A stretch of DNA of 64,000 nucleotides, from assembly GCA_964604155.1 (NCBI GenBank), contig CAZRXY010000120.1, forward strand, positions 85-64,084, given 5' to 3'. Below, piece after piece: positions 1-64,000 of the stretch. The DNA comes from an uncultured Candidatus Cloacimonadota bacterium. Its GTDB lineage: Bacteria; Cloacimonadota; Cloacimonadia; Cloacimonadales; TCS61. How positions within the stretch are numbered: position 1 is the first letter of the stretch; every line of letters starts with the position of its first letter. The translations under genes were made by a program, and so were the position numbers. The notes beneath the pieces are model-generated. The model did no database searches, was not told where the DNA came from, and saw only the letters and a list, made by a program, of their open reading frames with translations.

Positions 1-2913
1 GGTGTGTCCATCGATGAAGATATGTGAATTATTGTGATTAGCAAAGAATTCCTGGTATTGTGGTGGCATATAGACATTTCCGAAGCCCTGTGTGAGAATG
101 ATAGGGAAGGGGATATTTTCGTTACCGGTGAGTGCAACGCCGATGTCTTCGCCGGTAAACTTGGTGAGGTGTCGGTAGTGAATAGAGGGTGCTACGAGTC
201 CCTTATAGCCAAGTTCGGCGATTTTATCGAGGGTGATGTGATCAATGTGCTGATTTAGGATGAGGATGCAATCTTGATGGGGTTCAGCGATATCAGAGAG
301 GTTCTGGCAATAGATCAATCTTCCCATAGCCTGCCTGCCGAAGCCGACGATACCATTAATTTTCCAGCCGTGGTAGCTGATATGCACTTCACTTTGGGGC
401 AGAAGGTGGACAATTTTCCCATTCACTCCGGCGTAGTGTAGTAGGGGATTTTTATCGTAAACAATTGATAGTGTACCTTTTTGAATATTTATCTCAGTAA
501 TAGAGCCGGTAGCGGGAGCGATAATAGAATTATGAGAAGAAGTATCAGCGTGAGTATCGGATAATTCTGAGCCTTTATCGATATTAATCTTATCGGCTAT
601 TTCTGATTTTGTTCTATTGGCACGATCGAGCCTGATAGCTGCGAGGAGGTCTCCGCTATAGACAAAATCGCCTTCTCTCACTTTAAGGTAGCCTCTAATA
701 TGTTTAGGTTTTATGCCGAGTTTTTCTGAGATTTTCACAGTGACGGGTTTTTGTGAATAGTCTTGAATTTCATGAAGAATAATAGTGCCGGAATTTAGAT
801 TGATACTTTCGATAATGCCTCTCACGGGAGAGGCATAGTGATCGGATAATCCGTACATTTGCTCTTTCACCGAGAGTTTTTTACGAATAAGTATTTTTTC
901 GCCGATTTTCACTTGATCGCCTTCTTTCACCTGGAGCGATTCCAGAATATTTTCTTTATTAAAGGCAGAGAATGGTTTTTTGAAGAGTGTGAGGACGTAA
1001 AGTCGCGGTGGATCGCTAAGATTTTCTGCAACGATATCTTGCGGTTTAACAACAGAGCTAATATCTACTTTGATATCGCCGAGATAAGGCAATTCAATCT
1101 TGCGGATAAATTCTCCTGTTTCAATGGTGTTTATGGTTGTTTCCAGGGGGAATACGCTGCTAAGAGAAGCGAGCACGGAATCCAGTTTATAATGTTTTTT
1201 AAGAGTAGAGAGGTCATTTTCGGAGCCGGCGAAGGTGGCATCGATATACAAGGGCAATTCAGTAGTAAGCGTAATATCTTTTTCCAGATCATTAAGAATG
1301 AATTTTTTATCGAGACTGATCTGAAACTGTCGTTTTTCGGTACTTGCGGGGATGACATATTTTTTTCCGGCGATCACCTTTAATGAAGAATCTTCATATA
1401 AGATGCTCATAACAGTTTTTCCGGCTTTCCATTTACCGGTTTGAGGTCTGATATGCCAGCCCAGATTCTGCAGAGATTCTTCCAGAAGCCGGGCAGCGAT
1501 TTTTTCATCAACTTGCGAGAGTTTGCCCAGGTGTGGAGAGACGAAGTTTTTATCACGGATGATAAGGGTGAGTCCCTGAGTTTGCAGACCGTCTGCAATG
1601 AGCATAAGAGCTTGAATATCATTATCGATATGCGCAATCACGCCGCCGGCACCGATGGCATACTGGTAGTCATGCAGGAAGAATTTTTCTTTCTTTTCCT
1701 CATCGAGGAAATAGAATTTATCGACCATATTCTCGATATTTTTATGAGAGGAGATTCTGTCGAGGAAGCCAATTTGAGCAGTATTAAAATTCATTTCGAG
1801 GTGCTGCTGTCTGGCGAGGAAGAGGGCGGCACGAGCCATAATATGCTCAATAAAAAGGAGGTAATCTGCCTGTGGTAAAGCTGTGGGATAGAGCATTTTA
1901 TTGGCGATATAATCGGTTACGTAATCGAGATCGGTATCAGGGGGGAGATAATGCTTCAAAAAATCCAGTCCGGCATCTTTGAGCACATTGGCAATGCTGT
2001 AGCTCATGCCATAATTTGCAGAAACGGTACGATAGAATTTACCTTTAAGATTGGAGAACACATCTGTGGTGGCTCCGCCGATATCGACCATCATTACATC
2101 TCCTGCTCTTTGCCGGTGCAGAAGCTCAATAGCGAGCAGTACGGCGCGGGGAGTAGGAATAATATCGTGATCGACAATTTTGAGCACTTTGTCATATCCG
2201 GGAGCCTGTTCCATCACATAATCCATAAAGAGCTGATGGATCAGGTTACGGGCAGGTTCATGATTTTCAAATTTAAGATCAGGTCTTACGTTATCGACAA
2301 TATGCAGCTTAAATCTTTTAGCGAGGATGCCTTCGATCAAGTCACGGGCATCCACATTTCCGGCAAAGATCAGCGGCAGAGGTTCATTAGTGAATTTTGC
2401 TTTTGGATTAGCAAACTGTATAAGCTCGGCAAGTCTGAGTACAGGAGCAACGGCGCCACCATCGGTACCGCCTGTCATGAGAATAATATCTGGATGCAGC
2501 ATCGCCATAGCCTTCATCTGCTGCACGGCGGATCTTTTATCATTAATGGCAAAAGTATCGAGGATAACAGCCCCGGCGCCATAAGCACATCGTTTTGCAC
2601 TGGCGGCGCTATCGAAAGTGGTGAGCCCTATCACCAGTATCTGAAGCCCTCCTCCGGCGCTGCTGGTACAGAAATAGCTGATACCCGGAGAAAACAACCG
2701 GTTATGGTCTTTGTCCAGTAATTGTCTGCCGCATTTTTTTTCGAGGTTTTTTATAGCATTAATAATACCAATTTTAACGTCTTCATCAGGCAGTTCCACA
2801 GTGGTAGGTGAATTTTCCATAGCAATGATACTGTATCTACCTGCATTTTTCTCAAGCAGCAAGGCTTTAGTAGTAGTACTGCCGATATCAGTAATAATTA
2901 CAAGATTTTCCAT
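1..2913 (-). CDS. GlmL/MutL-like ASKHA-fold ATPase fused to a long C-terminal extension (3' end lies beyond the window edge)
   Basis: The minus-strand frame is uninterrupted from the ATG at 2913 (GGAGGA 6 nt upstream) to position 1. It is missing from the ORF track because it has no in-window stop. The N-terminal half has the motifs DIGSTTTK, ILMTGGTDGG and VDIGGATTDVFS, typical of glutamate mutase L-type reactivase-like proteins. The C-terminal half has two barrel-sandwich-hybrid-like motif pairs (VKEGDQVKIGEKIL..SPVRGIIESI and VREGDFVYSGDLL..APATGSITEI). Confidence 0.6.
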   Translation of the reverse strand, partial: MENLVIITDIGSTTTKALLLEKNAGRYSIIAMENSPTTVELPDEDVKIGIINAIKNLEKKCGRQLLDKDHNRLFSPGISYFCTSSAGGGLQILVIGLTTFDSAASAKRCAYGAGAVILDTFAINDKRSAVQQMKAMAMLHPDIILMTGGTDGGAVAPVLRLAELIQFANPKAKFTNEPLPLIFAGNVDARDLIEGILAKRFKLHIVDNVRPDLKFENHEPARNLIHQLFMDYVMEQAPGYDKVLKIVDHDIIPTPRAVLLAIELLHRQRAGDVMMVDIGGATTDVFSNLKGKFYRTVSANYGMSYSIANVLKDAGLDFLKHYLPPDTDLDYVTDYIANKMLYPTALPQADYLLFIEHIMARAALFLARQQHLEMNFNTAQIGFLDRISSHKNIENMVDKFYFLDEEKKEKFFLHDYQYAIGAGGVIAHIDNDIQALMLIADGLQTQGLTLIIRDKNFVSPHLGKLSQVDEKIAARLLEESLQNLGWHIRPQTGKWKAGKTVMSILYEDSSLKVIAGKKYVIPASTEKRQFQISLDKKFILNDLEKDITLTTELPLYIDATFAGSENDLSTLKKHYKLDSVLASLSSVFPLETTINTIETGEFIRKIELPYLGDIKVDISSVVKPQDIVAENLSDPPRLYVLTLFKKPFSAFNKENILESLQVKEGDQVKIGEKILIRKKLSVKEQMYGLSDHYASPVRGIIESINLNSGTIILHEIQDYSQKPVTVKISEKLGIKPKHIRGYLKVREGDFVYSGDLLAAIRLDRANRTKSEIADKINIDKGSELSDTHADTSSHNSIIAPATGSITEINIQKGTLSIVYDKNPLLHYAGVNGKIVHLLPQSEVHISYHGWKINGIVGFGRQAMGRLIYCQNLSDIAEPHQDCILILNQHIDHITLDKIAELGYKGLVAPSIHYRHLTKFTGEDIGVALTGNENIPFPIILTQGFGNVYMPPQYQEFFANHNNSHIFIDGHT

Positions 2914-3032
2914 ATCTATCCTCCAAGGACTTAACATAGATTTTTAAGTGATAAATGTCAAGGATATAGTTCGGGAATATTTTTTTCTTGCTAAGAATTG
3001 AGATATTTGCAAAAATAATTTTGGAGGCGTAA

Positions 3033-4469
3033 ATGAAATATTGGCTGGCGTTGTTTATAGTGCTTTTATTAATATTGGATGTCGTCTGGCTGTTAGACGG
3101 ATTTCTTGGTGTTCAGTATAGTAAGGTGCTTAGCGAGAATGCATACAGGAATCAAAGCACTTCTTATAGTTATAAGATGTTTGCCAGTTCCCCCGTGAAA
3201 AGCCTTTATTACAGGATAATAATATCCCTGCTGATCCTCACGAGTCTGATCATAGTGATGTTATTTATCAAGCAATTAAGGTTTTATCACAATATGCTGG
3301 ATATCAGCAATCTTCAATACAGGAAATTATTCATGGAGATGCGTACGGGGTTTGCTTTACGGAAAGTGATTCGTGATCCGGCTGGCAAATTAACAGATAT
3401 CAGGTTTCTGGAAGTAAATCCAGCCTTCAGAGAATATACGGGTATAAATGATCAGGATGTTACCGGCAGGTCAATAAAGAGTGTATTTCCCAGTTTGAGT
3501 GAAGAATTAATCGCAGAATATGATCGTATTTCTCTTTATGGCGGCACATACAGCACAATTCATAAATTAGATTATCAGGATAAAATTGTTCGTCTCACAG
3601 CTTATCAGCATTCCGAGAATGTGTTTGCCACTTTGATAGAGGACATCAGCAAGGAGAAAAAGATAGAGGCAAAACTATTGGCTTCGAATTCGGAATTAAC
3701 TGAGCTCAAAGAGAAGCTTGAGAAGGAAGTAGAGACTCGTGTATCCGAGTTGCGTGAGAAGGATTTACTGATGATTCGTCAATCGAGGCAGGCGGCGATG
3801 GGCGAGATGATAGGGAATATTGCCCATCAATGGCGTCAGCCCTTGAATTCTATAGCAGTGATAATACAGGATTTGCTGGAGGCTTGGGATTTCAATGAAT
3901 TAAACCGTGAATACTTAAAAGAGAAGATAGATTTAAGCATGAGTGTGCTGCATCATATGTCTAATACTATAGATGATTTCCGGGATTTTTTTTCACCTGA
4001 CAAACAGGCGGCACAATTTGATATTGATGTTCAGATAAAAAAGACGCTTAATATTCTTCAGGACATGTATTCGAATCTCGGCATAAAGATAGAGGCTAAC
4101 CTAAATAAGTGCCAGGTCACAAGCTATGCCAGGGAATTTTCTCAGGTATTGATCAATATTTTAAATAATGCCAAAGATGCTTTGCAGGAGCAGAAAGTAA
4201 CTGATCCTGTAATAAAAGTGGATTTATACTGCGATGATGGTTATGCCATCATTGATATCAAAGATAATGGCGGTGGCATAGACCCTTCAATTTTGGAGAA
4301 AGTATTTGATCCTTATTTTACGACCAAGCAGTCATCGGTGGGTACGGGTGTGGGATTGTATATGAGCAAGACCATCGTGGAAAAGCACATGAAGGGAGAG
4401 ATAAGTGCAGCCAATGAATCTGATGGGGCAATATTCAGGATCAGGCTGCCACTTTTGGTTAAGGAATAA
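3033..4469 (+). CDS. membrane sensor histidine kinase with PAS domain
   Basis: Two N-terminal hydrophobic segments, a PAS-like region (FLEVNPAFREYTGI), a coiled coil, the H-box IAHQWRQPLN, and an HATPase_c core (DNGGGI, GTGVGLYMS). Confidence 0.85.
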   Translation: MKYWLALFIVLLLILDVVWLLDGFLGVQYSKVLSENAYRNQSTSYSYKMFASSPVKSLYYRIIISLLILTSLIIVMLFIKQLRFYHNMLDISNLQYRKLFMEMRTGFALRKVIRDPAGKLTDIRFLEVNPAFREYTGINDQDVTGRSIKSVFPSLSEELIAEYDRISLYGGTYSTIHKLDYQDKIVRLTAYQHSENVFATLIEDISKEKKIEAKLLASNSELTELKEKLEKEVETRVSELREKDLLMIRQSRQAAMGEMIGNIAHQWRQPLNSIAVIIQDLLEAWDFNELNREYLKEKIDLSMSVLHHMSNTIDDFRDFFSPDKQAAQFDIDVQIKKTLNILQDMYSNLGIKIEANLNKCQVTSYAREFSQVLINILNNAKDALQEQKVTDPVIKVDLYCDDGYAIIDIKDNGGGIDPSILEKVFDPYFTTKQSSVGTGVGLYMSKTIVEKHMKGEISAANESDGAIFRIRLPLLVKE

Positions 4470-4511
4470 GGATTAGTATTGGAGATTTTGGGGTAGACTC
4501 CGATTTATTTT

Positions 4512-5567
4512 TTAGTCAAAAATGGCTTTAAGGAATTGGTCTGCCGAGAAGTCTCTAAGATCGGCATTAGATTCGCCAACGCCTATCAATTTAACCGGGA
4601 TATTGATTTGATGTTTGATGCCGATGATGATCCCTCCTTTGGCGGTGCCATCGAGTTTTGTGAGCACAACGCCGGTGAGATTTGCTGCCTGATTAAATAT
4701 TTCTGCTTGCGAGAGGGCATTTTGCCCGGTGGTGGCATCCACAACGAGCAGTGATTCGTGAGGTGCATCTGGTATCACTTTTTTTATAGTGCGATCAATT
4801 TTATTAAGCTCATTCATGAGATTAATTTTTGTATGCTGTCTTCCGGCAGTATCGATGAGCACTACATCACAATTAATATTAAGGGCTTTATTTAAGCCGT
4901 CAAAGACCACTGATGACGGGTCTGCCCCCTGGTGCTGTCTGGAAATATGTGCACCGGCACGTTCTGCCCAGATGGCGAGCTGATCTATAGCTGCCGCTCT
5001 GAAAGTGTCTGCTGCAATAACCATCACAGATTTTCCCTGATCTACGAATCGTTTTGCCAGCTTACCGATAGTAGTGGTTTTTCCCACTCCGTTCACACCT
5101 GTAAAGAGCACAACGAAGGGTTTATTTTTTGGAATATTAAGAGTGGCTTCCTTATCATTGTATTCGCTAAGCATCAGGTCTTTGATAATTTTTATAAGTT
5201 TATCTTGAATGATCGGGATTTCCGTGATTTTTTCCTCTCGCACGGCAAGTCGTAATTTATCAATAATATCGCTGCTGGTTACCACTCCCACATCTGCTTT
5301 GATAAGTGCTTCTTCCAGTTCATCCAGGAGGTCTTCGTTAACTTTACCTCTGATCTGCAGAAGTTCTGCAATCTGTCCAAGGAAACCACTTTTAGTTTTA
5401 ACCAATTTTTCTTTCAGAGAAGCGGTATGTTTTCTATCATTTTCAGTGAGATTTTCGTTAGAGGAAACATTTTTTTTCTTTTTTGAGCCAATTTTAAAAG
5501 CCAGTGCGATTAGAACTCCGGCAAAGATTAGAGCCGCGATAATAATATATAGATAATACTCTTGCAT
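4512..5567 (-). CDS. ftsY: signal recognition particle receptor FtsY
   Basis: N-terminal membrane anchor, then SRP GTPase motifs GVNGVGKTTTIGKLA, DTAGR and TKLDGTAKGG. Confidence 0.95.
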   Translation of the reverse strand: MQEYYLYIIIAALIFAGVLIALAFKIGSKKKKNVSSNENLTENDRKHTASLKEKLVKTKSGFLGQIAELLQIRGKVNEDLLDELEEALIKADVGVVTSSDIIDKLRLAVREEKITEIPIIQDKLIKIIKDLMLSEYNDKEATLNIPKNKPFVVLFTGVNGVGKTTTIGKLAKRFVDQGKSVMVIAADTFRAAAIDQLAIWAERAGAHISRQHQGADPSSVVFDGLNKALNINCDVVLIDTAGRQHTKINLMNELNKIDRTIKKVIPDAPHESLLVVDATTGQNALSQAEIFNQAANLTGVVLTKLDGTAKGGIIIGIKHQINIPVKLIGVGESNADLRDFSADQFLKAIFD

Positions 5568-5631
5568 CTATCCTCCGTTACAATTTTATATAATCAGTTG
5601 AGGACTTTTTTAGTAGCCTCAGGTCGTCAAT

Positions 5632-5659
5632 AAAAAAAGGGCAGGTACAAAACCTGCCC
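5632..5659 (-). terminator. Rho-independent terminator of rpsT
   Basis: The minus strand reads GGGCAGGT-TTTGT-ACCTGCCC followed by TTTTTTT, 16 nt after the rpsT stop. Confidence 0.85.
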
Positions 5660-5674
5660 GATTATCTGTTTTTT

Positions 5675-5944
5675 TTAAGCTTCTGCTTTAATTTTTTCTT
5701 TATTGTAGTGCGCAGCGAGCCGTGCTTTTCTTCTGGAAGCTGTACGTTTGTGGATCACGCCGCGTTTGGCAGCTTTATCGAGCTCGGAATAAACTTCCTG
5801 CAGCACAGTCTGCTTTTCTTCGAGTGGCAGATCACTATGCATTTTTTTCTGCATAGTATTAATAGTCTTTTTTATGTAGTGATTACGGGCAGCTCTTTTC
5901 TTTTCCTGCCTCAGCCTCTTCTCACACGATTTATGATTAGGCAT
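5675..5944 (-). CDS. rpsT: 30S ribosomal protein S20
   Basis: An 89-aa basic protein, MPNHKSCEKRLRQEKKRAARNH.., with the S20 pattern. Confidence 0.95.
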   Translation of the reverse strand: MPNHKSCEKRLRQEKKRAARNHYIKKTINTMQKKMHSDLPLEEKQTVLQEVYSELDKAAKRGVIHKRTASRRKARLAAHYNKEKIKAEA

Positions 5945-6118
5945 TAATGTCCTCCAGTTTTTTTCTTAATTACCGAAGTCAAAAAAGGTTAAGGCAAATA
6001 GGTGTCAAACATTTTCGAAAGATTTTTCTAAAATAAATAAATAAATAGCTTTAGGGGCACTTTCTGTCCGCGTTTGGCACGAAGCTAATTCATTTATATT
6101 TAATGAATTGCGTAGATA

Positions 6119-7228
6119 TTAGTGCATAAGCTCGAGGCGTCGGACAAAACAATCCACACTTTGGTAAAGAGCATTTGCGATATCGATTTGGTAATTAGCA
6201 TTAACGAGTTTTCTTTCTTCAGATTTATTTGAGATAAAGCCTGTTTCCACGAGTACAGCGGGCATAAATGCTCCTCTGAGGACGTAGAAATCGGCTTGTT
6301 TGACGCCTCTGTCTTTACCTTTTGTAGTTTCAACTAAGCTTTTTTGCATAATATTACAAAGTTCGTGGCTTTCCTGGAGGTGTTCATTTTGTGCCATATC
6401 GGAGAGAATAAAATCGAGGTCATTGTATCTTTTAAGAGCTTCTTCCCCGCCTTCATAGTGGTAAACGACAGCGTTTTCGAGAGCTTCAGTGGCTCTGGCA
6501 TCATCTGTTCTGGCAGTGCTGAGGTAATAGACTTCGATCCCGGATACATCGTTATTTGTATGGGCGTTAATATGTAGAGAGATGAAGAGATTTGCTTTCA
6601 CTTCATTGGCAAATTCGGTTCTTTCGCGTAGTGAAACAAATCGGTCATCATCACGAGTGAGAAAGACTTTGATATCGGAATTTTTTGTAATAAGGTCTCT
6701 TAATTTGAGTGCAATGTCGAGTGTGATATCTTTTTCATAGCTTTTTTTTGAGAAGCCGATGGCGCCGGGGTCTTTACCGCCGTGTCCCGGGTCTATCACG
6801 ATGGTTTTAATTCGATTATCAACAGGGATAGGAGCTATGATATTATCAATTTGATACACCACTTCATTGGGGAAGACAAGTGGCAGAATTTCCTGCAGGA
6901 AGTTAACGGGGATATAGTATTTGCTTTGGTTAAGCAGGACAGGGAAGGTCATATTGTAGATTTCTCTACCGGCAGTAACATAAGCCGAATCGAGGAGGAA
7001 TATGATTTGAGTTTCATACATATTTACTTTGAGCCTGCTATCGAGCAGGTCTGGCTCAACAATTGCTCTAAATACCCTGTTCAATTCATAGACATTAAAG
7101 TACTCGATCTCATTAAACTTGCGGACATTGATTCTTTCGCCATCAATATCGCCGTCATATTTAATCATCACATCGGCATTAAGGAACGCCATGCCTGTAA
7201 TGAGTATAAAAAGCAGAACTATTTTCAC
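6119..7228 (-). CDS. N-acetylmuramoyl-L-alanine amidase (Amidase_3 family)
   Basis: Signal peptide and the motifs VIDPGHGGKDPGA, SLHINA and ETGFISN. GTG start with GGAGGA 4 nt upstream. Confidence 0.9.
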   Translation of the reverse strand: MKIVLLFILITGMAFLNADVMIKYDGDIDGERINVRKFNEIEYFNVYELNRVFRAIVEPDLLDSRLKVNMYETQIIFLLDSAYVTAGREIYNMTFPVLLNQSKYYIPVNFLQEILPLVFPNEVVYQIDNIIAPIPVDNRIKTIVIDPGHGGKDPGAIGFSKKSYEKDITLDIALKLRDLITKNSDIKVFLTRDDDRFVSLRERTEFANEVKANLFISLHINAHTNNDVSGIEVYYLSTARTDDARATEALENAVVYHYEGGEEALKRYNDLDFILSDMAQNEHLQESHELCNIMQKSLVETTKGKDRGVKQADFYVLRGAFMPAVLVETGFISNKSEERKLVNANYQIDIANALYQSVDCFVRRLELMH

Positions 7229-7246
7229 AATATCCTCCGATTTTTT

Positions 7247-8239
7247 TTAGCTTAATCCTCTGCCCAGTTCTTCCACTTCCTGAGTAGAGATATTAAGTTC
7301 TTTGGCAATTTCCTGAACCTGCCAGCCATTAGCCAGCAATCTTTTTATCGTTACTCTTTGAAATTCAATACTCCCGAAGCTGCATGAGATGCGTTCTTCG
7401 GTTTTTTTTGGTTTGTGCAGCTTTCGCAAAACAGACATAATCAGCATACCAAAGATCACCCCGAACACTATAATAATGCTGATCATAAGCATTTTATCGT
7501 GGTAGATATCTATTATAACCTCTTTGAATCTTTCAGGCATCCATTCCAGTTTTGTTTCGGCTTTTTTTGGTTCACGGGCAGTATCTTGAGAAGGAGTGAT
7601 CATTTTTGGTGTAGTGGTGCTGGAATGTGGAGGAGTTTCTAATTTTGCTGTAAGGGTTTCGTTTTCCTGCGGTGTGTATGATGGATCGGGCGTGAAATGT
7701 TTTGTAACCTCCGGGAGAGATTCTTCTTCACTATGGGTGGGATTTTGACTGGCAATGATAAGGCTATCGGCAAAGTTATCATAAAAAGCAGCTTTCTGAG
7801 GTTTATTTACATTGCGGTAGAAATCTGCGTATTCCAGAGCTTCTTCGGGAGAGCGTGGATTTTTATATTTAAAGATATCCAGCACGAGCTTATAATCATT
7901 ATTGCTTTTAAAAACGAAATCTTCGACCTTGTATTCTTCAAAAGTATTTATAAGCACGCCGGTAAAGGCATCGGTAGGCACGAAAGTGATTTTTGAGATC
8001 ACGGGATTATCAATAACTCTCTTGGATTTTACAGTGGGTTCTTTTTTGCAGTCAAGCAGGCTGAGATTAATGGAGAGAGCATCTTCTCTGAGTCTGTAAC
8101 GCGGATATTCATCAAACACGAATACGATGCGTTCCACCAGCCCATAATTGGCATGATAATAATCTTTGAGATTACTTGCAGCCAATAAAGGTGTAAGCAG
8201 AATAAAAGAGAGGATAAAAAGAAATCTGAACTTTCTCAT
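7247..8239 (-). CDS. membrane protein with an AMIN-like periplasmic domain, a Pro/Thr-rich linker, one TM segment and a C-terminal helix-turn-helix
   Basis: Signal peptide, AMIN-like N-terminal beta region, TM segment MLMISIIIVFGVIFGMLIMSV, and a C-terminal sequence LLANGWQVQEIAKELNISTQEVEEL that resembles sigma70-r4/LuxR HTH. Confidence 0.5.
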   Translation of the reverse strand: MRKFRFLFILSFILLTPLLAASNLKDYYHANYGLVERIVFVFDEYPRYRLREDALSINLSLLDCKKEPTVKSKRVIDNPVISKITFVPTDAFTGVLINTFEEYKVEDFVFKSNNDYKLVLDIFKYKNPRSPEEALEYADFYRNVNKPQKAAFYDNFADSLIIASQNPTHSEEESLPEVTKHFTPDPSYTPQENETLTAKLETPPHSSTTTPKMITPSQDTAREPKKAETKLEWMPERFKEVIIDIYHDKMLMISIIIVFGVIFGMLIMSVLRKLHKPKKTEERISCSFGSIEFQRVTIKRLLANGWQVQEIAKELNISTQEVEELGRGLS

Positions 8240-8251
8240 AATTACTCCGGA

Positions 8252-8899
8252 TTATTTACGCAATTTATGCTTAACCTGTAACAAATTCTTCTGGAGTGTC
8301 CTGTTATCGGGTTCCAGCGAGAGTGCTTTTTCAAAATAACTGAAAGCCTGGTTATATTCCTGGCGTTTAAGGTGTATAGAGCCGAGATTATTAAGAACCT
8401 CGATTTCATCAGGAAAAAGAGTGAGAGCTTCTGCATATTTCAATCTTGCGGGTTCCAGTTTATTATTTTGCAGTAATTCATAAGCCTGGAAATTAAGGAA
8501 CTTGAAGAGGCAAAAATTTTCTCGCAGTACTTCGTCTTTTGCTATATCGGACAATTTTTTATATTTCATATTTTCCGGAAATCCTGAGCATAAAACTTCT
8601 ATCTGGTCAAGAGCTTTTTGCCATTTTCCCTGCAATATCAGGCATTCAAACATAGCGAGATTATTCAACTCATTTTCGGGAAATTTTTGATTTACGGTGG
8701 CAAAGTGTTTTTCCGCTTCAGTGAATTTGTGCTCGCTGAGCAGCGTTAGTGCAAGGTTAAAGTGGTTTTCCGGATTATCTGCCAGATTCAGAGCAAGCCG
8801 GAAACACTTTTCCGCCTTCGTGGTTTTGCCATTAACAAGCAGCTTCTGACCACGCTTTCTGGCAAATTCTGCCCTTACTCCTTTTATATACTGATACAT
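8252..8899 (-). CDS. TPR-repeat protein
   Basis: Repeated 34-residue TPR-like patterns (A..F..AL.L.P.N). Confidence 0.7.
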   Translation of the reverse strand: MYQYIKGVRAEFARKRGQKLLVNGKTTKAEKCFRLALNLADNPENHFNLALTLLSEHKFTEAEKHFATVNQKFPENELNNLAMFECLILQGKWQKALDQIEVLCSGFPENMKYKKLSDIAKDEVLRENFCLFKFLNFQAYELLQNNKLEPARLKYAEALTLFPDEIEVLNNLGSIHLKRQEYNQAFSYFEKALSLEPDNRTLQKNLLQVKHKLRK

Positions 8900-8959
8900 G
8901 AGCCAAACTTATAGAAAGAAAAAAAAGAGGCAAGCAATTTAATGAAACTGGATAGAAGA

Positions 8960-9859
8960 TCACTCATTGTTTTCTATAATTTTTCCTGCGTTATTATCTT
9001 CGGCTGTTTTTTTGACAGCTTCAGCTTTTTTTTTGGCTTCCAGTTTTTTTTGGGTGCGGACTTCCTTGAGTGGGTCTATTATGGCGCCGGTAGGGCACAC
9101 ATCGGCGCAGATGCCGCACATAATGCAAAGATCATAATTCAGTACAGCGAGATTATTTTTTATTTCAATCGCATCTTTCGGGCATTTTTTTACGCATATA
9201 GAGCAGGCGATGCAGGCTGTATTATTTCCGCAGACCTTGCGGGAATCCGCGCCTTTATCATGGGATGAGCAGAGGATATGCACTCTTTTCTTATCGGAGA
9301 CCAGTTCAATGAGATTTCTTGGGCAGGCGCGCACGCAGGCTCCGCAGCCGGTGCATTTTACTTTATCAATAATCCGCATACCGTTTTCATCTAAAGATAT
9401 AGCATCAAACTGGCAAGCCCTCATACAATCATTAAGAGCCACGCAGCCCCAGAGACAGAGATTGGGACCATTATTGATCATCACGGCAGCCTTACAGGTG
9501 GGCACGCCTTGATACTCGTATCTTATAAGAGTATTATTATTGCCGCCACTCTGGCATTTTATCACAGCAATCCTGCGGTCTGCCGCAGTAGCTGATTTGC
9601 CCATGATCTTTGCTATCTGTTGAACTACATCGGAGCCACCCGGAGCACATTTATTGAGCTCTTCATCCTGCATGACAATAGCTTCGGCATATCCGGCACA
9701 TCCGGGATATCCACAGGCACCGCAATTTGCACTTGGCAATACTTCTATAATAGCTTCAATTTTCGGATCAATTTCCACATGGAACTTTTTTGAGGCAAAA
9801 GCGAGTCCCAAGCCGTAGATCAAACCCAAAGCGCCCAGTATTATAATCGCATATATCAT
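8960..9859 (-). CDS. rnfB: Rnf electron transport complex subunit B
   Basis: N-terminal TM segment, [15 protein letters not shown], and multiple CxxCxxCxxxCP ferredoxin motifs. It is the last gene of the rnf cluster. Confidence 0.9.
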
Positions 9860-9874
9860 AATTATTCTCCCTGC

Positions 9875-10462
9875 TTAGAAATTTAGACCGGCAAAACCGA
9901 GAAAGGCGAGAGCCATACATCCCGCAATCACGAAGGCAATGGGCATTCCTTTCATCATCTGTGGAACTTCTGCTTTATCCAGTCGTTCCCGCAGACCAGC
10001 CATCAAAAGCAGCACAAGCGTGAATCCGAAGCCGGAAAACAACCCGTTTAATATGGCACCCAGGAAGTTATAATCTTCCTGAATATTTAAAATGGAGACA
10101 CCCAGCACAGCACAATTTGTGGTGATGAGAGGCAAAAATACTCCCAGTGCCTTATATAGGGAGGGAGCAGTTTTTTGGATAACCATCTCCACCAGTTGCA
10201 CCAGAGAGGCAATAGTGAGTATGAAAGCGATTGTCTGCAGATATTGCAGATTATACGGGATCAAAAGATATTGCTGAATTAGCCAGGTGAAAGTGGAAGC
10301 CATAGTCATCACAAAGATAACCGCCATCCCCATACCGAGGGCGGAATCTATCTTCTTTGAAACGCCGATATAGGGGCAAAGTCCCAGGAATTTGGAAAGC
10401 ACAAAGTTATTAACAAAAATGGCAAAGACAGCTAAAGTGAATATTTGAGTGATAAAAGACAT
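9875..10462 (-). CDS. rnfA: Rnf complex subunit A
   Basis: A 195-aa polytopic membrane protein with the RnfA/NqrE pattern, in the rnf context. Confidence 0.92.
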   Translation of the reverse strand: MSFITQIFTLAVFAIFVNNFVLSKFLGLCPYIGVSKKIDSALGMGMAVIFVMTMASTFTWLIQQYLLIPYNLQYLQTIAFILTIASLVQLVEMVIQKTAPSLYKALGVFLPLITTNCAVLGVSILNIQEDYNFLGAILNGLFSGFGFTLVLLLMAGLRERLDKAEVPQMMKGMPIAFVIAGCMALAFLGFAGLNF

Positions 10463-10465
10463 TTT

Positions 10466-11068
10466 TTACCCCCTGCGTCCTTTATTGAGAATATTGATCA
10501 AACCCATCAGGAGACCCATAATAATAAAAGCACCGGGAGCCAGAATAGCAACCAGCATTGGGCTTTGGCTATAAGATGCGGGCATCACGCTCATTCCCAG
10601 CCATTGTCCGGCACCCAGGATCTCGCGAATTGATCCGATAATCATAAGTGCCAAGGTGAATCCTAAGCCCATCCCTAAGCCATCCATGATAGAAGGCAGC
10701 AGCTTATTCTTGCTGGCAAAGGCTTCTGCTCTGCCGAGGATAATGCAATTAACCACAATAAGGGGTATAAACAGCCCCAGGCTTTTGTGCACTGCCGGTG
10801 TGTAGGCATTCATCACCAGGTCAACAATAGTCACAAAGGAGGCAATAACGACGATGAAACATGGTATCCTGATTTTAGCAGGGATAAAATCTTTGATCAG
10901 AGAAATCATAATATTTGAGCAGACCAGCACGAAAGTGGCAGCTAAGCCCATACCGATGGCATTTTCTACCGATGAAGTGACAGCCAGGGTAGGGCATAGA
11001 CCCAGAGCCATAATGAAAACGGGATTTTCTTTGATAAATCCTTTTGAGAGTTCTTTCCATAAATTCAT
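10466..11068 (-). CDS. rnfE: Rnf complex subunit E
   Basis: A 200-aa polytopic membrane protein with the RnfE/NqrD pattern (NPVFIMALGLCP), in the rnf context. Confidence 0.92.
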   Translation of the reverse strand: MNLWKELSKGFIKENPVFIMALGLCPTLAVTSSVENAIGMGLAATFVLVCSNIMISLIKDFIPAKIRIPCFIVVIASFVTIVDLVMNAYTPAVHKSLGLFIPLIVVNCIILGRAEAFASKNKLLPSIMDGLGMGLGFTLALMIIGSIREILGAGQWLGMSVMPASYSQSPMLVAILAPGAFIIMGLLMGLINILNKGRRG

Positions 11069-11070
11069 TA

Positions 11071-11670
11071 TTATTCCTCCCTTCCCACTGCTTCAATGAG
11101 AACATGCAGTCCTTCTTCTATAGAGCTGCATACTGCTTTTGAGGTAATTGTTGCCCCTGTGAGAGATTTTATATCGCCGCCATCTTTATCGACCTTAAGT
11201 TGAGAAATACTTTTAGATAAAAAGCGGTTCTGGAAATCATCCGAGGCAGCATTGGCGCCCAGCCCGGGTGTTTCTGCCTGTTCTATCACTTTGATTTTCA
11301 AAATTTTCATATCTGTATTAACGCCGACCATGGTCTTCACCTGGCTGGAATAGCCATATTTACTGGCGACAAAGCTATAGCCCACCAATTCATCATTATC
11401 ATCATAAGCCAGATAATAGATAAATTGTCTGGGACCTGTATCAGCGGCATTTTTTAAAGGATTTTGGATTTCTTTTTGAGCTTCAAGCGTAGTAGTATGT
11501 AATTGAAATCTCACGGCTTCCGGGAGCACATCGCGGCGAGCTTCTTCTTCTGCCAGATTTTTATTTTCCCTGATCTTCTCAGATGTAAGACTATCTACAA
11601 AAGCCAGGATACCACTGGCGATAGCAGTGATGATCAATAAAACCAAGCCTAATTTAATAAAATAACTCAT
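11071..11670 (-). CDS. rnfG: Rnf complex subunit G (FMN-binding)
   Basis: N-terminal TM segment and the FMN attachment motif SLTGATITSKAV. Confidence 0.9.
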   Translation of the reverse strand: MSYFIKLGLVLLIITAIASGILAFVDSLTSEKIRENKNLAEEEARRDVLPEAVRFQLHTTTLEAQKEIQNPLKNAADTGPRQFIYYLAYDDNDELVGYSFVASKYGYSSQVKTMVGVNTDMKILKIKVIEQAETPGLGANAASDDFQNRFLSKSISQLKVDKDGGDIKSLTGATITSKAVCSSIEEGLHVLIEAVGREE

Positions 11671-12746
11671 TTTGCTGCCTCCCCGAAAGTTTTTGGTTTC
11701 GTCCAGCGATCAATGAGTGGCACAAAGCAATTCATGAGAAGAATGGAATAAGAGACGCCTTCTGGATAGCCGCCCCATAACCTGATTACGGCAGTGAGCA
11801 ATCCGCAGCCGATGCCAAAAATGATCATACCTTTTTTGGTCACCGGTGAAGTGACCATATCGGTTGCCATAAAAAAGGCGCCCAGCATCAGTCCACCGGA
11901 AAAGATATGATAAAATGGTAAAAGAATACTTGCGGAAAACAGACCATTTAGTCCGCCAAAGGCAAAAGTGAGGATAAAGACCGTGAGTATATAGGTGATA
12001 GGAATACGCCAGCTAATAATATAACGCAGAGCCAGAAAAGCAGCTCCAAACAAAAGAGCCAGAGCAGAGACTTCGCCTATCACACCGCCAATATTACCGA
12101 TAAAAAGCTGCGAAACCGTATCCAGGCTCGCCATCCTGTCCATTAATTGCTGTGCCAGTCCCGGGTCTGAGGCAGCCAGTTCGCGGACTGATTTCATTGC
12201 TGCCAAAGGTGTGGCAGAAGTGATAGTTTCGGGTACATTTGTGAGACTGGCAAAATTTAAACCATTGATGCTTCTGAAGACAAAGGAAAAAGCAGGCTGC
12301 GTTTTCGTCCAATTTGCAGTAACCAGAGAGGGCCAGCTTGCCAGAAGAAAAGCTCTTCCGAGCAGGGCGGGATTAAAGAGATTGTGCCCTAAGCCACCAA
12401 AGACCTGTTTTCCGATGGCAATAGCAAACACACTGCCAGCTACCGGCAGCCACCAGGGACTTGCCACATTAAGATTAAAAGCTATAAGGATTCCTGTAAC
12501 CACAGCCGAGCCATCGGTAATAGTCACCGGTATCTTCCTTAATTTCTGGATAAGATATTCTGTGATCACCGCTGCCATAACTGCGTAAGCTGTGAGCAGC
12601 AGAGACCTGCTGCCGAAAAAGAAAAATGCTGCCACCATAGCAGGAATCAAGGCTACCACTACCTGCCACATAATGGCACCCACAGTGATACTTTTTTCGT
12701 GCAGATGAGGAGCAGCGGATACTATAAATCTGTTGTTCATAATCAT
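11667..12746 (-). CDS. rnfD: Rnf complex subunit D
   Basis: A polytopic membrane protein with the NqrB/RnfD pattern, including MATDMVTSP. Confidence 0.92.
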   Translation of the reverse strand: MIMNNRFIVSAAPHLHEKSITVGAIMWQVVVALIPAMVAAFFFFGSRSLLLTAYAVMAAVITEYLIQKLRKIPVTITDGSAVVTGILIAFNLNVASPWWLPVAGSVFAIAIGKQVFGGLGHNLFNPALLGRAFLLASWPSLVTANWTKTQPAFSFVFRSINGLNFASLTNVPETITSATPLAAMKSVRELAASDPGLAQQLMDRMASLDTVSQLFIGNIGGVIGEVSALALLFGAAFLALRYIISWRIPITYILTVFILTFAFGGLNGLFSASILLPFYHIFSGGLMLGAFFMATDMVTSPVTKKGMIIFGIGCGLLTAVIRLWGGYPEGVSYSILLMNCFVPLIDRWTKPKTFGEAAK

Positions 12747-12753
12747 ACCTCCC

Positions 12754-14094
12754 CTATGCCTTAACCATCTGTTTTTGAGCCTGCATTTTTTTGGCTACTT
12801 CCAGTTTGCCGATATCTATCCACTGGATCAGCTTGATCTGGGCAGGACAGACAAAAGCACAGGAACCGCATTTCATGCAGTCCATCACGCCGAACTTCTG
12901 GCAGGTCTCCCAATCACCATATTTTGCCGCATTCACGATCATCACTGGAACCAGGTTCATAGGGCACACTTCCACGCAGCCACCGCAGCGGATGCAAGTG
13001 TGCTCCATATCTTTTGCAGCTTCTCTGCGATTAAATAGCAATAAACCTGAGCTACCCTTTGCCATAGGGGTATCCAGATCAGAGATGGCAAATCCCATCA
13101 TAGGTCCACCAGAAATTACTTTGTGAATATCTTCCGTAGTACCCTGGCAAAAATCTAAAAGTTCGCTGAAAAGCGTACCAATTCTGGCTTTAATATTTTT
13201 GGGAGTTTTCACGATCTTGCCGGAAACTGTGATCACGCGTTCTACGAGCGGCTTTTGATAGCGGATTGCATCATAAATTGCAATAGTGGTACCCACATTC
13301 TGCACCACAACACCCACCGCCATGGGCAGTCCGCCCTTATTGGGAACTTTGCGTCTGGTGCAGGCATAGATTAATTGCTTTTCTGCACCCTGGGGATATT
13401 TTAATCTAAGGGCATCAACGCGAATATTTGGTTCATCAGCCACTTTTTTACGCAGAAGCTTAATGCAATCCGGTTTGTTTGCCTCAATACCAATAATTCC
13501 CTGCTTAGCACCTAAAATCTTCATCACCAGCTTTAAGCCTTCGATGATTTCGTCCGGTTTTTCCAGCATAAGGCGATAATCTGCCGTGAGATAGGGCTCG
13601 CATTCCACGCCATTGATTATCACTGTATCAATTGGCTTGTCTGCTGGTGGTGAAAGCTTTACATGCGTGGGAAATCCTGCCCCGCCCATGCCGCAAATGC
13701 CGGCATCTGCGATGCGTTTTTTCATCTCATCGGTGGGCAGGCAGGCATAAGCTTCATCATCCTGCATCTCTATCCAGCGGTCTGTGTCATCGCCTGTGAT
13801 TTCAATTGCCATTCCGCGATTGCCGGAAGGATGAGGAAATTCCGCTATTTTGGTGACCTTGCCAGATATGGGTGCGTGCATTGGAATGGAAACGAATCCG
13901 CCAGGGTCTGCAATTTTTTCACCGGCAAGCACTTCATCTCCCACCTTCACAATTGGTTTGGAAGGGGCTCCTATATGCTGTGAAAGATGCACATAAACCT
14001 TTTTAGGAATGGGCATCTCTTCTATCGCAGAGCCACGGGAATATTCCTTGTTATCGTGGGAATGAACACCACCAGGGAATGTTTTAAGTCCCAT
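12754..14094 (-). CDS. rnfC: Rnf complex subunit C
   Basis: Barrel-sandwich N-domain (KVGDEVLAGEKI..APISGKVTKI), GMGGAGFP, and two CxxCxxCxxxCP clusters. I moved the start to the ATG at 14094 (MGLKTFPGGVH, AAGGGGAG upstream) instead of the track start at 14151. Confidence 0.92.
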   Translation of the reverse strand: MGLKTFPGGVHSHDNKEYSRGSAIEEMPIPKKVYVHLSQHIGAPSKPIVKVGDEVLAGEKIADPGGFVSIPMHAPISGKVTKIAEFPHPSGNRGMAIEITGDDTDRWIEMQDDEAYACLPTDEMKKRIADAGICGMGGAGFPTHVKLSPPADKPIDTVIINGVECEPYLTADYRLMLEKPDEIIEGLKLVMKILGAKQGIIGIEANKPDCIKLLRKKVADEPNIRVDALRLKYPQGAEKQLIYACTRRKVPNKGGLPMAVGVVVQNVGTTIAIYDAIRYQKPLVERVITVSGKIVKTPKNIKARIGTLFSELLDFCQGTTEDIHKVISGGPMMGFAISDLDTPMAKGSSGLLLFNRREAAKDMEHTCIRCGGCVEVCPMNLVPVMIVNAAKYGDWETCQKFGVMDCMKCGSCAFVCPAQIKLIQWIDIGKLEVAKKMQAQKQMVKA

Positions 14095-14252
14095 AGTTAC
14101 TCCCCTTATATCTAATTTTATATTTTTTCGAGCCAATATCCGAACCACCACTCACCTTGCAAGTAATTTTTTACAGTCGCCATCCCGTCGGGAAATTATA
14201 TTATAAACGATATAAATATAATCAAAGCGTAGAATGGGGTTATAAAAGTAAT

Positions 14253-15467
14253 TTATTTTGGGAAATACTTCTCAATTTTCTGGAATACATCGAACCAGGT
14301 GTTTTCTGCCATCAAGTTTTTTACAGATGCCGGTTTTATTTTCATCTGCATTACATCCAAAATTGCCTCGCTGAGATTGACAAAATACGTGGGAAGGGAA
14401 CTTATGTCAGGCCTATCTATATAAATTAATTTTGGCATATTAACAAATTTAACGAGTCCGGAGCGGATAATCTTATTTCCCATCCATTCACGAAGCCCGG
14501 GGAGGTCATTAACAACTACAGGCAGCCCACAGGCTAAAGCTTCTATAAGCACCAGTGGCAGCCCCTCATAGTAGGAAGGCAGGATAAATGCATCGCTTTC
14601 ACGAAATTTTTCAGCCAGTTCCTGCTGTGTAATAATGCCGGTAAAAATTACTGGGAAATCAAGTTCTTCAGCAATTTTTTTGAGCTTATCCACCTGATTT
14701 TCACTACCAGAACCACACAGAGTGAGCGTTATTTTCTGATTTGCGAAAGTAGAAATAAATTCCAAAACTTTTAACAGCTCTCTTAATCCTTTAGCGTAAG
14801 AAATCTTCCCTGCGTAAACCAGTTTTTTTACTTTGTTTTTCTTTTTCTTTTTGGGAGGATAAAAAATTGCCGGGTCATAGCCATTACCTGTAATGGCAAT
14901 TTTTGCTGGTTCGATTTTAAATTCAGCGTTAATTTTTTCTTTCTGTGAATTATTAAGAGCAAAAACCATTTCTGCTTTTTGCAAAAGAGGCATCACTTCG
15001 GAGGCACGTTGGGGGCAGAAATCCTTCTGTCTGAGAGCGGTGCCGTGCGAGATCAGAAAAACGGGGATATCCTTAACCTGCTTGCAGGCGATAGCTGAGA
15101 GCATCCAAAGGTGATGCGAGAGAATGAGATCGGGCTGGAATTCCTCTAGAGCACTTTTGAGCTTTGATTCAAAGGCAGCTCGCCACTGCTTCAGAATCTT
15201 TCCTTTCAGTTCACTGTATTTCGTGCTGCAATAGGGCATCACATCGCTCATTCCTGCTACGGGGATGGGTAAATCTTCTGTCTCGAACCAGACGGGATAC
15301 AACTTGACTGGTGTGTATGTATCAAAGCTTACTTCGTCCCTGAAGGGAATGCCACACAGGACTGCCTGCTCGTAGCCTGCCTCATCTGCTATCTTAACCA
15401 TAGCCCGCAAATGAATTCCGCTGCCGGTATAGCCGGGTCTCTGTGCCAGTAGATGCAGTATTTTCAT
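14253..15467 (-). CDS. glycosyltransferase, GT4-like
   Basis: C-terminal GT-B motif PSYYEGLPLVLIEALACGLPVVV. Confidence 0.85.
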   Translation of the reverse strand: MKILHLLAQRPGYTGSGIHLRAMVKIADEAGYEQAVLCGIPFRDEVSFDTYTPVKLYPVWFETEDLPIPVAGMSDVMPYCSTKYSELKGKILKQWRAAFESKLKSALEEFQPDLILSHHLWMLSAIACKQVKDIPVFLISHGTALRQKDFCPQRASEVMPLLQKAEMVFALNNSQKEKINAEFKIEPAKIAITGNGYDPAIFYPPKKKKKNKVKKLVYAGKISYAKGLRELLKVLEFISTFANQKITLTLCGSGSENQVDKLKKIAEELDFPVIFTGIITQQELAEKFRESDAFILPSYYEGLPLVLIEALACGLPVVVNDLPGLREWMGNKIIRSGLVKFVNMPKLIYIDRPDISSLPTYFVNLSEAILDVMQMKIKPASVKNLMAENTWFDVFQKIEKYFPK

Positions 15468-15488
15468 TTTTCTTAACCCCCTCTTAGA

Positions 15489-17204
15489 TTAAAATAGGTT
15501 TCTGGTATATAAATTATAGTAATAATTCTTCATTTCCATCAATTGCCGGTGCGAGCCGGATTCGATAATTCTGCCTAATTTGAGCACATAAATTTTATCA
15601 GCTTTGCGGACTGTGCTTAGTCTGTGTGCAATAATAATAGTGGTTCTATCTTTTGCCAGCACTTCCATAGCATTTTGGATATGCTCCTCAGATTCGGAAT
15701 CCAGTGAAGAAGTGGCTTCATCAAAAATGAGGATGGGTGGATTTTTTAGAAAAGCCCGGGCAATAGAAATTCTCTGCTTCTGACCACCGGAGAGCTTAAC
15801 TCCCCGCTCACCCACCAGCGTGTCAAATTTATCCGGCAGTGAATCTATAAAATCATAAATATTAGCTTTCCGGGCAGCTTCCATGAGCTCTTCATCACTG
15901 GCAGAAGGATTGCCGTATAAGATATTTTCCCGGATCGAGGTATCGAAAAGGAAGATATTCTGCTGCACAATTCCTATATTCTCACGCAATGATCTCTGCT
16001 GGATATCAAGAATATCCTGCCCGTCTATCAGGATTTTCCCTTCCTGCACTTCATAAAATCTGGGAATCAAGGCAGCCAGCGTGCTCTTGCCGGCTCCCGA
16101 TTCACCCACAAAAGCAATAGTCTTGCCGGCAGGAATATCCAGATCGATGAACCTGAGCACCCAGTCCTGAGATTCGTTGTAACGAAAACTGAGATTATCG
16201 ATTTTTACGCTGCCTTTTATCTTACTGAGAGCTATGGCATTGGGTTTATCATTGATCTCCGGCTCTATATCCATGATCTCCAAAAAACGCTCAAATGCTG
16301 CGGCACCCTGCTGAAACTGCTCTACGAAATTTATCAGCCGATTGATGGGATTTAATATGAAATTTATATACAGCGTAAATGCCAGCAAATCTGCTACATC
16401 CAGCCTGTCATGAAAAAGCAGCCAGCAACCTGCACCTATCACAAAAAGATAATAGAAATCTGTAAGAAAAGCCATACCGCCATGAAAAACTGCCATTAAT
16501 TTATACATCACTTCTTTTGCGATGCGAAAATTATCATTAACTGTCGAAAACTTATCTATCTCCACACCCTCATTGGCATAAGATTTTACCACTCGGATGC
16601 CCTGCACCGAATTTTCTACACTGGAATTAATGTCTGCTATTCTTTTTCGCACGGTTCTAAACCCGCTTTTCATCTTTCTGCCGTAAGTGAGACCCCAATA
16701 CATTAAAAGGGGCACGGGAATAAGGGCAAATAATGCCAGGGTAGAATTAAACTGAAACATGGCAATAAATGAACCAACGATCATAAGCACCGAAATCAGC
16801 AAATCTTCGGGGGCATGATGCGCCACCTCTGCTATCATATTTAGATCATTGGAAATCCGTGACATTATATGACCAGTTTTGGTATTATCGAAATAGGTAA
16901 AAGAAAGCTTCTGGATATGGCGAAAGATATCTGAGCGCATATCATATTCCATGCGGACACCCAGGATATGACCCCAGCGGATGCGGATATAATTAAAAAT
17001 TGCTCTGAATATAAAGATAAAAAGCATCACAACCAGCGATAGCACGATCATCCTCACATCTTTATCGGGCACATAAGTTTTTAGCAGCGTCCTTGTGAGT
17101 ATAGGGAAAAAAATAGAAAGCAAAGCGGATAGCACTGCCACGCCCATATCCAAAAAGAATAACCCCCGGTGAGGCTTGTAATAATTCAAAAAGCGTTTTA
17201 CCAT
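15489..17204 (-). CDS. ABC transporter, fused permease/ATPase (MsbA/multidrug exporter type)
   Basis: Six-TM domain, Walker A GESGAGKST, signature LSGGQKQR and Walker B ILIFDEATS. I set the start at the ATG at 17204 (AAAGGAG 5 nt upstream). Confidence 0.9.
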   Translation of the reverse strand: MVKRFLNYYKPHRGLFFLDMGVAVLSALLSIFFPILTRTLLKTYVPDKDVRMIVLSLVVMLFIFIFRAIFNYIRIRWGHILGVRMEYDMRSDIFRHIQKLSFTYFDNTKTGHIMSRISNDLNMIAEVAHHAPEDLLISVLMIVGSFIAMFQFNSTLALFALIPVPLLMYWGLTYGRKMKSGFRTVRKRIADINSSVENSVQGIRVVKSYANEGVEIDKFSTVNDNFRIAKEVMYKLMAVFHGGMAFLTDFYYLFVIGAGCWLLFHDRLDVADLLAFTLYINFILNPINRLINFVEQFQQGAAAFERFLEIMDIEPEINDKPNAIALSKIKGSVKIDNLSFRYNESQDWVLRFIDLDIPAGKTIAFVGESGAGKSTLAALIPRFYEVQEGKILIDGQDILDIQQRSLRENIGIVQQNIFLFDTSIRENILYGNPSASDEELMEAARKANIYDFIDSLPDKFDTLVGERGVKLSGGQKQRISIARAFLKNPPILIFDEATSSLDSESEEHIQNAMEVLAKDRTTIIIAHRLSTVRKADKIYVLKLGRIIESGSHRQLMEMKNYYYNLYTRNLF

Positions 17205-17659
17205 TATATCTCCTTTTATCATTCTGATCCGCCTCAGATACCCATAACATCTCCACTATCTCAGATAGAACATATTTCCTCCTCAATCCGTGACAAAATC
17301 CCACATCCTCTTTTGACGTCAATCAGGTTTTTTTTAACCGGCATGCCCTCGAAAATATTTTTTTTTGAATAACTCATATGCTGCAATGCAGGGGCAGCAG
17401 GTTCTCGCCTGAAGGCAAAAATTTTTAGGCTGCCTCTTGGTGAGGCGGGAAGCGGGAGACGGGGAATTAAAATGATTAGCCCCGTTCTTTTAGCTCGGGG
17501 TGGGCAATAATTTATTCATTCATAAATATTGTGTTAGGTTAGAAAAACGGTGAGATGCCTGGTTTTTTATACCTGGTTCTGGTAGATAAATCTTGACTTT
17601 TGGTAGGGGGGATTGTCTATTAGCCTGTAGATTTTTGGAATATGTTTCGGAGGATAATT

Positions 17660-19267
17660 ATGAGAAGTTTTATTATTATTTTTATGCTGCTTTCGGGGGT
17701 ATTGCTTTTTGCAGAGGGCACTTTATTTGTGGGGCTTGAGGGTTCCACGCCGGCAACTTTTTCTTCTGATATGGAAGGTTTCCCCAATATAAACTGGACT
17801 CAGCATTTTTCTATGAATGTATCTGGAGCCGCTGCCACGCCTGACGGCAGGATATATCTTTGTGAAGGGGCATTCACAACTCATTTGTATCAAGCGGGCT
17901 TGAATGAGAACCCGCAGCAGCTTTGCACTATTGCAAATGACATGAGTGCTTTGGCATATGGCAGAGAAACGCTGTGGGGATATTCTAATTATGCTTCACC
18001 GCGGGGGATATACAGCATAGATACAGCAAGCGGAGCTACTGAGCTGGCACTTGATGTGGGAGCTTATCGGTTTTTTGCGTTGGATTATAATCCTGAGGAT
18101 GATCTTTTTTATGGCTACACAGAGTATGGCACATCGGGCTTGTATTCAATTGATATAGACAGTGGAGAGATGATCCAGCTTACGGGGTCTATCCCGGCAA
18201 CTAACGGGCAGGGTCGCGGGATGGCAGTGGGAGATAACACAGCCTTTCTCACTGCAACGCGAGGGGACGACGGGATTCCCTACTTTGCCTATGATATTTC
18301 TCAAGGTGTAGGAGGAGAATGGGTAGAATTTCCCAATCCTTATCCAGAATATCATTCCACCGGAGGTGCAGCCTGGATAGCTGCGCCGGATGAGGAGGTG
18401 ATCATAAGCGGCAGGATAGTGAGAAATGATTTTCCCGAGATGGGATTAGCAGATTGCGAGATAATATTGGAAGGTGAGATGAGCTATCAAACGGTAACTG
18501 ATGAAAATGGAGATTTTGTGCTAGCGGAAATAGCCTTTAATGCGAATTATGATCTGGAAATTTTTCATCCTGGATTCCACTTGTATTTAGATGATATCAC
18601 AGTAGGAATAGAAGATATAGATCTGGGTACAATTATTCTCATGGAAATTGCCTATCCGGTAGAATTTGTGTTTGCAGAAGAAACCGTGCAGTATGAGGAA
18701 GTAACTGTCACGTGGCAGATAGCGGCGCCAGATTCGAGGGTATTAGAAAGCTTTACGCTGTATCGTTTTTTGGAAAGCTTTAGTGCAGTTCCGGCTCTCT
18801 GGGATATGCTGGCAGAAGAATTAATGGAAGATGAGTACATCGATGAAGGCTGGTCTGAGCTGCCTGCCAATCTCTGGCAATATGCAGTAGTGGCAAATTA
18901 TACAGGTGGAGTGCAATCTGTGGCAGTGCTATCTAATCCCCTTGAGAAGATAGTCACGGAAACCGATGGTAATGCTGTTCCTTTTACAACTTGCCGGATT
19001 AATTCCATCTTTCCAAATCCCTTTAATCCCACAGTAGTTATTGAATATTCGCTATCCGAAACCGTCATGATAGACCTGGGAATATATAACCTCAAGGGAC
19101 AACTGGTGAAAATTTTAGTTAGCAGCAATCAAAATGCAGGAAGTTATAGTACAAACTGGCAGGGGACTGATGAGGCAGGTAATGAAATGCCTTCCGGCTT
19201 GTATCTTTTTGTCTTAAAGAGTAATGGAGCGATTTCGCAGACAAAAAAAGTGATGCTGCTCAAATAA
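17660..19267 (+). CDS. secreted protein with T9SS-type C-terminal sorting domain
   Basis: Signal peptide after the ATG at 17660 (GGAGGA upstream), a carboxypeptidase-regulatory-like beta-sandwich segment (GRIVRND..TDENGDFVL), and a C-terminal FPNPFNPTVVIEYSL..GLYLFVLK..KKVMLLK. Confidence 0.75.
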   Translation: MRSFIIIFMLLSGVLLFAEGTLFVGLEGSTPATFSSDMEGFPNINWTQHFSMNVSGAAATPDGRIYLCEGAFTTHLYQAGLNENPQQLCTIANDMSALAYGRETLWGYSNYASPRGIYSIDTASGATELALDVGAYRFFALDYNPEDDLFYGYTEYGTSGLYSIDIDSGEMIQLTGSIPATNGQGRGMAVGDNTAFLTATRGDDGIPYFAYDISQGVGGEWVEFPNPYPEYHSTGGAAWIAAPDEEVIISGRIVRNDFPEMGLADCEIILEGEMSYQTVTDENGDFVLAEIAFNANYDLEIFHPGFHLYLDDITVGIEDIDLGTIILMEIAYPVEFVFAEETVQYEEVTVTWQIAAPDSRVLESFTLYRFLESFSAVPALWDMLAEELMEDEYIDEGWSELPANLWQYAVVANYTGGVQSVAVLSNPLEKIVTETDGNAVPFTTCRINSIFPNPFNPTVVIEYSLSETVMIDLGIYNLKGQLVKILVSSNQNAGSYSTNWQGTDEAGNEMPSGLYLFVLKSNGAISQTKKVMLLK

Positions 19268-19295
19268 AAAACACCAGATATCTTTGGAGGTTATT

Positions 19296-20867
19296 ATGAA
19301 AAAATTATTTATCTTCTTCATCATATCAATTTTAATAAATCTTGCAGCAAGAGAAATAGTGCCGGATGAGGTGCTTGTTATGTTCCAAAGCAATGTGCCT
19401 CAGAGCAGGCAGATTGAGATCATGCAATCTGAGAAGCTCGCAGTTATCTACCAGCTATCCGTCCGGCTGTCTATCTGGCACTGCCGGATAAATGATGATA
19501 AATCTCCTGCTGATGCTGTGCTTGAACTAAAAAAATATGCTGAAGTTAAATTTGCCCAACCTAATCATAGAGTGGAGCTGCGAGAGACTCTGCCCGATGA
19601 TGAATATATTGATCTGCAATGGTGTCTGCACAATACTGGACAAACCGGCGGGACGCCGGGTGCTGATATCGCTGCCGCCTCTGCCTGGGATATAGAAACC
19701 GGAGGGATATCAGCCAGGGGCGAAGACCTCGTGATAGCAATAGTGGATAATGGTACATACCTGACCCATCCGGATTTAAATTTCTATAAAAATGTACATG
19801 AAATCCCGGGAAACGGCATTGATGATGATGGTAATGGTTATATAGATGATTATGACGGCTGGAATGCCTATAACCATACGGGAAATCCCGGGACAGGCTC
19901 TCATGGCACTCACGTGAGCGGCATAGCAGCAGCTCGGGGAAATAATAGTGCCGGCGTAAGCGGAGTAAACTGGAATGCCCAGATAATGCCGATAGCCGGC
20001 TCTTCTTCATCGGAAGCCACTGTAGTGGAAGCCTATGGCTATGTGCTGGAAATGCGCAGCCGTTATAATGAAACAAACGGTGCCGAGGGTGCTTTGGTGG
20101 TAGCAGCTAATTCTTCTTTTGGCATCAATGGCGGCAATCCGGCAGATTATCCAATCTGGAGTGCCATGTATGACAGCCTGGGGATAGCGGGTGTGCTTAG
20201 CATGGGAGCGACTGCAAATGCAAATTGGAATATCGATGAAATGGGTGACATGCCCACAGCCTGCGAAAGCGAATGGTTGATTTCTGTAACAAATACCACT
20301 CATACAGATGCCAAAAATTCTTCTGCAGCTTATGGCTTGCAAACAATAGACCTGGGAGCCCCGGGAACCAGTATCTATTCAACAGATACCAATACTTCGG
20401 GCTATAGTTATAAGACAGGCACTTCGATGGCGTCGCCGCAGGTGGCAGGAGCCGCAGCTTTTTTGATGTCTGTATTACCGGCAGTAACATTGCAGGAATA
20501 CCTTGATGCCCCGGGAGAGCTGGCAATTGTCATCCGCGATGCTATCTTTGCAGGAACAGATCCTCTGGAGGCACTTGATGGGGTCACGGTCACAGGCGGC
20601 AGACTGAATATTTATAATTCACTGCTGTTTTTGCGGAATGGTGATTATGGTGATATCACAGATAATGGTGTGATAGACGCCTATGATGCGTCTCAGGTCT
20701 TGCAGTATATGGTGGGGATAAATCCTGGCGGTGCTTCGCTGCCCTGGGAAATCTGGAGAAAGGGCAGGGCAGACGTGGATGGAAACGGATTTATAGAAGC
20801 TTACGACAGTTCGCTAATCCTTAGATTTTCTGTGGGAATGATAGATACTTTTCCGGTGGAAGATTAG
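19296..20867 (+). CDS. subtilisin-like serine protease (S8) with C-terminal dockerin-like module
   Basis: Signal peptide, catalytic motifs IVDNG, HGTHVSG and GTSMASPQVAG, and C-terminal repeats DITDNGVIDAYDASQVLQY and DVDGNGFIEAYDSSLILRF. Start at the ATG at 19296 (GGAGG upstream). Confidence 0.9.
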   Translation: MKKLFIFFIISILINLAAREIVPDEVLVMFQSNVPQSRQIEIMQSEKLAVIYQLSVRLSIWHCRINDDKSPADAVLELKKYAEVKFAQPNHRVELRETLPDDEYIDLQWCLHNTGQTGGTPGADIAAASAWDIETGGISARGEDLVIAIVDNGTYLTHPDLNFYKNVHEIPGNGIDDDGNGYIDDYDGWNAYNHTGNPGTGSHGTHVSGIAAARGNNSAGVSGVNWNAQIMPIAGSSSSEATVVEAYGYVLEMRSRYNETNGAEGALVVAANSSFGINGGNPADYPIWSAMYDSLGIAGVLSMGATANANWNIDEMGDMPTACESEWLISVTNTTHTDAKNSSAAYGLQTIDLGAPGTSIYSTDTNTSGYSYKTGTSMASPQVAGAAAFLMSVLPAVTLQEYLDAPGELAIVIRDAIFAGTDPLEALDGVTVTGGRLNIYNSLLFLRNGDYGDITDNGVIDAYDASQVLQYMVGINPGGASLPWEIWRKGRADVDGNGFIEAYDSSLILRFSVGMIDTFPVED

Positions 20868-23116
20868 GCAGCTTTGCCCAGGAATTGTGAGGGCTTAAGC
20901 TTTAACGCCAGATAAAAAGCGGCAAAAGCAGCCAGGCAGATAGCTATCCACATCAAAGATACGGCAGGGTGGGCTGCAAAAGTGGCTATCTGGTAGTATA
21001 AAGTGGCAATTATCCAGGCAAGAACCGTAAGATATCCCACCACAAAGACAGTCCAGCCCATATTTGTTTCACGGTATATAGCACTGATCACTGCTACGCA
21101 GGGAGCATAGATCAGGACGAATAATAGAAAGGCAAAAGCTGCTGCGCGATCACCTTTGAACCCTTTTTGCACCATACCCACCAGCTTGCCTTTATCTTCG
21201 GCTAGCCCCGTTTCTGCTAATCCAAATCCTGCGGGGATTGCCAAAAATGCCTCTGCAATACTATCCCAGAAATTAAATTCTTCTATCTCCTGTTCTTCTG
21301 TCTTTTCCTGATGTTCCTGCTGAGTGTAGAGGGCATCCAGCGAGCCGATCACGGCTTCTTTGGCAAAGACTCCCGCAATAAGTCCCACAGTAGCAGGATA
21401 ATTATCATTTTGTATGCCCATAGGTCTGAAAACCGGGGTCGTTTTTTTTGCCAAAAACGTGATCACGGAATTTTCTGAATCCTCATTTCCAAAGGTACCA
21501 TCTGTGCCAATAGAATTTAAAAAACTGAGAATGAGAACTATGATAATGATTACCTGTCCCGCTCTGAGTATAAAGGATTTAAGACGCAGCCAGGTGTGCA
21601 GCATGATACCATTTATCGTGGGAATATGATATGGTGGTAATTCCATAACAAAGGTAGAAATTTCTCCCTTCAGGATAGTAGATTTAAATAGTAATCCAGA
21701 TAAAATTGCCAGCACAATGCCGGTAAAATAAATGGAAAAAAGCGTAAAGCCGGCTCGGTGTGAAAAGAAGGCTGCTACAAAAATTGAATACACTGGTAGT
21801 CTGGCACCACAGGACATAAAAGGATTCATGATTATAGTTAAAATGCGGTCACGGTTGTTTTCCAAAGTACGAGTCGCCAGTATAGCAGGAACATTGCAGC
21901 CAAATCCCACCAGCATGGGAATAAATGCCTTCCCGGGTAAGCCTATTGTCCGCATAAACCTGTCCATCACAAATGCTGCCCGTGACATATAACCCGAATC
22001 TTCCAGAATAGATAATGACAGGAATATAAAGAAAATAGGCGGAATAAAGGTGGATACCGTCTGCACGCCGCCACCCAGCCCGTCTGCCAGAAGCGTAACC
22101 AGCCAGGCAGGTAATGAAATCGCCTCCAGAAGTACCCTGAAACCATCGACAAAGATCGTACCCATAAAGCTGTCAAAAAAATCTATAAATGGACTTCCCA
22201 CGTTCATCGTAAGGTAGAATACCAGCATCATAACGACCAGGAAAAATGGAATGCCCAGATAACGGTTCAGCACAAATTTATCGATAGTATCTGTGAGATC
22301 CCTCAAATTTGCTGTTTTGCGATGTAGAGTGTCCCGCACAAGCCCCTTCACAAAGCCATGACGCCCATCTGCCATTACTACATCTATCGGGTCTCCCGTA
22401 TGATGCTCTATTCGGCAAACCTGCTCAGCTATTATGCCGTCTGCTTTGCCCTCGGTGTATTTTTCAGCAATATAATTATCTTCCAATGATCGTAATGCCA
22501 GCCAGCGACTATCGATATTATACTTTTCTGCAAAGACTACTACCTGAGGTTCCAAAACCTCAAGAGCCATCTCAACTATGGAATCATATTGTACTTTCGT
22601 GGAAGAAATGTGTTTGGATGCGGCAATTTCTTCTATTTGGCTCAATAATGCGTCAAAACCTCGGTTTTTATTCGCAGTTACAGGAATAACGGGGCAATCT
22701 ACGTGTTTCTGAAAATGATCTAATTCCAGATGAAGATTATTGGATTCCAGTAAATCCATCATATTGAGCACGATAATGAGCGGAACCTTCATTTCCAGTA
22801 TCTGAGTAGTCAGATAGAGATTACGCTGCAAATTTGAGGCGTCCACAACCTGCAGAACCAGGTCTGCCTGATGTGATAATAAATAATCCCTTGCCACCCG
22901 CTCATCTTCGGAACTGGCTGAAAGCGAATAGATTCCCGGCAAATCTATCACTCTTATCTTCTTGCCATTATAAGTATAAAATCCCTCTTTGAGCTCTACC
23001 GTAACGCCGGGCCAATTACCCACTACCTGCCTGGATTTGGTTAATGTATTAAATACTGTAGTCTTGCCGCTATTCGGATTACCTGCAATAGCTATGGTCA
23101 ATTCATTTTTTTTCAT
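20864..23116 (-). CDS. feoB: ferrous iron transporter FeoB
   Basis: N-terminal G-domain GNPNSGKTTVFN and DLPG, followed by a large polytopic membrane domain. Confidence 0.95.
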   Translation of the reverse strand: MKKNELTIAIAGNPNSGKTTVFNTLTKSRQVVGNWPGVTVELKEGFYTYNGKKIRVIDLPGIYSLSASSEDERVARDYLLSHQADLVLQVVDASNLQRNLYLTTQILEMKVPLIIVLNMMDLLESNNLHLELDHFQKHVDCPVIPVTANKNRGFDALLSQIEEIAASKHISSTKVQYDSIVEMALEVLEPQVVVFAEKYNIDSRWLALRSLEDNYIAEKYTEGKADGIIAEQVCRIEHHTGDPIDVVMADGRHGFVKGLVRDTLHRKTANLRDLTDTIDKFVLNRYLGIPFFLVVMMLVFYLTMNVGSPFIDFFDSFMGTIFVDGFRVLLEAISLPAWLVTLLADGLGGGVQTVSTFIPPIFFIFLSLSILEDSGYMSRAAFVMDRFMRTIGLPGKAFIPMLVGFGCNVPAILATRTLENNRDRILTIIMNPFMSCGARLPVYSIFVAAFFSHRAGFTLFSIYFTGIVLAILSGLLFKSTILKGEISTFVMELPPYHIPTINGIMLHTWLRLKSFILRAGQVIIIIVLILSFLNSIGTDGTFGNEDSENSVITFLAKKTTPVFRPMGIQNDNYPATVGLIAGVFAKEAVIGSLDALYTQQEHQEKTEEQEIEEFNFWDSIAEAFLAIPAGFGLAETGLAEDKGKLVGMVQKGFKGDRAAAFAFLLFVLIYAPCVAVISAIYRETNMGWTVFVVGYLTVLAWIIATLYYQIATFAAHPAVSLMWIAICLAAFAAFYLALKLKPSQFLGKAA

Positions 23117-23393
23117 CTATCTTTTCAAGGATCAGCTCTTCTGCCTCTACCGCCCGCAGTGATAGACGATACCCATTGATCTTGATCTCAATAGGATCCC
23201 CCATCGGCGCTCTGCCCATTACATGGAATTCCTCCCCACGCAATAAACCCAGATTAAGAAGCTTCTTGCGGAAATGACAGTTCAAACCCTTATAGCCAAT
23301 TATGCGGTAAGATTCACCTTCCGTCATCTGCCTGTGCACTCGGTGCAAGCGGCGACAACGCTTATGCCTCTTCAGATGCCTGCCAAAATCCAT
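23103..23393 (-). CDS. feoA: FeoA-domain protein with a basic His/Arg/Cys-rich N-terminal extension
   Basis: FeoA SH3-like core (YRIIGY..LLNLGLLRGEEFHV..PIEIKINGYRLSLR). It overlaps the feoB start. GGAGG lies 6 nt upstream of the ATG at 23393. Confidence 0.85.
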   Translation of the reverse strand: MDFGRHLKRHKRCRRLHRVHRQMTEGESYRIIGYKGLNCHFRKKLLNLGLLRGEEFHVMGRAPMGDPIEIKINGYRLSLRAVEAEELILEKIDEKK

Positions 23394-23759
23394 CGCTGAC
23401 CTCCTATCCTTTTAACTGCGAATTTTTGCGGTGCAATATTCCTGTCAAGAAATATGTTAGTCACGTCTAACTTTTTAGCTGAGATGGCGGTTTTAATGGT
23501 ACAAAGTAAGTACTAAGATGTGATTTTGCCTGGCACTGCCCTGAACCTAATTGGTAAATTGATCGGTAGTTTATGCATCTTCTATTTATGAGTGGTTTCC
23601 TGGGTCTATTTGTTATCTCCCATTGTAGCGGGTTCTGGTGCTGCATAATTCCGCATAATCTAATTTTTGATTCTTCCAGATTTGAGCGTGTGGTTCTATG
23701 GTGTTGGATATTATTTTATGGACATTATGGGCTCGGGGAATTTTGTGCTCAGCATCCGT

Positions 23760-23880
23760 CCTCACCTTCCTTCACCTCTTCGCATCTTCGCATCTTCGCA
23801 TCTTCGCATCTTCACCCCTTCTCCTCTTCACCCCTTCTCCTCTTCGCCTCTTCGCCTCATTGCCTCTTCGCCTCATTGCC
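23760..23880. repeat. CT-rich tandem repeat array with 8-nt periodicity
   Basis: cgcatctt x4 (23781-23812), caccccttctcctctt x2 (23813-23844), then cgcctctt, cgcctcattgcctctt and cgcctcattgcc. Confidence 0.9.
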
Positions 23881-24308
23881 TGGTGCGGCTTGTGTAAGTC
23901 CATTGTTACCAATTTTATCAAACAGATTGGTTAGAATATCGGGGGTTGTCAGCAATATTTTGTTAATTGCAAGTAATATATGGTTAGTTGAGTGGAAATC
24001 ATGATAATTGTTGGATTTTATTTTTTGCCAAAAAATCAAGAGAGTGCCTATATATTTCTAAAAAACGAAAAAGTGTGGCAGACACAGGTTAAAGCTATAT
24101 ACGTTAATAATATACGGTGTCACTTTAGTGCCACTCTTTGTTTTATTACTGTATTATATTATTTAGCAGAGGGTTATGGGGGAAATTTTAATTTTTAATA
24201 TTGAATTTTGAATGAGGGGAGGGAGGGGGGCTGGCTTTTGACAAACTTATGTCATTGCTATTTTTTTCATTTTTTTTTAAAGTTTACTCTGCGAAATTTA
24301 CTGATAAT

Positions 24309-25955
24309 CTATTTGATTAGCAGGCATTTGCTTTTGGCAGCTAATATTCCATTGGCATAAATGCTCACGAGGTAAATCCCTGAGGGGGCGTCATCCGGCA
24401 GCCAGCGGAACATTTGGTCACCTTCAGGTAAAAAGCCTTTATATATTGTGTCAATAATCTTGCCGGTGATATCAAAAATTTTGATACTGATAAATTTCTG
24501 TTCGTACAGGGAGAATTTTATGGAAGTATCGGGATTAAATGGATTAGGGAAAATGGTGAAATTACTGAGATTGGCTGGGGGCAATTCGTTCAGCGGGGAA
24601 TCGCTGGAATTATCGGTGGAAAAGGTATAGAGAGCAGCGGGGGCTGTGCGTGGCAGAGTTTCTGTTCTGCCGGAATAATCTACTGCCGTGATATAGTACT
24701 CATAATCTGTTTCCGTATCGAGAGCTGTTATCTGAGTTGTAAAGGTATCCTGCATGACGGTGGCGATCAGATTCTGGTAATTGAATTGCGAATTTCCTGT
24801 TTCACGCCACATCAGATAAAGCTGAGCCATATTCAATTCTGCTCCGCTATAAGGGATGATGCGGCAGAAGATATCTATATCCTGATTTGCCGGCATCAGT
24901 GGGTCAAGCGGTCTGTGCTGCATATAGAGCATATCTCTATCAATTATTTCTCTCACGCGGCAGTGCAGAGCATCGTAATAATACCAGGCATTGAAATAGA
25001 TACCAATCACTTCGTATCCGGGCATTGCTTCCTGATAGGTGGCAAGTGCCTGACTATCTGCCGGAATGCCAAACATAGGCACCAGCACCTTATGATTAAG
25101 AATATAGGAATTAGTGTAGGCGGCGCAATTACCACCGGAATAGGGTGGACAATCTATTCTGATAATTGTGTAATCTCTGCCATAACAATTCTGCATTCGG
25201 GCGAATTCTTCATCTATGCTCTCCATTCTCTGGTATTCAGGATGCCAATCAGGGAGTCTTTTTATCATTACAGTCTCTTCATTCAATAATTTTGCTCCGC
25301 AATCTATATGCTGGATACCATGATTTTCTATATTCGGCAAAATCTGATAATCTGTGATCCCGCAATATTCATTGATAAGGTTAAAAAAATCTTCATTATT
25401 CCAGCCCAGGCCATAATTTTCAGCCAGCATCTGCTGCGTGGAAAAAGCGGTATTCTGTCCATCAGTCATAATATTGCCACCTGTGAGATATGCTGGCAGA
25501 TAAAAGACCTCGCAATCAAATTCATCACCAAGTATCTGATTAACCACATTGTCATCATCATATTCTCTACCCCCGGGTACCCAGGGATAGCCATCAAACT
25601 CAGGATCAATAATTCCCCACTGGTTATCACCATAAAAAATGTTTTGCGGACCCCAGTCCCGAGTCCAGTGGGAATTTGTGACGGCATAGATAAAACGGCA
25701 GTGCTCTGTATTAACGCCGTAGGAAGAAAGAGAATACAAAGCTGCGGCTGATTCAGCCTCATTTTCCACTAGTACAAAAAGCGAGTCATCCATCGCCAGG
25801 TTATAAACCAGCTCCGGCGGTATTCCCAGGGGCCAGCGGATCAATGTACCCCTCACCGCTTCCCATTCTGCGCAATATCGCACCGGGGCTTCAGGTTGAG
25901 CCTGCAGGTATAAAGAAAGAGCCACCAGGCAAAACAAGATAATTTTCTTCATCAC
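24309..25955 (-). CDS. secreted PAD_porph-family deiminase (agmatine/peptidyl-arginine deiminase type) with T9SS C-terminal domain
   Basis: Signal peptide, the motifs WTRDWGP, HIDCGAKLL, TNSYILNHKVLVPMFG and ALHCRV (candidate catalytic Cys), and a C-terminal FPNPFNPDTSIKFSL..GIYLVSIY..CLLIK. Confidence 0.8.
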   Translation of the reverse strand: MMKKIILFCLVALSLYLQAQPEAPVRYCAEWEAVRGTLIRWPLGIPPELVYNLAMDDSLFVLVENEAESAAALYSLSSYGVNTEHCRFIYAVTNSHWTRDWGPQNIFYGDNQWGIIDPEFDGYPWVPGGREYDDDNVVNQILGDEFDCEVFYLPAYLTGGNIMTDGQNTAFSTQQMLAENYGLGWNNEDFFNLINEYCGITDYQILPNIENHGIQHIDCGAKLLNEETVMIKRLPDWHPEYQRMESIDEEFARMQNCYGRDYTIIRIDCPPYSGGNCAAYTNSYILNHKVLVPMFGIPADSQALATYQEAMPGYEVIGIYFNAWYYYDALHCRVREIIDRDMLYMQHRPLDPLMPANQDIDIFCRIIPYSGAELNMAQLYLMWRETGNSQFNYQNLIATVMQDTFTTQITALDTETDYEYYITAVDYSGRTETLPRTAPAALYTFSTDNSSDSPLNELPPANLSNFTIFPNPFNPDTSIKFSLYEQKFISIKIFDITGKIIDTIYKGFLPEGDQMFRWLPDDAPSGIYLVSIYANGILAAKSKCLLIK

Positions 25956-25961
25956 ACAATC

Positions 25962-26357
25962 CTAATACCGGTAGTATAGTTTTTCCAGGAATTTTTGTTT
26001 GGCATCATTTTCCTCTTTGTAAAATTTTTCATTCCAGATAGTATGGAAATCGCCGTCTGCTTCAAAATACAAATTTTCGGTTTTGCCTAGAAAGTCTGAT
26101 AACTGGCTATTCAGGGATAAAAAGGTGCCAGCTATCGGCTGAGGTCGCACCGGGTAATTCACGGCATAATTATCATTATAAAATTTTTTATTGCGTTCCC
26201 ATTTGCTCACGGGCAGCAGCAGTAATCTGCCCGGTTTTGCGGCTATCATCACCACTCTGTGCACTCGTCGGTTCTGCAATTCTCTGCGTATCTGATTAGG
26301 CAGCCTGAACTTGCCATTATCGTATAATTTACAGGAAGGATATTGCAAAATATCCAT
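25962..26357 (-). CDS. hypothetical protein, possibly a divergent MraZ/SpoVT-AbrB-like fold
   Basis: CKLYDNGKFRLPNQIRREL resembles the MraZ motif D-x-KGR-x-x-LP. The overall length and a second weaker repeat fit. The similarity is weak. Confidence 0.4.
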   Translation of the reverse strand: MDILQYPSCKLYDNGKFRLPNQIRRELQNRRVHRVVMIAAKPGRLLLLPVSKWERNKKFYNDNYAVNYPVRPQPIAGTFLSLNSQLSDFLGKTENLYFEADGDFHTIWNEKFYKEENDAKQKFLEKLYYRY

Positions 26358-26362
26358 AACTA

Positions 26363-29275
26363 TTATTCTTCCACCGGAAAATGGTCTATCATTTCCACTG
26401 CAAAACGCAGGATCAGTGAGGCATCATAGGCTTCCACCAATCCATTGCCATCCACATCGGCAGACGTGAATTGCCAATCCTCCCAATCTGTTATCAATCC
26501 CACATAGTGCTGCAGAACCTGCGAAGCATCATAACTTTCCACTATTCCATTGCCATCAATATCACCATATAAAATAAAAACCTCAAATTCATAAGGCAGA
26601 TATTCGGCAGCTTCAATATGATCATTGCCATCGCCTTCAGGAGCCTGCAATTGCAGACTGCCCCCATCCTGGGTGGCATAGACTGCGCCGCAGATAAAAA
26701 GATATTCCGGCGAAGTCCACTGGCTGAGATTGATCACACCTTCCAGGACTTCACCTTGAGCACTTTGAGAAGCGGCAGAGCTTTGGAACCAGCCACTGTA
26801 GCCATTGCTGCTTTCACCTGCCAGAAAAACGTCCCATTCTGCAACAAAACCGGATTTTGCCCAGGGAGCAGATTGCATATTCCCGGGTTCTGCCGAGATA
26901 AAGATAAAAACATCTGCGTCTATCTGGGTAGCTGCCGTAGCTGCTACATAAAGTTCTGTTTCAGATACTCCAGCAAACACCTGCAAAATTCCGTTGGAGG
27001 CTATCATTGCAGCAGAAGCATCCAACTCTCCATCAATGATATATTCCGAGCTGCCTCCGCCCGTAAGCACGATGTGATAATCTTCACCATTATTATTATC
27101 CCAGGTGCCATCATAATAATGTATCACAAAATCTATGGTATTCACCAGTTGCACCGGGGAATTAAAGGGTCCAATCACGAGGCTGAGATTGCCCTCATCA
27201 TCCGGTCCCTGCATTGGCGTTTCCACTGCGGGACCTATATTATTATAGAGCCCACTTTCTGGCGGAAAATAGGTAAATGCCGGCTGATTAAAGCCATTTA
27301 CTCCCCAGTGCAATGCCGCTCCCAGACTACTGCCGGTAATTGTGATCAGAATCTCATCATCAATGCCAGGTGATGCAGGCTGCCAGCTCACATCCCCATA
27401 ACTACCCGTACCCCCACCGGTTCCGTCTCCCAGCCAAACATGCTGAATCACCGATCTTGACATATTACCGGCGCTATCATACGCTTCCACATAGTAATCT
27501 AATAATGTTTCATTTATTCCCGATATCTGGGCACTATAATATGAGGCTTTATATAGAGGCTGGGGATTTGTTTGAGCGGGTTCATCGCTTTCCGTCATGG
27601 CAAGCTCAAGCCATTCTCCCACTTCAGCACCGCCGCTATAAAGCTCGTTATCACTCGTTTCGGGGCTGTTTATGCCATCATAATCTATTCTGTATTTGAG
27701 AGTTACTGATGCCAGACCGCTGTAGTCATATACATAAGTAAAGATTTCCAGATCGCTGCTCATAGAGATATTCCATTCCGTGCTCCCGGGATTATAGGGT
27801 TCTCTCTGCGGCAGATATATTGAGGGCTGCGTGATATCATCATATCCGTCCACATAGGGCAAGGCTCCTGTCACAGCTAGATTGGCAGCCCGGGTGGGGT
27901 GACTATCCCAGATACCGTTTTGAGAACCGTCCCAATACCAGTAACAGCTTGTTTCACCCGTAAGCAGCAGACGCCAGGCCTCCTGAACCGGCTGGGCAGC
28001 AGGATTATTATCCAGAGCACTAAAAACTATGTTTGCAGCCGCCGTGATCACAGCCCAGCTATTTCTATCGGGGCTATAGCCATTATAAGGGTCTCCATTC
28101 CATTTCTTAAATTCAGGATCACCATTATCAGCTCCGCTCCAACTGCCGGGCTCTACCTGAACATAGTCGCCAGGAGCAGGTGGAAACATATCAAGGTAAT
28201 CCTGGATAGTAGTGCAGACAAAGCTCTCAGGATTATCCTGCAGCCAGGCAACAAACTGAGCAAAATTATGATTATAATAGGAATTTGAGCCCCCGCCGTA
28301 ATTATCTCCATCGTGGTGCAGCACGATCAGGATGGGGTGATCTTCGTCAGTATTGTATGGCTCAAACTGGCTCATCACCAGTTCATACTGCAAGGCGCCA
28401 AATCCACCTCTGCCATCCTCATTTCCCAGATAGCGGGAAGCCGGCACACCAATGATCTCGCTCACTTCACCACTTGCAGGGTCTGTATATTTTATCCAGT
28501 GTGGCTGATGAGCCCATTGCACAGAAACCTGGGAGCCAGCCCATATTCCACTCAGTTGCACCCAGTCTCCTGGGTCTGGCTGCAGCACATCGGCTTCATT
28601 GGGTTCATAAAGATTGCTGGCTGTGGTATAGGGATAGTTCTGCGTGGTTCGTTCAAAGTGAATATTATCTATCAGCACCCATTCTATCTCTTCGGCTACC
28701 AGATGCGGGATCATATTCATAGAGAAAGCACATTCCGGTGGAAAAATCCCTTTGGAATAATCTGTTATGTCAAATACTTCGGTGATAATATCTCTGTGCA
28801 TAGCTATCTGCTTCCTGATATTCCGGCTGTTTATCAAGCCCATCAGCGGATGAAAATAGCCAATGGAAACCAGGTCAAGCCGCGGATTACCCAATATAGT
28901 GTTCTGGCTTACGATGCCGTTCCAGGGGGATTGCCAGTTAGAAAAATTCCAGTTACCGTCTGCCTGCAAAGCGTTTAGATTCTCAATCAGCGATCCCGTG
29001 AAACTCACCTGAGAACCAAAATGATCGAATCCTGCATTCACACCCATCCACACGGCATCGGCGGGCCAGGATGTGTAAGGACCCCACCTCTGGTTATGTA
29101 TATCTTCTATTGAATAACCGTAATGACCCGCATCATCCGTCTCGATAATTGTTTCTCCCGGATAATAAACAGGCTGGTGCATATGCCATAGAAAGGCAAT
29201 ATAAACAGGCGGCTCACTGTGCAATACTGCGAATATGGATATCAGTACGGCGATAAAAATAATCACTTTTTTCAA
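26363..29275 (-). CDS. GH57-like glycoside hydrolase with C-terminal beta-sandwich region and dockerin-like module
   Basis: FLWHMHQPVY, PPECAFS, HHDGDNYGG and TSCYWYW resemble GH57 conserved regions. C-terminal repeats DIDGNGIVESYDASQVLQHY and DVDGNGLVEAYDASLILRF. I set the start at the TTG at 29275 (AAGGAG upstream, followed by a signal peptide), which removes the overlap with the upstream gene. Confidence 0.75.
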   Translation of the reverse strand: MKKVIIFIAVLISIFAVLHSEPPVYIAFLWHMHQPVYYPGETIIETDDAGHYGYSIEDIHNQRWGPYTSWPADAVWMGVNAGFDHFGSQVSFTGSLIENLNALQADGNWNFSNWQSPWNGIVSQNTILGNPRLDLVSIGYFHPLMGLINSRNIRKQIAMHRDIITEVFDITDYSKGIFPPECAFSMNMIPHLVAEEIEWVLIDNIHFERTTQNYPYTTASNLYEPNEADVLQPDPGDWVQLSGIWAGSQVSVQWAHQPHWIKYTDPASGEVSEIIGVPASRYLGNEDGRGGFGALQYELVMSQFEPYNTDEDHPILIVLHHDGDNYGGGSNSYYNHNFAQFVAWLQDNPESFVCTTIQDYLDMFPPAPGDYVQVEPGSWSGADNGDPEFKKWNGDPYNGYSPDRNSWAVITAAANIVFSALDNNPAAQPVQEAWRLLLTGETSCYWYWDGSQNGIWDSHPTRAANLAVTGALPYVDGYDDITQPSIYLPQREPYNPGSTEWNISMSSDLEIFTYVYDYSGLASVTLKYRIDYDGINSPETSDNELYSGGAEVGEWLELAMTESDEPAQTNPQPLYKASYYSAQISGINETLLDYYVEAYDSAGNMSRSVIQHVWLGDGTGGGTGSYGDVSWQPASPGIDDEILITITGSSLGAALHWGVNGFNQPAFTYFPPESGLYNNIGPAVETPMQGPDDEGNLSLVIGPFNSPVQLVNTIDFVIHYYDGTWDNNNGEDYHIVLTGGGSSEYIIDGELDASAAMIASNGILQVFAGVSETELYVAATAATQIDADVFIFISAEPGNMQSAPWAKSGFVAEWDVFLAGESSNGYSGWFQSSAASQSAQGEVLEGVINLSQWTSPEYLFICGAVYATQDGGSLQLQAPEGDGNDHIEAAEYLPYEFEVFILYGDIDGNGIVESYDASQVLQHYVGLITDWEDWQFTSADVDGNGLVEAYDASLILRFAVEMIDHFPVEE

Positions 29276-29300
29276 AAAAATACACTCCTTAGGCAGCAAG

Positions 29301-29957
29301 CTAATAATACAACTGCTGCACACTCAATTTCTGCAATATCTGATATATTGCTTCATATACTGCCTGACCGATAACGTCTCGTTTTGCCAGTTTTTCTATT
29401 TTGTATTCGGCATTTTCCAATTCATCCTTACTGAATATCTGCCCTGTTAGATTACAGGAACAGATAAGACTGATGAGAACTTTGTCTCTTGGCAGCGGTT
29501 CTTCATCATCGAGCACAACGGAGCGGATACGTTCTTTGACCTCCCTTTCTTCCTGATCATCGATCATGGGGTAGCTCAATCGCTTATAAATCCAGAGGAA
29601 GTTCTTTTCTTCCCTTTTTAATATACCCAGGTCTATCAGATGATTGATAAAATATTCTTTGATCTCCTGGATATGTATGCCCAGTTTCCATACCCAGTAT
29701 TTTGCTTCTTCCTGAGTATCGTGCTGGTTTATCATAGCAAGCGCATCATCAAATATCGGATTATTGGCAGGGGTATCATCGAGCACCGTAAGGCATTTCT
29801 GGTCTGCTTTCAGACGTCCCATTAATGATAATTCCATCAATACAGCTCCTGCAAGACCAAATTCCAAGCCCATAAAAGGTTGATTGCATACTACTCCCTT
29901 TTCGTCATCAAGAGAGAGCAAGAGAAATTCCTCGGCAATACTCAGCTTATTATGCAT
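29301..29957 (-). CDS. GPP34/GOLPH3-family protein
   Basis: N-terminal LSIAEEFLLLSLDDEKG..GLAGAVLMELSLMGRL is characteristic of the family. Confidence 0.75.
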   Translation of the reverse strand: MHNKLSIAEEFLLLSLDDEKGVVCNQPFMGLEFGLAGAVLMELSLMGRLKADQKCLTVLDDTPANNPIFDDALAMINQHDTQEEAKYWVWKLGIHIQEIKEYFINHLIDLGILKREEKNFLWIYKRLSYPMIDDQEEREVKERIRSVVLDDEEPLPRDKVLISLICSCNLTGQIFSKDELENAEYKIEKLAKRDVIGQAVYEAIYQILQKLSVQQLYY

Positions 29958-30009
29958 AGTAACCTCCTCTGCATATTTTTATAATCTGCTTTTTACAGAT
30001 TTGTTTTTT

Positions 30010-31323
30010 TTATACCTCGATCTCAATAATTGCTCCTTCATCACTATTTCGTGCCCAAATTCTGCCTGCCATATTTTTTTCGATCACTATCTGGCACATA
30101 TAGAGGCTTAAGCCACGTCCGGGACTCTTGAATTTTGTTGAATAATAAGGTTCAAATATATGCTCAATTACATCTTCGGGTATTCCTCCGCCATTATCGC
30201 TAATCTCCACTTTCGATCTACCTTCGGCTTCTTTGGTAGTCACCTTTATCACTTTCTCTGAGCCACCCCGCTCAATCAAGGCATCTCGGCTGTTATTGAT
30301 CACCTGCAATATCACCTGGGCATAATCATTGCGATAGCCGTCTATCATGATATCTTTATCATTATCAAGCTTAAGTAATATCTGTTCTTCCCTTAAGCTG
30401 GGCTCCAGCAATTTCTGGCAGTGCTTCAGGACTTCGCGAATATTAAAGCTGTCTTTCATCTCTAGAGGCTGAAAAAAATAACGCAGGTCATCTATAGTAT
30501 CAGACATCTCCTGGATAATAGCCATTGCCTTTTCACTTTGTTGTCTGAGGTAGTCCACATTTATATCCTTTCCACTGTACTCTATATCCTGAATAAGAGC
30601 CATCACGGTATTTAAGGGCTGGCGCCACTGATGCGAAAGATTGGCGATCAGTTCGCTGATCGCTGCCTGTCGGGATTGTTTGATGATTATATGGTCTTTC
30701 TCGCGAATATTTTCTATAGCGTATTCTACTTTTTTCTCAAGATCCCGCCTGTATGATTCCAGGTTTATCAGCGAATTATATGCCCGTAAACCGGAAGACA
30801 CGAGAGTGAAAATTTTATCTGAAGTTAATTCTGTTTTGGTCTTATAATCATTGATATCATAATTTATCACAACTTCACGCTCCGGGGCATAGCCGGGCTG
30901 CCCGGTTCGCAATACAATTCTTACAAAGTGATTATTAAGTTCCTTTCGTATTCGCTTGATCAGTTCCAGACCACTAATAGTAGTCTCCATCACTACATCC
31001 AGCAGAATTATTGCAATATCTGTCTCCTTGCGGATGATTTGATATGCTTCTTCTGCCGAGTAGGCATCCAATATTTTCAGCCCTCTGCCGTCAAATTCAA
31101 AATCATCCAGAGTAAGATGCGTTACGGTATGAATATCTTCTTCATCATCCACCACCAGAATCTTCCACTCCATTCCTTCAAAAAGCTCAATATTTCTATT
31201 GAATTGAAAGCTCTCTTTCTTTGTAACCTTCTCAGCCGGCTCACTATCTTCGGACATGAAAACCAATTCATCTCCTTCCGCTCCGCTTTCATTCAAAAAA
31301 ATCTCATTTTTTTTACAGCTCAC
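30010..31323 (-). CDS. hybrid response-regulator receiver / histidine kinase
   Basis: REC domain (ILVVDDEEDI..LLDVVM), then the H-box LSHQWRQPLN and an HATPase_c core (DNGGGI). Confidence 0.85.
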   Translation of the reverse strand: MSCKKNEIFLNESGAEGDELVFMSEDSEPAEKVTKKESFQFNRNIELFEGMEWKILVVDDEEDIHTVTHLTLDDFEFDGRGLKILDAYSAEEAYQIIRKETDIAIILLDVVMETTISGLELIKRIRKELNNHFVRIVLRTGQPGYAPEREVVINYDINDYKTKTELTSDKIFTLVSSGLRAYNSLINLESYRRDLEKKVEYAIENIREKDHIIIKQSRQAAISELIANLSHQWRQPLNTVMALIQDIEYSGKDINVDYLRQQSEKAMAIIQEMSDTIDDLRYFFQPLEMKDSFNIREVLKHCQKLLEPSLREEQILLKLDNDKDIMIDGYRNDYAQVILQVINNSRDALIERGGSEKVIKVTTKEAEGRSKVEISDNGGGIPEDVIEHIFEPYYSTKFKSPGRGLSLYMCQIVIEKNMAGRIWARNSDEGAIIEIEV

Positions 31324-33574
31324 TTAAACCTCCTTCAGAAAAAGGAAAATCCATGATAAATTCCGCACCCCTGCCTTCTGCACTCTTCACCTCTATATTG
31401 CCATCCAGCTTCTGAGTTATCAAATTATAGATTATATGCATTCCCAAGCCAGTACCCATTTGCTTATTTGTGGTATAAAACGGATCATAAATCTGTTTTA
31501 GTACCTGCTGAGACATCCCGCTGCCATTATCTCGATACACTATAAGCAGGCGTTGGTCTTTCCGCTTGATATCAAATTCTATCATTCCCTGATTGCTGTC
31601 TTTGAAGCCATGCACCAAGGAATTAAGCACCAGGTTTGTGACTATCTGGGCGATTATACCCGGATATGAATTCCATACCAGATATTCATCACAATTTATC
31701 TTTATTTCTATTTCTTTCCCCTTAAATTTTGGTCCCAGGCTTAAAAGTACATCTTTTATATAGTTCTTTATCTTAAATTGACGCTTTGCTTCGGTTGCCT
31801 GATCCACGCTCACCTGTTTGAAACTCTTTACCAGTTCACCCGTTCGCTGTGAATTGCTCAAGATCAATTTTCCCGCTTTGGACGTATATTCCAGGAAGTT
31901 ATCCAGATCACTTTTCTTCATCTGATTTGTTCTGTATTTATCATTTAATTGCTTCAGCCTGTCTTCAAGATTCGTGATAGCGGTGATAATTATGCCCACC
32001 GGTGTATTGATCTCATGTGCCACGCCTGTCACCAGGCTACCCAAAGACGCCATTTTCTCGGATTCCACTAGCTTTTTCTGCGTCCGGCGTAACACGTCTA
32101 AGGTCTCGGATAATTCTTCTTTCTGTTGCGTGATCAGATCATTTTTAGCGGAAAGTATCTCGGCAGATTTCTTCTTGCTCCTGTAACGCTTATAGACAAA
32201 TATCACCAGCAATACTACTAGAAGTGAGGTGATTATCAGTGAATTACGCTGCATCTCACGTCTGGCAATCTCCAGTTCCTTGATCTCGTTATCCTTGCGA
32301 AGAAGGCTGTTTTCCCGTTCTTTTCTCTCCGTGTCATATTTGGTTTGCATTTCGGCAGTTTGCCTGGCTGTGCTCTCGGCAAATATACTGTCCCGTAATT
32401 CAGATTCCCGCTCTTTATATTCTAAGGCTTTTTTATATTCTCCTTTTCTGATGTGGAGCTCACTATAAGATGCTGCAATCTCTGCCTCAAGCTCCAGCGA
32501 GGATAAGCCACCTGAAATCTCTTCCGCTCTGGCAAAACGCTGAGCTGCTGCTTCATATTCACCCAGCTCCACCAGCATCATACCCGTATTATTTTCTAAA
32601 TATGCCTGATATACCGAAGCGCCTAATAATTCCATGATCTCTGCCGCTTCATCATAATACTCTATTGTTTGGTCATAATCACCCTGAAAATAGTGGATAT
32701 TTCCTATATTGCCCAAAGCCAGAGCCACATCCAGATTATTCTCCAAACGCCTGCTGGTCTCAAGCGATTTCTCATAGTATTCTAACGCCCTGCTGTAATC
32801 TTCCAGCTCTGCATACAGAGTTCCCATATTCCCATATACTTTTGCCATCTCACTAAGGTTATTTAATTCTTCATGGACACTAAGTGCCTGACGGTAATAC
32901 TCAATCGATAAAGCCGGATTGAGCAGAGATTGATAAACCCTGCCGATATTGCCTTTAATTGAGGCTTCCAGCTCCAAATTATCTATCTTCTCCACTTCCT
33001 GCATCCCAGTTAAAAAATGCGCCAGTGATTCGCGATAATTACCCAACTCAAGCTCTAATACTCCCCAGAAAACATAACTTACCACCAGTTCATGAATTGC
33101 TTCTGCATCCGATGGTAACGATCTAAAAATATTTACCGCTTCAGCCAGCTCCTGTCTGGCTTTGTCTGTCCAGCCCAGACGAGTATAGGCTTGAGCAATA
33201 TTACTCTTCAATACTCCGGCTTCCAGTACCCTACTATCTTCACCTATTAGTTCCAATACCGCTAAAAAATAATCTATCGCACTCCAGTAATTATGACGCG
33301 CCAGTTCAATCCTGCCGGCTATAGTCAAAGAACGACGTTCTCCTTCCGGATAGCGTGATTTTTTGGCCAGGTCCAGAGCAAGATTAGATGATTCCCAGGC
33401 GGCAGAGGGATCATGCTCCAGCTCAAGCTTAGCTAATTCCAGAAGCATATCCACCTTCGCACGACCCTGCACCCCGGCTATATTATCCCTTAACGACGCT
33501 TCTCTGCTCTGTGACCAAAGCCGGCAAAGCATCAATATCATTAAGATTATCAGTATATATTTTACTTCTTTCAT
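31313..33574 (-). CDS. TPR-repeat sensor histidine kinase
   Basis: Signal/TM segment, a long TPR array, a TM segment, the H-box GVAHEINTPVG, and an HATPase_c core (DNGSGM, GTGLGMH). Confidence 0.85.
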   Translation of the reverse strand: MKEVKYILIILMILMLCRLWSQSREASLRDNIAGVQGRAKVDMLLELAKLELEHDPSAAWESSNLALDLAKKSRYPEGERRSLTIAGRIELARHNYWSAIDYFLAVLELIGEDSRVLEAGVLKSNIAQAYTRLGWTDKARQELAEAVNIFRSLPSDAEAIHELVVSYVFWGVLELELGNYRESLAHFLTGMQEVEKIDNLELEASIKGNIGRVYQSLLNPALSIEYYRQALSVHEELNNLSEMAKVYGNMGTLYAELEDYSRALEYYEKSLETSRRLENNLDVALALGNIGNIHYFQGDYDQTIEYYDEAAEIMELLGASVYQAYLENNTGMMLVELGEYEAAAQRFARAEEISGGLSSLELEAEIAASYSELHIRKGEYKKALEYKERESELRDSIFAESTARQTAEMQTKYDTERKERENSLLRKDNEIKELEIARREMQRNSLIITSLLVVLLVIFVYKRYRSKKKSAEILSAKNDLITQQKEELSETLDVLRRTQKKLVESEKMASLGSLVTGVAHEINTPVGIIITAITNLEDRLKQLNDKYRTNQMKKSDLDNFLEYTSKAGKLILSNSQRTGELVKSFKQVSVDQATEAKRQFKIKNYIKDVLLSLGPKFKGKEIEIKINCDEYLVWNSYPGIIAQIVTNLVLNSLVHGFKDSNQGMIEFDIKRKDQRLLIVYRDNGSGMSQQVLKQIYDPFYTTNKQMGTGLGMHIIYNLITQKLDGNIEVKSAEGRGAEFIMDFPFSEGGLSEL

Positions 33575-33651
33575 GCTATAGCCAGATTTAACACTTCCCC
33601 TTTTTTCGTTAAGCTTTTTCTTTATCTATTGCACAAAACTACAGATAATTA

Positions 33652-33682
33652 CAGCCTGACACATATTGTATGTGCCAGGCTG
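33652..33682 (-). terminator. long stem-loop, candidate terminator of the regulator/membrane-protein pair
   Basis: cagcctg-a-cacata-ttg-tatgtg-c-caggctg forms a 13-bp interrupted stem about 100 nt downstream of the stop at 33785. The U-tract is weak. Confidence 0.45.
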
Positions 33683-33784
33683 ATAAGAGATGGGTTTGGC
33701 TCGGGAAATAATTATCCTGCCGAATTTCGCCGAAACTCTCTGTTTTAAAAAAAATTCGTACCCGTATCTTTAAGTGATATATAA

Positions 33785-34093
33785 CTATTTCACTCCCAGC
33801 ATGTTACCCAGATTGTTTATGTAGTCACAAAAAGCCTGGTTACCTTTTTTGGTGAGCCAGTAGATCGTTACGGGTTTTCTCTGGATAAATTTTTTCTCAA
33901 CCTGGATATAGCCAGCTTCCTCCAGTTTCCGCAGATGCGTGCTCAGATTGCCGTCTGTGGCACCAGTATTATTCTTCAGGTAGCTGAAATCCGCCTTCTC
34001 CACAGAATGAAGAATAGCCATTACTGCAGTTCTGATCCGGGAATGCAGCATTTCATCTAATTGCAGGTACGAAAATTGGTCTTCCGTGCTCAT
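33785..34093 (-). CDS. winged-helix transcriptional regulator (HTH_34-like)
   Basis: RIRTAVMAIL..FSYLKNNTGATDGNLSTHLRKLEEAGYIQVEKKF..KPVTIYWLTKKG. Confidence 0.7.
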   Translation of the reverse strand: MSTEDQFSYLQLDEMLHSRIRTAVMAILHSVEKADFSYLKNNTGATDGNLSTHLRKLEEAGYIQVEKKFIQRKPVTIYWLTKKGNQAFCDYINNLGNMLGVK

Positions 34094-34096
34094 AAG

Positions 34097-34681
34097 CTAT
34101 TTCTTCCGGTAATAACTATTTAGAATGAAGCCAGGTAATGCATGAAAAAACAGCATCATTGCACCAAAGACCAGAAAATTCTCTAATGCTACCCAAAACA
34201 GCAGAGCAATACTCGCCAGCCACCAAAGCACGCCAATCGCAAGCTGCCACTTGAAATCGTTCAATAGACCACTGATAAAATGAGCCATGCCCATCACCAA
34301 ACCAATCAAAGGGCATATTGCCATGGGACTGATTATCCGCACGAAAGGACCTGAAAACCCGATTATGGTCATGCAGATACCGGCTGACAGCCAGATATAC
34401 CCATAAATACGACCTGCCCACGTTGTGTAGCCAGACCTTCTGTCCTCCCTGTGTCCTGCTATAAGCGTGACTACCCAGCCAATTGCTGCAATACCCAGCC
34501 ATAACCAGATGATCTTATCTGCCTCTCCCGCTTTCACAAGTAAAAAATTGCCGATCATGCCAAAAAACACAATTATACCCCAGATGATAAAATATATTCC
34601 ATTGGGGTAACTTACCTTCCGGTTCTCCTGGATAACCTGCTTGATAAAGCTGATTTCCTCCGCAACTCTTTCAGAATTCAT
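34097..34681 (-). CDS. polytopic membrane protein of unknown function
   Basis: About six hydrophobic segments. It lies 3 nt upstream of the winged-helix regulator gene. Confidence 0.65.
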   Translation of the reverse strand: MNSERVAEEISFIKQVIQENRKVSYPNGIYFIIWGIIVFFGMIGNFLLVKAGEADKIIWLWLGIAAIGWVVTLIAGHREDRRSGYTTWAGRIYGYIWLSAGICMTIIGFSGPFVRIISPMAICPLIGLVMGMAHFISGLLNDFKWQLAIGVLWWLASIALLFWVALENFLVFGAMMLFFHALPGFILNSYYRKK

Positions 34682-34958
34682 AATTCCTCCTTATAATTTA
34701 AGAGTACTTTGTTATGCAAAGTCATTTGCCCTGGCGAGCCAGATTTGTCAAATACTTTTTTATTCTCTCTGGCATCCCCCTGGTTTTATAATTTTTGGTT
34801 TTGTTAAATCATTCATATTAAGTGAGATAACGATTCAAAGTCAACCATTGCGAAGGACTGGCGACCATTCGCAAGGTTTTGGATGAGAGACCTTCGTAAT
34901 GGTGACGACCAATAACCTCATAAGTTCAATATTCCAACCTTTCAATTAAATTTCGGGG

Positions 34959-34994
34959 GTATGCCAGATTTCCAAATCGAAATGAATTGACATT
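34959..34994 (+). promoter_or_regulatory. conserved upstream motif, copy 1 (gtatgccag..ccaaatcgaaatgaattgacatt)
   Basis: A 23-nt block is identical to 51913-51935, and the 9-nt gtatgccag is identical to 51902-51910. It contains TTGACA 80 nt upstream of the arcC ATG. Confidence 0.5.
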
Positions 34995-35071
34995 AAGATG
35001 GAGCTTTATAATTGGAGTTTTCCTCCAGGAAAAAAGTTTTCTGGAAATATTTATCTTGATGGAGCTTAATT

Positions 35072-36013
35072 ATGGAGAAAATTGCAGTTATTGCAATAGG
35101 TGGAAATTCATTGATTATGCCTGGTCTCAGGGGGACAGTAGAAGAGCAGTTTGAAGCCGTTCAATCAACGGTGGAAAACATATATAAAATCATCCAGCAC
35201 GGTTATCGAGTGGTGATCACGCATGGCAATGGTCCTCAGGTGGGAAACATACTCATCCAGTCAGAAGCGGGTAAACAGCAGGTGCCTTCTTTACCTTTAC
35301 ACTATTGTGGGGCACTCACGCAGGGTGGTCTTGGTTATATGATCCAGCAGGTAGCCCAGAACGTGTTTGCTCGTGAGAGGCATCATCAGGACGTAGCTAC
35401 GGTGGTCACACAAGTACTGGTGGACAGGGATGATCCGGCATTTGAGAATCCCACAAAACCGATAGGTCCATTCTATCTGAGCCTTGAAGAATTGCAGCAT
35501 CGCATAGATGAGCATGGCTGGGTGGTAGTGGAAGATGCCGGCAGGGGCTATCGCCGGGTAGTGGCTTCGCCCAAGCCTCTTGAGATAATAGAGCAGAATA
35601 TAATTAAAACCCTGATCTATGCCGGTGATCTGGTGATTGCAGTAGGTGGAGGCGGTATACCGGTTATTCGAGAAGATAATACGTTGCGAGGTATCAGTGC
35701 CGTAATAGATAAGGATTTTGCCTCATCATTACTGGCAGTAGAAATCAAGGCGGATTTATTTATCATATCTACCGGGGTAGAAAAAGTTGCCATAAATTTT
35801 AAATCAGAAAGTCCTCAGTGGTTGAATTCTCTCGATATGGAGCAGTGTGAGAAATATCTCTTAGAAGAGCAATTTGCCAAGGGTAGTATGCAGCCAAAAA
35901 TCGAAGCCTCGCTAAATTTTCTTAAAGGCGGAGGCACGGAAGTGATCATTACCTCTCCTGATAAACTTTATCAGGCAGTAAAAGGTGAAACCGGCACTCA
36001 CATCACTGCCTAA
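35072..36013 (+). CDS. arcC: carbamate kinase
   Basis: IAIGGNSL, ITHGNGPQVGN and the VIDKDFAS pattern. GGAG lies 7 nt upstream. Confidence 0.92.
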   Translation: MEKIAVIAIGGNSLIMPGLRGTVEEQFEAVQSTVENIYKIIQHGYRVVITHGNGPQVGNILIQSEAGKQQVPSLPLHYCGALTQGGLGYMIQQVAQNVFARERHHQDVATVVTQVLVDRDDPAFENPTKPIGPFYLSLEELQHRIDEHGWVVVEDAGRGYRRVVASPKPLEIIEQNIIKTLIYAGDLVIAVGGGGIPVIREDNTLRGISAVIDKDFASSLLAVEIKADLFIISTGVEKVAINFKSESPQWLNSLDMEQCEKYLLEEQFAKGSMQPKIEASLNFLKGGGTEVIITSPDKLYQAVKGETGTHITA

Positions 36014-36150
36014 CTCACGACATTTTAGCTAAGAACAGACAAATAGTGGTTTTATGGAAGAAGTCTGGACTATGTCCCTAATACGGGTGTGGAAATGTTT
36101 GACTTCCCGGCAGAAATAATTATTTTTAGCATTACAGGAGGAAATAGGAG

Positions 36151-36831
36151 ATGTATTATATGGATCCCACATTTATTTTAGTGATCATGGCACTGATATT
36201 TGCCATGGTAGCTCAAAATCAGGTAATGGGCAAGTATAAAAAATATGCTGTGATCCGCAATTCGAGTGGTCTCACAGGGGCAGAAGCGGCTTGGCAGATG
36301 CTGAGCGATAATGGTGTAACCGGCATTGAGATTAAGCCGATAAAAGGGACTTTAACCGATAACTATCACCCTCTGCAGAAGACAATTTATCTTTCGGAAG
36401 GCGTTTATAGCAGTAAGTCTATATCTGCCATCTGTATAGCGGCACATGAAACCGGTCATGCCCTGCAATATGCCCGGGGCTACGCACCAGTTAAGATCAG
36501 GGGGAGCCTGGTTCCCACTGCGAATATTGGTTCTACTCTTGCCTTCCCTATGTTCATATTCGGTTTATTTTTTTCCCTGCCTTTTTTGATGGATCTTGGT
36601 ATCTGGTTTTTTGGAGCAGCTTTGGCTTTTCACATAATAACTTTGCCGGTGGAATTCAATGCATCCAGTCGGGCAATTGGTTATCTGCAATCGCACTTGA
36701 TTCATGATACTCAGGAACTTTCTGCCTGTAAATCCGTTTTGAATGCGGCAGCTCTCACCTATGTGGCTTCCACTTTGATGGCTCTGGCGCAGTTTCTTCG
36801 GTTGATCATGTTACGAGGTTCCAGACGTTGA
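36151..36831 (+). CDS. membrane zinc metallopeptidase (YugP-like)
   Basis: HETGHALQ motif, with N-terminal and C-terminal TM segments. Confidence 0.85.
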   Translation: MYYMDPTFILVIMALIFAMVAQNQVMGKYKKYAVIRNSSGLTGAEAAWQMLSDNGVTGIEIKPIKGTLTDNYHPLQKTIYLSEGVYSSKSISAICIAAHETGHALQYARGYAPVKIRGSLVPTANIGSTLAFPMFIFGLFFSLPFLMDLGIWFFGAALAFHIITLPVEFNASSRAIGYLQSHLIHDTQELSACKSVLNAAALTYVASTLMALAQFLRLIMLRGSRR

Positions 36832-37310
36832 TAGATTTTCACCACAGCCCAAGATTTATATTGCGGGAAAACCTGGGGAAGCTGGCTCGTTTGCTGCGGT
36901 TTTTGGGTTATGATGCGGCATTATATCGCCATTTAAGCTTTACTAATCTCTGCCGTATTGCCGCTCGAGAAAAGAGGCTTGTTCTCACCCGTTCGCGCAT
37001 AGAGGCTAATAAAAAAACAGAATGCCGCAAAATACTCATTATCTCACCCCAGCCGGTGCAGCAGCTTTTAGAAATTATGCCACTGCTGGAATTTAGCGAG
37101 CAGCAAATATTTTCCCGCTGCTCTCTTTGTAATAAATTACTTTACGAAATTGAGAAAGAAAAAATTAATAGCTTAGTACCTGAGTATGTGTATGCTCATA
37201 ACACTCAGTTCAGGTTATGCCGTCATTGCGGTCATATTTACTGGGTTGGTGATCATTACAGGGCACTTTATGAGCGTCTTAAAAACCTGTTTGAGGAAGG
37301 TATGCAATGA
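36828..37310 (+). CDS. Mut7-C RNase-domain protein
   Basis: LGKLARLLRFLGYDA, LVLTRS and a C-terminal zinc-ribbon CSLCN..CRHCGHIYWVGDH. Confidence 0.8.
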   Translation: MIDFHHSPRFILRENLGKLARLLRFLGYDAALYRHLSFTNLCRIAAREKRLVLTRSRIEANKKTECRKILIISPQPVQQLLEIMPLLEFSEQQIFSRCSLCNKLLYEIEKEKINSLVPEYVYAHNTQFRLCRHCGHIYWVGDHYRALYERLKNLFEEGMQ

Positions 37311-38302
37311 AAAAGATTTTGCTTTATTTTGTACTTGTTATAGGGATAGCTTCGCTGAGTGCAGCAAGCACCTACCGGATGAAACAGTACCCCTTTTATG
37401 CTGGGCTCAATTTACATCTATTTCGTGTATCAGGAAATAATTCTCAGGGCTCTATTGCCAAACTTAATTATGGTGGGTGTCTGGGATATAACTACACTCC
37501 GTCATTTGCCTTAGAGCTGAGCGGTAATTCCGGTAAATCAAAGCCGAGTGATCCTGAGGCGAGTGGCTTTACCGCCTGGACAACAGCCAGTGATATAAGG
37601 TCAGAAACAGAATTTTATAATCTGGATTTTGCTTTTCGCTATAATTTCCTGCCCGATCGATTTTCTAATCCTTATCTTTCTTTTGGTGTGGGCAAGCTGT
37701 ATTGGAAGGTATCTAATGATGACGCGATCATAACGGATACCTACGATTACACAATAACCCGCAATAATAATTATGCCTTTGCTTCTGCGGGTCTGGAAAA
37801 CAAGATCAATGAGCATTTTTCAATAATTCTAAATTTTAAGCGGTTATTTATCTTTGGAGATACTTTTAACTTGCTGGCAGATGGTGAATCGCCAGATGCT
37901 TTCACTCAGTTAGGCTTAGAATTTGTCGGCAAATTTGGACGCGGGGTTATAGAAGTAGTAGATTTGGTAGGTATTGAGGCGGTAACTTTTGAATTTAACA
38001 GTACAAAGATCACTTCAGAATCATACAAGATAATTGATCATGTAGTAATGGCTATGAAAAAGAACCCTGATCTTGTAATTGAAGTCCGCGGTTTTACAGA
38101 TAACACTGGCTCAGATTCCGTCAATCTCCGTGTATCCAAAAAAAGGGCACTATCTGTCAAGCAGCTCCTGGTTGACAGAGGTATCTCCCCCAGCAGGATC
38201 ATCACTACGGGTTTGGGGCATCAAAACCCCATTGCCACAAATTCTACAGCGGAAGGCAGAGCTTTGAACCGCCGCGTGGAATTTTACGAGCTTGATAAAT
38301 AA
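37307..38302 (+). CDS. OmpA-family outer membrane protein
   Basis: Signal peptide, a beta-barrel-like N-domain, and a C-terminal OmpA domain (RGFTDNTGS..NLRVSKKRA..NRRVEF). Confidence 0.85.
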   Translation: MKKILLYFVLVIGIASLSAASTYRMKQYPFYAGLNLHLFRVSGNNSQGSIAKLNYGGCLGYNYTPSFALELSGNSGKSKPSDPEASGFTAWTTASDIRSETEFYNLDFAFRYNFLPDRFSNPYLSFGVGKLYWKVSNDDAIITDTYDYTITRNNNYAFASAGLENKINEHFSIILNFKRLFIFGDTFNLLADGESPDAFTQLGLEFVGKFGRGVIEVVDLVGIEAVTFEFNSTKITSESYKIIDHVVMAMKKNPDLVIEVRGFTDNTGSDSVNLRVSKKRALSVKQLLVDRGISPSRIITTGLGHQNPIATNSTAEGRALNRRVEFYELDK

Positions 38303-38405
38303 ATTTTGTTTTGATATCCGGCTTTGCCATACTATGAACCGGTGCAATAAGGCGGAAATTTTGTGGTAGTTTATCACCTTTTTTGGCATAACAGAGTAAC
38401 CTGAG

Positions 38406-39179
38406 ATGAAGATACAGATAGCATCAGATTTGCATCTGGGTCATTCTCCGAACCGTAATTGGCTGCGGAAAAATCCGATCCTGCCGAGAGGAGAATTATT
38501 GATACTGGCTGGAGATACAGTTCCATATATTCATCAGGGCTGGGCAGATTCTTTTTATAATGAAATCAGTGAAAATTTTGAGCAGGTGATATCCATCTTC
38601 GGCAATCACGAATTTTATCAGGGCGAAATCAATATTTCCTTTCCCACCTGCGAAAAACAGATCAGGGATAATATTATTCTATTGAACAATGTGAGTATGG
38701 AGTGGAAAGGTGTGCGGTTTATTTGCACAACACTGTGGAGTGATGTGCCCCTTAGCCTGCGGACAGAAGTACAGGAGATAATGAATGATTATTATCTGAT
38801 AAAGAAAAGGACAATTTTTAAGGAACTGGTGACTATTCAGGTTGAAGATACTCTTAACTACTATCATTATTCTTTGGAATATCTTAAAAAGGAACTGGAC
38901 AAATATAAAAATGAGAAAGTGGTGGTGATTACTCATCATGTACCTGTCTATGGAAGTTTGCCAGAAACATACCTGAAATCGGTACTTAAGTATTCTTATG
39001 GCAATGATCTTGATGAACTAATCATTTCAAATCCTCAAATCTGTCTTTGGGTATGTGGTCACTGCCATTATCCTGATGAACGCATGATAGGCAAGACTCT
39101 GCTGGTGCGGAATCCTTTAGGCTATGTGATCAGAGGTCAGCAGAAGAATTTTAGGCCCGATTATATTGTGGAAATCTAA
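38406..39179 (+). CDS. metallophosphoesterase
   Basis: IASDLHLGH, AGDT, GNHEFY, THH and GHCH motifs. Confidence 0.8.
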   Translation: MKIQIASDLHLGHSPNRNWLRKNPILPRGELLILAGDTVPYIHQGWADSFYNEISENFEQVISIFGNHEFYQGEINISFPTCEKQIRDNIILLNNVSMEWKGVRFICTTLWSDVPLSLRTEVQEIMNDYYLIKKRTIFKELVTIQVEDTLNYYHYSLEYLKKELDKYKNEKVVVITHHVPVYGSLPETYLKSVLKYSYGNDLDELIISNPQICLWVCGHCHYPDERMIGKTLLVRNPLGYVIRGQQKNFRPDYIVEI

Positions 39180-39182
39180 GAA

Positions 39183-39905
39183 ATGGAGGAAGCTTTGAAA
39201 TTTGGGAACATGATATTGCCATTTGCTCTGGAATTAGAAAATCTGCAGGTGAAGGTTACAGATAATGAAGGTTTGTATGCCTATTGGCGTGATTGCCAGG
39301 GCAGTGAAAAGGCAAAATTACTGATGATGAAAAAGCCCCATTTCCTGATAGCTCCAGTAGAGCCGGTGAATCTTCCCAGGCAGGTGGCAAGTCATCTGAT
39401 GATAGAATTTGGCAGAGAGATTATGCTGGAAGCGGAAGCTTCTCAGACGATTTATCTCACATTTCCTATCGAGATCGGTGTTTTTGTGGGTAGAAAGGAA
39501 AAAAATGAAATTCTGGATGTTTTCACGCTCACAAATCCAAAATATACACTGTATGGTGAGCCGAGAAACGGCTTCATTTGTAAATACTGGAAAAGCCTTG
39601 TTCATACGCAGGAGCCTCAACCCAACCCTCTTTATGAAGGTGTGGTTCGCCTTGACCTGCATAATTCCAGCCGTAACTGGGTTTTTGTGAACAAGGCGAT
39701 GTTCAATGCTGTAGGAATGAAGATTTTTTACAATGAAAAATGTGTATCGATGAAGGCACAAATGAAAATCATCGAAGAAGAAGTAGCCGAACTGGAATTT
39801 TTGAATTTACCCCTGTATCGCGATATGAAAAAATCACCGGAGCTTTTTACTCTTAAGCGGCTTTCAGTTGCCTCCAAAAAAGCTGTTATGCTGGAGGGTA
39901 TATGA
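39183..39905 (+). CDS. hypothetical protein
   Basis: A 240-aa ORF in a tight operon context. Its stop overlaps the next start (ATGA). I do not confidently recognise a family. Confidence 0.6.
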   Translation: MEEALKFGNMILPFALELENLQVKVTDNEGLYAYWRDCQGSEKAKLLMMKKPHFLIAPVEPVNLPRQVASHLMIEFGREIMLEAEASQTIYLTFPIEIGVFVGRKEKNEILDVFTLTNPKYTLYGEPRNGFICKYWKSLVHTQEPQPNPLYEGVVRLDLHNSSRNWVFVNKAMFNAVGMKIFYNEKCVSMKAQMKIIEEEVAELEFLNLPLYRDMKKSPELFTLKRLSVASKKAVMLEGI

Positions 39906-40717
39906 ATTTTGACAGGGTAATATATGGTAACCTGAAATTATCAGAAATAATTATAGCTGTATTGATATTTATATTGGGACTTATAGTAGCTAAGCTACTT
40001 TCCAATTATCTGCGAAGAAATCTAAAATCCAAGCTCAGCAAAGACCGTCTGGAAATCTTTATCAAATTGGTATATTACTTTGTGGTCATATTAGTGGCAA
40101 TCTGGGTAATGTCAACTTTGGGATTAAAATTGACGGGTTTATTATATGCTGGTGGATTGTTTGGGATTATTTTAGGCTTTGCCAGCCAGAGCATTGTCGG
40201 TAATCTGGTATCCGGATTTTTTTTGATGATAGAGCGTCCGATCAAGATCGGCAATGCCGTTAATATTGACGGCACAATTGGTATTGTAGAAGATATCAGC
40301 CTGATATCGACGCGGTTGAGAACCTGGGCAGGGCTTGATATCAGGATACCTAATGAGAAGGTATTCACCTCAAATATCACAAATTTTGTGAGTAATGTAG
40401 CACGAAGATTTGAGTACGTTGTGGGTATTCGTTATGAAGATGACGCCGATCTGGCAATCCTGCTTATAAAAGAGCTGCTTGAAGCAGAGACTTTTGTACT
40501 GGCGAATCCGGCACCGCTTGTATTTGTAGAAAAGCTTGATGAAAGCTCCGTGAATATTTCCATCAAGATCTGGGCTCCTATCAGCGAATGGTATTCATTA
40601 TATATGCGGTTATTGTGGGAGATCAAGAAAAAACTGGAAAATAATGGCATCATTATAGCCTTTCCGCAGCGTATGGTCTGGTTTGCAGAAAAAGAAAGTG
40701 AGCAACTGCCCTCTTAG
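39902..40717 (+). CDS. small-conductance mechanosensitive channel (MscS family)
   Basis: Three TM segments plus GFASQSIVGNLVSGFFLMIERPIKIGN..IGIVEDISLISTRLRT. Confidence 0.88.
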   Translation: MNFDRVIYGNLKLSEIIIAVLIFILGLIVAKLLSNYLRRNLKSKLSKDRLEIFIKLVYYFVVILVAIWVMSTLGLKLTGLLYAGGLFGIILGFASQSIVGNLVSGFFLMIERPIKIGNAVNIDGTIGIVEDISLISTRLRTWAGLDIRIPNEKVFTSNITNFVSNVARRFEYVVGIRYEDDADLAILLIKELLEAETFVLANPAPLVFVEKLDESSVNISIKIWAPISEWYSLYMRLLWEIKKKLENNGIIIAFPQRMVWFAEKESEQLPS

Positions 40718-40739
40718 ATTTATCTGTAGTTATAAATCC

Positions 40740-41732
40740 TTAACGAAATATTTGTCTGGTATATTTGTCCGGGTATCGTGGGTCAAAGCAAGTGATAGCC
40801 AGTTCCGGCAAATGATGTGAGACATTGAGCATTGTAGTATTTCCTATTCTATCGAGCCATGAACCCGTGATGCTGGTGGATTCGTGCACATGCCCGTGAA
40901 TAGTGAGAAGTGGCTGTCTGCAAGTGATAAACTGAAGGATAGCTATGCTGCCAATATGTACATCAAGAGGAGCATATTCTATCATTTTACCATCCAGTCC
41001 AGCACGGTCTAAGGCAGTTTTATAGGGCGGTGCATGAAACAGGCAAATATATTTTGAGAGGTCTTTTGATGTAAAAAGTTTTTCCAGGTCTCGCTTAATA
41101 GTACCCCATTCCATTTCCAGATCATCCACTTCCTTTGTTCTAAATCCCGCATTAGGCGGAATTGCCCCTACATCCACATAGCGGGAGACATCATACTTTT
41201 CCCAGTCCTTGAGTTGAAATGGCGTAGGGGGCACATAAGAATAACCGCATATTGTGTATTCCCGCCATTTACGGCAATTATTATGGGAATAATGCCACAG
41301 TCCCTGCTTTTCCAGAGCAAGGCAACTTGGCTCCAATATCCCCGGGTCATCATTGCCTAATATGATGAATATTTCCGGATAACTCTCTTTCATTTCCTTT
41401 TTCAGCAGTGCCAGATTTTGTCTAAGAAAAATTGAAACAAAATCTTCCACGTTTTCACCCAGGTGAATTTTATATATTCCGCCTGAGATATCACCGGCAA
41501 TAAACACCGCAGCAGGTGCCTCATCGGCAATAACGGCAAATAATCTCTCGTAAAGCTCTCTCCTGCCATGCAAATCCGATACTGCCAGGCAGTTATAACC
41601 ACTATGCATAATATACCTCTCAAAACGGGTACACGGAATCATCATCACGCTAATGTCAAGCAAATTGCCGAAACTCAAGCCAGCCCCGGATTTTTTGTAC
41701 TCCTCTATACTAATCTCAGGAGGCATCATCAT
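40740..41732 (-). CDS. metallophosphoesterase
   Basis: AVSDLHG, AGDI, GNDD and GHVH motifs. I moved the start to the Met cluster at 41732 to avoid an implausible overlap with the divergent kinase gene. The exact start is uncertain. Confidence 0.7.
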   Translation of the reverse strand: MMMPPEISIEEYKKSGAGLSFGNLLDISVMMIPCTRFERYIMHSGYNCLAVSDLHGRRELYERLFAVIADEAPAAVFIAGDISGGIYKIHLGENVEDFVSIFLRQNLALLKKEMKESYPEIFIILGNDDPGILEPSCLALEKQGLWHYSHNNCRKWREYTICGYSYVPPTPFQLKDWEKYDVSRYVDVGAIPPNAGFRTKEVDDLEMEWGTIKRDLEKLFTSKDLSKYICLFHAPPYKTALDRAGLDGKMIEYAPLDVHIGSIAILQFITCRQPLLTIHGHVHESTSITGSWLDRIGNTTMLNVSHHLPELAITCFDPRYPDKYTRQIFR

Positions 41733-41809
41733 TTGGGGAAATATTACCCATATTACTTTACAAATGATCAGTTTTATATAAAATGTCTTCGCTGATAAAG
41801 GAGAGTGAT

Positions 41810-43450
41810 ATGCTAACAATGTCGGAGCTAAACCGGCGAATATTGCGATTAGGGCAGCAGGGTCTGGCACGTCAGGTTTTTTTGGCGAGAGTATCGGAAG
41901 AGCTTTTGCAGTTTACGGATTGTGACGCCTTAGAATTGCGATTAGCGGATGAAATGTTGCAGTATTTATGGCATTATTCTGCTGCTGGTGGTGGTTTTTT
42001 TTATGAAAGTGAATTTATGACGCAGCCTGATGGTAGTCTGGTGCCCTGTCTGGAAAGCGAAAATTTTCAGGAAGCGGTTTGCAGTGAGTTATTTAAAATC
42101 CGCTATAATGCAGAATTAAATTATTACTACAGCCGGCAGAGTATATTAATATCAGATACATATCACGATAAGCATTACAGTAATGGAGAAGGCAACACGC
42201 TGGGAGATGAGACTGGCTATGGTTCCATGATCTTCATCTCATTTATCACGGATGATGATATCCCAGGTCTTTTGATCATAAAAAAAGAAAGGTGCGGTTT
42301 TATAAATCCCGAAGATAAGCTGCTCTTTGAGAGTCTGGCTCAGACCCTCGGGATTGCAATAGCCTTTCGCCGTTCGCAATACGCTCTGGGTGAGCGTTTA
42401 AAAGAGCTATCCTGTCTTCATTCCATTAGTAAATTGCTGCAGGAAAGCGATCTTAATATGGATGAAACCTTCGAAAAACTGGTATCAATTATACCTGAAT
42501 CTTTCCAATACCCCGATGAAACTGCCTGCAATCTTAAGATCAGAGAAATAAATTATAAAACAGCGAGTTATAGAGAAAGCAGCCGCAATTTATGCACTAC
42601 AATAATATCTGACCGCGAGATCGTGGGAGAGCTCACAATTTGCCTCTTAGACAGCCACCTGGATTTTCTGCCGGAGGAGCATGATCTCTGCGAATCGATC
42701 TGCCTTGCTACGGGAGCTCTCTACCGCAAATTGCTTTCTGAAAAAGAGCGTAAGGAAACTGAAGAAAAATTACGTCAGGCAGACCGTCTGGCGACTATTG
42801 GTCAATTGGCAGCCGGTATTGCTCATGAACTTAATGAGCCTCTTTCCAATATTCTGGGGTATGCTCAATTAGCATCAGAATCTGCCTGCGATAAGCAATT
42901 AGTAGAAGACCTGCAAAAAATTATCAATTCCTCGCTTCATGCCCGTGAGATAGTACGAAAACTCCTGCTTTTTTCACGTCAGATGCCTATGCATAAAAAA
43001 CAATTGAATCTGAATGATATCATAGACGAAAGCCTCGAAATTGTGGGAAACCGTTTGAATAAGCATAATATAGAGCTGAGACTTGTTCTTGAAGAAAACC
43101 TCCCGGATCTTACAGCCGATAGTTCCCAGCTCAAGCAGGTGGTTATAAATCTACTAGTTAATGCGGAGCAGGCAATGCCTTCTGGCGGTAGATTAATGAT
43201 CAGCACGATCCATAAAGAGGGGAAAATAGAATTAGAGGTGAAAGATAGTGGCACAGGTATGAGCGAAAGTGTGCAAAAAAAGATTTTCCTGCCATTTTTC
43301 ACAACCAAGAGTCAGGGAGAAGGCACAGGGCTCGGACTTGCTGTAGTGCATGGGATAGTAAAGACCCACGGAGGCACGATAAAAGTAAAATCTGGTTTAG
43401 ATCAAGGCACGAGCATCAGGATAATACTCCCCATTACCGAGAAATACTAA
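41810..43450 (+). CDS. cytoplasmic sensor histidine kinase with two GAF-like modules
   Basis: No TM segments. H-box GIAHELNEPLSNILGY and an HATPase_c core (DSGTGM, GTGLGLAVV). Start at the ATG at 41810 with AAGGAGAG upstream. Confidence 0.85.
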   Translation: MLTMSELNRRILRLGQQGLARQVFLARVSEELLQFTDCDALELRLADEMLQYLWHYSAAGGGFFYESEFMTQPDGSLVPCLESENFQEAVCSELFKIRYNAELNYYYSRQSILISDTYHDKHYSNGEGNTLGDETGYGSMIFISFITDDDIPGLLIIKKERCGFINPEDKLLFESLAQTLGIAIAFRRSQYALGERLKELSCLHSISKLLQESDLNMDETFEKLVSIIPESFQYPDETACNLKIREINYKTASYRESSRNLCTTIISDREIVGELTICLLDSHLDFLPEEHDLCESICLATGALYRKLLSEKERKETEEKLRQADRLATIGQLAAGIAHELNEPLSNILGYAQLASESACDKQLVEDLQKIINSSLHAREIVRKLLLFSRQMPMHKKQLNLNDIIDESLEIVGNRLNKHNIELRLVLEENLPDLTADSSQLKQVVINLLVNAEQAMPSGGRLMISTIHKEGKIELEVKDSGTGMSESVQKKIFLPFFTTKSQGEGTGLGLAVVHGIVKTHGGTIKVKSGLDQGTSIRIILPITEKY

Positions 43451-43459
43451 GGCAAAAAA

Positions 43460-44791
43460 ATGAGTAAACAGGACGTTGTAATACTTGTTGTTGATGATTC
43501 GGCAGATACCCGCGAGATGATCCGCCGGCATCTCCAACCCCATTACTCAGTGGTGATTACTGCTTCCAAAGTGGAAGAAGCAGTTGATCTATTAAATAAT
43601 CGTGATATCGATCTGGTGATCACAGATTACAAAATGCCGGGCACAAGCGGTTTGGAACTGGTGCGTTTTATCAGAGAAAATCTCAGAAATACCGGACTGA
43701 TGATGATCACGGGATATGCTACGATAGAGGGTGCCGTGGTAGCAATGAAACTGGGTGTTGAGGAATATCTCCCCAAGCCATTTACAGGCGAGGAACTGCA
43801 TACCGTTGTCAAATCTCTGTTAAAAAAAGTGAAAGCACGGCAGAGTATAGAATGCGCCCATCAAGACGGCGGAAAATACGGGATAATTGGCTGCTCTAAT
43901 GCAATGCAGGAAGTTTTTGACCTCATAGAGAAAGCCTCTCGCACTTCCGCAACGGTGCTGATTACAGGAGAAAGCGGAACCGGCAAAGAACTGGTAACCC
44001 GAGCTATTCACTACCAAAGCAGACGCAGCTCAGCTCCTTTTGTGCCCGTGAATTGCACGGCAATACCGCAGGAACTGCTGGAAAGTGAATTGTTTGGATA
44101 TGTAAAAGGAGCTTTCACCGGTGCAGATACTTCGCGCGCCGGATTTTTTCAAACTGCCGATGGCGGCACAATATTTCTGGACGAAATTGGCGAAATGAGT
44201 CTGATGATGCAGGCAAAATTGCTGCGCGTCATTCAGGAAAAAGAAGTGTATATGGTGGGTTCTCGCAAACCCTTAGCGGTTAATATCAGGATCATTTCTG
44301 CTACTAATAAAGACCTGCGCAGCCTCGTGGATGCAAGACTTTTCAGAGAAGACCTGTATTACCGACTCAATGTAATCAATCTTAGATTACCCCCATTGCG
44401 GGAACGTGACAGCGATATTCTATTGCTCATAAATCATTTCCTCAGAAAGCATAGCCTGGAAATGAGTACTGAGATACCAGCCATTCAGCAGGATGCTCTT
44501 ATGCTTCTACAGCAATATCCCTGGCCAGGAAATGTGAGAGAGCTTGATAACCTGCTGCATAGATTAGTGGTGATGCATAATGACGCTACTATTACGCCTG
44601 CAGACCTGCCCGAATACATGAGAAATAGCCTGGTACTCGGGAATAATCTGCCTCTGCGTACCCTGGCTGAAATTGAAACTGAACATGTGAAAAAAGTGCT
44701 GGAAAATACAGGCGGTAATAAATCCGAAGCTGCCCGTATCCTTGGTATTGATCGCAAAACTCTACGCAGCAAACTTCAGGAATCCCATTAA
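43460..44791 (+). CDS. sigma-54-dependent response regulator (NtrC family)
   Basis: REC domain (VDDS..DLVITDYKMPG), AAA+ motifs GESGTGKE, GAFTGA and the ESELFG loop, and a C-terminal Fis-type HTH (GGNKSEAARILGIDRKTL). Confidence 0.93.
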   Translation: MSKQDVVILVVDDSADTREMIRRHLQPHYSVVITASKVEEAVDLLNNRDIDLVITDYKMPGTSGLELVRFIRENLRNTGLMMITGYATIEGAVVAMKLGVEEYLPKPFTGEELHTVVKSLLKKVKARQSIECAHQDGGKYGIIGCSNAMQEVFDLIEKASRTSATVLITGESGTGKELVTRAIHYQSRRSSAPFVPVNCTAIPQELLESELFGYVKGAFTGADTSRAGFFQTADGGTIFLDEIGEMSLMMQAKLLRVIQEKEVYMVGSRKPLAVNIRIISATNKDLRSLVDARLFREDLYYRLNVINLRLPPLRERDSDILLLINHFLRKHSLEMSTEIPAIQQDALMLLQQYPWPGNVRELDNLLHRLVVMHNDATITPADLPEYMRNSLVLGNNLPLRTLAEIETEHVKKVLENTGGNKSEAARILGIDRKTLRSKLQESH

Positions 44792-44817
44792 CCCCTCAGT
44801 ACGGAGAGAAATTAGCC

Positions 44818-44838
44818 AGTGAGGAATTATTCCCCACT
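44818..44838. promoter_or_regulatory. imperfect 21-bp dyad, candidate enhancer (UAS) for the NtrC-type activator
   Basis: AGTGAGGAATTATTCCCCACT matches its own reverse complement at 18 of 21 positions. It lies about 100 nt upstream of the -24 element, with an AT-rich tract between them. Confidence 0.45.
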
Positions 44839-44936
44839 CATTTGTCTTTATATTATTATATTTTTAGTTACAGTAATATCCCTTATATCTAATATAATAT
44901 TGTATTTAAGTAATAACCATAAAATATCTAAGTGTT

Positions 44937-44952
44937 TGGCACACTTCGTGCA
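44937..44952 (+). promoter_or_regulatory. sigma-54 (-24/-12) promoter upstream of gdh
   Basis: TGGCAC-acttc-GTGCA compared with the consensus TGGCAC-N5-TTGCA. The GG-N10-GC spacing is correct. It lies 41 nt upstream of the gdh ATG. Confidence 0.7.
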
Positions 44953-44992
44953 TTACTAAGCGACATAAGAAAAAAAGATATTGGAGGTAAGA

Positions 44993-46279
44993 ATGGAAGT
45001 GAAGGCTTATAATCCATTCAAGATGGCTCAAGCCCAGTTTGACAAGGTGGCAGATATACTGAATCTTGATCAGGGTACCAGAGATTTACTTCGCAATCCT
45101 CTTCGCGAATATCATTGCAGTATTCCAGTGAAGATGGATGATGGCACAACTAAAGTATTTCAGGGATTTAGAGTGCAGCATAATGATGCCCGTGGTCCTG
45201 GAAAGGGCGGCATTCGTTTTCATCCTCATGAAACAGCAGATACAGTGAAAGCATTATCGATGTGGATGACTTGGAAATGCAGCGTGGTAGATATTCCCTT
45301 AGGTGGCAGTAAAGGCGGAGTGATATGTGATCCCCATAATTTAAGCCAGCGTGAGCAGGAATTGATTTGTCGTGGCTGGGTTCGCCAGATAGCTCATGAC
45401 GTGGGACCTCTACGCGATGTTCCGGCTCCCGATGTGATGACTAATGCTCAGCACATGCTGTGGATGCTTGATGAATTTGAGGCGATTCACGGGCAGAAAT
45501 TTCCTGGTTTTATTACTGGAAAGCCCGTTGGAATGGGTGGTTCTCTGGGCAGAACAGAAGCCACAGGTTATGGAGTGATCTTCACTCTAAGAGAAGCATT
45601 ACGCGAACTTGGTATCAATCCGGCAGACACCACCGCCAGCGTTCAGGGCTTTGGTAATGTGGCTCAATATGCAATAGACCTTTACACGCAGTTAGGTGGC
45701 AAGGTTATCTGTGTTTCATGCTGGGATCAGCAGAAGCAGGCATCATACTCTTTTCGCAAGCCAGACGGAGTCGATCTGCAGCAGCTAAAATCTATTACCG
45801 ATCGTTTTGGCGGCATAGACCAGGCAAAAGCACTTGAATTTGGTTATGAAATACTTCCTGGTGATGACTGGCTTGTTCAGGAAGTGGATATCCTCATACC
45901 TGCGGCATTGGAAAACCAGATCCGTGAGGACAATGCGGCAAAAATCAGCGGCAAAGTAAAGGTGATAGCCGAAGGTGCTAATGGTCCCACAACACCGGAA
46001 GCAGATGCAATTATCAAGCAAAAAGGGATTTTTATGATCCCGGATTTTCTGGCAAATGCCGGTGGCGTTACCTGCAGCTATTTTGAGCAGGTGCAATGCA
46101 ATATGAATTATTACTGGGAAAAAGATGAAGTTCTCAGCAAGCTTGATATCAAGATGACTTCAGCATTCCTTGATGTTTCCAAACTTTCAAAAACAAAAAA
46201 ACTCTACATGCGTGACGCAGCTTATGTGATTGCTATCAATCGCGTTGCCCAGGCATGTAAAGATAGAGGTTGGGTTTAG
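44993..46279 (+). CDS. gdhA: glutamate dehydrogenase
   Basis: GPGKGGIRFH, IPLGGSKGG, a GFGNVA Rossmann motif and ANAGGV. ATG at 44993 with GGAGG upstream. Confidence 0.95.
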   Translation: MEVKAYNPFKMAQAQFDKVADILNLDQGTRDLLRNPLREYHCSIPVKMDDGTTKVFQGFRVQHNDARGPGKGGIRFHPHETADTVKALSMWMTWKCSVVDIPLGGSKGGVICDPHNLSQREQELICRGWVRQIAHDVGPLRDVPAPDVMTNAQHMLWMLDEFEAIHGQKFPGFITGKPVGMGGSLGRTEATGYGVIFTLREALRELGINPADTTASVQGFGNVAQYAIDLYTQLGGKVICVSCWDQQKQASYSFRKPDGVDLQQLKSITDRFGGIDQAKALEFGYEILPGDDWLVQEVDILIPAALENQIREDNAAKISGKVKVIAEGANGPTTPEADAIIKQKGIFMIPDFLANAGGVTCSYFEQVQCNMNYYWEKDEVLSKLDIKMTSAFLDVSKLSKTKKLYMRDAAYVIAINRVAQACKDRGWV

Positions 46280-46318
46280 GCTGCCCAATATTACAAAACC
46301 TTCATGTTAGAAAAGAAT

Positions 46319-46339
46319 GGAACCGGTTTTGCCGGTTCC
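46319..46339 (+). terminator. stem-loop after gdh (possible weak terminator or attenuator)
   Basis: GGAACCGG-ttttg-CCGGTTCC forms an 8-bp stem followed by only a weak T-rich tract. Confidence 0.35.
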
Positions 46340-46374
46340 ATTCATTGAAGAGAGCAGAACAGGAGTATGAGCAA

Positions 46375-48099
46375 ATGAATGATATCCCTCAGAGAAAATA
46401 CAGTCGTTTCGATGACAGTAAAACATTCGATTATATTGGCAATGGCGAATTGGGTGGTAAAGCAGCTGGATTAGTACAGATTCAGGAAATTTTTGAGGCA
46501 GAAATATTAGATAATGAATTTGAAAACCTCAATATCGCTATTCCCAAAATGACCGTTTTGCGAACTGATGTTTTTGATGAATTTATGAAGCAGAACGATC
46601 TGTATCCAATAGCTTTATCGGCTATAGATGATGTATTTATTGCTCAGGCTTTTCAAAAAGCCAGCTTACCACCAATTTTCCTGGGCGATCTTAGAAATCT
46701 CATCAGTAAGGCAGATACGCCTTTAGCTATTCGCTCTTCCAGCCTGCTGGAAGATTCTTCTGAAGAACCTTTTGCGGGAGTGTATGCCACAAAAATGCTG
46801 CCCAATAATCAACCTGATACTGAGAATCGCTTTAAAAAACTGATAGAAGCAATCAAATTTATCTATTCTTCACTTTTTTTTGCAGAATCCCGCGATTATT
46901 TTCAGGTGACAGGCAAGGATTTACGTGATGAAAAGATGGCTGTGATCATTCAGGATGTTGTAGGAAACCGCTATGGAGATCATTTTTACCCCCTTATTTC
47001 CGGTGTAGCCCGTTCCTATAACTATTACCCGGTGCAAAACTGCAAACGCGAAGACGGAGTGGTTAATCTGGCACTGGGATTAGGTAAAACCATCGTAGAT
47101 GGCGGCTCATCCTGGTTATACTGCCCGCTTATGCCACAATCTCCACCCCCTTATAACAATATAAAAGACCTGCTCGATAACAGCCAGCGAGACTTCTGGA
47201 CAGTTAAAATGGGTAGGATCAATGAATTTAACCCAATTTCAGAAGTAGAATTTATGGAAAAGCATGATCTGGATAAGGCGGAAGAGGACGGCGTACTCAA
47301 TCTCACCTGCTCAACCTATGATTATATGAACGACGTTCTGATAGCCGGAGTTCAAGGAGCAGGAGCTAGACTTCTAAATTTTGCCCCTGTCTTGAAATAT
47401 GAAAAAATATTCCTAAATAAAGCAATTCGCAAATTACTTGATATTTGCAGCAAACAATACTGCTCAGATGTGGAAATAGAATTTGCCGTGCGGAAAGATG
47501 ATACTTCTAACCAGTATAATCTGGGATTTTTACAAGTCCGAACTATGAAAGTGGCATCTGATGACGGAACAAGCGAAACCTTTGATTATCAGCAATCCGA
47601 CCTTCTGGCAGAAAGTCATTCTGTTCTGGGGAACGGTAAAAGAAATGATATCCTAGATATTGTTTATGTGAAGCCAGATACGTTTTCAGCTATAAACAGC
47701 CGCAATATTGCTCGAGAAATTGCTGCGGTAAACCGCGAACTTGCTGAGCAGAATAAGCCCTATTTATTGATCGGTTTTGGCAGGTGGGGTTCATCTGATC
47801 CCTGGCTTGGCATTCCGGTAACCTGGAGCATGATTTCAGCAGCCCGTACGATAATCGAAGCCACTCTACCACAGATGAAGCCAGACCTCAGCCAAGGTTC
47901 GCATTTTTTCCATAACCTTATTGCCTTTGGCATTTTTTATCTCTCTATCGAAGAAGAAAAAAAGAAAACTATTGACTGGAATTGGCTGGATAGGCAGGAG
48001 ATAATTCACGATGGTGAGTTTGTGAGACATGTGAGATGCTCAAAAAATATCAGCATCATAGTAGATTGTGTAAAAAATCGGGGAGTGATAGTTAAATGA
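46375..48099 (+). CDS. PPDK_N-type (PEP/pyruvate-binding, ATP-grasp) domain protein, no swivel-His domain recognised
   Basis: GGKAAGL, LAIRSSSLLEDSSEEPFAGVY, MAVIIQDVVG, and a C-terminal block GFGRWGSSDPWLG..SQGSHFFHNL. Start at the ATG at 46375. Confidence 0.8.
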   Translation: MNDIPQRKYSRFDDSKTFDYIGNGELGGKAAGLVQIQEIFEAEILDNEFENLNIAIPKMTVLRTDVFDEFMKQNDLYPIALSAIDDVFIAQAFQKASLPPIFLGDLRNLISKADTPLAIRSSSLLEDSSEEPFAGVYATKMLPNNQPDTENRFKKLIEAIKFIYSSLFFAESRDYFQVTGKDLRDEKMAVIIQDVVGNRYGDHFYPLISGVARSYNYYPVQNCKREDGVVNLALGLGKTIVDGGSSWLYCPLMPQSPPPYNNIKDLLDNSQRDFWTVKMGRINEFNPISEVEFMEKHDLDKAEEDGVLNLTCSTYDYMNDVLIAGVQGAGARLLNFAPVLKYEKIFLNKAIRKLLDICSKQYCSDVEIEFAVRKDDTSNQYNLGFLQVRTMKVASDDGTSETFDYQQSDLLAESHSVLGNGKRNDILDIVYVKPDTFSAINSRNIAREIAAVNRELAEQNKPYLLIGFGRWGSSDPWLGIPVTWSMISAARTIIEATLPQMKPDLSQGSHFFHNLIAFGIFYLSIEEEKKKTIDWNWLDRQEIIHDGEFVRHVRCSKNISIIVDCVKNRGVIVK

Positions 48100-51000
48100 C
48101 AGATGAACTTCATATTAAGAATATTCTGAAGAGTCTTAATGAGCGGAAAAAGGAACTGAATTGTATCTACCGCATCGGCGAGATACTCAATGATATTGAG
48201 CAGCCACTCGAAGAAGCGATGAGCCGCATTATAGAGGTAATTCCGCTTGGCTGGCAATATAGCGAAATCTGCACTGTACAGATTGTATATGATGGCCAGA
48301 TTTTCCAGACTGACGGGCACAAGATCAGTGCCTACAAACAAGAAAGCCCAGTAATCATAGATACTAAAGAAGTGGGCAGCTTAAAAATTTTTTATGACCA
48401 AAAAAAAAATATCTATGAGTTCCTCACTGAAGAGCAACAATTATTAAATACTATTGCCGAGAAAATCAGCATATTTCTGCATCGCAGACAATTGAAAAAT
48501 TCATTGGCAGAAATGAAACGGGCTACAATAAATCAGCATCAGAGACCTGAATGGAAAACTATTACCGAGTTGCTCAGGCGTACTGATGCCGATAACTATC
48601 TGAGAATAGCCAGAAAATTAATGAACTATCTATTCTGGATCGGCAGAACAGAATCTATGGTAATTGAAAACTCGGTAGAAAAAGCTCCAGAAAATGTTGA
48701 ACCGGAATATCTGCTATTCACAAATAAACCCGTGAGCAGACAGGATAAGGACAGTCTTCTTGAACAGAGTCGGCAGATATTCATGCTTGCTGAAAATAAT
48801 CTCGATGATGATGAGATACTGCTTAATATTCAAAAATGGCTGCAGGAAGACAAGGTAAGCTTTCTTATTCTTATGTTAGAAGACCTTGCCACTTCACTCA
48901 GCGATATCCAAAGTGCTTTAGAAAGATATTTCTATCTCAGCCTCGATAAAATTGAATTATCTAATTTCACTAAAAAGAACCTCAGCGTTCTGCTTATCTT
49001 GAGATTCTTTACAGATCAATTGGAATTTATCAATATTGCTAAAAATTTTGTGGATATCAATTATTTCCGCGACCTCATCCAGCATATGATCTTTCCCAAT
49101 AACAGCCATGGTAAACTGGGCGGAAAGAGTGCCGGTATATTTCTGGCAAGAAGTATTACTTCTTCTCTCTTTGGCAATAAATTGCACGGCATCAATATCT
49201 CTTACCCCAAAACATGGTGCATCACTTCGGATACTATGCACCGTTTTTTGTATTATAATAATCTGGAAGAGATCATCGAACAGAAATACAAGGATATTGA
49301 ACAAATTCGTTCTGAATATTCTAATATAATACAGCTCTTTAAGAATTCACACTTCCCACCCGAAATCCTAAAAGACCTTTCACGTGCTATAGAGGATTTT
49401 AGCGAAAATCCCATTATTGTCCGCTCTTCAAGCCTGCTGGAAGACCGCGTTGGTGCAGTATTCTCTGGAAAGTATAAAAGCCTCTTCCTGGCAAATCAAG
49501 GCACAAAAGTGGAAAGAATTAGCGCTCTCGCAGACGCAGTGGCAGAGGTTTATGCCTCAGTCTTCTCGCCAGACCCCATTGAATACCGACGCGAAAGAGG
49601 ACTGCTGGATTTCCACGAAGAAATGGCGATTATCATTCAAGAAGTAGTTGGGAAAAAAGTAGGGCATTATTTCCTGCCCGCTTTTGCCGGCGTGGCTTTT
49701 AGCAATAATGAATTCCGCTGGTCTCCCCGCATTAAAAGAGATGACGGGCTCATCCGCATCGTCCCCGGATTGGGCACCAGAGCAGTCGACCGGCTTAGCG
49801 ATGATTATCCTGTGCTTATTGCACCCGGACAACCTGATCTGAGAGTCAATGTCTCTGCAGACGAAATTCTTCGCTATTCTCCACATAAAATTGATGTCAT
49901 AAATCTGGAAAAAAACACCTTTGAGACTATTGAGATAAAATCACTCCTCAAATTGTATGGCAGTGAATATCCCATGGCAGATAAGGTTCTCTCTTTCTAT
50001 CATGATCAATCTATCAGGAATCTAAATATCTTTCAGGTGGATTTTGAAACTGCTGATCCCGTGGTTACTTTCCACGGACTGTCTAATTCTTCACCAGAAG
50101 GTAATTATATCAGCCTGATTGGAGATATTCTCACGATCCTTAAACGAAAAACAAATGGTCCCGTTGATATCGAATTTGCCTGCGATGGCAAAGATTTTTA
50201 CCTTTTACAGTGCCGCGCTCAGAGCTCCGGCTCCGAAAAACAAGTGGTCGCTATCCCCAAAGATATTCCTAAAAAAGATATCCTCTTTAATGCCAATCGC
50301 TTCATTAGTAATGGATATCTTCCTGATATAACGCATATCGTCTATGTGAATCCCGAGGGCTACAGCAATCTTGAAAATCTGGACGATATGAAAAGCGTCG
50401 CCAGAGCCGTAGGCAAGCTTAATAAAACGCTGCCTAAAAGAAAATTTGTGCTAATGGGACCAGGTCGCTGGGGCTCACGTGGAGATATAAAACTCGGCGT
50501 AAACGTTACCTATTCAGATATTAATAATACTTCAATTTTAATAGAAATCGCCAGAAAAGAAGGGCATTTTACCTCAGACCTTTCCTTTGGCACACACTTC
50601 TTCCAAGACCTGGTGGAATCTGAAATCCTTTACCTGCCACTCTATCCTGACGATAAAGATATTATCTTTAATGAAAAATTTTTGCTGGGCTCAAATAATA
50701 TCCTCTCCGAAATTGCTCCCGAATTTGAATATCTCAAGGATACTGTACACGTTATCGACATTCAGGCAACTCGAAAAAACCAGACCCTCAAGATTCTTAT
50801 GAATGCCGATCTGGACGAAGCTTTAGCATATTTTTCTGCAAGTTCTAATTCTGATATTGTGCCGGCTAAACTCATTACAGCTTCCGAGCCAATTCAAGAA
50901 AATTACTGGCTCTGGAGAATGAGAATGGCAGAAAATATTTGCAGAAACATTGATCCTGAGCTATTCGGTATCAAAGCTATGTATATCTTTGGTTCTGTGA

Positions 51001-51272
51001 AAAATGCCAATGCCGGACCTGCCAGCGATATCGATCTGCTTATCCACTTTATCGGCAATAAACAGCAGAAGAATGAACTTCAAAACTGGCTGCAAGGCTG
51101 GAGCCTCTGCCTCTCGGAAATGAATTATCTCCGTACCGGATACAAAACCGACGGCTTGCTTGACGTACACTTTGTCACTGACCAGGATATAAAAGAACAA
51201 AATAGCTATGCTGCAAAAATTGATGCAGTCACGGACGCTGCCAAACCCCTGCCCCTGGGTTTTGCCAAATGA
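48096..51272 (+). CDS. three-part fusion: GAF-like sensor module, PPDK_N-type ATP-grasp domain and C-terminal Pol-beta-type nucleotidyltransferase
   Basis: ATGA overlap with the preceding gene. N-terminal ERKKELNCIYRIGEIL..IPLGWQYSE module. GGKSAGI, IVRSSSLLEDRVGAVFSG, MAIIIQEVVG and GPGRWGSRGD..SFGTHFFQDL. C-terminal IFGSVKNANAGPASDIDLLIHF. Confidence 0.8.
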   Translation: MTDELHIKNILKSLNERKKELNCIYRIGEILNDIEQPLEEAMSRIIEVIPLGWQYSEICTVQIVYDGQIFQTDGHKISAYKQESPVIIDTKEVGSLKIFYDQKKNIYEFLTEEQQLLNTIAEKISIFLHRRQLKNSLAEMKRATINQHQRPEWKTITELLRRTDADNYLRIARKLMNYLFWIGRTESMVIENSVEKAPENVEPEYLLFTNKPVSRQDKDSLLEQSRQIFMLAENNLDDDEILLNIQKWLQEDKVSFLILMLEDLATSLSDIQSALERYFYLSLDKIELSNFTKKNLSVLLILRFFTDQLEFINIAKNFVDINYFRDLIQHMIFPNNSHGKLGGKSAGIFLARSITSSLFGNKLHGINISYPKTWCITSDTMHRFLYYNNLEEIIEQKYKDIEQIRSEYSNIIQLFKNSHFPPEILKDLSRAIEDFSENPIIVRSSSLLEDRVGAVFSGKYKSLFLANQGTKVERISALADAVAEVYASVFSPDPIEYRRERGLLDFHEEMAIIIQEVVGKKVGHYFLPAFAGVAFSNNEFRWSPRIKRDDGLIRIVPGLGTRAVDRLSDDYPVLIAPGQPDLRVNVSADEILRYSPHKIDVINLEKNTFETIEIKSLLKLYGSEYPMADKVLSFYHDQSIRNLNIFQVDFETADPVVTFHGLSNSSPEGNYISLIGDILTILKRKTNGPVDIEFACDGKDFYLLQCRAQSSGSEKQVVAIPKDIPKKDILFNANRFISNGYLPDITHIVYVNPEGYSNLENLDDMKSVARAVGKLNKTLPKRKFVLMGPGRWGSRGDIKLGVNVTYSDINNTSILIEIARKEGHFTSDLSFGTHFFQDLVESEILYLPLYPDDKDIIFNEKFLLGSNNILSEIAPEFEYLKDTVHVIDIQATRKNQTLKILMNADLDEALAYFSASSNSDIVPAKLITASEPIQENYWLWRMRMAENICRNIDPELFGIKAMYIFGSVKNANAGPASDIDLLIHFIGNKQQKNELQNWLQGWSLCLSEMNYLRTGYKTDGLLDVHFVTDQDIKEQNSYAAKIDAVTDAAKPLPLGFAK

Positions 51273-51587
51273 ATAAAGAAAATCACCATAAAAAAAAAAT
51301 AATAACAGAATCTGATGAGAAAATCCAGGAACATCAGGATAAAAAACCTGTTCTAAAGGGATTATGCATTAATTGTGAGCACCGCTTCACCTGCACTCTC
51401 CCCAGACCCGAAACCGGTGTGTGGTATTGCGAAGAATATGAATAATCCCGCAACGCTGATACCGGAAAGCGATTAGCCCGGGTAAATTTTTATACCACCC
51501 TGAAAAGGGTAGTACCATGATAGCAATGGGCGAAACCCGCGGGAGAGTGACACGCACGTGTTTCAACCACTGATCTTGCTTCTACAT

Positions 51588-51683
51588 AAATCCCGGGATA
51601 TATCCCGATTAGGAGGGGGAAGAGGGCATCGCCAAACCCCAGGCTGAATGCACAGGGCTACTCATTTTCTTCTCACTCTTCAC
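51588..51683. repeat. dispersed intergenic repeat, copy A
   Basis: About 80 percent identical by hand alignment to 59382-59478. Shared blocks are cccgggata, atcccgattag, atcgccaa, gctgaa, gcacaggg and tactcattttctt. Confidence 0.7.
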
Positions 51684-51901
51684 AACACCCATCACATCTT
51701 TCAGTAAAAATTGCCTCTACGCCCTCCGCCTGTTATGTCGAACATTCTTCGTAGTATAGTGATCCAAAATCTATTCTTCTCTGATCCCATTATGAACTCC
51801 TTTCACTTTTTCTGAGTCCACTTTTTCAAGGACGCGGCACCGCACCTCGTCTCACTCTTCACTTCTCTCCCTCTACCTTCTCTGTGGTAAAAAAACAGAG
51901 A

Positions 51902-51935
51902 GTATGCCAGCCCCAAATCGAAATGAATTGACATT
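51902..51935 (+). promoter_or_regulatory. conserved upstream motif, copy 2
   Basis: gtatgccag plus the 23-nt block ccaaatcgaaatgaattgacatt, identical to copy 1. TTGACA lies 39 nt upstream of the ruvX ATG. Confidence 0.5.
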
Positions 51936-51971
51936 TTACCCTGTTTTGAAATTGTTCACTCAGGTAGGAAT

Positions 51972-52385
51972 ATGGATATATATCGTTTATTGGCAATAGA
52001 TTATGGTGAAAAGCGCATCGGGCTCGCTATCAGTGACCCCCTGCGGACTATAGGCAGACCCTATCAGGTGCTGTCTAACAAGCCGGGATTCTTCGCAGAT
52101 TTGCAGGCTATCATCACACAGGAAAACGTAGGTCGCCTGATTATTGGGCTCCCCCTAAATTTTTCTGGAAATGATACCCAAAAAACCAGAGAAGTCCGCA
52201 CCTTTGCCAATGAACTTTCCACTCACATAGATATCCCCTGGGAATTCGTTAATGAAAGCTTCACTACACAGGATGCCAATGAAGCCTTAAAATCAATGGG
52301 ATTGAATATCAAAGATAGTAAAAAGGTGATTGATAAAGTGGCAGCCGCTTTGATTTTGCAACATTATCTGGAAAATTGCTCATGA
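51972..52385 (+). CDS. ruvX: Holliday junction resolvase-like protein RuvX (YqgF)
   Basis: LAIDYGEKRIGLAISD and the LPLN..G pattern. Confidence 0.9.
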   Translation: MDIYRLLAIDYGEKRIGLAISDPLRTIGRPYQVLSNKPGFFADLQAIITQENVGRLIIGLPLNFSGNDTQKTREVRTFANELSTHIDIPWEFVNESFTTQDANEALKSMGLNIKDSKKVIDKVAAALILQHYLENCS

Positions 52386-53371
52386 AACTTTTTGGCATCA
52401 TTATCATATTTCTACTGATTATTACTTTGGCGTTATTCCTGGTGTATTATTTTGGCGATTACGAAGTGGAAGAGACCATAATCAATATCAATGAAGGCGC
52501 TTCTGCTCACCAGATTGCCAATTTGCTGCATGCAGATAATATCATTCGCAGCAGATTTCTTTTTAACCTCTATGTGCGAATCAATGATATCGATAAACAC
52601 CTTAGTTACGGAAAATACATCTTTAAAGGCAATGTTAATTTAAAAAAAATATCCGGTATCCTCACCTCTGCCCAAATTTATCTCCGCCCCATCACCATTC
52701 CGGAAGGACTTAGTCTCAAGAAAACCTGCCGGCTGCTATCTAATGCCAATTTTGGCTCTTATAAAGAATTCATCAGTCTCTGCCAGGATCCGCAATTCGC
52801 CTCCAATCTCGTAGGCTTTCCGGTTCGCTCGCTGGAAGGTTTTCTCTTTCCCGAAACCTACCGTATCTCCGAAGAAGCTTCCGAAGAATATATTATCAAG
52901 ATCATGGTTCGAGAATTTTTCAGACAGACTGCGGATTTGGATTATAGCCTGGGATCACTTGATAATTATTCTACCCTGATCCTGGCGTCAATTGTCGAGC
53001 GGGAAGCTCGCTTCCACTCTGAAATGCCAATTATCGCAGGAGTTTACCTCAACCGACTGGAAGATAAGCACAAGCTGCAGGCAGACCCCACAGTAGCATA
53101 TATTCTCGATGAAAGTGGCAAAAATAGATCTAAGATATATTATAAAGACCTTAGAATAGATTCCCCTTATAACACCTATAAATATACTGGCTTGCCTCCA
53201 GGGCCCATCTGCAGTCCCGGAATTGAAGCTATCAGAAGCGTTATTGATCCGCAAAGAACTGCTTACTACTTCTTCTTCGCCTCTTCCGGAGGAAGACATG
53301 AATTCTCCCGTACCTATCAGGAACACCTGAGAAAACAAAATGAAATGAAAAGAGAAAATGCTGACTCATAG
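52376..53371 (+). CDS. mltG: endolytic murein transglycosylase MltG (YceG-like)
   Basis: N-terminal TM segment, EGFLFPETY, LILASIVEREA, LQADPTVAY and SPYNTY..GLPPGPI. Confidence 0.9.
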   Translation: MLMKLFGIIIIFLLIITLALFLVYYFGDYEVEETIININEGASAHQIANLLHADNIIRSRFLFNLYVRINDIDKHLSYGKYIFKGNVNLKKISGILTSAQIYLRPITIPEGLSLKKTCRLLSNANFGSYKEFISLCQDPQFASNLVGFPVRSLEGFLFPETYRISEEASEEYIIKIMVREFFRQTADLDYSLGSLDNYSTLILASIVEREARFHSEMPIIAGVYLNRLEDKHKLQADPTVAYILDESGKNRSKIYYKDLRIDSPYNTYKYTGLPPGPICSPGIEAIRSVIDPQRTAYYFFFASSGGRHEFSRTYQEHLRKQNEMKRENADS

Positions 53372-54530
53372 CCATCTTATCAATCTGGCAATCATCCTGT
53401 TTTGCTCTGCTGTTATCAGAGCATTCTCCTCGAAACTAAAGACCCCCCCTGTTATAGGATTGCTGCTCTTGGGAGTAGCTCTTGGACCCACTTTACTCAA
53501 TTTTATTCCCTATAACGAGATCATCCACTGGATTGGGGAAGTGGGAGTATTGATCCTGCTTTTTCAGGCTGGTTTGGAAACAGATATCAAGCGGATACGT
53601 ATAGAATCAAAACAAGCTTTACCTCCGGCTATGGGAGGTATCATATTACCGCTTACTGCCGGGATATTGCTGATATTCTTAGATAAAGGAAGTATAAGCG
53701 AAGCTCTCGTAGTCGGCGTGATAATGACTGCCACCAGCGTAAGCGTTAGCGTGATGACCCTCTATGACCTGGGAAAAATGAAAAGCCTCGAAGGAAGATG
53801 CATCGTCAATTCCGCAATCATCGATGACGTGATAGGTATTCTTCTGCTCACCGTTATCTTTGCTGTTTTCTCCGGTGATGATGTTTCTCCCGGACAGCAA
53901 TTTTTGGCCTTTTTTAAGATAATTTTCTTCTTTCTGGCTATATTTATCTCTGGTAAATATCTTTTCCCCGCTTTCTTTAATAATCTTCAGAAATTAAGAC
54001 TGGATCAATCGGTCACAAAGCTGGCTATTATTATCATCTTTATCTTTGCCTGGCTGGCAGAAAGTGCCGAACTCGCTGCCATTACAGGTGCCTATTTTGC
54101 CGGATTATTTCTGGGGCAAACCCGCCAGCACCGGATTATTGGAAATAACCTCGATATCATTGGTAAAGCCCTATTTGTTGATGTGTTTTTCGTGGGTATT
54201 GGCTTGCAGTTTAATCTGCTGGATATCAACCTTAATCTCCTTTTCCTGCTTGCCTTTGTTCTTATATCTATCTTCAGTAAGCTGATCGGGGCAGGAATCG
54301 GTGCCAAATTCACTGGGCTGGACTACACCCGATCATTTCGTATTGGTTCCGGAATGATACCCCGCGGTGAAGTCGCACTGATCGTCGCTAATATGGCTGT
54401 GGCAAGACATCTTATCTCACCTGATATTTTATCTGCCACCATTATGATGGTTATCATTACAGCACTCACCACTCCATTCCTGCTTAAGCATGGATTCATT
54501 AAATTGCGGGGGAAAATCCTGAAGGACTAA
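53358..54530 (+). CDS. cation:proton antiporter (CPA2-like)
   Basis: A polytopic membrane protein with PPVIGLLLLGVALGP and the GLETD pattern. Confidence 0.85.
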   Translation: MLTHSHLINLAIILFCSAVIRAFSSKLKTPPVIGLLLLGVALGPTLLNFIPYNEIIHWIGEVGVLILLFQAGLETDIKRIRIESKQALPPAMGGIILPLTAGILLIFLDKGSISEALVVGVIMTATSVSVSVMTLYDLGKMKSLEGRCIVNSAIIDDVIGILLLTVIFAVFSGDDVSPGQQFLAFFKIIFFFLAIFISGKYLFPAFFNNLQKLRLDQSVTKLAIIIIFIFAWLAESAELAAITGAYFAGLFLGQTRQHRIIGNNLDIIGKALFVDVFFVGIGLQFNLLDINLNLLFLLAFVLISIFSKLIGAGIGAKFTGLDYTRSFRIGSGMIPRGEVALIVANMAVARHLISPDILSATIMMVIITALTTPFLLKHGFIKLRGKILKD

Positions 54531-54549
54531 ATTCACGGAGGTAAAAAAT

Positions 54550-55374
54550 ATGTGGAAAAATATTATTGATAAAAAATTGATTGTTATTGACCCCAATATT
54601 AAAGATAAACAGGATCTTTTTGAGAAAATGGTGAATCAGGCTTATGCTGAAGATTATATCATTCATCGTAAAAAATTTCTCTCCGCCCTGCAGGAACGTG
54701 AAGAATTATCTAATACAGAATTATATCAAGGAGTTGCTTTTCCCCATGCTCGCAGTAATGAAGCCAGCCAGGTATTTGTCTCTATTATCATCAGCAAAAA
54801 AGGCATAGATTACGGTAATCCCGAATTGGGTAAAGTGAAACTTATCTTTTTCTTTGGCTGCCCCCTTGATAAAAGCAGAGAATATCTGCAATTACTGGCA
54901 CATACTACCCGTCTTGTACGGGACGATAAGTTCCGCAACAAATTGCTGAAAGCAAAATCTCCTGAAGAAGTGGAAGACATCCTGATTGCTTATGATATAG
55001 AAATGATAGAATCTGAACAGCAGGACAATTTCCTGATGATTTTTGTCCTCAATAAACCAGAACTAACCTCCGAAGTCCTTTCCGCCATGGTCGAAGTGGG
55101 CATTAATAATTCATCCATTGTCGATTCTATCTCCATGGCAAGAAAACTTGCCTACGAAATCCCGGTCTTTGCCGGACTCAGTTACATCGGACAGGGAAAT
55201 TCCAAATCATCCACTATGATCTTCTGCCAGATTAATAATAGACAAACACCAGCAAAACTCACCGAAATCCTCAAATCTAACGGCATCGATATTAATAAAA
55301 AAGGCGTAGGATATATCCAGACCATAAAAATTGATACTCTCATCGGCGAAACCGAAGAAGAAATTGATCTCTAA
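54550..55374 (+). CDS. PTS EIIA(Ntr/Fru)-type domain protein with extra C-terminal domain
   Basis: GVAFPHAR active-site-like motif in the N-terminal half. The C-terminal roughly 110 aa are of unknown function. Confidence 0.75.
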   Translation: MWKNIIDKKLIVIDPNIKDKQDLFEKMVNQAYAEDYIIHRKKFLSALQEREELSNTELYQGVAFPHARSNEASQVFVSIIISKKGIDYGNPELGKVKLIFFFGCPLDKSREYLQLLAHTTRLVRDDKFRNKLLKAKSPEEVEDILIAYDIEMIESEQQDNFLMIFVLNKPELTSEVLSAMVEVGINNSSIVDSISMARKLAYEIPVFAGLSYIGQGNSKSSTMIFCQINNRQTPAKLTEILKSNGIDINKKGVGYIQTIKIDTLIGETEEEIDL

Positions 55375-55799
55375 AATATTATCACACCCGAATTGAATCT
55401 CACTTTGATTTCGTTTCTTTTCAAAAAATCACTTTGTTCACCTCTATAATTTCCGAATAGAACTTAGTCCATCTCGCTGTATTGTGAGGTGATGATTTTC
55501 ATTTCCTGAATCACTGATGATCCCTCAAAATATATCGAAACTCCCTGTCACAATAAAAGATAGATCTGCAGAAATTGGTTTTTTTATGCTGGGAGTGCCT
55601 TTTGGATAATGGCACAAAAGCATCACCATACGTGGATTATTATAGCGTAGAAACCGGTAATGAATCATCAGTTGAGAAGTCTATTATAGCAAAATAGAAA
55701 TATCAATAACCAGGCACATTTGCCAGTGTCATCTCCGGCATGACATGGCCTTGTTATCCAGCACTACAGCTAAAGTGAATAACCTGTTCTCTTGATAAT

Positions 55800-57473
55800 T
55801 TATCTTCGCCTATTTCTTTTTTTAACTACCCGCTGAGGCTTGCTCTCGCTGGTCTTTTCTTTTGCTTCCACGATCAGTGGCTTTTTGTTTTTACCCTTTC
55901 CTCTAAAGGCATTTATAATGTTTTCTGCTTCTCTAAATGGAACATTGGCAAAAGAAAAATTGTCATAAACCTGAACATCCCTGATAAGATCGGGTTCCAC
56001 CCTGGCTTCACGTCTGATCAGATTCACCAGACTCTGCTGATTGATCCCGTCTTTTCTGCCTATAGCAATAAACAACCGGGTAATACCTTCCTGATCTGGA
56101 GAAAATTCTGACTGTCTGTTTCTGCTCTGCCACTGACGCCCAGGCTCAATTATATCAGGATAGCGGCTGGAAGAGAATTCATCCTTATAGGCATGAGTAA
56201 GTAGTGCAGAAATAATGATATCCGGCTCAAATTCTGCCAGAAGTTCTTTGGCTAACGACATATTGTCCTGATAATCATCACCGGCTACTATATCTCGTAA
56301 TTCCGCCGCTATCCGGTCCCTTTTAATTTTTATCAGGTCTTTTATCTCCGGCAATTGCTCTTTTCTTATCTCAGATTTGGCAAATCGCTGTATCCTCATC
56401 AAGCTCTGATACTCCGAAGGCGTGATAAATGTAATCGCTGTCCCCTGCTTTCCTGCTCTTCCGGTTCTGCCAATCCGGTGCACATAACTTTCCGGATCAC
56501 GCGGTATGGAATAATTCAATACATGAGTCAGATCAATAATATCAATACCTCTGGCAGCAACGTCTGTCGCCACAAGGATACTCATTTTCTTTTTCTTGAA
56601 ATTATCCAGAATATTTTCACGCTGCGATTGTGATATCTCCCCATGCAGAGCAACTGCGTCATAGCCTCTTTCTTTGAGAGCTTCCGATAGATGGTTCACT
56701 TTAAGCCTTGTCCGGCAAAAGATCAAAGCATAAAATTCCTTTTCCACGTCAATGATCCGGCAAAGAGCCTCAAATTTATCGGAAGATCGCACTTCAAAAT
56801 AGATTTGATCGGTCAAATCCACGGTCAATTGTCCCGTCTGAACTCTCAGTATCTCATATTCACCCATGAATTTTTCTGCCGTCTCCTCAATTCTTTTGGG
56901 AATTGTAGCTGAAAATAACAAAAAACGTTTCTGCACTGGTGCCTTTGACAAAATATTTTCCACTTCATCAATGAATCCCATATTCAGCATTTCGTCAGCT
57001 TCATCCAAAATTATATATCTAAGCGAATCCAATGATATTGTCTTTCTATTCAGGTGATCTATCATCCTCCCAGGAGTAGCCACTATTATCTCCACTCCCC
57101 TTTTTATCCGGCTCAATTGCTGCTCAAAAGACTGACCACCATAAACCGGCAGCACTCTGATATTTCTGCCACCTTTAAATGAATTCAGCTCTTCTGATAC
57201 CTGCACAGCCAGTTCACGCGTGGGAGTCAATATCAAAGCCTGTATCTTACCGCTGCCCTCTGTGATATTGTCCATTATAGGTAAGCCAAAAGCTGCGGTT
57301 TTGCCCGTTCCCGTCTGAGCCTGCCCCATTATGTCTTTTTCATTTTTTAATAGCAGCGGAATGGCTAATTCCTGGATTCTGGATGGTTCCTCAAAGCCCT
57401 TCTCATTTAATGCCCTTAGCGATTCTTCCGATAATCCCAATTCTGCAAATTTCTCCAGTTTATTCATATTCAT
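55800..57473 (-). CDS. deaD: DEAD-box ATP-dependent RNA helicase with DbpA-like C-terminal domain
   Basis: AQTGTGKT, PTRELA, DEAD, SAT and HRIGRTGRAG, plus a basic C-terminal tail. Confidence 0.93.
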   Translation of the reverse strand: MNMNKLEKFAELGLSEESLRALNEKGFEEPSRIQELAIPLLLKNEKDIMGQAQTGTGKTAAFGLPIMDNITEGSGKIQALILTPTRELAVQVSEELNSFKGGRNIRVLPVYGGQSFEQQLSRIKRGVEIIVATPGRMIDHLNRKTISLDSLRYIILDEADEMLNMGFIDEVENILSKAPVQKRFLLFSATIPKRIEETAEKFMGEYEILRVQTGQLTVDLTDQIYFEVRSSDKFEALCRIIDVEKEFYALIFCRTRLKVNHLSEALKERGYDAVALHGEISQSQRENILDNFKKKKMSILVATDVAARGIDIIDLTHVLNYSIPRDPESYVHRIGRTGRAGKQGTAITFITPSEYQSLMRIQRFAKSEIRKEQLPEIKDLIKIKRDRIAAELRDIVAGDDYQDNMSLAKELLAEFEPDIIISALLTHAYKDEFSSSRYPDIIEPGRQWQSRNRQSEFSPDQEGITRLFIAIGRKDGINQQSLVNLIRREARVEPDLIRDVQVYDNFSFANVPFREAENIINAFRGKGKNKKPLIVEAKEKTSESKPQRVVKKRNRRR

Positions 57474-57843
57474 TCCTTTGTTTCTTTTTCAACAACCAAG
57501 TACGATACTTCTAATCTCTTAAAGTGAAAAAACTACCACAACCGGATCAGCTTAAAGGCACTCTAATTCTCATATTCAGTATCTTTTATACATCAATTAC
57601 TGTTTGATGTCAAAGTTTCCCCCTGCCCTTTAACTTGCAAGATAAATAAAAAACGGTGTTCGTTATCACCCCGTCTCTGAGAAAAAACCCAATATTTAAA
57701 ACCGCTCATCACTCTATCTTCTGCAAAAACTTTGCCAGCCAAGCAAACTTAACCAAGCGAATACAAGAATGCTTACTATTATTGACACATTTCTCATTAA
57801 TATATCTATTGGTCATCGGCTAGTTAAACATAACAGGAGTAAG

Positions 57844-58668
57844 ATGATGAAAGATAAAAATCTTAAAAAGCAGGCTCAGACCAAACCGAGAGCAGATAGA
57901 ATAGCTGATAGTCTTATCGAATCTTCAAATTTCTCAAATCAGACTTATGGTTCTAGAGATAAATTGAAAGTTAACCAGGAAGAATATCTTAAATTATTCA
58001 AAAAGAAGCTTGCCGGCATTGAGCGATCAAAACGCATGATCTGGAGAAGAAATTGTGCCGGTTTTGCCCGGGAACTGGATGCTATGCTGCATAACCTGAA
58101 GGCTCGAGTAACAAATCCACTTGCCGGACTAAAACTCGTTACCCGCTTTTTTGAAACTGATGAATTTATATTTTGTAAATGTGATGATTCCGATGGCGTC
58201 GTCAAAGATGTATTTGCTATAAATGCAACTGATCTATTTTCCCTATATGCCTCACAATATCCTGATAAGAATAAGGTAGAAAAAATTGTCCTTAAATTAT
58301 ACGAAAATAATGGTTACGGCGTCAGAGATGCCCTCATAGATCGCACTGCTGAATTCCTACCCCCCAAAAATATCCGCTCCCTCATCTCACATTTCCAGAA
58401 ACTGGCAGATAACCAAACCGATGAGATTGATAAAAATCATTATTTAGTTCCAGTTAGATCTTTGGCAAAACAAATTGGTGATGCTAATATTTTCAAAAAA
58501 GCCCGGATTGATGGCTGGAATGAATTGTCTTTTCCTGATACTATCGAACTCGTCGAAATACACATCAAAAATGAAGAGTATGACACTGCTTATAACTTGC
58601 TTAGGAAAATTCCAGATGATTATGACTACATGGAAGATAAAAAAAATAGACTGATGAAAAAATCTTAA
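57844..58668 (+). CDS. hypothetical protein, probable N-terminal part of a frameshift-split gene
   Basis: ATG at 57844 with AGGAG upstream. The frame ends directly after an A6 run at 58657-58662. Confidence 0.55.
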   Translation: MMKDKNLKKQAQTKPRADRIADSLIESSNFSNQTYGSRDKLKVNQEEYLKLFKKKLAGIERSKRMIWRRNCAGFARELDAMLHNLKARVTNPLAGLKLVTRFFETDEFIFCKCDDSDGVVKDVFAINATDLFSLYASQYPDKNKVEKIVLKLYENNGYGVRDALIDRTAEFLPPKNIRSLISHFQKLADNQTDEIDKNHYLVPVRSLAKQIGDANIFKKARIDGWNELSFPDTIELVEIHIKNEEYDTAYNLLRKIPDDYDYMEDKKNRLMKKS

Positions 58669-58700
58669 TTAAAAAAGGAGAAACCACAGAATTACAAAAA

Positions 58701-59201
58701 ATGCTCCTTCAAAATTTGAGAAACTGCCACCATTTGAAGAACCTTAACGAGTACTTGAAACTTGTCGGCAATGATAAACGAGAACAGACCATCACAGATG
58801 AAATAGCTGCTATTCAAAATAATGATACTCTAATCTATCAAGATATTGAATTTTTAATCCAGGTGAATAGATTTGATACTGCTGAAAAATATATTCTTAA
58901 TTGGAGAAATCATCTTAATGGAAACTTTTATGATATCCTGCTACCTTTAGCAAAAAAAATGGAAGCCGAAAATTGCCTTCTCGCCGCCAGTTTACTTTAT
59001 CGAAGCCTCCTGAACTCAATTCTGCAGCGCACATATAACAAAGCTTATCCTCATGCCGTTAATTACCTGAAAATATTAGACAAACTGGCTCCTAATATTA
59101 CTGACTGGAATGGAATCACTGATCACTCTCAATTTATGCAGCAGTTATTGATAGATAATGGCCGTAAAAAAAGCTTCTGGGCAAAATATAATAATATATA
59201 A
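58701..59201 (+). CDS. hypothetical protein, probable C-terminal part of the same split gene
   Basis: Its frame is already open from 58650 and overlaps the end of the previous ORF. No SD lies at a usable distance from the ATG at 58701. Confidence 0.5.
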   Translation: MLLQNLRNCHHLKNLNEYLKLVGNDKREQTITDEIAAIQNNDTLIYQDIEFLIQVNRFDTAEKYILNWRNHLNGNFYDILLPLAKKMEAENCLLAASLLYRSLLNSILQRTYNKAYPHAVNYLKILDKLAPNITDWNGITDHSQFMQQLLIDNGRKKSFWAKYNNI

Positions 59202-59342
59202 AGTACCCATCACCAATTCATTCAAAATCCAAGATTGTCTTCTTATAAAAAATATAATGCACAGTTATAAATACATATAAACATAAAGATATATACATCA
59301 CGTTTATATTTAAATGCCACGAATTGTAACTCATGGATTTAT

Positions 59343-59366
59343 AAAAAAAGCGGGGGTTTTAACCCC
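59343..59366 (-). terminator. Rho-independent terminator (minus strand)
   Basis: The minus strand reads GGGGT-TAAA-ACCCC then CGC-TTTTTTT. The stem is short and GC-rich. Confidence 0.55.
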
Positions 59367-59381
59367 AGACTGGCTCCCATC

Positions 59382-59478
59382 AAATTCCCGGGATAAATCC
59401 CGATTAGAAATGGGAAGTGTATCGCCAACCCTAAGCTGAAAGCACAGGGATACTCATTTTCTTATCACTACTCCTCAC
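59382..59478. repeat. dispersed intergenic repeat, copy B
   Basis: See copy A (51588-51683). Confidence 0.7.
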
Positions 59479-59708
59479 CAAACAACATCTGTCACTAATC
59501 AATGCCCCATCAGGCTATCTGCAGAAGTATGCCTTCATAATCTCTTGCCAGAAAACCATGAGATTTTTCCGCAGTAGGATCAAATTCAAACCAGTTGACA
59601 CCAGTAAGCCAATTCGGGTAACATTAGTTATCATAGAGCTGATCAACCTTGATATGGAAGTTATTAAAAGCCAGAGAGATTAGAAAATGAACTTGAATCT
59701 CCAACCTG

Positions 59709-60656
59709 TTAATTACGAATTTGTCGCTTACCAGCTTTCTCATTTTCCTTCACACTGGGTTCATTACTTTCTGCCAGGGTCATCAGCATTGCTACGGCAT
59801 ATCTCTTGGGTTTGATTTCTTTGTCATAGCTTAAGGCATAGGCTTTAGTTATTTCTGCACCAAGATATAATATCGTAGCGGAAAAATATACCCATAAAAG
59901 CAGGATGATAATTGAACCTGCAGAACCATACGCACTGCCTAAGTTTGTAATATTTATATAATAGGATACGCCAAATTGCCCTACCATAAATAGTACGGCA
60001 GTAAAGATCGCACCTGCTGTCACATGTTTCCATTTGATGTATGCATCAGGCAGAACTTTGAATATAAAGGCAAATAGAAAAGCTACTAACAGTAAGGTCA
60101 CCAAGTGATTCATGATGAAAAAGAGCGTGATAGCAACCTGGGTAAACCGCTCCTGTAATCTGCTCATAAATCCCTGAACTAAGCTGTTGAGGATCAGAAA
60201 TGCCAGCATCAGTAAACCCAGACCTGCGATAATTAAAAAAGACATCAGCCTTTTTTTTAGCATCTGCTGCCAACCTCTACCTTTTCTCACTCTCAAATTC
60301 CAGATCGTATTCATAGAATTCTGAATTTGCGTGAATCCAGCAGTAGCCGCTATTAAAAGTCCAATAAATCCGATAATAGCCATAAAGCTGCTGCTGTTAA
60401 TAGTAGCGTTCTGTATGAGTTCCTGTATTTTTATGGCTGCATCAACGCCAATTATGCCGCTAATATGGTTATAAATTGTACCATTGATCGCCTGCTGCCC
60501 CCAAAATACGTTTGAGATAAATATGATCACAAGCAGCATGGGACCTAACGTAAGAATAGTGCAATAGGCAAGAGAAGCACTTAGAGTCGGTACTTTATGT
60601 TCCTGGAAACCAGCAGCGGCATCCTTGAATATTTGCATCAAATCTATAATTTTCAT
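59709..60656 (-). CDS. yihY: YihY/BrkB-family membrane protein
   Basis: SASLAYCTILTLGPMLLVI and six TM segments typical of the family. Confidence 0.85.
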   Translation of the reverse strand: MKIIDLMQIFKDAAAGFQEHKVPTLSASLAYCTILTLGPMLLVIIFISNVFWGQQAINGTIYNHISGIIGVDAAIKIQELIQNATINSSSFMAIIGFIGLLIAATAGFTQIQNSMNTIWNLRVRKGRGWQQMLKKRLMSFLIIAGLGLLMLAFLILNSLVQGFMSRLQERFTQVAITLFFIMNHLVTLLLVAFLFAFIFKVLPDAYIKWKHVTAGAIFTAVLFMVGQFGVSYYINITNLGSAYGSAGSIIILLLWVYFSATILYLGAEITKAYALSYDKEIKPKRYAVAMLMTLAESNEPSVKENEKAGKRQIRN

Positions 60657-61016
60657 GATTTTGTTATACCTTATACACTTTTTTTAATTACCAGTTCCCG
60701 GGGTCTTCTCAAGTGAGATGTATTTTAATGAAGGAAGGACACTCCCACTCACCCCTGCGAAATTGCTTAAGCGAAGCCCGAAAAGCCAGTCCCGAGGGGG
60801 CTACCCATTTTTATTAATGCCCTCAGGACAAACATGGTATGATAACAGCTTCTACAATCTTTCTGAGTTCCGCCAATTTAGCAGGTAAAAGCTGCCCGGT
60901 AAATGCATTGACGGAAGGAACAAGTTTCGTACCGACGCAAAACATATATTTTTTTCTCATAATCAGACTAATCTTCTTGAAATCCTAGGTGAAAAATTGA
61001 TTGTCTTATTCTGTAA

Positions 61017-61544
61017 TTAATCCGGTTCTTTATGGATCAACATAGGGTTAATAAACTCAGTCTGCTCGTAAAATTTGTCGTCCAGTGTCTCAATGGCAAT
61101 AGTGTTATCGCCTTTATAGTGGTGGAGAACATCTATTTCGTATTGGGAATCAATAATTTCTCCCTTGCGGAAACGTCTTACTTTTGCAAAGGTGGAACTA
61201 TCAATTTCATTGGTTGTGACTTTTTTGCTTTTTTCATCTAAACTCGCCATCCCTATGGGTATTATTAGATGATTTTCACCTTCCTTGTTTGAGAATCCAT
61301 GCACCCCTGCCGAGGCTGGCACCTGAAAAACGTCATAACCATCTTTTATCACCGAAGCATCAACTTCAACGTCCAGGTACACTACACGTTCGGTATTCCT
61401 GTTTACCAGCAACCGATCTACAAATCCTATATAACGGTCATTGGCATCTCTAACATCCCAGCCCCTGACGTCACTGTATCCGGTGGATACTTGATATTCA
61501 GACAGTTCTTCCAGGTAATACAATAATCTTGTTTGCTCATTCAT
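61017..61544 (-). CDS. PRC-barrel domain protein
   Basis: DVRGWDVRDANDRYIGFVDRLLVN..VVYLDVEV is a PRC-barrel-like pattern. AAGGAG lies upstream. Confidence 0.65.
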   Translation of the reverse strand: MNEQTRLLYYLEELSEYQVSTGYSDVRGWDVRDANDRYIGFVDRLLVNRNTERVVYLDVEVDASVIKDGYDVFQVPASAGVHGFSNKEGENHLIIPIGMASLDEKSKKVTTNEIDSSTFAKVRRFRKGEIIDSQYEIDVLHHYKGDNTIAIETLDDKFYEQTEFINPMLIHKEPD

Positions 61545-61560
61545 AATTAATTTACTCCTT

Positions 61561-61854
61561 TTAATTAAAACCCATCTTGTGCATTAGTAATTCCTGAAGA
61601 GCAGCATATTGTGAGAAGAAAGTGAAAAAAGGGAGAGAGTCTTTTTTTCTGCTTCTTTTAATAATGCTGCTGCTTTCTAAAGTATTCTTCTGCACAAAAT
61701 GGGGGTGTATTGCTATCGTCTTGTCAGGTTTGACATGACGCTCATATCCGGGGTGAACACTCGAGATTCCCCCTGTAAAATTATCCAAATCTACATCGGT
61801 CAGCGCAAACATCGGTGTTTGCACAAATTTATATAAATCTGTCCTGGCAGCCAT
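61561..61854 (-). CDS. hypothetical protein
   Basis: A 97-aa ORF tightly packed between two same-strand genes. I recognise no motif and the RBS is weak. Confidence 0.35.
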   Translation of the reverse strand: MAARTDLYKFVQTPMFALTDVDLDNFTGGISSVHPGYERHVKPDKTIAIHPHFVQKNTLESSSIIKRSRKKDSLPFFTFFSQYAALQELLMHKMGFN

Positions 61855-61863
61855 AATCCGATA

Positions 61864-62469
61864 TTAGTTCATTTTGACCAGAAGCTCTGCAGCTTCCCGG
61901 AAGAATAATTTTACCGCATCTTTCTGATCGAGAGTATGTATTGTAGGATTTATTGCTGCTGAGGCAGCACTCAATTCTACAATGTCACTTTTCAATCCCG
62001 GATACTTAGTCACTTGAATATTACTCAGCTCTGTGGTTATAATATCAGTTGCCACTCGAATGCTGTCTGCATGCATAGTATCAAACTTATCTACCTGAAT
62101 GAATGCTGCAATTTCTCTCACCTGCCCCAAATCCACCTGGAGCACATAGTCAACTGCACCGGCAATCGCCTGGGTGGCATCGGCTAATCTAAGCAGCGCT
62201 TCATGGGTATAAGCATGTTCCAAATCCATCTCCTTGCCTGCATCTATAAATGCTACATAAGCTGCTACAATAACATTATCCTCCTTTATACCGATTGGTT
62301 CATTTACTTCTGCTTCTTCGATGTTGGAAACTTTAATTGCTTCCGCTATTTCCTCTTTGTTGCCAGTTAATAGCAGATAGTAGGCAATAAAGATAAGCGT
62401 AATAATTAATAACAATATCCAAGGCCGCTTCCGCTTTTTCTTCTCAATTTTAATTTCTGTCATAATCAC
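61864..62469 (-). CDS. hypothetical membrane-anchored protein
   Basis: Basic N-terminus plus a single TM segment (WILLLIITLIFIAYYLLL), followed by a helical domain. Confidence 0.6.
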   Translation of the reverse strand: MIMTEIKIEKKKRKRPWILLLIITLIFIAYYLLLTGNKEEIAEAIKVSNIEEAEVNEPIGIKEDNVIVAAYVAFIDAGKEMDLEHAYTHEALLRLADATQAIAGAVDYVLQVDLGQVREIAAFIQVDKFDTMHADSIRVATDIITTELSNIQVTKYPGLKSDIVELSAASAAINPTIHTLDQKDAVKLFFREAAELLVKMN

Positions 62470-63135
62470 TCCTTTTTGCTATTGATAACTTTGTTACCAA
62501 TAAAAGATGTATCTCTATAACATGATCACATCATCACACCCTTCGGCTTTATATCACCTGACACTTTCATTCGATAGTATAATGTGTTTTTGGGAAAGAG
62601 CAAATATATTCTTTTAGAACTAGTAAGAGGCTTTTATATAGTAGATAATGAGTAACTGACATTGGATAATTAAGAGAAGCCGAAATGACAATAATACTCA
62701 GCTTGCTGATTGTTATGCAACTTATCAGCCGGAACATTGCATCTTATATGATATTTCACAATCAGTTATATTAAGTGATGATCTAAATTGTACAACTCAG
62801 GTATATGAGCTTTTCGCCACAGAAAATATCTTTATGACTTTGATGGTGCTTATATAGAAGTCTATCGAATAGAAAGCACTCAAAAATAGATAGATATGAA
62901 ACTTCCCTCAATTGCGGTAACCTTTTTGGTTTTTTCTCAAAAAAGGCATCCCTCCGTTTTTCTATTGACAGGAACATGCTTACTGTTCACTCGTGGAACA
63001 GTTCGTCACTTGGTAATTAGTTTCATCATGCTCATCGGTGAAGTTTTTTGTTTCTGGATACTGCTTATCGATGTCGAAAGAGTCAGCCGCTATCCAGCTA
63101 TCATATAAATAAAAGGAGGAATTCAATTTACTGAT

Positions 63136-64000
63136 ATGGAAGAGAGGGAAATATTCAATAAAGGTGAATTCAACCAATGGCAAATGGGTTTATTGCAGGA
63201 GGCTAACAAGCTATTTGGAATTAATAGTTTTAGTATTTCACTTTCAAATCGCCTCTTAACAAAATTGATGAAACAGACAGTCCTGAATGAGGAGAGCTTG
63301 CCTGCAGCAAATGAACTTTTACGCATAGAAGTAGATGAATACTTGAAAGAATTGCAGTTATACTGCTATAAATATGCACTAAAATTGATCAAAGACCCGG
63401 AAACTGCCCAGGATATTACGCAAATGGCTATGCAGGAAATGTTCAAATCAATGCAGCAGATTGAAGCCATTAAAGGCTGGCTGCACAGTACAGTTTATAA
63501 TCTTGCCATGACTGCAATCAAGTTAAAAGGCAGAGATAGAGAATTGATTAGAGAATTGACTGCTCAAAAATCAATGTATTATGATCCACAAAAACTGGAA
63601 AAAGTAGAATTAGAAAAAGTATTGTCTGAAGAGCAGGTGAAAGAACTGCTTACAGAAGATGATTACAGCAGATTTTTAGAGATCAATAAACACAATTCGC
63701 TCAAAGAATATGCAGAAAAAACAGGGATTAGTTATGGTACAGCTAAAAAACATAGTCATATTATACGACGTGATCTTAAAGCTGCCTACTTGAGAAAGAT
63801 GGGTTGGAAAGCAAAACCGGAAATTCTCACTTACAGGCAATATGATAATTTAAGACGATTTGTTCACCGTCTGCTGGAATACAGCAATAAAAATGAAATG
63901 AAAAGACTTAACCGTTACTGCTTAAAAATAGATTATCATCAGGTTGAAGATGTTTTGATGCAAATTAATCAGATCGATGACTGGGGCGTGAGATATCTTA
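63136..64000 (+). CDS. sigma-70 family (ECF-like) sigma factor with C-terminal extension, 3' end beyond the window
   Basis: The frame is open from the ATG at 63136 to the window edge, so it is absent from the ORF track. It has a region-2-like segment (ETAQDITQMAMQEMF..WLHSTVYNLAMTAIK) and a region-4-like HTH (LKEYAEKTGISYGTAKKHSHIIRRDLK), followed by at least 70 further residues. Confidence 0.65.
   Translation, partial: MEEREIFNKGEFNQWQMGLLQEANKLFGINSFSISLSNRLLTKLMKQTVLNEESLPAANELLRIEVDEYLKELQLYCYKYALKLIKDPETAQDITQMAMQEMFKSMQQIEAIKGWLHSTVYNLAMTAIKLKGRDRELIRELTAQKSMYYDPQKLEKVELEKVLSEEQVKELLTEDDYSRFLEINKHNSLKEYAEKTGISYGTAKKHSHIIRRDLKAAYLRKMGWKAKPEILTYRQYDNLRRFVHRLLEYSNKNEMKRLNRYCLKIDYHQVEDVLMQINQIDDWGVRYL

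Follow-up and report, generated by a model that had tools for sequence, protein, structure and literature searches.

Glutamate dehydrogenase (GDH) acts where carbon and nitrogen metabolism meet. Glutamine synthetase, a central nitrogen-assimilation enzyme, or its regulator is reversibly modified by the GlnE/GlnD cascade; in contrast to this well-studied control, we know of no enzyme system dedicated to the covalent regulation of GDH in bacteria. The characterised PPDK_N enzymes are not known to phosphorylate proteins; as far as we are aware, their substrates are all small molecules or glucans. Split dikinases such as HpeI have a canonical PEP-utilizers His-domain subunit, and their substrates are phenolic small molecules.

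The window, i.e. the whole stretch of 64,000 nucleotides analysed, derives from an uncultured Candidatus Cloacimonadota bacterium. It carries two PPDK_N-type genes, A and B, with gdh immediately upstream of A, as had been described in a sequence-only reading of this DNA. The whole module comprises four genes. The coding features are:

40740..41609, minus strand: calcineurin-like metallophosphoesterase (MPE), 289 aa, start ATG at 41609 with a GAGAGG ribosome-binding site
41783..43450, plus strand: histidine kinase with GAF, a sensor-like module of ~110 aa, HisKA and HATPase_c (Pfam)
44993..46279, plus strand: GDH of the module-linked clade, 428 aa, with Pfam ELFV_dehydrog_N and ELFV_dehydrog
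46375..48099, plus strand: gene A, 574 aa, PPDK_N ATP-grasp (residues 25-402) and a new C-terminal domain, CTD (~400-574)
47572..48096, plus strand: CTD of A, with the codon of the invariant His510 at 47902-47904
48096..51272, plus strand: gene B, 1058 aa, with a sensor-like module (residues 13-121), a helical region, PPDK_N (340-725), CTD (726-~905) and a Pol-beta nucleotidyltransferase (~940-1058)
50595-50597, plus strand: codon of His834 in the CTD of B
51269..51445, plus strand: ORF C, small and Cys-rich, 58 aa, ATGA-coupled to the stop codon of B

In the ORF listing, open frames on the plus strand extended over 46270-48099 and 48096-51272. Gene A starts at ATG 46375, with AGGAG in front of it, and the JGI record has the same start. 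The sequence-only reading had described an ATGA overlap of the two genes at 48096-48099, which was confirmed (...GTT AAA TGA / ATG ACA...), and all the motifs it had quoted for A and B were found in the translations. Its view of the two proteins as PPDK_N paralogs is established: both matched Pfam PPDK_N (PF01326; A, 3.4e-33 over residues 25-402; B, 1.2e-59 over residues 340-725), and their cores aligned with 29% identity over 545 residues (E 2e-52). This alignment runs through the C-terminal block, which is thus common to both. Proteins in which A and B are fused (P0010 and P0011, about 1633 aa) have the order A then B, as in the window. The translational coupling and these fusions suggest that A and B work together. 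ORF C, which had been overlooked in the earlier reading, carries a motif GLCxxCxxRxxC...GGxWxCEEY that recurs in only three of 80 related loci; it is a sporadic accessory whose relevance to the module is uncertain.

The AlphaFold model of A (pLDDT 85, pTM 0.83) gave Foldseek matches to rifampin phosphotransferase, PPDK, PEP synthase and HpeI. The PDB matches included 5hv3 (9e-13), 2ols, 1kbl and 5jvl, and HpeI (PDB 9goj) was structural match no. 5. The best structural matches of A are the PEP synthase/PPDK/rifampin phosphotransferase enzymes, whose conserved ATP/Mg positions A and B share. Neither family shows any variation at the nucleotide-binding positions GGK, VRSS..ED, (E/D)IEFA and LQxR. 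A homologs are ~50% identical to one another across phyla, and for the A and B families taken together the identities are only ~50-55%. As in the split dikinases, the ATP-grasp part is a polypeptide of its own that needs a partner; in the window A and B are two proteins, which some organisms have in fused form.

Unlike the PEP-utilising dikinases, A and B have neither a swivel domain (GG-x-TSHAA) nor a PEP/pyruvate or rifampin-binding domain. Whole A and B proteins had no Pfam match to PEP-utilizers (PF00391) or PEP-utilizers_C at E<=0.1, and outside the ATP-grasp no Pfam or NCBIfam dikinase substrate domain (PEP/pyruvate TIM barrel PF02896 or rifampin-binding domain) was detected. NCBIfam dikinase models aligned only to the first ~200 positions, with scores far below their cut-offs. 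Nor, unlike in split dikinases, is a canonical PEP-utilizers His-domain subunit encoded near A/B. The earlier statement that both proteins lack a swivel-His domain and a PEP barrel held at the profile and structure level, and a canonical swivel-His with a PEP-utiliser C domain, which would have refuted the claim of novelty, was found in neither protein.

Instead, the ATP-grasp is followed in both by the CTD, a domain of ~175 residues without a detectable relative in sequence or fold. The block matched no Pfam family at E<=10 in the window proteins and 20 homologs, the CTD profile had no match in the PDB and found no dikinase or enzyme I chain there at E<=10, and the confident AlphaFold model of the CTD of A (pLDDT 89, pTM 0.88) had no Foldseek match below E 0.01 in PDB or BFVD. 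The motifs GxGRWGxxD, E and SxG[ST]HFF are invariant in both paralog families; in A numbering, the invariant residues are G467, G469, R470, W471, G472, D475, E495, S506, G508, H510, F511 and F512. The His of G-[ST]-H, singled out earlier as invariant in the shared block, remained so when 56 homologs of A (H510) and 20 homologs of B (G832-T833-H834) were compared, and also in a joint 69-sequence alignment. In the AlphaFold models its loop has low pLDDT and lies between a strand and a helix. Among representatives of 50%-identity clusters, 1877 contained the CTD, which in the architectures sampled always came after PPDK_N, exactly where dikinases carry their His domain; a conserved [ST]-His following the ATP-grasp in sequence is likewise shared with the PEP-utilising dikinases. 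We infer that the CTD may replace the missing swivel phosphohistidine domain, its His serving as phospho-carrier or catalytic residue. Phosphorylation of this His has not been shown and, since the CTD is unlike any phosphohistidine domain, the carrier role rests on positional analogy only.

B further differs from the PEP-utilising dikinases in its additional N-terminal and C-terminal domains and in having GDH as genomic partner. The Pol-beta nucleotidyltransferase proposed for its C-terminus is intact, with NTP_transf_2 (PF01909) above cut-off (4.8e-6, 27.3 bits versus 21, residues 955-995) and G966, S967, D978-x-D980 and D1023 invariant in 20 homologs. This G-S-x10-D-x-D core is shared with minimal nucleotidyltransferases (MntA, kanamycin nucleotidyltransferase, TUTases), and weak profile matches were obtained to MntA (2e-5), URT1 (4e-4), 2rff and KNTase. 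Unlike in those enzymes, the likeness is confined to ~50 residues around the motif, the domain forms the C-terminal end of a 1058-aa enzyme and there is no HEPN partner. A weak match to the PADLOC candidate family PDC-S09 was limited to ~35 residues of the motif, and no PADLOC system was matched apart from it. An MNT-HEPN or other defence system was rejected, as no HEPN is adjacent, PADLOC covers those residues only and the conserved neighbours are just gdh and MPE. A and B had no match to GlnE, GlnD, HD, ACT or PII at E<=0.1 (Pfam, NCBIfam). At the other end of the protein, residues 13-121 aligned with residues 201-307 of the histidine kinase (BLASTP, E 2e-8); judged from this alignment, the N-terminus of B is a putative sensor module that is also present in the adjacent kinase. 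The architecture of A and B corresponds to no characterised family in Pfam, NCBIfam, PADLOC, PDB or literature searches, as had been suspected, and no literature on the A/B/gdh module was found.

The window GDH matched ELFV_dehydrog_N and ELFV_dehydrog (7.9e-53 and 3.2e-70), aligned with PDB 1euz over its full length (E 4e-127) and scored 479 bits against NCBIfam GdhA_Arch, under the 750-bit equivalog cut-off. It is 72-76% identical to 61 B-linked GDHs of other phyla. The linked GDHs form a tight clade with a median identity of 74% across phyla, compared with the lower values given above for A and B. Among 66 genome loci, which represent more than 10 phyla, at least 56 had a gdh gene directly upstream of A/B and in the same orientation; the gap was 66 nt at the median. 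Searched reciprocally from GDH, A/B were directly downstream in 53 of 58 metagenome loci and nearby in two more (55/58). The tie to glutamate metabolism that had been inferred from the window alone is strongly borne out by this two-way synteny of 85-95%. The conserved unit is not the pair described earlier: it is gdh with B, usually with A and an MPE, and about a third of the loci have B without A or MPE.

The MPE had only weak Pfam matches (Metallophos_2 and Metallophos_3, E 1e-3 to 5e-3; 19.2 bits versus a gathering cut-off of 27); across 33 aligned sequences, its motifs DLHG, GGD, GNDD, LFHxPP and LHGHxHES do not vary, and they make up a complete metallophosphoesterase motif set. Of 62 related loci, 30 had a homolog immediately after B, preferentially where A was present (27/41 loci with A versus 3/19 without, p 6e-4; in a second dataset 12/16 versus 0/9, p 5e-4).

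Relatives of B occur in hundreds of genome stretches of the GTDB species set, and the module in Cloacimonadota, Acidobacteriota, Bacteroidota, Ignavibacteriota, Planctomycetota and others. Its hosts are almost all uncultured lineages, relevant in anaerobic digesters, sediments and soils. A paralog class fused to a response-regulator receiver domain adjoins a second GDH class, a class member of 767 aa overlaps gdh by one base, and three further family architectures also adjoin a GDH. Distant PPDK_N+CTD proteins (~770-800 aa) had no adjacent GDH in three of four sampled cases, indicating that the core chemistry is not GDH-specific. No fusion of GDH to A/B-type proteins was seen in the architectures examined and no module-specific modification site was identified on GDH. 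Around the module no biosynthetic genes are conserved, gdh and MPE being the only conserved neighbours.

Transcriptional and RNA features near gdh are:

43460..44791, plus strand: NtrC-type sigma-54 activator with REC, AAA+ and HTH_8 (Pfam, NCBIfam)
44937..44952, plus strand: sigma-54-type promoter-like site upstream of gdh, TGGCACacttcGTGCA, one mismatch to TGGCAC-N5-TTGCW
46315..46343, plus strand: stem-loop of ~12-13 bp between gdh and A

The gdh gene had been called sigma-54-driven. A consensus-like site is indeed present, but it is not conserved, as the motif preceded gdh in only one of 56 related loci, and the four sites of this type in the window are not above chance (2.6 expected). Its position upstream of gdh is suggestive. 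General co-occurrence of the module with an NtrC-type system was not borne out: the activator is present in only a few related loci and is a lineage-specific, local regulator of transcription that has not been conserved along with the module. The intergenic region between gdh and A folded with -27.8 kcal/mol (z -3.0), and comparable hairpins followed the gdh stop codon in 19 of 60 related loci versus 5 of 61 control regions. The stem-loop is possibly an intra-operon attenuator or mRNA stabiliser; a hairpin at this place, as seen here and in roughly one third of the related loci, is in keeping with an enzyme made in abundance and regulators that are scarcer.

We tentatively propose, with a confidence that falls a little short of even, that the module modifies GDH covalently and reversibly under the control of a signal; both chemistry and target are inferred and not shown. 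The conserved unit, gdh followed by B and usually accompanied by A and MPE, would serve regulation centred on GDH. In B, a sensor enzyme on this view, two catalytic centres would use ATP and the N-terminal module would sense a ligand, as may the corresponding module of the neighbouring histidine kinase. In its first centre, the dikinase-type ATP-grasp (PPDK_N) would be followed by the CTD, whose G-[ST]-His, in a flexible loop at a helix N-terminus, would stand in for the swivel phosphohistidine domain; in the second, the Pol-beta nucleotidyltransferase would move an NMP onto a hydroxyl group. A, a paralog of the ATP-grasp+CTD core without the sensor, may act in complex with B, and the MPE, the proposed eraser, would take off the mark, a phospho(di)ester. 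Altogether, the co-encoded GDH would be switched through reversible phosphorylation and/or nucleotidylylation in response to a metabolic signal; in the window, the same signal would also drive transcription, starting from the histidine kinase and passing through the NtrC-type activator and sigma-54. Enzymatic activity of A/B, the type of mark and the direction of regulation are inferred, and GDH as the acceptor is inferred from genomic association only, without experiment. Since roughly one locus in three has B but no A or MPE, a plain writer/eraser scheme cannot be the full account. The regulatory character is deduced from the sensor module common to B and the histidine kinase, the receiver-domain paralogs beside GDH and the lack of conserved biosynthetic genes.

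The more specific claim, that this is a dedicated GDH counterpart of the GlnD/GlnE cascade, with an ATP-grasp bearing a new phospho-carrier domain, a nucleotidyltransferase and an MPE eraser, at work in hundreds of host species, most of them uncultured, of Cloacimonadota and the other phyla named above, is more doubtful, and we regard it as no more than a real possibility. In concept, B resembles GlnE/GlnD as a large multidomain sensor enzyme with a Pol-beta-fold nucleotidyltransferase, here linked to GDH. Unlike them, A and B lie outside those sequence families, the ATP-grasp+CTD core and the MPE have no counterpart there, and the proposed target is GDH, not glutamine synthetase. A precedent for switching off GDH by nucleotidylylation is the inactivation of mammalian GDH through AMPylation by SelO (PMC12375108). 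SelO, unlike A/B, is a pseudokinase-fold AMPylase without homology to them, acting in mitochondria on an antenna-bearing GDH.

A and B might instead be metabolic enzymes. The ATP-grasp+CTD would then phosphorylate a GDH-related small molecule (2-oxoglutarate, glutamate, an imino intermediate or a derivative) and the nucleotidyltransferase would nucleotidylate it or a relative, yielding an unknown metabolite or effector or coupling ATP hydrolysis to the GDH reaction, with the MPE recycling the product. We consider this unlikely, if far from negligible: the nearest folds are those of small-molecule dikinases, small molecules or glucans are, as far as known, the substrates of characterised PPDK_N enzymes, Pol-beta nucleotidyltransferases also use small molecules (kanamycin nucleotidyltransferases were matched in the PDB profile search), and the commonest cause of synteny is operonic coupling of an enzyme to those of the next step. 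However, no substrate-binding domain is recognisable besides the 175-aa CTD, no other pathway genes are conserved nearby, the signalling inputs (shared sensor module, receiver-domain fusions) are unusual for pathway enzymes, and it would be strange for consecutive steps to be carried out by two paralogous cores that fuse into a single protein of 1630 aa.

Non-covalent action on GDH, as ATP-dependent assembly, activation or allosteric partners binding the hexamer, with the conserved His and the nucleotidyltransferase serving nucleotide sensing or autoregulation, would account for the exceptional conservation of the linked GDH clade, as expected with extra binding partners, and for the large complex indicated by the A-B fusions. 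Also in its favour, according to the title of an old report cited in PMC4539542, GdhA activity in Bacteroides thetaiotaomicron needs trans-acting gene(s) downstream of gdhA; homology of these genes to A/B is not established. The catalytic residues of both ATP-grasp domains and the nucleotidyltransferase are nevertheless all invariant over wide phylogenetic distances, which argues for catalysis, and the co-occurring MPE implies a hydrolysable phospho(di)ester bond, so that we find non-covalent action rather improbable. Hardly credible is that the adjacency to gdh is meaningless and A/B belong to generic PEP-synthase-like proteins or to those of a defence/toxin-antitoxin type (MNT-like nucleotidyltransferase), travelling with gdh by chance. 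Databases do label relatives 'pyruvate, water dikinase' or 'PEP/pyruvate-binding domain-containing protein', the nucleotidyltransferase motif weakly matches MntA and PDC-S09, and some distant family members have no GDH next to them; against this stand the two-way synteny across more than 10 phyla, the three further architectures beside a GDH, the missing barrel and swivel domain and the absence of a HEPN partner or of a PADLOC system match beyond that motif.

New here are the A-B fusions, the sensor module common to B and the histidine kinase, the link to a GDH clade, the co-occurrence of A with MPE and the receiver-fused paralog. The position of A/B next to a particular GDH in many mostly uncultured phyla suggests an undescribed control of a central nitrogen enzyme. 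If the proposed reversible modification of GDH is true, the widespread misannotation 'pyruvate, water dikinase' would be corrected, a new domain would be defined, one that stands in for the swivel phosphohistidine domain of dikinases, and the organisms bearing the module would possess a new regulatory layer in their nitrogen and amino-acid metabolism.

In the window, genes A and B, two paralogs of the PPDK_N family, follow the glutamate dehydrogenase gene (gdh) in the order metallophosphoesterase (minus strand), histidine kinase, NtrC-type activator, sigma-54-like site, gdh, hairpin, A, B and ORF C. The following features of this region were investigated:

40740-41609, minus strand: metallophosphoesterase (MPE) with the full motif set DLHG, GGD, GNDD, LFHxPP and LHGHxHES; Pfam scores sub-threshold
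44937-44952: sigma-54-like site with one mismatch
44993-46279, plus strand: gdh
46315-46343: strong hairpin of 12-13 bp without a U-tract, after the gdh stop codon (z -3.0)
46375-48099, plus strand: gene A, 574 aa; ATG with AGGAG before it, and the same start in the JGI record
48096-51272, plus strand: gene B, 1058 aa, an ORF on the same strand as A
51269-51445, plus strand: ORF C, 58 aa, Cys-rich (…GLCINCEHRFTCTLPRPETGVWYCEEYE), with an ATGA overlap with the B stop

The junction between A and B reads GTT AAA TGA / ATG ACA, with the shared ATGA at 48096-48099. Pfam placed PPDK_N at residues 25-402 of A (3.4e-33) and 340-725 of B (1.2e-59), and NTP_transf_2 at residues 955-995 of B (27.3 bits against a cut-off of 21), while no match to PEP-utilizers or PEP-utilizers_C was obtained in either protein at E<=0.1. 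The cores of the two proteins aligned over 545 residues, including the C-terminal block, with 29% identity (E 2e-52). Alignments with the NCBIfam dikinase models were restricted to the first ~200 positions and scored far below the cut-offs, and a sequence search of the PDB matched nothing beyond the rifampin phosphotransferase ATP-binding domain (B at 5.8e-6). The features that the sequence-only reading had listed for A and B were thus all present; the third ATGA-coupled ORF (58 aa) after B is absent from it. The ATP-grasp motifs GGK, VRSS..ED, (E/D)IEFA and LQxR, which we take to be those of the ATP/Mg ligands of PPDK, were invariant in the homologs of A and B. Judged from these motifs, the ATP-grasp looks catalytically intact in both proteins, activity being inferred. 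When the AlphaFold model of full-length A (pLDDT 85, pTM 0.83) was compared with the PDB by Foldseek, its ATP-grasp part matched rifampin phosphotransferase (9e-13), HpeI, PPDK and PEP synthase.

The C-terminal domain of ~175 residues shared by A and B (CTD) sits directly after the ATP-grasp, the slot of the phosphohistidine domain in PPDK and PEP synthase, and was very conserved across 56 homologs of A and 20 of B. In a joint alignment of 69 sequences, G421, N453, L465, G467, G469, R470, W471, G472, D475, E495, S506, G508, H510, F511 and F512 (A numbering) were invariant, giving the motifs GxGRWGxxD, one Glu and SxG[ST]HFF; G508 and H510 belong to the G-[ST]-H that had been picked out from the sequence of the shared block. 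None of 20 CTDs matched any Pfam family, and a CTD profile run against PDB sequences at E<=10 retrieved nothing meaningful, neither a dikinase nor an enzyme I chain. The model of the CTD alone (pLDDT 89, pTM 0.88) gave a best Foldseek match in the PDB of E 0.018 (probability 0.23, TM 0.2-0.3) and none in BFVD. Since the Pfam, PDB profile and Foldseek searches were all empty for the CTD, the earlier statement that no swivel-His domain is recognisable holds at both the sequence-profile and the structure level. On its sequence and predicted fold the CTD appears to be an undescribed domain. A divergent PEP-utilizers domain, considered on account of a similar-looking local strand-loop-[ST]H-helix pattern, was ruled out by the same lack of matches. 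In the AlphaFold models a strand and a helix flank the low-confidence loop that holds the invariant His, and the Gly-rich GxGRWG loop comes after a strand; that such loops are typical of phosphate-handling sites is said by inference only.

Proteins resembling A and B could be found in metagenomes in the thousands, with ~50-55% identity over the full length. The sources gave them only generic names ('PEP/pyruvate-binding domain-containing protein', 'pyruvate, water dikinase'), and almost all entries came from MAGs. The window is itself a metagenome contig from JGI, and Candidatus Stygibacter australis (Cloacimonadota) is its nearest relative with a name. Proteins of ~1630 aa were A-B fusions in which the order A then B was kept. 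Relatives of B accounted for at least 591 pattern-matching stretches in the GTDB species set, which is not a count of genomes because two patterns were used; the phyla include Cloacimonadota, Acidobacteriota, Bacteroidota, Ignavibacteria, Calditrichota, Zixibacteria, Eisenbacteria, Planctomycetota and Gemmatimonadota. The CTD profile recovered 1877 representatives of 50%-identity clusters, 1362 of them at E<=1e-10, in length classes of ~570-610 aa (A), ~1040-1080 aa (B), ~1520-1650 aa (fusions with two CTDs), ~765-805 aa and ~990-1040 aa. PPDK_N stood directly upstream of the CTD in all 10 proteins run through Pfam. A fusion of GDH to the PPDK_N+CTD core was sought and found neither in these 10 nor among the top 150 representatives.

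Gene neighbourhoods were surveyed in 80 genome loci with 10-kb flanks, using the proteins of the window as phmmer queries; 52 loci contained A and B, 25 only B and 3 a fusion. Of the 66 loci with enough upstream sequence, at least 56 had a gdh gene as the immediate upstream neighbour on the same strand (median gap 66 nt). The related loci, almost all taken from MAGs or metagenomes, had their ORFs called mechanically; several loci without an upstream gdh were artefacts of crude ORF calling in high-GC genomes. For the reciprocal test, 80 metagenome loci were fetched with GDH as query (74-80% identity), of which 58 extended 600 nt or more beyond the GDH gene. In 53 of these 58, GDH was followed directly by an A- or B-type gene, and in 2 more A/B was nearby on the other strand. 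The tie between A/B and gdh that had been proposed for this single locus was therefore seen from both sides. The GDH of the window is a canonical hexameric GDH (match to 1euz at 4e-127) and shares 72-76% identity (median 74%) with the linked GDHs of other phyla, compared with only ~50-55% for A and B; the module-linked GDHs form a tight clade. Thirty-three positions, including C116, H119, C130, C365 and Q370 (counted from the TTG at 44981), were invariant in this clade and different in two Thermococcales GDHs. These were the only outgroups, no other bacterial GDHs having been compared, and with only two the 33 positions were uninformative as to a module-specific modification site on GDH.

When the ORFs of the flanks were clustered all against all, only one further conserved neighbour emerged, a homolog of the MPE, which was the next gene downstream of B in 30 of 62 loci. 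This homolog tracked A in the genome loci (27/41 with A and B versus 3/19 with B only; Fisher p 6e-4) and likewise in the metagenome loci, a second, independent dataset (12/16 versus 0/9; p 5e-4).

Several Acidobacteriota loci also encoded a protein of ~1000 aa consisting of a receiver domain, a DUF5752-like region, PPDK_N and the CTD. This protein adjoins a second GDH of another class (~450 aa), which is ~30% identical to the first, and the pair lies next to the main module (L028 14095-18494, L054 2654-7287, L073 15182-18937 and others). A 767-aa PPDK_N+CTD member showed a one-base overlap with a 428-aa GDH gene. Three of four sampled members of ~770-800 aa had no adjacent GDH, which rules out that all PPDK_N+CTD proteins are GDH-linked; because of these three, the chemistry of the core, itself inferred, is not intrinsically GDH-specific. 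The GDH-linked classes are A, B and the receiver-fused proteins. The N-terminal regions of the distant ~770-800-aa proteins (~190-290 aa) had no Pfam match, and neighbours of those without GDH (L166-L168, L163, L169) include T2SS F, LarC-like and hybrid kinase/receiver genes.

The link to NtrC and sigma-54 made in the sequence-only reading stood only for the window, where these elements are present. Elsewhere, NtrC and the histidine kinase were confined to a few related loci, the sigma-54 motif to 1 of 56, so that conserved control of this kind was rejected as a general feature and the regulatory layer is lineage-specific. The gdh stop codon was immediately followed by a stable hairpin in 19 of 60 related loci, compared with 5 of 61 control regions, consistent with expression of gdh above that of A and B, the expression itself being inferred. 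ORF C, for which no Pfam or NCBIfam family was matched, was ruled out as a core component, its motif GLCxxCxxRxxC...GGxWxCEEY occurring in only 3 of the 80 related loci (L001, L043 and L075), once tandem-duplicated. The 525 nt between ORF C and ruvX (51446-51971) are C/T-rich on the plus strand and contain no ORF >45 aa; an RNA gene was rejected there, as neither an Rfam match (gathering or E<=1) nor a tRNA or tmRNA was found. A 274-aa PTS_EIIA_2 protein, which could be a nitrogen-PTS-type EIIA, is encoded further downstream (54550-55374, plus strand), past ruvX, mltG and the gene of a Na+/H+ exchanger; its own gene is not conserved with the module.

Residues 13-121 of B (window 48132-48458) aligned with residues 201-307 of the adjacent histidine kinase (window 42383-42703; E 2e-8), defining a common sensor-like module of ~110 aa with the pattern ERxKEL-C-x-Y...IP-x-G-[WF]-Q-Y. 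No Pfam model covers this region, and it is therefore probably an undescribed input domain, ligand binding being inferred. In the nucleotidyltransferase of B, G966-S967, D978-x-D980 and D1023 were invariant. In a PDB profile search its resemblance to TUTases, minimal nucleotidyltransferases and kanamycin nucleotidyltransferase did not extend beyond the surroundings of that motif. As the likeness is confined to these generic motif-level matches, no substrate class could be read from the sequence.

The observed domain identities, motif conservation and associations can be combined as follows. Two-way synteny in many phyla, the A-B fusion, signalling input domains (histidine kinase module and receivers), the absence of conserved pathway genes and the co-occurring phosphoesterase support a functional unit of the linked GDH clade and the PPDK_N+CTD proteins. 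That A and B merely happen to lie beside gdh, or serve in defence or as a toxin-antitoxin system, is unlikely in view of this synteny and of a PADLOC search, on which a defence or toxin-antitoxin system was rejected. The most likely mechanism, put forward tentatively and at somewhat less than an even chance, is a reversible covalent modification of GDH under the control of a signal, for which there are no experimental data; what A and B do chemically, what they act on and whether the His serves as carrier are matters of inference. GDH would be phosphorylated via the ATP-grasp and the CTD His and/or nucleotidylylated by the nucleotidyltransferase of B, and the MPE might act as the eraser. A conceptual precedent is SelO, which AMPylates mammalian GDH (PMC12375108), the likeness lying in nucleotidylylation of GDH as a concept. 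The main rival, a dikinase/nucleotidyltransferase acting on a small, GDH-related metabolite, is favoured by the range of substrates on which characterised PPDK_N enzymes act and is rather unlikely but not negligible; a non-covalent role of A/B as partner or in assembly is possible but of low probability.

The title of Baggio & Morrison (1996) reports trans-acting gene(s) downstream of gdhA of Bacteroides thetaiotaomicron that affect GDH activity. These genes were not shown to be homologs of A/B, the best 120 matches of a homolog search that started from a Bacteroidales B protein all carrying MAG-derived names, and nothing further on this lead was found in the literature. As far as a title allows, its bearing on A/B is neither supported nor refuted. 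No description of the A/B-GDH module was found in the literature searched, in keeping with the earlier remark that no characterised family of this architecture could be named. We read the finding as a PPDK_N-family enzyme in which the defining swivel domain is replaced by what appears to be an undescribed domain, within a conserved module centred on GDH.
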